The notes beneath the pieces are model-generated. The model was not told where the DNA came from and did not search any database. It saw only the letters and a list, made by a program, of their open reading frames with translations. This document shows, piece by piece, positions 1 to 32,000 of a stretch of DNA of 32,000 bases. Positions within the stretch are counted from its first letter, which is position 1. Each line of letters starts with the position of its first letter. Origin of the DNA: an uncultured Lentisphaeria bacterium (GTDB lineage: Bacteria; Verrucomicrobiota; Lentisphaeria; JABSQK01; JAJFLO01); NCBI GenBank assembly GCA_951812855.1, contig OX638337.1, positions 540,001 to 572,000 on the forward strand, in the 5' to 3' direction. The position numbers and the translations under genes were made by a program.

Positions 1-353
1 AGCAGTTTAAAACTCTGGATAAATGAAAAATCTGAACGTCGTTGCCATTCATATAACATTAATATAAAGGGAAGAGTTACAGCAATAGATTTGGAGAATA
101 AAGCCAATATAAAAAGAAAGAAAGGTCCCCAGTACGACTTTCCCAGCTTATTTGGAGATAGTTTTATAAACCAATATAAAGCCCAAATATAAAATGCTGA
201 GCAGAGTACGTCCTTCCGTTCAGAAATCCAAACCAAAGATTCAACTCGTTGTGGATGGATGATAAAAAGGATTGTTAAGAGCAGGGATAAAATTGGTCGG
301 ATACCAACTAAAGTAAAAACACAATACAATCCAACCGCGGTTAAACTGAACCA
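1..353 (-). pseudogene. 5'-truncated membrane glycosyltransferase-like gene of the PMT_2/DUF1736 + TPR ('TMTC-like') type; continues past the window start
   Basis: Not in the ORF track because it runs off the edge. My minus-strand translation is ...FSLTAVGLYCVFTLVGIRPILSLLLTILFIIHPQRVESLVWISERKDVLCSAFYIWALYWFIKLSPNKLGKSYWGPFFLFILALFSKSIAVTLPFILMLYEWQRR... The HP..ES..WISeRkD...FY and SK..A.TLP pattern is typical of this family. It parallels 6901-7362 (FLLHPLATQSITYICQRYTSLAALFYIYALY). The N-terminal TM + FxFDD segment is missing. The frame stays open to about 575 without an ATG and there overlaps a methylase remnant. Confidence 0.5.
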
Positions 354-481
354 CCCCCTAAGAAAGGCGAATAGAACACTTTGGTTTCTTGTGGAATAAA
401 ATTTGATACCTCCATTACACCACGAGATTTGCCACCTGCATATCTCAAAGGCGATCTTGGCTCTCTTTTCAATATCATCAT
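341..481 (-). pseudogene. N-terminal remnant of a D12-class (Dam-like) N6-adenine DNA methyltransferase
   Basis: A 46-codon ORF below the track cutoff. My translation is MMILKREPRSPLRYAGGKSRGVMEVSNFIPQETKVFYSPFLGGGSV*. It carries the family's N-terminal (W/Y)xGGK motif and an (E)PFxGGGxV AdoMet motif I, then stops; full enzymes are several-fold longer. Its ATG overlaps the TGA of an upstream decayed frame (...KPKKGGAKQ*), an operon-like ATGATGA junction. Confidence 0.55.
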
Positions 482-673
482 TGTTTTGCACCGCCTTTTT
501 TAGGTTTGGTTGTTTTGTTTTTGGATGCGGGTTTGGGTTTTGCCGGAAATTTTTGGCAGGATGATTTTACTGAATGCGTCTTTGTTGATTACGGTAAGAA
601 TTGTACCACTACAACCTTTCTTAAGTTGTATTTGACCTACAATACTTTTTAACAATACAAGCAAAGTCTCTGA

Positions 674-956
674 CTAAAATAAATTAGAATTGATAACATG
701 AAAACCTGTTGAGCACACAGTGCGTTTTGAAAAACGCCCATCAAAAATCCGCACCCCCGCCGCGCGACTCTCTTCCACCGCATCATGTGGCACCAACACA
801 TAACGCCAGGGGCTTGCCGCTGTTGGCCTGTAAATAATCGCTGGCAGTTTGTTCGTCTTGCTCAATGGCAATTTCTACGGCTCGCCTGGCACATTCTAAT
901 AAATGCTTGGATTGTTTTCGCAAGATGTAAGGATTGGGTGATTTGGCGCGGTGTTA
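674..956 (-). pseudogene. Decayed C-terminal remnant of a foreign, visibly G+C-richer gene; possibly a helicase-type restriction subunit tail (uncertain)
   Basis: The track ORF 674-871 starts on TTG right after a stop. A second frame upstream reads ...KHLLECARRAVEIAIEQDEQTASDYLQANSGKP and joins by a 1-nt shift to WRYVLVPHDAVEESRAAGVRIF... The segment around 740-860 is clearly more GC-rich than its surroundings. The 'W.Y.L(V/I)PH..(V/I)' tail reminds me of C-termini of type I/III restriction helicase subunits. I cannot verify this without a search. Confidence 0.25.
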
Positions 957-2198
957 TTATGGCCTATCAAACTCAAAAATTGATTTTAATAAGCCTTGAT
1001 TATGGTAGGTTATTTTTTCAATTTTTCGCGGTTCGGTTGTGTAAAACGCATCTTTTGAATTAATTGCTTTGATGTGATGTGTTTTGTCAATGTTAGAAAA
1101 CGTTGCTTTATTTGGGTCTATAGCTAAAACAACATTCTTATTTTGATTGCGAGAAAATTCTTTGTGTGTGTTTTTGTGAATGTAAATTAAGTTTAAATGA
1201 TCATCTATCAATCTCGCTTCTGCTTTGTTACGGGCTAAGGCGATGGGGATAATGTGGTGCAGTTCAAATCTTGGCTTTTTTGCGACTGAATGAAAGAGAA
1301 AGTATTCTCTTTTTCGAATGGGACTTCTTTGCATTGTTGGTCGGAAAAATCCTGTTTTTCCCGTATTGAGGCGGAAGCCTTTATTGACCTCGACCTGAAA
1401 ATAGACGGTGGTCTTGAGCAGAGTCATTATTTGCTGTGATTGATTTTTCCAATTATGAAAATCTCGTTTTTCGGTTTTGTCGCCTGAAAAATTATTCGGG
1501 TCGGCGTATTTTTTTAATAAATGAATGACTTTTTTGTGTTGGTCTTTTTTCAGTACACGGTAGGAGCTTAACAATTCTATTTTGTCTAAATTTTCATTAT
1601 CATCTGATAAGATAAACATAAGCTCATAAATGCTGATTATCTCGGTTCTGTAATCGCTGCGGCTTATCACTTCTGCTAGGTGTGAAATTTTATTTCCAAA
1701 GAGTTTGTCTATAGCTTTGGTGAATATGTGATATTCTTTAATCAAAGAACTTGTCTTGATAAATTCAACTGCGCTTGGTGTCAATTGTCCGTGCAGAGTT
1801 TTTCTGTTAAAACTAGCTGGCCTAATTTTTTCTCTTTTCAAAAAACCCATTTTGTCTAAATCAGGAAAAAAGTTCTTTTTGAGAGAATTAATGGTGCCTT
1901 TTCCTATTTTTTCATTAACTCTGCCAACAATTTCTTTGTATTGTTCAAAATCTGTTTGGAGGTCGATATCTTTTTTGTAATCGCCGGGAGGAATTGCAAA
2001 TAGATTTTTGCCAACGACACCGTAAATGGCAGTTAATATCTTTTTGATATCGTCCATATCATATCTGTTATGTTGCGAAACATGCCAGCCGCGATAATTC
2101 TCTTGCTGCACTCGGTTTGTTATGTATTGTAGAAAAAGATTGTTTTTGTCTATTGACAAAATATCGTGCAGGATTTTATCAGGCTCTCTTGTGTCCAT
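957..2198 (-). CDS. HNH-motif nuclease, candidate restriction endonuclease of the adjacent methyltransferases
   Basis: 413-aa ORF. Its C-terminal region FELHHIIPIALARNKAEARLIDDHLNLIYIHKNTHKEF fits the HNH pattern (E.HHI.P ... D..NL ... H...H). No Walker A motif is present. The start overlaps the upstream methylase stop by 20 nt, and a GAGG lies about 12 nt upstream. Confidence 0.7.
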   Translation of the reverse strand: MDTREPDKILHDILSIDKNNLFLQYITNRVQQENYRGWHVSQHNRYDMDDIKKILTAIYGVVGKNLFAIPPGDYKKDIDLQTDFEQYKEIVGRVNEKIGKGTINSLKKNFFPDLDKMGFLKREKIRPASFNRKTLHGQLTPSAVEFIKTSSLIKEYHIFTKAIDKLFGNKISHLAEVISRSDYRTEIISIYELMFILSDDNENLDKIELLSSYRVLKKDQHKKVIHLLKKYADPNNFSGDKTEKRDFHNWKNQSQQIMTLLKTTVYFQVEVNKGFRLNTGKTGFFRPTMQRSPIRKREYFLFHSVAKKPRFELHHIIPIALARNKAEARLIDDHLNLIYIHKNTHKEFSRNQNKNVVLAIDPNKATFSNIDKTHHIKAINSKDAFYTTEPRKIEKITYHNQGLLKSIFEFDRP

Positions 2199-2985
2199 TT
2201 TTTCTTGCCTCGCTTAATTTATTCCTGGCTATTTTTACATAATCCTTTTCTATGTCACAGCATAGAAAATTTCTATTTAATTTTTGGGCGACTACGGCGG
2301 TTGTGCCGATGCCAGCAAAGCAATCTAAAACTATATCCTCTTTATTTGAACTTGCTTTAATGATTCTTTCTATCATTTCTATTGGCTTTGGCGTTAAATG
2401 CTGCAATTTTTGCACTTTGCCATTGACTTTACTTTTGTGTCTTTCGCTTGTGATATGCCAGACTTCGCCACAAAGGCGGCCTTTTTGATTTGGGAACCAG
2501 CGCCTTCCATTTTTCAAAATACCTTTTTTTTTCGCGTGTTCAATCCTCTCTTGTGATTCGTACGGCACGCGCACATCATTATAGTTAAAAACATGCTTTT
2601 TATTTTTTGTAAAAAACAGGACTGTTTCTTGTCCGTTACTAAAACGCCTTTTTGCGCCACCCATGCCATCTCGCTTATCCCAGGTTATCCAGTTCCGAAA
2701 ATGTAAACCTTGACTGACAAGATATTGTAAAATAAAAGCTGAATTGTAAGGCGTATTGAATATATAAAGACTCCCATTTTCTTTTATCTTTGGGATAAGT
2801 TCATCTATCCAGGCGTAAGTAAAATTAAAAAAATCATTCTCTGACTTGAAAGTATCCCAGTTCGCTTTACGCATATTGTATGGTGGGTCAATGACAGCCA
2901 GGTCTGCTATATCATTATCTAACTGTTCTAAAAAATTAAAACAGTCCATTTGATATATTTTGTTTAGGGCAATATCCTTTGACAT
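2179..2985 (-). CDS. Beta-class N6/N4 DNA methyltransferase (DPPY motif IV; probably m6A)
   Basis: 268 aa. Motif IV is AVIDPPYN near the N-terminus; motif I is DCFAGIGTTAVVA near the C-terminus (N6_N4_Mtase order IV...I). An RBS GGGGAGA precedes the ATG. It overlaps the neighbours by 22 and 20 nt. Confidence 0.9.
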   Translation of the reverse strand: MSKDIALNKIYQMDCFNFLEQLDNDIADLAVIDPPYNMRKANWDTFKSENDFFNFTYAWIDELIPKIKENGSLYIFNTPYNSAFILQYLVSQGLHFRNWITWDKRDGMGGAKRRFSNGQETVLFFTKNKKHVFNYNDVRVPYESQERIEHAKKKGILKNGRRWFPNQKGRLCGEVWHITSERHKSKVNGKVQKLQHLTPKPIEMIERIIKASSNKEDIVLDCFAGIGTTAVVAQKLNRNFLCCDIEKDYVKIARNKLSEARKNGHKRA

Positions 2986-3896
2986 GTGTCTCCCCTGTTT
3001 AGATTAGATTTAGCCAATGCTATCTTTTTGTCTATTAATTTTTTATAGCTTGTCATTATTTCGTAGCCGATGAATTTGCGTTTTTCTTCTTTTACGACCT
3101 TCAAAGTTGTCCCACTGCCTGCAAAGGGATCTAAAACGACATCACCAACATAGGTAAATAATTTGACGCACCGGCGGACAATTTCTTCTGGCATTATTGC
3201 GCTGTGCTCGCCAAAGGCGGAGTCTTGCCTGCCAGGGATGGGTATTCGCCAGATTTGTTTGGTGTACTCAGTCCATTCTTTCTCGCTCAGTGCACTGGCT
3301 TCTTTTATTGCTTTTGATGGGCGGTCAGGCTGGCCATCTTTTACATAGACAGTAATAAATTCGCTGGTATTTTGTGCATAAAAATTTCTTGGGTAAGGAT
3401 AACTGCCAAACATCAACCTTTTACTTGAGTTAGTTCGTTCCCAAATATAAACATCATATAAAAATATTTTGGTGTTTTTTTGTCGCAAAATTGAATGTTG
3501 AATGTCGGCGTTTAAGTCAAAGATATGCCTGTTGTAATGCGTTGAATATTGTGCTTTTTTCATGGGAACAAGCGGAGTGTTGATGACCATTTTGCCGTTT
3601 GGTTTCAATACTCGCTCGCATTCATTCCATACTTTTAGCAGCTCATGAATAAATGCATCATAGTCATTTATATCGCCAATTTGTTTTTTTTGTTTTTCGC
3701 CGTTGCTGTTTTTTTGGTACCCGTCTTTTGCGTAGTCTTTTGTATTGTAATATGGCGGTGATGTAATAACTAAATCAACTGCATTATTTGGTATTTCGCT
3801 CATATTTTGGGCGTTTTTGTAAAACACTTTGTCCCAAAAAACTGCTTCGCAGGCTGATTTATTGGCGGCGGGAAGGTCGGAGATTTCTTCAAACAT
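2964..3896 (-). CDS. Beta-class N4/N6 DNA methyltransferase (SPPY motif IV; possibly m4C)
   Basis: Motif IV is LVITSPPYY; motif I is DPFAGSGTTLKVV at the C-terminus. The track ORF extends to 3974, but that extension overlaps the conserved C-terminus of the upstream gene. I prefer the ATG at 3896 (MFEEISDLP...), which overlaps the upstream stop by 8 nt. Confidence 0.88.
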   Translation of the reverse strand: MFEEISDLPAANKSACEAVFWDKVFYKNAQNMSEIPNNAVDLVITSPPYYNTKDYAKDGYQKNSNGEKQKKQIGDINDYDAFIHELLKVWNECERVLKPNGKMVINTPLVPMKKAQYSTHYNRHIFDLNADIQHSILRQKNTKIFLYDVYIWERTNSSKRLMFGSYPYPRNFYAQNTSEFITVYVKDGQPDRPSKAIKEASALSEKEWTEYTKQIWRIPIPGRQDSAFGEHSAIMPEEIVRRCVKLFTYVGDVVLDPFAGSGTTLKVVKEEKRKFIGYEIMTSYKKLIDKKIALAKSNLNRGDTCQRILP

Positions 3897-4371
3897 AATA
3901 GTTTTTTTCTTTGCGGTGATAGTGAGATAGTTGCCTGCCATTCGTCCACACGCCAATCGGGGCACCCGTGGCATTGCAATAAGAACGTAATTGATTTTTG
4001 CCGTCTTGGAGCTTCGGTTTTTTCAGTTCAACAATAATAAACGGCGTATCGGGGCGATCTTTGTCAAAGATGACAATATCTGCACTTTTCTTTTCCCTGC
4101 CAAAATTAACTGTATGTTCAAAAGCCAGGCGTTCTTTAGGATAGTTATACTCGTTAATAAGCCGTGAGGCATAGAGTTGGCGAACGACTTCTTCGGGTTT
4201 TAGCTGAATATCTTTTTCTCGAATAATGCACTTTACATAAGGCGTTTCTTTGCCCTTGGCTGCTTTGGCGAACACTCTTTTACGCAATAGCTCTATTTCT
4301 TCAACTGAGAATAGCGACAAACTGTATTTGGCATCTTTTAGAATGGTTTGTATGATGTCTGGTTGTGGCAT
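3889..4371 (-). CDS. Stand-alone HsdR N-terminal-domain (PD-(D/E)xK nuclease fold) protein
   Basis: 160 aa. EEVVRQLYASRLINEYNYP...SADIVIFDKDRPDTPFIIVELKKPKLQDGKNQLRSYCNATGAPIGVWTNG matches the HSDR_N pattern (E..VR..., aDIv...p..ivE.Kk, Ql.sY, g.wTNG). It is the first gene of the four-gene operon. Confidence 0.75.
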   Translation of the reverse strand: MPQPDIIQTILKDAKYSLSLFSVEEIELLRKRVFAKAAKGKETPYVKCIIREKDIQLKPEEVVRQLYASRLINEYNYPKERLAFEHTVNFGREKKSADIVIFDKDRPDTPFIIVELKKPKLQDGKNQLRSYCNATGAPIGVWTNGRQLSHYHRKEKNYYV

Positions 4372-4420
4372 TGTTTTTTGTTTCTTTGTTTTATATATTT
4401 GTCTTAATACTGTAACCGTT

Positions 4421-4603
4421 TTACCGATTCAGTTTAGCATTACATTGCTCGGTCTTTGAGTTTGGGTTAGTTTTTTTGATTTTTTCTTTGAGTATGTCAA
4501 ATTTTTCTGGCTGGAGAATATAGTTTTCGTATTTTGCTTTATTTTTTGGTTTGGATAACAATATTTCTTTTAGGGCTTTTTCTATTTTTTTTATAATTGT
4601 CAT
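4421..4603 (-). CDS. Hypothetical small Lys-rich protein upstream of the R-M operon
   Basis: 60-aa ORF with no recognisable motif, same strand as the operon and about 50 nt upstream of it. It may be non-coding. Confidence 0.2.
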   Translation of the reverse strand: MTIIKKIEKALKEILLSKPKNKAKYENYILQPEKFDILKEKIKKTNPNSKTEQCNAKLNR

Positions 4604-4805
4604 AATGATTTTGAATAAGGTAATGATTTAATATAGTCTTCCATTCCAATTTGGCGGTGTTATCCAATACATAAATGTGGTCATCCCATCGGTTAAGAAA
4701 GTCAAACTTCAGAGTGCCTGAATAAGTTACCATGGTGGCAACTACAAGCATTATTCTATTGGAAAGAATATTAACTTTACTGTTTTTGATACTAATCCCC
4801 CTCAA
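4539..4805 (-). CDS. Hypothetical protein or gene fragment
   Basis: 88-aa ORF overlapping the 60-aa ORF by 65 nt in another frame, with no recognisable motif. It could be a frameshifted remnant. Confidence 0.2.
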   Translation of the reverse strand: MRGISIKNSKVNILSNRIMLVVATMVTYSGTLKFDFLNRWDDHIYVLDNTAKLEWKTILNHYLIQNHYDNYKKNRKSPKRNIVIQTKK

Positions 4806-4822
4806 GAAAAATAATTTTCCTC

Positions 4823-4850
4823 TTGAAATCCATATTTTTTTTTATATAAT
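4823..4850 (+). promoter_or_regulatory. Sigma-70-like promoter candidate for the pilin-like gene
   Basis: TTGAAA (4823-4828), a 16-nt spacer, then TATAAT (4845-4850), about 75 nt upstream of the ATG at 4926. The background is AT-rich, so a chance match is possible. Confidence 0.35.
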
Positions 4851-4925
4851 CTATGTAGCTTGCAGATAATAGCGGCGAATTTTAGTATTAAAACTTAAAA
4901 AAACAATTGAAAAAAGGAGAAAAAT

Positions 4926-5417
4926 ATGGGGAAAAACCGCAAAAAGAAGTTTACACTGATTGAGCTCCTGGTTGTGATAGCTATTATCGCTATCCTGGCC
5001 GGTATGCTCTTACCAGCGTTAAGTAAAGCTCGTGAAAAAGCACGTCGTATCAACTGTTCTGGTAACTTGAAACAGATCGGATTAGCATTACTGATGTATT
5101 CCGGTGACTATGACGGCTTCTTTCCAAATGATCAGACTTTTGCAAGTAACAACCTCGAAGTTTTAAACTCCAATGGATATCTTGCTAATGGTAAAGTATA
5201 CGGTTGTCCCAGCCTTACTAACGTATCGTCTGTAGCATCAAACATGGATTATATCTATGTTGGTTCTGGTCTTAAAGATGATAATGATAATCCTGCTGAT
5301 AATTCATTAGCCTATGATGCAAAAGATAACCATCCTGAAAACGCATGGATGAATATTCTGTTCATCGACGGTCACGTTGCCGGTCAAAAACCAGGTACTG
5401 GCGGAATGAATAACTAA
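4926..5417 (+). CDS. Prepilin-type N-terminal cleavage/methylation domain protein (DUF1559 / H-X9-DG-like pseudopilin)
   Basis: The N-terminus [36 protein letters not shown] is the class III signal plus hydrophobic helix. The C-terminal NILFIDGHV resembles the H-X9-DG family ending. A strong RBS AAGGAG lies upstream and a terminator follows. Confidence 0.9.
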
Positions 5418-5460
5418 TACGTTAATCTTCTAACGAAAATTTATGTAAGCAGTAAATTTA

Positions 5461-5491
5461 AGCGAGGGAATTTTTTCCCTCGCTTTTTTTT
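5461..5491 (+). terminator. Rho-independent terminator
   Basis: A perfect 9-bp stem, AGCGAGGGA (5461-5469) pairing with TCCCTCGCT (5476-5484), has a 6-nt loop and is followed by a T-run. It lies 44 nt after the stop of 4926-5417. Confidence 0.8.
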
Positions 5492-5609
5492 GTCCCGTGG
5501 CAAAGACTGTCACGATACCAATTCTACTATTCTGATTTAACACGAGTATCGGACACATGTGACATATATTCGGTTTTAATCATTTACTATTTATAATTTT
5601 CAAGTTTAT

Positions 5610-7484
5610 TCAGGTATTCCTGTGACACAATCGCACCATAGTTAGACGTCTGGTTACAATGGAACACGGCTTTTTCAAAATTAGCAATTTAGCAATATTA
5701 AAATAAGCCTGTGAAATTCTTAAATGTGCTGATGCATAACCGGGAAATACAGTTAATACCTCTTTGTATTCGAAAATAGCCTCTTCAAACTGTTTAGTGC
5801 TGTCGAATACCATTGCTTTATTTAAATGAATAATTGCAATTTCCTCTCTATTCATAGAAAATCTCAATGCCTTGCCATAGTAATCGAGAGCTTTGTGTGT
5901 GGCAATTTCATGTTACTGTACACAGTGCCCAGATTCGAATAAGCATGTGCACTGAACGGACTGATTTTAATAGCTTTACCCAACGATTTGATTGCTTTCT
6001 GCCATTTCTTTAACAGAGGCATAGGCATTCCCCAAATTGTAGTAAACATAATAATCATTTGGAGTCAAATGGGATAGAGTCAAATATGTGTCGATTAGTT
6101 TTTGCATGTCATCGAGATGGGTATACGCTCCAATTAAATTTTTGTAAATTTTGGGATCATTCGAATTGATATATTTTGCTCTGTTAAGTTCAATCAGGGC
6201 TTCTTGAATATTTCCTTGTTTTATCATTGTTCGTGCAAGTCGAACATAAGCCCCTGAGTAATCTTTGTTGAGTTCAATAAAATTTTTATACTGAATAACC
6301 GCATCTGAATACTCTCCTTTTTCATGATAAATATCGCCCAGTGCCTAAATAGGGTCGATCTTTTTTCGGAGACTTAATCAAGGCATCTTTCCAAAGTGAA
6401 TAGTCACTTTGCCAAACGTAATTACGTTTTACAGTTAAAATTCCTAAAATTACGATCGCCGGCAAAATAAAAATTAATTTAAATAATTGCTTTTCTATTC
6501 GTTTAATAATTTCAATGAAACTAAAAGACAATCCAATTAATGGCAGATATAACCGGTGTTCAGCGACAATGATCGTACTGGGAACGACACTTGATGTTGG
6601 AATGAGTGTAATGAAAAACCACAAAATTCCGTATCCGAGAAATGGCAGTTTCTTTGAACATAATACAGCCACAATAATTAGAGTAAGGATTACTAAAAAG
6701 GAAGATAAGACCCGGGGTGTCATGAAATTATCTCGTATAACATATAGTGATCAAAACTTTGTTTGACCGGACATACCAGCAGCTGAAGACAGGCAGTACA
6801 TATCGTTTCAATTTGAGTATAAAAATAGTTTTCGTGAGTAATATGATTATCGGAAAGCTGATTGGAAATTCTTTTGTCAACAATGCTAAAATCAGAAAAA
6901 TTATCGATAAACTATACCGTAATATATAATGAAAAAACCTGCTGCATCATTTCTCTTATTCTGAATGATGGCATTTATATAAAAGTAAAGTGCATAGATA
7001 TAAAAAAGTGCTGCTAAAGAAGTATAACGCTGACAAATGTAGGTTATGCTTTGAGTTGCTAAAGGGTGAAGTAGAAAAATCAGACTGCAAATGACGGCGA
7101 TAAAAAATTTGCTTTCTTCATTCTCTCTATTTCTTGTTGACAGTATTTCACATATTAAAAGAAATAGTCCGAATGACGTCACGATATGAATAACAGTGTT
7201 GACTATATGAAAACTTCGAACATCATTTCCCCAAATAAATAGATTTACGGCAAAGCTCAAATGGGCAATAATTCGCTGAGGTGATTTACATTTGTTAAAG
7301 GCTTCATCAATGCTGAGATCAGCGATAACGTGATGATCATCAAAAATAAATGGAGAATCCATCGTATTCCAGTACAGGGAAAAGCAATAACAAAAAATAG
7401 CAGAAACGTTCCCAATGAACTGTTTATTTCTATATTAAAGGGCAACACTATTTTGTTAGTCTTTTGAATTGTACATTCTGACAA
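5610..7484 (-). pseudogene. Multiply frameshifted TMTC-like gene (PMT_2/DUF1736 membrane domain + C-terminal TPR repeats)
   Basis: Six track ORFs in different frames tile one gene-length locus:
- 7257-7484: N-terminal TM helix ...LGTFLLFFVIAFPCTGIR.
- 6901-7362: DSPFIFDDHHVI...LLHP...
- 6724-6900: my shifted-frame piece ...QIETICTACLQLLVCPVKQSFDHY.
- 6322-6723: ...AEHRLYLPLIGLS...RNYVWQSDYSLW.
- 5976-6227, 5864-6058 and 5610-5867: TPR-like pieces (e.g. YYNLGNAYASVKEMAE, AHAYSNLGTVYSNM).
At least six frame disruptions are present. Confidence 0.7.
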
Positions 7485-7504
7485 TCATCCGGGGGAAATT
7501 ATTA

Positions 7505-10060
7505 ATGGGTCAAATCATTAAATATGTTTACTCAATTTATGGTGCTGTCATTCTCGTTTTATTATTGGGTTCATACCCATATGCACTGATTCCCCCCGGT
7601 CTGGCTTCAAACTCTTATTATCTTCAGCTGCCATCGTTATTTATCCTTTCGGTTTGTTCGTTGATTCTAATCATGTATACTCGATATAAAATTAATAAAT
7701 CAACTGCAACCTGCATAATTTTTTATTGTATTTTCATTATCCTAAATCTTTTATTTAAGTCAAACCATTTAAAAGAGGCCGTTGAGTTTTTAGGATATTT
7801 CACAATCCCTTTTGCTTTTGCTCTTTATTTACAATCTAAGAATAAAACTATATATATTATTTGTATTCCGGCAACGCTGCTCTTTTCGTTACTCTTGTTA
7901 TATGGTTTTATTAATCATTTACTCGGACAAGAAATTATAGGCATAACCGGTAACAGGAATTGGATGGCCACTGCCTTAATTTCACTCTGCCCCTGGGCAA
8001 TATATCTTATGAAACGGTTGTTGACCGGAATCGTTAAGAATGATCGGTACAGCAAAATACTGCCAGTAATGATCATTCTTCCACCAACTCTGTTTCTTGT
8101 TTACCATTGCCACAGCCGTGCGGCATGGTTTTCTCTTGCCATGTTTATCATGCTTATGACGATATATTCAATTAAAAAATTGATCACTCGCATTGTTTTT
8201 TGCTTATGTATAGCAGGAACATGTATTGTTTTTACAATTTCCAATTCGAATCTGTTTATTAATGCGTTCTTAAATGATATCCGAATTCCTACCTGGGTTT
8301 CAACCGTCAAATTAATCTGTGATTCCCCCTGGACAGGTACAGGGGCAGGTAATTACGTAAAAAATCACACGCCGTACCGAGCGAAATCCGAATATCATCG
8401 ACGAGGCGTCGCAACAAGTCTGACAACACACCCTCATAATGAATTTTTAAATATAGCTGCCAATCTGGGAATACCTGCTGCTTTGCTTTGGTTATCCATG
8501 CTTTTCCCGTTGATCATGAATCAGCGTAAAAACCAGTCTATAGATCGAATGAGCCGATTTACCGCATTCATGATCTTTGGGCATTCAATGTTGGATAAAA
8601 CATTAATTCAAAGCCCAACGAGCATTATTGCGTTATGTACACTCGGTGTATTATGGGTTCCCTATATCCGCAGGGAATCGAAGCAACCCGCCTTATTAAC
8701 AAATTCACCGGGGCGTTGCTTAACCTATAGTTTCACAATTCTATTGATAATTACTGTTACAGATTCAGTGATAAAACAGGTTCGCGTTGGACATTCCATG
8801 AGACAAGCTGTTATTTTCAAGTCAACAAAAGACTATGACAACGCTTACGAATCATATAAAAATGTCATTGAGATTGATCCTGAAAATATTAAAGGTCACT
8901 ATGGTGCAGGCACCCTTGCTGTTCAAAAATTACTAATACCAAATACTGCTGTTTCACATTTATTAAACGCACATGCAATTGATCCTGACTATGCACATTT
9001 AAATAGGTTATTAGGTAAGGCATATGGAACTCTTAATCGCCATACACAGGCACTGCATTACTTTGAAAAAGAATGTCGCTTATTTCCAGCAGATACAGCT
9101 GCTTTCCAAAATTATTTTATCGCCCTTTACAAAAACGGGAACATTGAAGCACTGGCGGCTGTTATCGACTATTTAAATCGATTATACAAGAAGAATACAG
9201 GACATAAACTATCACAGAGTGAGGGGATAAAATATACAAACCAATGGATTCAGGCTATAAGAAGTTCGGATATTAAGACAGCGATTAAATGTGCAAATAA
9301 ACTAACATCCCCGCTTCCTATTCGATTTGTCGATCCTTTATTTTCACAGATTGAAGAGTCTTCCGGATTTAATCCGGAATTTGTGTATGACACCTTTAAT
9401 CGTCACGATTTCACCTATTGGAGAGAAATTCTAATCCGCAGAGATTTAATCAATAATTTAAAATTAAATCGCATTAACAATGACAATGAATTTTCAATCG
9501 TTAAACGTTTAATTAAATTCATTCTAACAAAGCGGAATATCACAAATGGTACAACTTTAAAATCAATTTACCCATCCGAAATTCTTCAGTTAAACCGGAT
9601 TGATATTGAGTCATTTTATTTTGTATTATCATGGTTCGGTGAAGAATTAGGTGTAGAAACGTTTCTTTACCCATCGCTTAGACAGCCTGACAATTATTCT
9701 GTCTATATAAAAGGCAGAAAAGATTGGTATGTGATCGAGTTCAGTGATTCCGGCAGTGATTTCGATTATGTGATTAAACGCACTAATGGCAATGAGTTAA
9801 TTTTTCAAGACTCCGGCTCCTCAACCCGCATCAGTCTATTCTTAATGCCACAATCATTTCTACTCAAAAATCAGATACTCGCGGTCAACCTAAACCACTA
9901 TCTGGAAGGAAATTACCTTAATTTCAATAAAGTACCAACAATGGAATTAATCAAAATAAGTAAATTTTTTCATACCCACAGAGGTCATGTCAACATTAGT
10001 AAGATTCCGATTAAATACCCATTTGTCTATTTAAGTAAACAGCAGACAAAACTAAATTAG
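7505..10060 (+). CDS. Large membrane protein: O-antigen ligase-like (Wzy_C) domain + TPR repeats + about 280-aa C-terminal domain of unknown function (paralog 1)
   Basis: Polytopic N-terminal half with TTHPHNEFLNIAANLGIPAAL and GTGAGNY, hallmarks of the O-antigen ligase family. TPR-like repeats span roughly aa 450-580. The C-terminus is unassigned. The track start is 7469; I prefer the ATG at 7505 (MGQIIKY...) because GGGGGA lies 9 nt upstream and it gives the same N-terminal length as the paralog at 11049. Confidence 0.85.
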   Translation: MGQIIKYVYSIYGAVILVLLLGSYPYALIPPGLASNSYYLQLPSLFILSVCSLILIMYTRYKINKSTATCIIFYCIFIILNLLFKSNHLKEAVEFLGYFTIPFAFALYLQSKNKTIYIICIPATLLFSLLLLYGFINHLLGQEIIGITGNRNWMATALISLCPWAIYLMKRLLTGIVKNDRYSKILPVMIILPPTLFLVYHCHSRAAWFSLAMFIMLMTIYSIKKLITRIVFCLCIAGTCIVFTISNSNLFINAFLNDIRIPTWVSTVKLICDSPWTGTGAGNYVKNHTPYRAKSEYHRRGVATSLTTHPHNEFLNIAANLGIPAALLWLSMLFPLIMNQRKNQSIDRMSRFTAFMIFGHSMLDKTLIQSPTSIIALCTLGVLWVPYIRRESKQPALLTNSPGRCLTYSFTILLIITVTDSVIKQVRVGHSMRQAVIFKSTKDYDNAYESYKNVIEIDPENIKGHYGAGTLAVQKLLIPNTAVSHLLNAHAIDPDYAHLNRLLGKAYGTLNRHTQALHYFEKECRLFPADTAAFQNYFIALYKNGNIEALAAVIDYLNRLYKKNTGHKLSQSEGIKYTNQWIQAIRSSDIKTAIKCANKLTSPLPIRFVDPLFSQIEESSGFNPEFVYDTFNRHDFTYWREILIRRDLINNLKLNRINNDNEFSIVKRLIKFILTKRNITNGTTLKSIYPSEILQLNRIDIESFYFVLSWFGEELGVETFLYPSLRQPDNYSVYIKGRKDWYVIEFSDSGSDFDYVIKRTNGNELIFQDSGSSTRISLFLMPQSFLLKNQILAVNLNHYLEGNYLNFNKVPTMELIKISKFFHTHRGHVNISKIPIKYPFVYLSKQQTKLN

Positions 10061-10151
10061 ATACTAAGAGCTTCTTACTAAAAATTTGTAGTATTTTAAT
10101 CTATAGATTTAACAATGTAAAAAGGGAGCAAAATGGTCACATTTCATATGA

Positions 10152-10307
10152 CATTCTGCTGAAAATAAACGTCCGGGAACCAAGGCATGGTCTCAGCTTG
10201 AATCATTAACTAAAACAGAACTGATATTGCCGGCCAGAAAAAATGTTCGGCGTACGTTGGAAGCCGGAGTCACGACAGTTCATGATTTGGTTATCCCGGC
10301 ATTTTAA
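10152..10307 (+). pseudogene. Short remnant of an amidohydrolase-family gene (tentative)
   Basis: My translation is HSAENKRPGTKAWSQLESLTKTELILPARKNVRRTLEAGVTTVHDLVIPAF*. The ...A..N....LeaGvTTv.Dl stretch resembles the region after the first metal-binding HxH of amidohydrolases. An upstream mini-frame, MVTFHMTFC*, may be the decayed HxH. Only about 60 codons are left. Confidence 0.3.
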
Positions 10308-10313
10308 TATAAT

Positions 10314-10763
10314 TTATGGAAGCATTACCGAACGTTCCTCCTCTTTCGGAATTCTGCAAGCCTGCACCGTTCCAAATAGTCGATACCGATGTTTTGCAAT
10401 GAACTCATAAACCGAGTCCCTTACCGATTCAGGAATATAGACAAAAATTTTAGCAACGCTAAAAATACCACCGAGTCTAATTAAAATATTGATCACCGCT
10501 TCAGATTTGTACGATTTCCCCATTTCATCCCTATAAGAAACAGTCCAGTTATCCGGATTGCTCTGTTTAGGATCTATATCATATTCTCTTGCCGTTTCCC
10601 CCTGAAGCTGTGCATAATGGAATGTTTGCTTATCATCAATCTTTAAGAGAATATCGACAAATCTATTACAGCATCCACATACTCCATCGTAAAAAACAAT
10701 GGGATGAAACTCGTCTTTATCATCATTTTTATTCGGATTATTCAATGTACTTTCATCCCTCAC
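10314..10763 (-). CDS. DCC-family thiol-disulfide oxidoreductase (DUF393)
   Basis: 149 aa. The FYDGVCGCCNRFVDILLKID motif (DGxCxxC) and the overall size fit the family. Confidence 0.8.
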   Translation of the reverse strand: MRDESTLNNPNKNDDKDEFHPIVFYDGVCGCCNRFVDILLKIDDKQTFHYAQLQGETAREYDIDPKQSNPDNWTVSYRDEMGKSYKSEAVINILIRLGGIFSVAKIFVYIPESVRDSVYEFIAKHRYRLFGTVQACRIPKEEERSVMLP

Positions 10764-11048
10764 TTTACAAATAGAGATATATTAAAAGGTATAATTCCCT
10801 GTGTCAGGGGCTGTTTAATTGATGGTTTATAAGTCGTAAAAAAGATGAACAAATTTTTAAACGCATCTAACACCTGTAAAAACTTACCCTATTTTCATAT
10901 TAACCAAATGCCAAATATAAAAGTAATAGAACGTTTGCAATTAGGTTCCGGACAGTTTAGCAAAGTGTCTGTCTATAATGACTATTGAATAACAAGAGTA
11001 TCTACCAGGAGGAGCATCTTTCATCCAAATTCCTGAAAAGATTAAATT

Positions 11049-13751
11049 GTGACAAATAACGCTTCTAAAAAATTAGCGATTACCTATCTGATATGTTTTG
11101 CTGTTCTGTTATTTGGTACTTATCCGCTTGCCATTATACCCCCCGGATTTGTTTCATTGTTATTCCACATCAGTATCCCATCAACATTTATTTTAACTTT
11201 GTTTGCAATTCCAATCATACTACATTCTGATTATTTCCCGACACGCCGGCTTCGATCTGTTTTACTTATTTATCTGACAACACTGGTATTCAATGTAATC
11301 TGGTTTAAAGAATTAAATCAAGGAACGATTCAATGTTTAAGCTATGTAATTATTCCCTGGATCGCAGCTGTTTTAGTAAAGCAAAAGGTTTTTTCCATTA
11401 AACATTTAGTAATCGTCGGAAGCCTTTTATGGTGTTATCATATTTTCCCGGGATTTCGTGCATTCAGTCTTAATGAAGAAATTGTCGGTTTAAGCGGCAA
11501 TCGAAACTGGACGTCATCCCTGTTACTCGCACTGATTCCATGGCCGATATACGCACTGAAACATCTTATTCCAAACGGCATAAAGAGCAAAATCCGACTG
11601 GAGAACACGTACATATTTATGTCTGTTGTTTCCCTATTGATAATATTACCGACACTCTTTTTGGTGTATAAATGTTCAAGCAGGGGTGCCTGGCTGGCAC
11701 TTGTCTTGTTTGGGGTCTTTTATCTCAGCCGGATCATCAATCGTTTCATTACCGCTCAGTCCCCCGGTTCGCAAAAGTATCTAAAATTTGGAATCGGCAT
11801 TTCACTGTTCACTGGTTGTTTTATAATCGTGTATTTGTTTTTTGTCATAATCTCTTCAAATAATATGTATGAAAAGCTCGAACGTTCTGTACGAAGTGAT
11901 GTCCGACTTCCACTTTGGATTAGTTCAGTGCGTATGATGAAAGATAACGACTTGTTTTTATCGTCGCTTTACCGTTTGGTTAAAGGGACTCTCAGACAAG
12001 AGCATCCACCGAAGAATATGTCAGGCGTAGGACCGGGAAATTTTGTTACATCGTTTGCAAAATACCGATCACATTCAACCTATCATTCCCGAATTGTCGC
12101 TGCGCCTGTGACAATCCATCCGCATAATCAATTACTCTATGTATCAACTGAACTCGGCATTCTTGCAGGGATTGCTTTCTGTTTCATGATACGGTCTGTC
12201 TTCAGCTTGAGTTTTACAGATAATAAAATGATCACATTTTGCAGGTACACGGCATTTATAATTATTATTCATTCACTATTCGACCTAAACATGATAAAAC
12301 CCCCGGGGAGTCTAATCGCGTTATTTTGTCTGGGGATATGCTGGCAGAACGACTTCAAATCGGGTTTGAATAATCCAGTAAAGCAAGGCAGCCTCACTGG
12401 ATTAAAAAACACCTGTGCTATGATAATGATTATCCCAATATTCATTGCCTGCCTAATAACAACAATCCGGGATGTTAGAGTTGATTGGCACTTACGGAAG
12501 GGGTATCTGCAGGAAGCGAAAAAAGAATTTAAAGAAGCGTTTAAAACCTATTCCCGGGTTGTCGAATTTGCTCCTCAAAAAATCAGACCTCATTTATATG
12601 GTGCAACGATTGCCATTGACCGATTGAAAAAACCGGAATTGGCCATGCCTTTATTGATGAAAGCCTATGAAATTGACTCAAATTTTGCCCATATAAATCA
12701 AATGTTAGGCAAGACACTCACAATGACAGGTAATTACACCGGGGCACACCTGTTTTTCATTCGTGAATGCAAATTATTCCCACGCTCAGCGAAAGCCTAT
12801 CAAGATTATTTTAATTCACTGACATTTAACGGCGACTTTGAAAGACTCCCAGTCATTGAAGGTCATTTAAGAAAACTATACCTGGAAAGAGTAAATCTGA
12901 GTTTTGATCAACCCGCCTTTCAAAGGCTCTCGAATGATTGGCTGGATGCGATTTTTGAAAACAACCCTGGAAAAGCAATCGATTATGCAGAATTAATATG
13001 TTCAAATCAGTATAAACGGGCATTGGATCCACTATTTCTGAAATATCATAAACGGGTTGATGGTAAAACCTTAAAAATTAAAAATAAATTTATCCAGTTG
13101 GATTATTACTATTGGTACGACATGGTTAATATAAGCACAATAGCTGAAGGCCTAAACGATCAACCGGCTGCTGAGCTGTCTAAAAATAATCCTGACCGGA
13201 ATAGATTTATTTTAAACAGAATCAAGTTTCACTTAGACAATCGAATTAAAATTGAAGATAATCAGAAATTATTTTCATTCCCCTATGAATCCTGGTTAAA
13301 AAAACGATGTAACACGTTATCATATCATTGTTTATTTTTAACACTTGCAAATCACTTTGGATTTCAAGGTCTAATTTTATACGGCGATCATTCGAAAATA
13401 GAAAGTATCATTCTTAAAAATGAATATTGTTATACGATTAGAGCTGATGAAGATAATATCATAGAAATTCCAATGCAGTTATTCATTGAAAACTTATTAA
13501 ATACAGAATGGATGGAACGACAGCACGTTAGACGTTTTATCTACCCACAGCAGCTATGGCTTAAAAATCAAATTCTTGGATCACTGATAAATCATTATAG
13601 TCATCTTAATTTCCCTGACTTTGACAGAATTCCGTTAGTTTCACTAATTAAAGAATTGCCAAAAGACATAGTTAAAAATAGAAAAATTCAACTTAACGAT
13701 TTACAAAACGCTGTACTTTCAGAACCATTTGACAGATTCCCTTATGAATAA
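11049..13751 (+). CDS. Large membrane protein: O-antigen ligase-like (Wzy_C) domain + TPR repeats + about 300-aa C-terminal domain of unknown function (paralog 2)
   Basis: Collinear with 7505-10060:
- YPLAIIPPG vs YPYALIPPG
- EIVGLSGNRNW vs EIIGITGNRNW
- LPTLFLVYKCSSRGAW vs PPTLFLVYHCHSRAAW
- TIHPHNQLLYVSTELGI vs TTHPHNEFLNIAANLGI
- KLFPRSAKAYQDYF vs RLFPADTAAFQNYF
- LWLKNQILGSLINHY vs FLLKNQILAVNLNHY
The GTG start lies directly after an in-frame TAA. Confidence 0.85.
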   Translation: MTNNASKKLAITYLICFAVLLFGTYPLAIIPPGFVSLLFHISIPSTFILTLFAIPIILHSDYFPTRRLRSVLLIYLTTLVFNVIWFKELNQGTIQCLSYVIIPWIAAVLVKQKVFSIKHLVIVGSLLWCYHIFPGFRAFSLNEEIVGLSGNRNWTSSLLLALIPWPIYALKHLIPNGIKSKIRLENTYIFMSVVSLLIILPTLFLVYKCSSRGAWLALVLFGVFYLSRIINRFITAQSPGSQKYLKFGIGISLFTGCFIIVYLFFVIISSNNMYEKLERSVRSDVRLPLWISSVRMMKDNDLFLSSLYRLVKGTLRQEHPPKNMSGVGPGNFVTSFAKYRSHSTYHSRIVAAPVTIHPHNQLLYVSTELGILAGIAFCFMIRSVFSLSFTDNKMITFCRYTAFIIIIHSLFDLNMIKPPGSLIALFCLGICWQNDFKSGLNNPVKQGSLTGLKNTCAMIMIIPIFIACLITTIRDVRVDWHLRKGYLQEAKKEFKEAFKTYSRVVEFAPQKIRPHLYGATIAIDRLKKPELAMPLLMKAYEIDSNFAHINQMLGKTLTMTGNYTGAHLFFIRECKLFPRSAKAYQDYFNSLTFNGDFERLPVIEGHLRKLYLERVNLSFDQPAFQRLSNDWLDAIFENNPGKAIDYAELICSNQYKRALDPLFLKYHKRVDGKTLKIKNKFIQLDYYYWYDMVNISTIAEGLNDQPAAELSKNNPDRNRFILNRIKFHLDNRIKIEDNQKLFSFPYESWLKKRCNTLSYHCLFLTLANHFGFQGLILYGDHSKIESIILKNEYCYTIRADEDNIIEIPMQLFIENLLNTEWMERQHVRRFIYPQQLWLKNQILGSLINHYSHLNFPDFDRIPLVSLIKELPKDIVKNRKIQLNDLQNAVLSEPFDRFPYE

Positions 13752-14652
13752 TACGAATCAACCAGGTAAACTGGACAAAAATTCAATTCCAAACCTGAAT
13801 TTTCCTTTCATAAAACTCCTGCTTAATCTGATGTTTAATCCATCAATTTTCCTATTTCTGCAAAACAAGAAAATTATTCAATCACTGCTCCAGGTAATGT
13901 CGTTCTGTTTGGTTGCCAGCATTCTATTGACGCTAAATGTGATCATTGACTTAAAAAAATCGACAGCATCCTGGGAAAAATGGCTGGAAAACGAAATACA
14001 GGAATTTGGAATCACTCAGGAAAAAACGTTTTATTGGAAAAATCCCACTACCCTTCCGTATCGGACAACGATTGAGGGATTACAAATCGATATTACCCAT
14101 GAATCGATAAACGATAAACCCGACTCCGAATTCAGATACAATAAACATGGAATCTGGATAAACGAAAATTCAATCTATTTCTGGGTCAAAAAGATGTCGG
14201 GATCTGGATGTATGAATGACCAAACCGAGATCATTCACAAACAAGAACTGGGATCATGGTTACTGCAGGCAGCTGAAATGAAAGGTGCTTATATCGTTTC
14301 AAAAGATCGAATCGGGGACATAATGAAAAAAGCCTATATTTGGGCATCATTTTTCTTATTTTGGACAAATTTATTTCAAATCAATATAACTGTAATTTTA
14401 TTTCCATTATGTTCATCTATACTGTCAGTACTGTTTGCCTATTTACTGAAAGAATACCAACAACATCGTTTTGTGCCATTCAGAAAAATATTTGTCCTGA
14501 ATTTGTATTCTGCGATTCCGCCAATACTCATTGCCACAGTCTACTGCCTTTTTGAAATTCCCGGATTGGATTTCTTTTCCATCTTTTTCATCGCGTTCTT
14601 CGGATATCAATTATATATAATGAAAATCTTCCGGAGTTTAATGGTGATGTAA
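13729..14652 (+). CDS. Hypothetical polytopic membrane protein, translationally coupled to paralog 2
   Basis: 307-aa ORF overlapping the end of 11049-13751 by 23 nt (an alternative ATG at 13744 overlaps by 8 nt). It has one N-terminal TM, a roughly 120-aa soluble segment and several C-terminal TM helices. I recognise no motif. Confidence 0.6.
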   Translation: MTDSLMNNTNQPGKLDKNSIPNLNFPFIKLLLNLMFNPSIFLFLQNKKIIQSLLQVMSFCLVASILLTLNVIIDLKKSTASWEKWLENEIQEFGITQEKTFYWKNPTTLPYRTTIEGLQIDITHESINDKPDSEFRYNKHGIWINENSIYFWVKKMSGSGCMNDQTEIIHKQELGSWLLQAAEMKGAYIVSKDRIGDIMKKAYIWASFFLFWTNLFQINITVILFPLCSSILSVLFAYLLKEYQQHRFVPFRKIFVLNLYSAIPPILIATVYCLFEIPGLDFFSIFFIAFFGYQLYIMKIFRSLMVM

Positions 14653-14654
14653 AA

Positions 14655-14818
14655 AATTTTAAAGCGATAGGTTACCTAACCACTGTCAGACTGACATGGC
14701 GGGAAAATTTTTACAAGTGTGCTGACAAAACATCGCATCCACACTGGGCTGCATGGTCACCAATATCCGAATTAAATTTCCATCAACCTAAAGATTACGG
14801 TACAATAGTTTTTGAATA
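14655..14818 (+). pseudogene. Possible C-terminal remnant of a carbohydrate-binding (CBM9-like) protein gene (tentative)
   Basis: My translation is ...KAIGYLTTVRLTWRENFYKCADKTSHPHWAAWSPISELNFHQPKDYGTIVFE*. The ending W..W.......FH.P..(F/Y)G.(I/L).F resembles CBM9-like C-termini. There is no start and no upstream body. Confidence 0.25.
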
Positions 14819-15138
14819 ATTTATATATCTTGCTGGTAAAACGTATTATTCAATAAAAGGAAACTCAATCTTCCAGGTTATATTATTTCAAGCAGACATT
14901 CTATCCAGGCTGCCATTATTGTGTACCTGGAGTATTTTACCCTTTGTGTACTTTCGATTTATAAATGCATAACAATAATATATCCTGCCGGATCAGCAGG
15001 AGTTATTCCATCGTTTATTCTCCAGATATTCAAGTCAAGAATTAACCGGGAATTTATTTCATACTGATTTGGCAGAAAATATAACAGCAAAACTCAAAGG
15101 ACTCGTATTACAATAGCAAAAATCAATACAAAAACATC

Positions 15139-16162
15139 ATGTTTAGTTCAATTTTATATTCATCAATACTCAATACCAAATTTTCTAATAGCTGTCATTA
15201 TCGGTATTACCGGTCAAAAATATGCCTTCTTCTTAGTGATATCAATTCTAATTTTACAACCGATGAGCTTTTCACAAGGTGCAATTCCAAGTCAGGAAGA
15301 AATGTGCCAAATAACTCAACCGCAGCAAAAGGAAATTGAATTACTCAAACAAAAATTAAATATGGTTGAAGATAACATGAGTTCAACCGACCAGAAAGTT
15401 GAAATGATTGCCGATATGCCCACTTCAGGTAAAAGTCCATCCTGGGCAGACAAAACATCAGTCGGTGGATATAGCGAACTACACTTTAATAATCTTGTAA
15501 ATAAAACACGAAATAATGGTGCGGGTGATAGAGACCAGATTGATTTTCATCGATTTGTCTTGCTCTTTGGTTATGAATTTTCAGATCGTATCAGATTTTT
15601 TTCTGAATTTAAATTAGAACATGGCTTGGTCAAAGATAATGATAACGACACCGCCGCCGGAGCCGCAATAACATCACCCGGTGAGGTTGAACTTGAACAG
15701 GCCCGGTATTGAAATAGGTACAACGTTCCATCATCAAAGTGGCCTGACACACGAAACTGCCCTTGGAATTAAAGGAGACAGGCCGAATTCAGCAGATTTG
15801 ATCGAAATTCACACTGTTCTTAAAAAAGGATGTTCGGGTTTCGTGCATTATATGCACGATGGAATATCGATGGACAAGCTGCCTCGGTAACAGGTGCTGA
15901 TGAGCAGTATGGCTGGTACGTCAAACCATCGATCAAACTTAATGAATATATCGGGTTATTTACGCGTTACAGTGTTTGGGACACAACAGCCGGGAAAAAC
16001 ATTGTTGGCACGGGTGCTGGAAAATTTGGTGTCTATGTGTGGGATGCTGCAGGTATAATCATTTTGGTGCTGGCAATATCAGGAATTATTTTGTTTTATT
16101 TCCCCGCCGGATTTAGAGAGTACAAGAAAAAATCGATTAGCTCTGGATCTTCTTCAAAATAA
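15139..16162 (+). pseudogene. Degraded outer-membrane porin-like gene
   Basis: - ORFs 15236-15712 and 15830-16162 share one frame. Three in-frame stops separate them (TGA 15710, TAA 15770, TAA 15821).
- ORF 15681-15890 holds a shifted middle piece.
- The signal-peptide region is split between the 15139 frame and the 15236 frame.
- Porin-like strings are SVGGYSELHFNN, DFHRFVLLFGYEFSDRIRFFSEFKLEHG, VELEQA and YGWYVKPSIKLNEYIGLFTRYSVWD.
- The locus is far shorter than a normal barrel and ends in an unrelated TM tail (GIIILVLAISGIILFYF). Confidence 0.6.
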
Positions 16163-16167
16163 GAGAT

Positions 16168-17580
16168 TTAACTAATTACTGGTAAGCTGGCGGCTGCAAT
16201 CGCCTGCCCATGACGTTTTTTACTCTCTCCAGGAATGTGAAATGAAATCTTATTGAAAAATTCTTGAAACTCTTTTTCTAATACCTCCTTAGCCTGGTCA
16301 ATAATAATCTGCCCACCATCGCCAGAAGTAACTCGACCCAGTATTAAAAGGTTTTTAATATCATAAAAATCTGAATAATGCGGAATCGTGTATCCCAAAT
16401 AAACACCGATTGTCTGGTATATTTTAGCTGCCCGATCATCGCCTTTTCCCATGAGAGTCTGAACATGGACCAATTGTTCAGGCAACGACATATTCGAATC
16501 AATTTCTATACCTGCAGGAGCAATTAACCGGGCCACACCCTGCTGAGAAAAATATTGCACACCACAACCATAATCACCCGACCATTCATCTCTGGGTGCA
16601 TAAGGATTGTAATCGACAGGAGCAAAAGCAAGTTCGTTCAGCCAAGCAGTTATGTTACCCTGATCATTTACATAACCAGCGGCTTCGCTTGAACCCATTG
16701 CAATTCCGAGTACAGCATTATCCGTTAACGTCATAGAGCCTGCCAATGCCGTAACCTCCCCGTCATTAACAACATCAAATGGGATATTATTCCACGCCTT
16801 TTTCAATCTGGAAAAAATAGGTTTAACCTGATTATCAAATTGATCATCAGGTATCCCTCTGAATAAGGATGCAACCTGGACATTATTATTTACATAAACT
16901 CCCGCTGAACTCCCGCCAATTGCGTCAACACGAGGTAAATGTTTACTCGCTCGTTTGAGCGAGTCCATTATTTCATTGAAATGCCAATCAGGGTCCGATT
17001 CAATTTGAGGATACCAGGGAATTTCTTCACTGAATACAACCTTGCCGTCAATGATTGCAGCAGCTTTTCGATCGCTTGCTCCAAGATCAAACCCGATTCG
17101 ACAACCATCCAAATGTCTGCCCAATGGAGCGGCTGATTCACATTCGACAGGTAATTGCTCTAAATGCTCACAGACTTTCACCGTAAATGGGTGTTCATAA
17201 ATTTTCTCTCCCATGATGCGGGCATCAAACTTGCCAGTCTCAGAACTTAAGTAATGTTCCTGAAGCTGTCTGACCAACCCAACCGGCCCGTGAATCCAGA
17301 TCTTACAACCACCGCGTGACCAAAGCAAAAATTTCAAGATGCGTTCTGCATAAACAAAATTTCCATTGGAACGTTCGTGTTCTTCAGAGAATACATTGCA
17401 TCTATAGTGTGATACGGAGGTTTTGCTTCGCTGAACTGCGATTGTAACAGGGACATAATTTTTGCACTCTTCCGCCTGATGCCGGAACGCACGGTTTGTC
17501 AGTACTGCAGGTCTAAAACTGGTGTCCAGAATTGGAACAATACCAGGAGAAGTTAAGGGAAGTGCAGAATTGAAGTTCAT
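16168..17580 (-). CDS. ROK / polyphosphate-glucokinase-like ASKHA-fold kinase with about 160-aa N-terminal extension
   Basis: 470 aa. IGFDLGASDRKAA, VVNDGEVTALAG, GIAMGSSEAAGYV and the C-terminal HGQAIAAASLP resemble ROK/PPGK motifs. The start is 2 nt downstream of the coxD stop. Confidence 0.5.
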   Translation of the reverse strand: MNFNSALPLTSPGIVPILDTSFRPAVLTNRAFRHQAEECKNYVPVTIAVQRSKTSVSHYRCNVFSEEHERSNGNFVYAERILKFLLWSRGGCKIWIHGPVGLVRQLQEHYLSSETGKFDARIMGEKIYEHPFTVKVCEHLEQLPVECESAAPLGRHLDGCRIGFDLGASDRKAAAIIDGKVVFSEEIPWYPQIESDPDWHFNEIMDSLKRASKHLPRVDAIGGSSAGVYVNNNVQVASLFRGIPDDQFDNQVKPIFSRLKKAWNNIPFDVVNDGEVTALAGSMTLTDNAVLGIAMGSSEAAGYVNDQGNITAWLNELAFAPVDYNPYAPRDEWSGDYGCGVQYFSQQGVARLIAPAGIEIDSNMSLPEQLVHVQTLMGKGDDRAAKIYQTIGVYLGYTIPHYSDFYDIKNLLILGRVTSGDGGQIIIDQAKEVLEKEFQEFFNKISFHIPGESKKRHGQAIAAASLPVIS

Positions 17581-17582
17581 AG

Positions 17583-17975
17583 TTACTCTTCATGTTTCTG
17601 CATATTTTTATATATGTCAGCTGAGATTTGTATTGGAGAAGAGCGTTGCTCATAAATTCCATCACGCCGCATCGTATCAAACATAGTAATTACGATAAAT
17701 GCAGTAAGCATAATCAAACTGACACAAAAAAATAATGCATATAACTTGTTATCATAGAGTAGATGCATAAAAAATAACGCAACAAGAGATCCCTTGATTG
17801 ACGCGATTAAAAGGGCAAGGATTAAGTTTCCGACTCCGCCTATATCCACAAATGAAGCAGCAACAGTAACTCCTGTTAAAATAAATAACGCACTGCCAAC
17901 TCCGATATACACAGACAATGGCAAAATATGCGGATGAAACTCTCTGTGTTTTGGTGTTGTTTCTGTTGACATCAT
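17583..17975 (-). CDS. coxD: Cytochrome c oxidase subunit IV (bacterial COX4_pro family)
   Basis: LSVYIGVGSALFILTGVTVAASFV...SIKGSLVALFFMHLLYD, with three TM helices. The track ORF begins at a TTG (18050). I prefer the MMSTETTPKH ATG at 17975, which gives a family-typical size of about 130 aa. The start remains uncertain. Confidence 0.8.
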   Translation of the reverse strand: MMSTETTPKHREFHPHILPLSVYIGVGSALFILTGVTVAASFVDIGGVGNLILALLIASIKGSLVALFFMHLLYDNKLYALFFCVSLIMLTAFIVITMFDTMRRDGIYEQRSSPIQISADIYKNMQKHEE

Positions 17976-18046
17976 TAACTTTTTATTGATTGATTTTGAC
18001 CCGCTTTCCATTATCTGACTCTGGAACGGGTCCCGTTTAATTTTAT

Positions 18047-18724
18047 TCAACCGATTAAATATAATAACGGGAAAAGATAGATCCAGATTAAGTCGACTAA
18101 ATGCCAGTATAATCCACCCATCTCAACAGGTGTATAATAAGAACTTGAATAGGCCCTCATATGGGTTCTGATCAGCACCCAGGTTAAAAAAATCATACCA
18201 CCCAGTATATGCAACGCATGGAGTCCAGTCATACCAAAATATATACTGAAAAATATATGGGGATTAACTGCAGCAATATCCGGATTCGCAAAATATTTTC
18301 CCGGCAGCAGTCCCTCATGGATTTTATGGCTGTATTCAAAATATTTGACCACAAGAAAGATTGCTGCACAAATAATTGTAATTGCCAGAAACATTACGGC
18401 TTGTTTTTTATTATCCATTTGAATCGATCGAATAGACAAGGCAACCGTCACGGAGCTGAAAATAAGAACGAGGGTATTGAGAGCACCAAGCTTTACATCA
18501 AGTAATTGATTGACTTCTATAAACATTTCCGGGTGCCAGGCACGATAAATTGCATAAAAACAGAATAATCCACCGAAAAGCAACACTTCGGTGACAAGGA
18601 ACAGCCATACGCCAAGCTTGATTGATTCATGCTGCTGTTCCATATCATGGAAATGATGTGCCAGATTTGGATTGTGGTGGTGATAATTAACACGACCAAG
18701 TTCTATCTGAGTTGCATTTTCCAT
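18047..18724 (-). CDS. coxC: Cytochrome c oxidase subunit III
   Basis: HHFHDMEQQHESIKLGVWLFLVTEVLLFGGLFCFYAIYR is the canonical N-terminal signature. 225 aa with multiple TM helices. Confidence 0.93.
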   Translation of the reverse strand: MENATQIELGRVNYHHHNPNLAHHFHDMEQQHESIKLGVWLFLVTEVLLFGGLFCFYAIYRAWHPEMFIEVNQLLDVKLGALNTLVLIFSSVTVALSIRSIQMDNKKQAVMFLAITIICAAIFLVVKYFEYSHKIHEGLLPGKYFANPDIAAVNPHIFFSIYFGMTGLHALHILGGMIFLTWVLIRTHMRAYSSSYYTPVEMGGLYWHLVDLIWIYLFPLLYLIG

Positions 18725-18750
18725 ATTAAATATGTATTGCCATTCCGTTG

Positions 18751-20370
18751 TTATATATCTTTTGGAAGTACTTTATCATAATCATAGGGACCGTGTTTCA
18801 ATATTGGGTCATCCTTGAAGTTTTCAGTTGGCGGCGGTGATGTCGTCGACCATTCAAATGTAAGTCCGCCCCACGGATTATTTCCTGCCGGCTTACCGTT
18901 AAACAATGATGCAACGAGGTAACATAAAATAATGACAAACCCAACCCCCAAAATCATTGCACCATAAGAGGAAAATCCATGGTAACGTTCAAATAAATCG
19001 GTTTTTAAAAAATTACTATAATCATGATATCGCCGCGGCATTCCTTGAGAACCCAACATAAACTGATTAAAGAATGTCATATTAAACCCTACAAAAATAA
19101 AACAAAAAGCGAATCTCCCCAGATTTTCATTATACATTTTGCCGAAAATTTTTGGCCACCAATGATGAATTCCACCAAGGAACGCGATGACCGTTCCACC
19201 CATCATGACATAATGAAAATGAGCGACAACAAAATAGGTATCATGAAGCTGGATATCCAGCCCCAGTGCACCAAGAAATATTCCGGTTAACCCCCCAATT
19301 GTAAATAATATGAGAAATGCCAAAGCATATAACATCGGTGTCGTCCAACAAATAGAGCCTTTAACCAGCGTCGTCATCCAGTTGAATATTTTTATACCCG
19401 TAGGAATACCAATAAAAAATGTAATAAACGAAAAAACCATTGAAGAAAATTCTGATTGACCACTGACAAACATGTGATGTCCCCAAACGAAAAATCCTAA
19501 CAATGCAATAGCAACACTCGAATAGGCAATCAACCGATATCCAAATATCTTTTTATGGGCATGGACAGCGATAAGTTCACTGATAATCGCCATACCCGGC
19601 AAAATCATGATATACACAGCAGGGTGTGAGTAAAACCAGAAAAAATGCTGAAATAGAACCGGATCTCCCCCCATTTCAGGATCAAAAATACCAATACCTC
19701 CGACTTTTTCCATAATGAGCAAAAGAAGGGTAATTCCCAAAACCGGTGTCGCAAGGACCTGGATCATTGCTGTTGCATATGATCCCCAAACAAAAAGAGG
19801 CATCTGATACCAGGTCATGCCCGGTGCTCTCATTTTATGTACGGTTACAATGAAATTTATTCCGGTAAAAATAGATGAAAATCCTAATATAAAGGCACCA
19901 AAGGTCATCGATATAACTGACGTACTTGTTTGAGTGCTATATGGAGAATAAAATGTCCAGCCTGTATCGACACCACCACTGAATAAGGAATAAAGACAAA
20001 ACATTGCTCCAAGCATATACACATACCAACTGGCCAAATTTAATCTTGGAAATGCAACATCTTTGGCACCCAGCATCAGTGGCAGACAAAAATTACCGAG
20101 TGCTGCAGGAATTGAGGGTATAATGAACAAAAATACCATTATGGCACCATGGAGGGTAAAGAATTTATTATACGTATCCTGGTCCATGAATTGTTTCCCG
20201 GGGTTTAACAGTTCCAATCTCAACCCGAGTGCGAAAAAACCACCTGCAGCAAATGCCGCAAGAATAGCGGCCAAATACATAATGCCGATACGCTTATGAT
20301 CCAGGGTAAGAAGCCATGACATTATTCCTTTTGGGTGAGTTAGAAAATTCTTTTCTGTATCGTTATACAT
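18751..20370 (-). CDS. coxA: Cytochrome c oxidase subunit I (heme-copper oxidase catalytic subunit)
   Basis: 539 aa. [37 protein letters not shown] and [11 protein letters not shown] are canonical subunit I motifs. Confidence 0.97.
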
Positions 20371-20380
20371 AGGGTTCCGA

Positions 20381-21307
20381 CTATTCTTCTTTTAGACTTT
20401 TAATAAATAAAATAAGAGAATCCAGTTTATCATCACTGATTGTGTTTTGAAATGTCGGCATGACTGGCTCATAACCTTTAACAATTTTTGCCTGCGGGTT
20501 CAATATTGACTCTCTCAAATAATTCTCGTCTACATCCACAGTTGAACCGTCTGTCAACATCTTTTTTTTACCAAACAAATTCTTAAATGACGGGCCATTA
20601 TTCGCTGAACCGTCCAGTGAATGGCAGGTATTACAACCATATCGATTATAAAGAACATCACCTGCAGGCGTAACACTGTTTTCCTCTATCCATTTTTGAT
20701 AATCTGATTCTGATTTCACGATCACCCGGGTAACCATTGTAGAATGCTGTTGTCCACAATACTCTGTACAGTAGAGATCATATTCCCCTTCGTAATCGCA
20801 TTGAAACCACATTGATGAATATCGGTTCGGCAAAACATCCATTTTAACTCTGAAATCAGGTATGAACAAAGAATGGATGACATCATTTGATGACATTAAC
20901 AGTTTAACAGGTTTACCCTTAGGTACAACCAATACATTGCTTTGAGCACCTTCTCCATAGGTAAAATTCCAGTTCCACTGCCATGCTGTTACCTTAATTT
21001 CTGTGGCATTTGCGGGAATAACAAAATAACGCATGTACAGCTTAAATCCCCAAACAAATATAACAAACATAAGCAATGTTGGAATAACTGACCATAACAA
21101 CTCAAGTGGTGTGCTGTGGCAAAATCCTGACGTAAGTTTTTCTTCATCACCTTTTTTCGCACGATACTTAATCGCAAAAAACACAGTTCCAGAGCAAATT
21201 ATGACGAAAAAAAACACCGATAACCCATAAATAAAATAAAACAACGCATCGTATTCACTCGCAATCGTCGACGCAGGAGGGGGTAAATTAAATGTTCTCT
21301 CATTCAT
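20381..21307 (-). CDS. coxB: Cytochrome c oxidase subunit II with fused C-terminal cytochrome c domain (caa3-type)
   Basis: [22 protein letters not shown] and the CuA site [12 protein letters not shown], plus a heme-c site CNTCH in the C-terminal extension. Confidence 0.95.
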
Positions 21308-21311
21308 AGGT

Positions 21312-22097
21312 TTATTTTTTTTCTTTCATCCATAATAAGGTGACAAAAATTCCTAATGCCAAAACAGTAATTATACCACCTAACCGCATGACGCTCATGG
21401 CAAATAAAACATATTTTTTCCCATTTGGATCGTAGAAGTGGCAAAAAAGTATAACACGGTCAACTATTGTTCCAATCTTTCCTTCTCCGGCTTCTAATAT
21501 TGCCAATCTTAAATCTTTCGGCGAATACTCAATACCATAAAGGTACCGTGAAATATACCCTTCCTCAGTCAATACAAAAACAACCGCAGGATGAGAAAAT
21601 TCATCTCGGGTTTTATCATAAAAATACTGAAATCCCAATGCATCTGCCAATTCATCAATCGCAGTTTTTTCACCAACCCAAAAATTCCAGGAAAGATCAC
21701 TGTCTGTTTTACCTAAACTATCTTCATATATCGAACGTTTTGCTACTGCCAAGTCCGAGGTTTCTTCCGGATCAATACTTATTGTAAGTAATTGATAATC
21801 TTTTCCGGGAATCCAATTGAGTTTTCTGGCGGAATTAGATAAGCCGTTCAATACAAATGTACACAGCATTGGACATTCATAATAAGCCAGTGTTAAAACA
21901 ATTGGCATTTCACTCTGGAATACAGTCGAAAGACTGACCTTTTGTCCTTTCTCATTAACAAAATCCAGGTTTAGAGGAATCCGATTTCCAAGATGTTCTT
22001 TAATATCTATTTTATTCAGCGTCTGTTCATTCTTCCGTACCAATTGAGCATTCAGCGTAAAATGGGTAAGGAATAAAATGCCGACTATAAATTTCAT
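21312..22097 (-). CDS. SCO1/SenC-family copper chaperone
   Basis: 261 aa. It has a signal-like N-terminus, a thioredoxin-like CxxxC (YYECPMLCTFVLNG) and a C-terminal TM. It ends 4 nt upstream of coxB. Confidence 0.85.
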   Translation of the reverse strand: MKFIVGILFLTHFTLNAQLVRKNEQTLNKIDIKEHLGNRIPLNLDFVNEKGQKVSLSTVFQSEMPIVLTLAYYECPMLCTFVLNGLSNSARKLNWIPGKDYQLLTISIDPEETSDLAVAKRSIYEDSLGKTDSDLSWNFWVGEKTAIDELADALGFQYFYDKTRDEFSHPAVVFVLTEEGYISRYLYGIEYSPKDLRLAILEAGEGKIGTIVDRVILFCHFYDPNGKKYVLFAMSVMRLGGIITVLALGIFVTLLWMKEKK

Positions 22098-22122
22098 TTT
22101 GCTGTTGGTCTATTACACTACA

Positions 22123-22476
22123 TCAGTTTGTCTTTTTTCCTGCAAACTCTTCATTGGCCAACAACTCCACAGCACGATCTATCGGGATCTGATAAATGCC
22201 CTTACTCTTATCGATGATAGCATAATTCGAAAGCTTCTCATATTCATCCGAACGTAACTCTATCAGGTTTGTGTAGGTATAATTATTCGCTTCATTTAAC
22301 AATTTTTCCTTTGAATATACAAAGTACCCATCCAATGCAAAAATGCTTGTAACAATTGTCACTAAACAAAATATCGTAAATGCTGCAATTGCCGGTATAC
22401 TAACATCATGCAGCTCATAACCGGCACGGACGGATTCGGGATCAATTGTAAATTCTTCTTCTAATTCACCAGCCAT
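22123..22476 (-). CDS. Small single-pass membrane protein of the oxidase cluster
   Basis: 117 aa with one TM (IPAIAAFTIFCLVTIVTSIFAL). It sits between the ActF-like gene and SCO1. Function unknown. Confidence 0.6.
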   Translation of the reverse strand: MAGELEEEFTIDPESVRAGYELHDVSIPAIAAFTIFCLVTIVTSIFALDGYFVYSKEKLLNEANNYTYTNLIELRSDEYEKLSNYAIIDKSKGIYQIPIDRAVELLANEEFAGKKTN

Positions 22477-22506
22477 ATTTTCTATCAGAGTTTTAATTTA
22501 TTAAAT

Positions 22507-23706
22507 TTACGAGTTTACAAATTTAATCGAATCTTTCAATTTGGGATCGTTGATTGGAATAATTGATTGAGATATAAATGTAAACCAAAAATACGCAAAA
22601 AATAAACCGCCCACAGCAAGAAATGTCGCAATATTCAAGACTGACTCTATTAATGAAAAGTGGAAATGATGATTAAAGTTAGGTAAGATGATCCAATATA
22701 AATCCACCCAATGGATCACCAACATCCAAATGCTCATTACTGTCATCATTGTAATATTTCTCTTTGGAACACGACTCAACAGTACGAGGAAAGGAATAAC
22801 AAAATGTCCAAATACTATAAACAAACTAACTTTATACCAGTTACCATCCCAGCGATGTAAATACCAAACTGTTTCCTCTGGAATATTTCCATACCAGATC
22901 AAAAAATATTGAGAAAAGGCGATATAGGTCCAAAAAACAGTGAAGGCAAAAATCAACTTCCCTAAATCGTGAAAATGCTCAATTGAAATTTCCTCATTTA
23001 AGATATTGTTTTTGTGCAAAAACACGACTAATAACGTAATAAAAGATAAGATTGATAATAGACTGCCTGCAAAAATATAAACCCCAAATATGGTCGAATA
23101 CCAATGAGGATCCAATGACATTAACCAATCAAAAGCAGCAAATGTAATTGACAAAGCAAACAGCAACATCCCCGGACCACTGATTTGTCTCATTTTTTCT
23201 TTTAGTTTTTGTTCCGGATCACCTTCTGAATCCTGTTTAATGGATATCTTATAAAGAAAATGCCCAAAAATAAACCATATTACAAAATAGATTAATGTGC
23301 GGATTGAAAATAATTTTGGATTCAGCCATGCTGATTTATGCTGAAGTAATTCATCATGGGCAACAGCTTCGGCATGGCTCCAATGATACAGTTCATCCAT
23401 GCCTAAACAAACTGGAATAAAGAAGACCAGCATTATAGGCAACGCTGCCATTACAGATTCAGTCATACGCCTTAACACGACACTCCATGTTGCGTCGACT
23501 AAATGATGCAGAAGGGTAAAAAACAAACCGCCGAGTCCAATCGTGACCCAGAAGATATACGATGTCAAATAGGCATAAAAAAATTGGGCATGAAACTTTT
23601 TAAAACCGAATATACATACAGCAACGCCAATAATTCCGGCAAAAATTGCAAAATATCCAATTCCTGTTGCCCGATCCAATTTAAATGTCTGTTTATCTAA
23701 TTTCAT
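22507..23706 (-). CDS. ActF-like (alternative complex III, NrfD/PsrC-related) 10-TM membrane protein
   Basis: 399 aa with about 10 predicted TM helices. The N-terminal pattern ...FHAQFFYAYLTSYIFWVTIGLGGLFFTLLHHLVDATWSVVLRRMTES resembles the 'quinol:cytochrome c oxidoreductase quinone-binding subunit 2' proteins found just upstream of caa3 oxidase genes. This assignment is from memory of that pattern and is not searched. Confidence 0.6.
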   Translation of the reverse strand: MKLDKQTFKLDRATGIGYFAIFAGIIGVAVCIFGFKKFHAQFFYAYLTSYIFWVTIGLGGLFFTLLHHLVDATWSVVLRRMTESVMAALPIMLVFFIPVCLGMDELYHWSHAEAVAHDELLQHKSAWLNPKLFSIRTLIYFVIWFIFGHFLYKISIKQDSEGDPEQKLKEKMRQISGPGMLLFALSITFAAFDWLMSLDPHWYSTIFGVYIFAGSLLSILSFITLLVVFLHKNNILNEEISIEHFHDLGKLIFAFTVFWTYIAFSQYFLIWYGNIPEETVWYLHRWDGNWYKVSLFIVFGHFVIPFLVLLSRVPKRNITMMTVMSIWMLVIHWVDLYWIILPNFNHHFHFSLIESVLNIATFLAVGGLFFAYFWFTFISQSIIPINDPKLKDSIKFVNS

Positions 23707-23724
23707 AGTGATGGGTTATGACCT

Positions 23725-24615
23725 TCAATTATTCAAATCTAATTTTAAAAACGGCAATAATTCTTTTACAATATATAATTCTAATTTCGGCAAATATTCC
23801 GGCCATTCCCATAACAACTCTAAAGATGAAATACACAATTCATTTATCTGTTTCAAAATAAATGCTTCTGAAAAATCTTTCCCCTGAGCTAACGTAAATT
23901 TCCGTCGTTTCATATCCGTCCCCAATGTTTTCCCGATAACGTCTTCCTCTCCCACAACGTCCATGAGATCATCTGCTAACTGATACGCAGTTCCCAAACG
24001 GTAACCTACTTCTGCCAATGCCGATGATTTCTTAGTATCTTTACCTCCGCACGCTTCAGATACGAACGCAAATAATGGACCTGTTTTTCCTCTGGCAATT
24101 CTTATACAGGATTCTGAATCAATCTCCCTTCCATGATAAACCAGTTCGTGAACAACTTCTTTGGCACATACTTCCCGCACTTTGTTAACAAATGAACTGA
24201 CTTTATTTAATTCTCCTCCTTCGATTAACATCTGAATTGAACTGCTGAAAAACAGATCTCCAAGTAAAACGGCTCCCGCTGCACCAATTTCACGCCATAA
24301 GCTGGGTTGACCTCGGCGTAGATTTGCACAATCGATTACATCATCATGAAACAGGGTTGCTGAATGGATTAATTCCGTAGCGGCACACGTGCTAATCATC
24401 GAATTAAACTCAGTATTTTTTTCCTGAAACAATGCAAATCCCAGTTGCGTCCGGAGCATTTTTCCTGGAGAAAACTGATCTCTTATTGTTGAAACAACCT
24501 CATGATCAGCACTTTCACCAATGTCAGTACTGATCGTTTCAAAAACTGATTTTATTTTATTGACGGTACACTCAATAAAATGAGATTGTGTTGTATCTTC
24601 TTCTATTAACGGCAT
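23725..24615 (-). CDS. Polyprenyl diphosphate synthase (trans-isoprenyl diphosphate synthase family)
   Basis: 296 aa. The first Asp-rich motif is LFHDDVID, followed by RRGQPS. The second Asp-rich motif is LADDLMD. Confidence 0.9.
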   Translation of the reverse strand: MPLIEEDTTQSHFIECTVNKIKSVFETISTDIGESADHEVVSTIRDQFSPGKMLRTQLGFALFQEKNTEFNSMISTCAATELIHSATLFHDDVIDCANLRRGQPSLWREIGAAGAVLLGDLFFSSSIQMLIEGGELNKVSSFVNKVREVCAKEVVHELVYHGREIDSESCIRIARGKTGPLFAFVSEACGGKDTKKSSALAEVGYRLGTAYQLADDLMDVVGEEDVIGKTLGTDMKRRKFTLAQGKDFSEAFILKQINELCISSLELLWEWPEYLPKLELYIVKELLPFLKLDLNN

Positions 24616-24831
24616 TGTTTTCTTTCAATTTTTCTGAGGTGTCTAAATTACCGGATAACTGCAATAAGACAAGAGAATAATTGTCAAAAAGGAAAATTCT
24701 CAAACCAGATATCTCTTAGGCTATAAATGACATTTCTGTATGCATATTATAAGACTCTATAAAAAATAATGCGATTTTCTGATATCAATTCCTTGTTACT
24801 AATTCTGAAAACATCATTTATATCATTATTT

Positions 24832-25656
24832 TTAAGTTAATACATCGATCCATTTCTGACTGATCAGTCTTTTGGAATCATCAATGTCGACAAGATTTAA
24901 AATACCAGTAAACGTTAACGAACCGGCACAAAATTCAACGCTGCCGCAGTCCTCCCATCGTGAAAAATGTGAATGTATATGACCGCACAGTGAAATATCT
25001 ATTTTTTTCTCTCTCAATGCTGATTGTAATATTTCATTGTTTTCACACCGCCGTCTAAATGATAATGGATTTCCAAATTTATCAAAAATAGGGAAATGGG
25101 CAACCAGGATGAACATATTATCATTCACGGCTTCATCATTGAACCGTGAGGTTAGCCAGTCCTTGGATTTCATATCAACTACACCCGTTGACTTAAATAA
25201 ATTTACCGGTACAGCTTCATTCAGCAAAACAAAAGAGATACCATTGAGATCGACGCAAACCGGTAGATCATCTAAACTGAATTTCCCTCGATTTACGATG
25301 TGAAAGGTCTCATACAGTGCTGACACACATGATGCCTTTTTTACATAATAATCATGATTGCCCGGCACATATAAAAATTCAAAGCTCGTATCGTCTATCA
25401 GTGGCATCAATGCATTCTTTGCCCGGAGAAATTCTGCAGGTTCACTTATACTTGTGAAATCACCGGTGCAAATAACTATATCGGGTGCCAGTGATTTTAT
25501 TTTACTTATAGCGGCCTCAACTAAATTCCAGTCATGATGATGTTTTCGTCTTAACAGATAATTAAATGCACCCAATAAACGTTTATCAAAATACCCCCTG
25601 AAATCCTGAAGCCAACCTCCTGCATGAATATCTGAAAAATGGACAATCCGCATCAA
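24832..25656 (-). CDS. Calcineurin-like metallophosphoesterase
   Basis: VHFSDIHAG, TGDFTS, VPGNHD and CGHIH are the canonical metallophosphoesterase motifs. Confidence 0.88.
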   Translation of the reverse strand: MMRIVHFSDIHAGGWLQDFRGYFDKRLLGAFNYLLRRKHHHDWNLVEAAISKIKSLAPDIVICTGDFTSISEPAEFLRAKNALMPLIDDTSFEFLYVPGNHDYYVKKASCVSALYETFHIVNRGKFSLDDLPVCVDLNGISFVLLNEAVPVNLFKSTGVVDMKSKDWLTSRFNDEAVNDNMFILVAHFPIFDKFGNPLSFRRRCENNEILQSALREKKIDISLCGHIHSHFSRWEDCGSVEFCAGSLTFTGILNLVDIDDSKRLISQKWIDVLT

Positions 25657-25991
25657 CTAAACTCTCTTTCACAACAGGTATGATCAGAATTTCTATTTTG
25701 ACCCATTTGTCCCGGACAATAGTATGAACAGCCTTTTGACATCTCTGCAGCAGGTAATTGCCCCTGATTTAATGACATAACATCTCCCTCAATTTCAAGG
25801 ATTTTGTTAACATGAAGTCCGGCATTTGCTATTTCAGTTTTAGTGCTTAATCGAGTCATTTTCCGGTAAGTGTGATTACCAAATCCCGGAATTTTCAAAA
25901 GATATTGCAGTTGAGCAAATTTTCCATGTTCAGTTCTATAATCTATTATTGACGGGGCCGGGCATTCGTCGACACTGGCTAATAAACACAA
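25653..25991 (-). CDS. ComEA-like helix-hairpin-helix fragment (degenerate; start uncertain, possibly a pseudogene)
   Basis: The in-frame sequence from the preceding stop reads ...APNDIDINRSGVEELCLLASVDECPAPSIIDYRTEHGKFAQLQYLLKIPGFGNHTYRKM. This is the ComEA pattern (iNiN.a..eEL..lpGIG...A..Ii.yR...G.F....dL..v.GiG), but both GIG hairpins are degraded. There is no ATG and no signal/TM N-terminus; the track start is a TTG. The C-terminal ~50 aa are Cys-rich and unfamiliar. Confidence 0.4.
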   Translation of the reverse strand: MCLLASVDECPAPSIIDYRTEHGKFAQLQYLLKIPGFGNHTYRKMTRLSTKTEIANAGLHVNKILEIEGDVMSLNQGQLPAAEMSKGCSYYCPGQMGQNRNSDHTCCEREFS

Positions 25992-26082
25992 TTCTTCAAC
26001 GCCACTTCTATTAATGTCAATATCATTAGGAGCCCGACTCTTCCAAACAGTTGCTTTGAATTTATATGATTATATGTGTAAT

Positions 26083-27159
26083 TCACAGTAATTGTTTATG
26101 TTTAAATCTAATATGAGTCCCGCCGGTCACTAAATCTTTTATGACCTCTCTGCCGATGAAATCATGGGGGAAACCCAAATCTATTTTACTGACATTATTT
26201 AATCGCTGAATCTGATCATCATTGAGGTTAACGGATAAACAACCTATATTTTCTTTGATTTGTTTTATTCGGCGTGCACCGATAATGATACTTGAAACAC
26301 CTTGCCGGTTGATCAACCAGGATAAAGCAACCTGAGAGGGTGTCACTCCAGATTCTCTTGCAATATCAATCACTTCTTCTGCAATTTTAATATTCCGCTC
26401 TGTCAGACGTTTTATAACCGGACGGTCATTTTTGCCGGATGCATATTTATCTGGATTTTTATGAGCAAAATTTAAATCTTTCCGGGTATATTTTCCGCTA
26501 AGCAATGCGGCTCCGAGAGGTGACCAGGGCATCACCCCCAACCCCATATCACAGGCCATAGGAACAAGGTCTCGTTCTACAGTTCGCTGAATCAAACTGT
26601 ATTCTATCTGAAGTGCGATAAACGGCGTCCAGCCCTTCAGGACAGCCAAAGTATTTCCCCGGGCAATTTTCCATGCCGGCATATCGGAAACTCCAACATA
26701 CAAAATTTTTCCCGCTTTAACGGCATCATCTAATGCACGCATCACTTCTTCAACAGGAGTAACTTGATCGCAGATATGTACCCAATATAAATCAATGTAA
26801 TCGGTTTGAAGGCGCTTTAAGCTGGCATCGAGCGATTGAATAAGGTTTTTACGATGATTGCCCCCGGCATTGGGATCGCCACGGTACATATTAAGAGAAT
26901 ATTTCGACCCCGGGACAACCCGGTCACGGATTCCTTTCAGAAACTTTCCAATGAGTGTTTCGCTGGTGCCATTGGTGTAATAATTAGCGGTATCAATAAA
27001 ATTCCCGCCATGATCTAAATAGGTCTGTAAAATAGACCGACTCACTTTTTCAGTACTTCCCCACCCCCACTCTGTACCAAACGTCATTGTTCCCGGACAA
27101 AGCGGTGAAACCCTCAACCCACTATTGCCAGGCAACCGATAATCTTTTAATGAAGTCAT
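26083..27159 (-). CDS. Aldo/keto reductase family oxidoreductase
   Basis: 358 aa. LCPGTMTFG, GGNFIDTANYY, DYIDLYWVH, GVSDMPAW and IIGARR are typical AKR features. Confidence 0.9.
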   Translation of the reverse strand: MTSLKDYRLPGNSGLRVSPLCPGTMTFGTEWGWGSTEKVSRSILQTYLDHGGNFIDTANYYTNGTSETLIGKFLKGIRDRVVPGSKYSLNMYRGDPNAGGNHRKNLIQSLDASLKRLQTDYIDLYWVHICDQVTPVEEVMRALDDAVKAGKILYVGVSDMPAWKIARGNTLAVLKGWTPFIALQIEYSLIQRTVERDLVPMACDMGLGVMPWSPLGAALLSGKYTRKDLNFAHKNPDKYASGKNDRPVIKRLTERNIKIAEEVIDIARESGVTPSQVALSWLINRQGVSSIIIGARRIKQIKENIGCLSVNLNDDQIQRLNNVSKIDLGFPHDFIGREVIKDLVTGGTHIRFKHKQLL

Positions 27160-27358
27160 TGTGCTGTCAGATCACGTTTTTTCTTTTCCGGTCATTCATT
27201 CTTTATAATTTATTATGGCAATGAATCCCTCGTCATCATCATTCTCATTATCCTCTGAATCGATTTCAAAGTCAATTTAACGTTCATTGTATCATCCCTC
27301 GTTTAATACATTCACTGTAATAGTATTCGTAAAAATTATAATTTTTTTTTATTGGTAT

Positions 27359-29092
27359 CTATTGATTAAAAAAATCATCTATCCTTCCAGATTCCCAGCA
27401 ATTTAGTATATGATCTGCTGTCAACCAACCTTTTTGACAACATTTTATCCCCTGATCTATAAAATTAAAATGATTTAGATGATGTGCATCCGGATTCAAG
27501 CTGCAAATTACACCGCGATCAATCGCGTTATGCCAAAGACGCCAATCCATGTCCATTCTCTGAGGATGACAGTTTAATTCTATTGCCACGTTATTTTGAA
27601 CAGCTGCGTCAATTAATTTGTTAAAATCAACCTCATATCCATCTCGTTTTAAGAGAAGTCTTCCGGTTATATGAGCAAGAATTCGAGAACATGGATGTTC
27701 TATTGCTTTTACGATTCGCGATGTCATTGACGCTTTATCCAGCGTAAAACTGCTGTGAACCGAAATAATAACAAAATCGAGTCTTTCCAAAATCTGATCG
27801 TTATAATCTAACGATCCGTCTTTTAAAATATCACATTCAACACCTGAATACAGGGTTAATTGATTGTTGTATTTCGCTTTTAATTTATCCAGTGCATCTA
27901 TTTGATTCAACAACCGTTCAACACTCAATCCACTTGCCTGAAATGATGATTTACTGTGATCGGTAATTCCCAGATAACGATGACCAATTTTAATTGAATG
28001 GTTCACCAATTCCTCTAAATTATTCCGGCCGTCTGAATAATTTGAGTGACAATGTAAAACACCCTTATAGTCACTTTTCTCTACCAAATCAAATTTTTTA
28101 CACTCTCCGGCATGCTCTACTTCACCCATATTCTCACGTAATACCGGCGGGATGTAACACAATTCCAGCTTGTTAAAAAATTCAGCCTCATCCTGGCAGG
28201 GAATGAGTTCATCTGCGTGCCCATCGTCAACTTTGAATAATCCGCATTCACTGATTTTATATCCCATTGAGATTGCCCGTGACCGCATTGCAACATTATG
28301 ATCTTTACTTCCTGTAAAATGATGGAGTGCAAATGGGAAAATCTCGGAACTGACAATACGCAAGTCTGCCGACATGCCATTGTTCAATATAATAGAGGAT
28401 TTTGTCTTACCTTTAGCTGAAATCGAATCAATGTGTTCAAATTTGACAAAATGTGCCATCACATCTTCGGGCCGGTCAGAGGCAATCATGAGATCAATAT
28501 CCTTAGTCACTTCTTTATAACGTCTCAAACTCCCTGCGATTTCAATTTTCTGAATACATGGCAGCTGTTTAAGATAGTCAACAATTTCATCTGCCGTTTC
28601 ACGGGCGGCCGAATAGAGGAAAAATGATTCATATTGTCGGGATTTCTTTATTGAATCCAGAATTAACTCAGCAGTTTTTACCCCCATCCCCGGCAGAGCG
28701 GCAACCTGGCCATCCAAACATGCATGTTCAAGTTCTTCAACTGACATGATGTTTAAATCATGGTAAAAAACCTTGATTTTCTTAGGGCCCACTCCTCGCA
28801 ATTTCATTATTTCAAATAAAGAATCAGGAAATTCAGACTGTAAGTTTACCAAATATTGTAATTCTCCAGTATTAACGAATTCGGTCAACTTCTCTACAAG
28901 TGCTTTTCCAAAGCCTTTTGTTTTGGCAATTTCTCCGGATAATACAAACTCTTCAAAGTCAACATCCATTGTAGACAGAATACGGGCACCATTTTCGTAA
29001 GCACGAATCTTGAACGGGTTTTCTCCTTTGAGTTTTAGAAGTAATGAAATTTCTTCCAATAGATTGACGGCATCTTTTTTATCAATTTTCAT
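27359..29092 (-). CDS. polX: Family X DNA polymerase with C-terminal PHP domain (PolX)
   Basis: 577 aa. The N-terminal HhH/8-kDa region has FKIRAYENGARIL and GVGPKK. The palm has GSLRRYKEVTKDIDL. The PHP domain has LHCHSNYSDG ... ITDH. Confidence 0.93.
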   Translation of the reverse strand: MKIDKKDAVNLLEEISLLLKLKGENPFKIRAYENGARILSTMDVDFEEFVLSGEIAKTKGFGKALVEKLTEFVNTGELQYLVNLQSEFPDSLFEIMKLRGVGPKKIKVFYHDLNIMSVEELEHACLDGQVAALPGMGVKTAELILDSIKKSRQYESFFLYSAARETADEIVDYLKQLPCIQKIEIAGSLRRYKEVTKDIDLMIASDRPEDVMAHFVKFEHIDSISAKGKTKSSIILNNGMSADLRIVSSEIFPFALHHFTGSKDHNVAMRSRAISMGYKISECGLFKVDDGHADELIPCQDEAEFFNKLELCYIPPVLRENMGEVEHAGECKKFDLVEKSDYKGVLHCHSNYSDGRNNLEELVNHSIKIGHRYLGITDHSKSSFQASGLSVERLLNQIDALDKLKAKYNNQLTLYSGVECDILKDGSLDYNDQILERLDFVIISVHSSFTLDKASMTSRIVKAIEHPCSRILAHITGRLLLKRDGYEVDFNKLIDAAVQNNVAIELNCHPQRMDMDWRLWHNAIDRGVICSLNPDAHHLNHFNFIDQGIKCCQKGWLTADHILNCWESGRIDDFFNQ

Positions 29093-29403
29093 AATGCTTT
29101 AAATTTGTTAGAGCTAAAAAAATCATGAATAAAAATCTATGACGTACTGACAATGAATATAATGCTCAGACCATCATTATTAAAAATATTTGTTTAAAAA
29201 CACAGAATCCATTCTAATATTTATGTCACCGTTTAATAAATGAAAATTAATCCCGCCCGTGCTATTAATAATACCCTGACGGTTACATTAGGTTCAATTA
29301 ATTCCCATGTTATGACACATAGCACTGTTCTCAACACGGCTGTGGATTAATACATTTACGACTTATGTTCTGAATATATGTTTTATTTAAGAAAGGATCG
29401 ATA

Positions 29404-31092
29404 ATGGGCGATAATGAAAATGCCTCAAATTCTGATTTTATTCGCAGCAAGATAAACGACGACTTAAAAACGAATAAGTACAACGGCAGAGTTCATACAC
29501 GATTTCCTCCTGAGCCAAACGGTTATCTCCATATTGGCCATGCTAAATCAATATGTTTAAACTTCGGCATTGCCCAGGAATTTACGGGTTTATGCAATCT
29601 GCGTTTTGATGACACAAACCCGGAGAAAGAAGATATGGAATATGTCGATTCGATTATAGAAGACGTGGAGTGGCTTGGATTCGACTGGCAGGAACGAATG
29701 TATTATGCGTCAGATTATTTTGATCAACTTTATGATTGGGCAGTACAATTAATTAAGACAGAAAATGCTTATATCTGTGAATTAACATCTGATGAATTCA
29801 AAGATTACCGGGGAACCTTGACTGAACCCGGAAAAAACAGTCCATTCCGTAATCGACCCGCCGCAGAAAATCTGGAAATTTTTACGGACATGAAAGCTGG
29901 AAAAATTGAGGAAAACCAGTATGTACTGCGAGCAAAAATCGATATGGGTCATCCAAATTTACACATGAGAGATCCTGTCATCTATCGGATTATTAATACG
30001 TCACATCATCGAACCGGCAGTAAATGGCATATATATCCCATGTACGATTATGCACATCCTTTGTCCGATTCAATTGAAAACATAACACACTCACTGTGCA
30101 CCCTTGAGTTTGAGATTCATCGGCCTTTATATGATTGGTTTATAAATGCACTGGAACTTGAATCCCGCCCTGAACAAACTGAATTTTCCCGATTAAATCT
30201 AACCTATACGATAATGAGTAAACGTAAGCTGTTAGAACTCGTAACTGAAAAATTGGTCAACGGCTGGGATGACCCGAGAATGCCGACAATCTGTGGATTG
30301 CGGCGGCGTGGATACACGCCGGCATCACTGCGCAATTTTTGCAGTAAAATCGGTATTACAAAATTTAACAGTCTAACCGACATTGCACTATTAGAACACT
30401 GTGTCCGTGACGATTTAAATAAAACAGCAAATCGCGTTATGGTTGTTTTAGATCCACTAAAAATCATTATCGAAAACTATCCTGAAAACAAGACTGAAGA
30501 TCTGGATGCAATTAATAATCCGGAAGATGAATCGATGGGCAAACGAAAGGTACCATTTTCAAGAGAAATTTATATCGAACGAAATGATTTCCTCGAAAAT
30601 GCACCCAAAAAGTTCTTTCGATTGTCTCCGGGTAAAGAAGTAAGACTTCGATACGCCTATTATATTACCTGTACTAACGTCGTAAAAAATGAGGAGAGTG
30701 GAGAAATCATCGAACTAACTTGTACCTATGATCCGGAAACTCGAGGCGGATCTTCTCCGGATAAAAGAAAAGTCAAAGGGACACTTCACTGGGTTTCAGC
30801 TGAGCATGCTCTCAATGCAGAAGTCCGTCTCTACGACCGGCTCTTCACCGTTGAGGAACCCGATGCAGTAAAAGGTGATCACGGATACGAAAAATTCCTT
30901 AATCCCGAATCATTAAAAATACTTACAAATTGCAAAGCTGAACCAAGTTTGTCAACGGCAGCAGCAGGCAGCAGTTTCCAATTCGAACGGCAGGGATATT
31001 TTAATGTCGATCCGGATTCATCTGATTCTAATCACTTAATATTTAACAGGACAGTCGCCTTGCGCGATTCCTGGACAAAGAAAAACAAGTAG
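29404..31092 (+). CDS. glnS: Glutamine--tRNA ligase
   Basis: 562 aa. [26 protein letters not shown]...[10 protein letters not shown] (HIGH region) and TIMSKRKL (KMSKS) are near-collinear with the canonical GlnRS N-terminus. An RBS AAGGA lies upstream. Confidence 0.97.
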
Positions 31093-31141
31093 TCAGATCA
31101 AGCAATTGACGCCATTCCATGGTAGAAAATCAGTAACCTGA

Positions 31142-31363
31142 TTAGTCTCTAAAAAGTCTAATGATACAATTAGCATTCCAGATTGGAAATTTTCCTGTAC
31201 AGCTTGTGATGAATGCTGCCGACGTTGGCATGTTGCACTGTCAGACGACGAGATAAAACACCACGAAGGATTTGAATGGGACGAAAACGATAAAATTCCT
31301 GATGAGGTAATCACAACGATTAACGATTATAAATACATCGCTCATGTCAAAAAGAGTCATTAA
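31142..31363 (+). pseudogene. Truncated YkgJ-family (CxxCxxCC cysteine-cluster) gene
   Basis: My plus-strand translation is LVSKKSNDTISIPDWKFSCTACDECCRRWHVALSDDEIKHHEGFEWDENDKIPDEVITTINDYKYIAHVKKSH*. It carries the F.C..C..CC signature. There is no in-frame ATG/GTG/TTG after the upstream stop. The body ends where the IS256-like sequence begins. Confidence 0.5.
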
Positions 31364-32000
31364 TCATCCATTTTCAGGTCCCGTTTTCCAGCGTCCCGTT
31401 GGTCATTGATTCCGATCAAAATAACACTTGCAAATCTGAGCAGTGATGCCTCGTTTGGGGAAAATGATGCGACGTGTGTTCGTCGCTTTAATCGTTTATT
31501 TATGTTTTCTGACATATTAGTAGCGGTACGTCATCGTCTATGGTGATGTCCGGGCAACTGATATACAGAGAAGCCGTCCTGGATATTATCGTGCATCAAG
31601 GCCGTCGATTTTGATGCTTTTTGTTCCTATTTTCCGATACTGATTTCGAGTAATCGCTCAGCTTCCTTTATCAAGGGGGCATTGAAGATATCCCGAATAT
31701 CCTGGGCAACCTCACGGTGCATTTCTTTTCCTCGATACGTAAGCCGTGGCATTGTACTGAAGGTGAACTTGGCAGCGTTGCCGGGGACTCAGGGGAAGCA
31801 TGTTTTTAATGCTGATTTAAGTCCTTCATGGTCATCAGCTGTTATCATTCTGATCCCTGATAAACCCCGTTTTTTCAAGGATCGGAGAAAATCTCGCCAA
31901 TGGACTTCTGCTTCACTAAAGAGATACACTTACACCGGGAATAGATCGTTTTCCCCCGGTATTCATCCCGATGGCAATAAGGACAGCACATGACCGTACA
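31360..32000 (-). mobile_element. IS256-family (Mutator-like) transposase gene remnant, degraded; continues past the window end
   Basis: My minus-strand translation gives the IS256 signature pieces in shifting frames with internal stops:
- CAVLIAIGMNTGGKRSIPGVSV
- EAEVHWRDFLRSLKKRGLSGIRMITADDHEGLKSALKTCFP*
- RQRCQVHLQYN
- KEMHREVAQDIRDIFNAP
- PGHHHRR*RTATNMSENINKRLKRRTHVASFSPNEASLLRFASVILIGINDQRDAGKRDLKMDD*
The segment is visibly more G+C-rich than its surroundings. Confidence 0.8.

Follow-up and report, generated by a model that had tools for sequence, protein, structure and literature searches.

In the 32,000-nt window that we analysed, an MboII/HpyAII-type cassette (947–3854) very probably replaced the interior of a resident RM-DUF4145-S operon, two remnants of which survived; we put the probability of this reading at about 90%. 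The locus is an allelic restriction-modification (R-M) substitution, and it holds one uncharacterised member of a known family together with pseudogene remnants. The reading is built on homologies, junctions, an intact allele and a lack of co-occurrence, all of which were observed directly and are described below.

The MboII/HpyAII-type cassette

The locus contains four ORFs, all of which are on the minus strand. They are the 160-aa ORF (3889–4371), the M2 ORF (2964–3896; 310 aa from the ATG chosen in the initial annotation, the longest ORF extending up to 3974), the M1 ORF (2179–2985; 268 aa) and the R ORF (957–2198; 413 aa). The ORF listing of the window confirmed this arrangement and the overlaps of 8, 22 and 20 nt. 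The motifs were also found again in the translations: ADIVIF...IIVELKK in the 160-aa ORF, DLVITSPPYY in M2, LAVIDPPYN in M1 and ELHHIIP...DDHLNL...HKNTH in R. None of the four is a chance ORF, because each of them has strong homologues. The proposal that this is an R-M locus was correct.

R (957–2198, minus strand) is classified as a type IIS HNH restriction endonuclease of the MboII/HpyAII family. Its HNH motif (1164–1265, minus strand) includes H314, H315, N336 and H345. R matched the PADLOC REase_II model PDLC03506 end-to-end (E 3e-69, positions 5–413 of 416). Among the Pfam models HNH_2 alone was hit, at a sub-threshold E of 0.024; no NCBIfam model matched R, and the search of PDB sequences gave no match even at E 10. 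The homologues of R number 593 and are ~415 aa in size; in the 31 homologues that were aligned, E312, H315, D332, N336 and H345 are invariant. In BLASTP, R is 34% identical to Helicobacter pylori R.HpyAII (E 8e-63), in which the counterpart residues are HH 328/329, N350 and H359. The spacing is the same in both proteins, 21 residues from H315 to N336 and nine from N336 to H345; the earlier assignment of the 413-aa protein as an HNH nuclease stands. H328, H329, N350 and H359 of R.HpyAII have been mutated in published work; purified R.HpyAII alone cleaves duplex DNA, and the HNH residues are required (PMC7494987). The MboII family was previously placed among the HNH type IIS enzymes (Orlowski and Bujnicki 2008, PMC2441816). 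R has the features of such enzymes: a single chain of ~415–425 aa, a C-terminal HH...N...H motif and homology to R.HpyAII/R.MboII. In a search of plasmids, homologues were found in Helicobacter suis and H. ailurogastricus only, where they are annotated as type II restriction endonuclease.

Both methyltransferases matched Pfam N6_N4_Mtase, with E-values of 2e-47 for M2 and 4e-62 for M1. M1 (2179–2985, minus strand) is assigned as a beta-class DPPY methyltransferase and an orthologue of M1.MboII, which would form m6A in GAAGA. It aligned with M.MboIIA (PDB 1G60) over 253 residues without gaps (E 7.5e-123), 167 of which (66%) are identical; the 1G60 match and the DPPY motif are those of a beta-class N6-adenine methyltransferase orthologous to M1.MboII. 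M2 (2964–3896, minus strand) is a beta-class SPPY methyltransferase, and it is predicted to form m4C on the TCTTC strand. It matched the PADLOC MTase_II model PDLC03353 (E 2e-86), it is 59% identical to the H. pylori orthologue adjoining R.HpyAII, and its nearest solved relatives include N4-cytosine methyltransferases. Its sequence fits a second, SPPY methyltransferase orthologous to M2.HpyAII/M2.MboII, with m4C as the predicted product. M2.HpyAII produces N4-methylcytosine in TCTTC (PMC7494987).

The HpyAII system consists of M1 (m6A, GAAGA), M2 (m4C, TCTTC) and one HNH R enzyme (PMC7494987). Genes 2–4 of the window can be identified as a type IIS R-M cassette of this MboII/HpyAII type, with two methylases and one HNH nuclease. 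The initial annotation did not recognise the arrangement as a described one; M2-M1-R is, however, the known MboII/HpyAII system. The M2-M1-R order is kept at 56 of the 66 cassette loci that we compared, so that the three genes behave as a compact unit. The hosts of these loci are Gammaproteobacteria, candidate phyla radiation (CPR) bacteria, Bacteroidales, Clostridia and Helicobacter. The remaining 10 loci are without M2 and usually without M1, and they are mostly short or end-truncated contigs. Neither tblastn nor hmmsearch (E ≤ 0.01) detected an HSDR_N_2 ORF at any of the 66 loci, and in 50 of these the sequence upstream of M2 extends over more than 700 nt; no such ORF lies within ~6 kb of the cassette, and a pair of co-conserved catalytic subunits was therefore not found. 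The 160-aa ORF is best placed outside the type IIS cassette.

GAAGA/TCTTC is most likely the asymmetric site of the cassette, as predicted from the 66% identity of M1 to M1.MboII alone. M1 would methylate the adenine N6 on one strand and M2 the cytosine N4 on the other, which agrees with the earlier reading of the DPPY and SPPY enzymes as an m6A/m4C pair serving an asymmetric type IIS site, one for each strand. R, as a single chain, would recognise the same site and cut both strands at a fixed distance. By analogy to MboII and HpyAII, cleavage is predicted 8/7 nt downstream of GAAGA, and it would probably proceed by transient dimerisation on two-site substrates, as for HpyAII and FokI. Since R is only 34% identical to HpyAII, the specificity may have shifted. 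The window shows no depletion of GAAGA (69 sites observed, 64.8 ± 9 expected); the predicted specificity and current activity gain no independent support from the sequence. All three cassette genes are presumed to be active.

The overwritten operon and its intact allele

The 160-aa ORF (3889–4371, minus strand) is the front part (~154 codons) of a 686-aa gene that combines endonuclease and methyltransferase (HSDR_N_2 + N6_Mtase) and is BsaXI/BcgI-like in nature. It matched Pfam HSDR_N_2 (E 7e-28) and positions 8–159 of 672 of the PADLOC MTase_I model PDLC03034 (E 2e-60). Its best representative match is a 700-aa protein, to residues 1–159 of which it is 70% identical; it also corresponds to residues 1–159 of proteins of 1100–1200 aa. 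The PD-(D/E)xK core (4018–4083, minus strand) is intact, as the initial annotation had supposed, and D98, E115 and K117 are all conserved. Such conservation is to be expected, since the ORF repeats exactly the 5′ part of the intact 686-aa gene found in a sister strain. A word-indexed search, in which all matches were ≤276 aa, raised the suspicion that the RM gene is repeatedly truncated at a hotspot. This was rejected because the exhaustive search yielded full-length relatives of 700–1210 aa; the short RM matches are mostly contig-end or frameshift fragments.

The intact allele, RM686-DUF4145-S479, lies on contig ptg000035c of the same metagenome, at the same chromosomal site. In blastn, the flanks of the two alleles align at 99.4% and 97.1%. 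Over residues 1–154, the 160-aa ORF does not differ from the 686-aa RM protein encoded by this allele, and in DNA the window shows zero differences from it at 3908–4588. Window segment 947–3869 (2923 nt, minus strand), which carries the incoming M2-M1-R cassette, has no counterpart in the intact allele; it replaces 3461 nt that encode the RM interior, DUF4145 and S. Against the intact allele the breakpoints could be placed exactly, at 946/947 and 3869/3870; otherwise they are precise to about a dozen bases or fewer.

On the other side of the cassette, the 3′ end of the S-subunit gene (783–944, minus strand) survived as 53 codons and a stop codon of the overwritten RM-S operon. This remnant starts 12 nt past the R stop codon. 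It was detected by tblastn with the S C-termini of two related loci, L068 and L069 (73% over 34 aa, E 2e-12, 929–828). Apart from two differences at 926/928 and a third at 812, it has the same sequence as the last part of the 479-aa S protein in the intact allele. No N6_Mtase sequence remains in the window, and S is reduced to these 53 codons. The window therefore holds a remnant of an RM+S (BsaXI/BcgI-like) system rather than a member.

In the style of the BsaXI/BcgI-like type IIB systems, the resident operon would have encoded three proteins: an RM endonuclease-methyltransferase with HSDR_N_2 at its N-terminus, a DUF4145 protein, and S as the specificity subunit. The 5′ 154–173 RM codons, read as the 160-aa 'HsdR_N protein', and the last 53 S codons would be its survivors. 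Short diverged patches, RM-like at one junction and S-like at the other, suggest homologous recombination with a donor whose cassette was already inside a related RM-S operon. We found no transposase or integrase at the locus, and no flanking direct or inverted repeats marking a mobile unit beyond short matches at chance level.

The junction at the start of M2

The junction DNA was compared with three related loci (L068–L070) and with the intact allele. The junction patch (3855–3907, minus strand) is diverged RM-homologous sequence; it has an A7 run at 3902–3908 and four extra nucleotides at 3894–3897, TATG on the minus strand. There are 14 differences from the intact allele, clustered at 3873–3907. 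The 4-nt insertion supplies the TGA at which the remnant ORF ends as well as the ATG of M2. Past the insertion, 13 codons (FEEISDLPAANKS), now read in the frame of M2, are still RM-homologous; the patch was compared with homologues in a protein alignment (NYFEDITDIPKANQS). The A7 run was suspected first as the frameshift site; the alignment puts the 4-nt insertion after the NY codons instead. Accordingly the 8-nt overlap between the 160-aa ORF and M2 is best explained as a junction scar.

As the comparison of homologue N-termini indicated, the native N-terminus of M2 (MxxDFLNKVFY...) was replaced and the native start codon is gone. The cassette homology of M2 begins at about F20 (3839), and there is no further ATG before residue 32. 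M2, having lost its own start, would now be read from the ATG made by the insertion in the remnant. The incoming cassette has no space for a promoter region of its own, and transcription may come from the promoter of the old RM gene, upstream of 4371, a promoter donation. Promoter and terminator scans gave counts equal to the shuffled expectation, and for this reason expression from the old RM promoter is something we only infer.

Alternative roles of the 160-aa ORF

The small ORF might have acquired a role after the replacement. Its start codon and nuclease triad are intact, so some residual function may persist. Co-option could take the form of a translated leader, coupled via the ATGTTTGA overlap and setting the M2 level, or of a free PD-(D/E)xK accessory domain; the exact position of the inserted in-frame M2 ATG at the remnant stop, the lack of another early ATG in M2 and the lack of upstream sequence belonging to the cassette would all fit. 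We nevertheless consider co-option improbable. The remnant DNA (3908–4371) is identical to the intact allele and thus bears no sign of independent evolution, similar dead fragments occur elsewhere (in L068 the gene is broken into three pieces by frameshifting, and a 180-aa stump is left in L070/L071), and no other MboII-type cassette among the 66 loci needs such a leader. The proposal of an added modification-dependent nuclease or sensor was likewise not sustained; the ORF is the front end of the overwritten 686-aa gene.

It is very unlikely that the stump is not inert, in the sense that the promoter, the 160-aa ORF and the ATGTTTGA overlap set the M2 level or that the loss of one A from A7 gives a PD-(D/E)xK::m4C-methylase fusion with its own activity. 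If the former is true, the M/R balance of the incoming cassette, which lacks a promoter, would be set by an expression module derived from the stump.

There is very little chance that the 160-aa ORF and M2 are one HSDR_N_2::m4C-methylase fusion gene, split by an assembly error or rejoined in a subpopulation by loss of one A from A7. One A less in A7 (3902–3908) would bring the 160-aa ORF in frame with M2 (...HYHRKEKTIMFEEISDLP...), and T7 RNA polymerase is known to slip at A/T homopolymers in mboIIM2 (PMC4417176). However, the frame change relative to homologues is the 4-nt insertion and no homopolymer length error, exact copies of the 160-aa and of the 413-aa protein are on record from three contigs each, no HSDR_N_2-N6_N4_Mtase fusion occurs at any of the 66 cassette loci, and A7 is a short run for efficient slippage.

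A heteromeric type IIS/IIT enzyme in a four-gene system, with the 160-aa PD-(D/E)xK protein cutting one strand and the 413-aa HNH protein the other, was the favoured reading of the initial annotation and has almost no chance of being correct: the four overlapping ORFs on one strand and the intact D98...E115-x-K117 triad, alignable with the RM.BsaXI nuclease domain, are consistent with it, but the small gene is at 0/66 related cassette loci, the characterised homologue R.HpyAII is a single chain that cleaves duplex DNA unaided (PMC7494987), the small ORF is the 5′ end of the sister allele's 686-aa gene and ends in a frameshift scar, and a matching S-gene 3′ end lies on the opposite flank of the cassette.

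Significance and comparison with known systems

The replacement of one R-M operon by another brings little new biology; the cassette is an uncharacterised MboII/HpyAII type IIS orthologue. The value of the locus is that of a clean natural case of R-M overwriting R-M, with both alleles preserved in one metagenome, in which the remains of the old gene seem to have supplied the incoming methylase gene with its start codon. The locus also calls for caution in annotation: a small 'HsdR N-terminal domain protein' beside an R-M cassette may turn out to be a fragment of a pseudogene and not a subunit.

Like MboII of Moraxella bovis, whose two methylases act on GAAGA/TCTTC, the cassette has two methylases, predicted to act on the same site. 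The direct sequence comparison with MboII is that of M1 alone, which is 66% identical to M.MboIIA over its full length. The PADLOC REase_II model matched by R has 416 positions, and the reported length of R.MboII is also 416 aa. HpyAII of H. pylori 26695 (GAAGA 8/7) has the same three proteins in the order M2-M1-R; identity is 34% for R, with the HH-21-N-9-H arrangement unchanged, 59% for M2 and ~53% for M1. Different from HpyAII, the host is another one, R is moderately diverged and the N-terminus of M2 is foreign; phase variation or frameshifts are often seen in the H. pylori copies, whereas the three ORFs of the window are intact.

For the parent of the 160-aa ORF, RM.BsaXI (PDB 8W0P; type IIB/BcgI-like) is the best solved relative (E 1e-23). 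Like RM.BsaXI, the parent gene has HSDR_N_2 and N6_Mtase/Eco57I domains and a separate Methylase_S partner, and the nuclease triads align. In contrast to the BsaXI/BcgI-like systems, the window keeps only the first ~154–173 RM codons and the last 53 S codons, and an additional gene, for DUF4145, separates RM from S in the intact allele.

Cases in which one R-M system takes the place of another as an allele have been described before (Furuta, Abe and Kobayashi 2010, PMC2853133). As in those cases, unrelated R-M systems occupy one locus between common flanks. Different from them, the two alleles here coexist in one metagenome sample, and the breakpoints are inside the old genes, with short diverged homologous patches at both ends.

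ORF organization and conservation of the cassette

ORF calling identified four minus-strand ORFs at the locus, which overlap by 8, 22 and 20 nt as described in the initial annotation; the motifs quoted there were all found. The 160-aa ORF (3889–4371, minus) matches Pfam HSDR_N_2 (E 7e-28). The SPPY methylase M2 (2964–3896, minus) is 310 aa in length from the ATG chosen in that annotation, and the longest ORF in its frame extends to 3974. Like M2 (E 2e-47), the DPPY methylase M1 (2179–2985, minus; 268 aa) matches Pfam N6_N4_Mtase (E 4e-62); the 413-aa R protein (957–2198, minus) has a Pfam HNH_2 match below threshold only.

A scan of the genome collection gave 66 related loci, many from Helicobacter pylori. 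M2, M1 and R are arranged in this order on one strand in 56 of them; the other 10, mostly on short or end-truncated contigs, are without M2 and usually also without M1. In 50 of the 56 complete loci, the sequence upstream of M2 exceeds 700 nt. No locus gave a tblastn match to the 160-aa protein, and six-frame ORFs from the loci plus flanks (up to 6 kb) contained no hit to its family profile at E ≤ 0.01. DNA similarity between cassettes begins at the M2 start codon and ends at the R stop codon. Several H. pylori cassettes carry disruptions: L039 has a shortened R ORF, M1 and R form a read-through ORF in L062, and the M or R matches are split in L063 and L066. These defects fit the phase variation and decay reported for the HpyAII system.

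Identity of M2-M1-R

M1 aligns without gaps with the MboII adenine methylase M.MboIIA (PDB 1G60), with 167 of 253 residues identical (E 7.5e-123). A PADLOC type II restriction-enzyme model matches R over its full length (positions 5–413 of 416, E 3e-69), and 593 homologues of ∼415 aa each were found. Across 31 aligned homologues, E312, H315, D332, N336 and H345 do not vary, and H314 is almost invariant. The 423-aa H. pylori homologue carries the residues mutated in the R.HpyAII study (PMC7494987): H328, H329, N350 and H359. The HpyAII system consists of M1 (m6A in GAAGA), M2 (N4-methylcytosine in TCTTC) and R, one type IIS HNH enzyme that recognizes GAAGA and cleaves 8/7 nt away; purified as a single protein, R.HpyAII cuts both strands at a distance and prefers two-site substrates (PMC7494987). 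Orlowski and Bujnicki placed the MboII family in subtype S of the HNH superfamily (PMC2441816).

The 160-aa ORF and the replaced operon

The 160-aa ORF matches positions 8–159 of 672 of the PADLOC 'type I methyltransferase' model (E 2e-60) and also aligns with RM.BsaXI at the nuclease end. The best match in an exhaustive search was a 700-aa protein (residues 1–159, 70% identity); other relatives are 1100–1200 aa in length. In the long relatives HSDR_N_2 is followed by N6_Mtase/Eco57I, and RM.BsaXI is the best solved relative. Beyond ...HYHRKDPNY the homologues read FEDITDIPKANQSL..., whereas the 160-aa ORF ends with ...HYHRKEKNYYV-stop. The M2 frame then reads MFEEISDLPAANKS before it enters M2, so the RM homology persists 13 codons past the frame change. 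In the DNA comparison, the window has TATG inserted between the NY and FE codons, and these 4 extra bases give the stump its TGA and M2 its ATG. At the other end, 12 nt past the R stop, the C-terminal 53 residues of S, the partner specificity subunit, are encoded at 944–783 (tblastn, 73% identity over 34 aa, E 2e-12).

Exact-sequence lookup of the neighbouring pilin-like gene located an intact allele on a second contig of the same ENA sample (ERZ18545485, ptg000035c, 1.94 Mb). At the corresponding chromosomal site, this sister strain has an uninterrupted operon (L073, 2323–6444) that encodes RM686 (686 aa; HSDR_N_2, N6_Mtase and Eco57I) and S479 (479 aa), with a 205-aa DUF4145 gene in between. 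The 160-aa ORF is identical to RM686 over its residues 1–154, and the S remnant matches the end of S479. The alleles are 99.4% identical from 3870 onward and 97.1% identical at 946 and below, the latter figure counting three indel blocks (11, 42 and 1 nt); between these flanks, 2923 nt of the window (947–3869) and 3461 nt of the intact allele cannot be aligned. Differences are few in the flanks, with none within 3908–4588, and are concentrated at the junctions. The 3873–3907 junction has 14, including one CCCG to AAAA change, which creates an A7 run, and one 4-nt insertion; the other has two (926/928). No flanking repeats, transposase or integrase were found at the locus. The cassette replaced a BsaXI/BcgI-like RM-S operon and now lies among its remains.

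Relatives of the RM gene are frequently broken in other genomes. The gene is in three pieces (254, 167 and 220 aa) in L068 (6001–8068) and in two overlapping pieces (209 and 500 aa), with an S gene after them, in L069 (6001–8093). In L070/L071 (6001–6543), one 180-aa stump ends with ...NYFEEIT, at most 10 codons from the window breakpoint; small genes come after it, one with a weak Gp49 (toxin-antitoxin-like) match.

Proposed history and function

The junction patches are interpreted as fragments of a diverged RM-S operon imported with the cassette, which would point to homologous recombination with a donor whose cassette already lay inside a related operon. The working unit is most likely M2-M1-R alone. 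Each methylase would shield one strand of an asymmetric site, probably GAAGA/TCTTC, and R, by analogy with R.HpyAII, would cleave both strands at a distance. GAAGA, the predicted specificity, occurs in the window at the expected frequency (69 versus 64.8 ± 9). Native M2 proteins begin with MxxDFLNKVFYKNAQ; the window reads ...ACEAVFWDKVFYKNAQ instead, so M2's own start has been lost, and translation would begin from the new ATG at 3896. Because the incoming segment carried no upstream sequence, transcription presumably starts from the old RM promoter upstream of 4371; a consensus promoter scan was uninformative.

The A7 run (coding strand, 3902–3908) is located 6 nt upstream of the M2 ATG, inside the stump ORF near its end; at this position the intact allele reads GACCCGAAC. 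Loss of one A would fuse the stump in frame with M2, and a fusion protein regained by slippage in this run is conceivable but unsupported. The stump may conceivably have been co-opted, either as a leader ORF preceding M2 or as a free nuclease domain, but nothing beyond its neat overlap with M2 favours this, and its DNA is identical to that of the intact allele. The two-chain enzyme suggested in the initial annotation, with PD-(D/E)xK and HNH subunits each cutting one strand, is contradicted by the lack of co-occurrence of the 160-aa gene with the cassette, by the full RM gene of the sister allele and by the single-protein activity of R.HpyAII.

Neighbouring genes

One 46-aa ORF (341–481, minus; MMILKREPRSPLRYAGGKSRGVMEVSNFIPQETKVFYSPFLGGGSV), possibly what is left of a Dam-like methylase, aligns with positions 1–34 of Pfam MethyltransfD12 (E 2.6e-4; 21.3 bits against a cut-off of 22). 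A membrane/TPR gene (491 and below) overlaps it with its 5′ end in a different frame. This membrane-plus-TPR family is in pieces at 1–491 and, on the minus strand, at 5610–7362, where the fragments are 6901–7362 (153 aa), 6322–6723 (133 aa), 5976–6227 (83 aa), 5864–6058 (64 aa) and 5610–5867 (85 aa). The gene downstream of the cassette is split into 343 and 128 aa in the window and is a single 495-aa ORF in the sister allele. Such splits suggest ongoing pseudogenisation in this ∼1.95 Mb genome. The 88-aa ORF at 4539–4805 (minus) contains FLNRWDDHIYVLDN, which resembles the N-terminus FIFDDHHVIADL of the 153-aa fragment; it may be a further stump of the family, adjoining the R-M block. On the plus strand, 4926–5417 encodes a 163-aa protein with a prepilin-type N-terminal methylation motif followed by the N-terminal segment of DUF1559 (SBP_bac_10), a pairing typical of Planctomycetota, Verrucomicrobiota and Lentisphaerota.

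Comparison with known systems

Over a 388-residue alignment with the H. pylori protein, R is 34% identical (E 8e-63) and its motif residues are spaced in the same way; M2 is ∼59% identical to the H. pylori gene at the M2 position. M2-M1-R belongs to the MboII/HpyAII type IIS family as an uncharacterised member, with nothing unusual about it as a system. Replacement of one R-M system by another at a given locus is a pattern already described (PMC2853133), and this locus illustrates it clearly.
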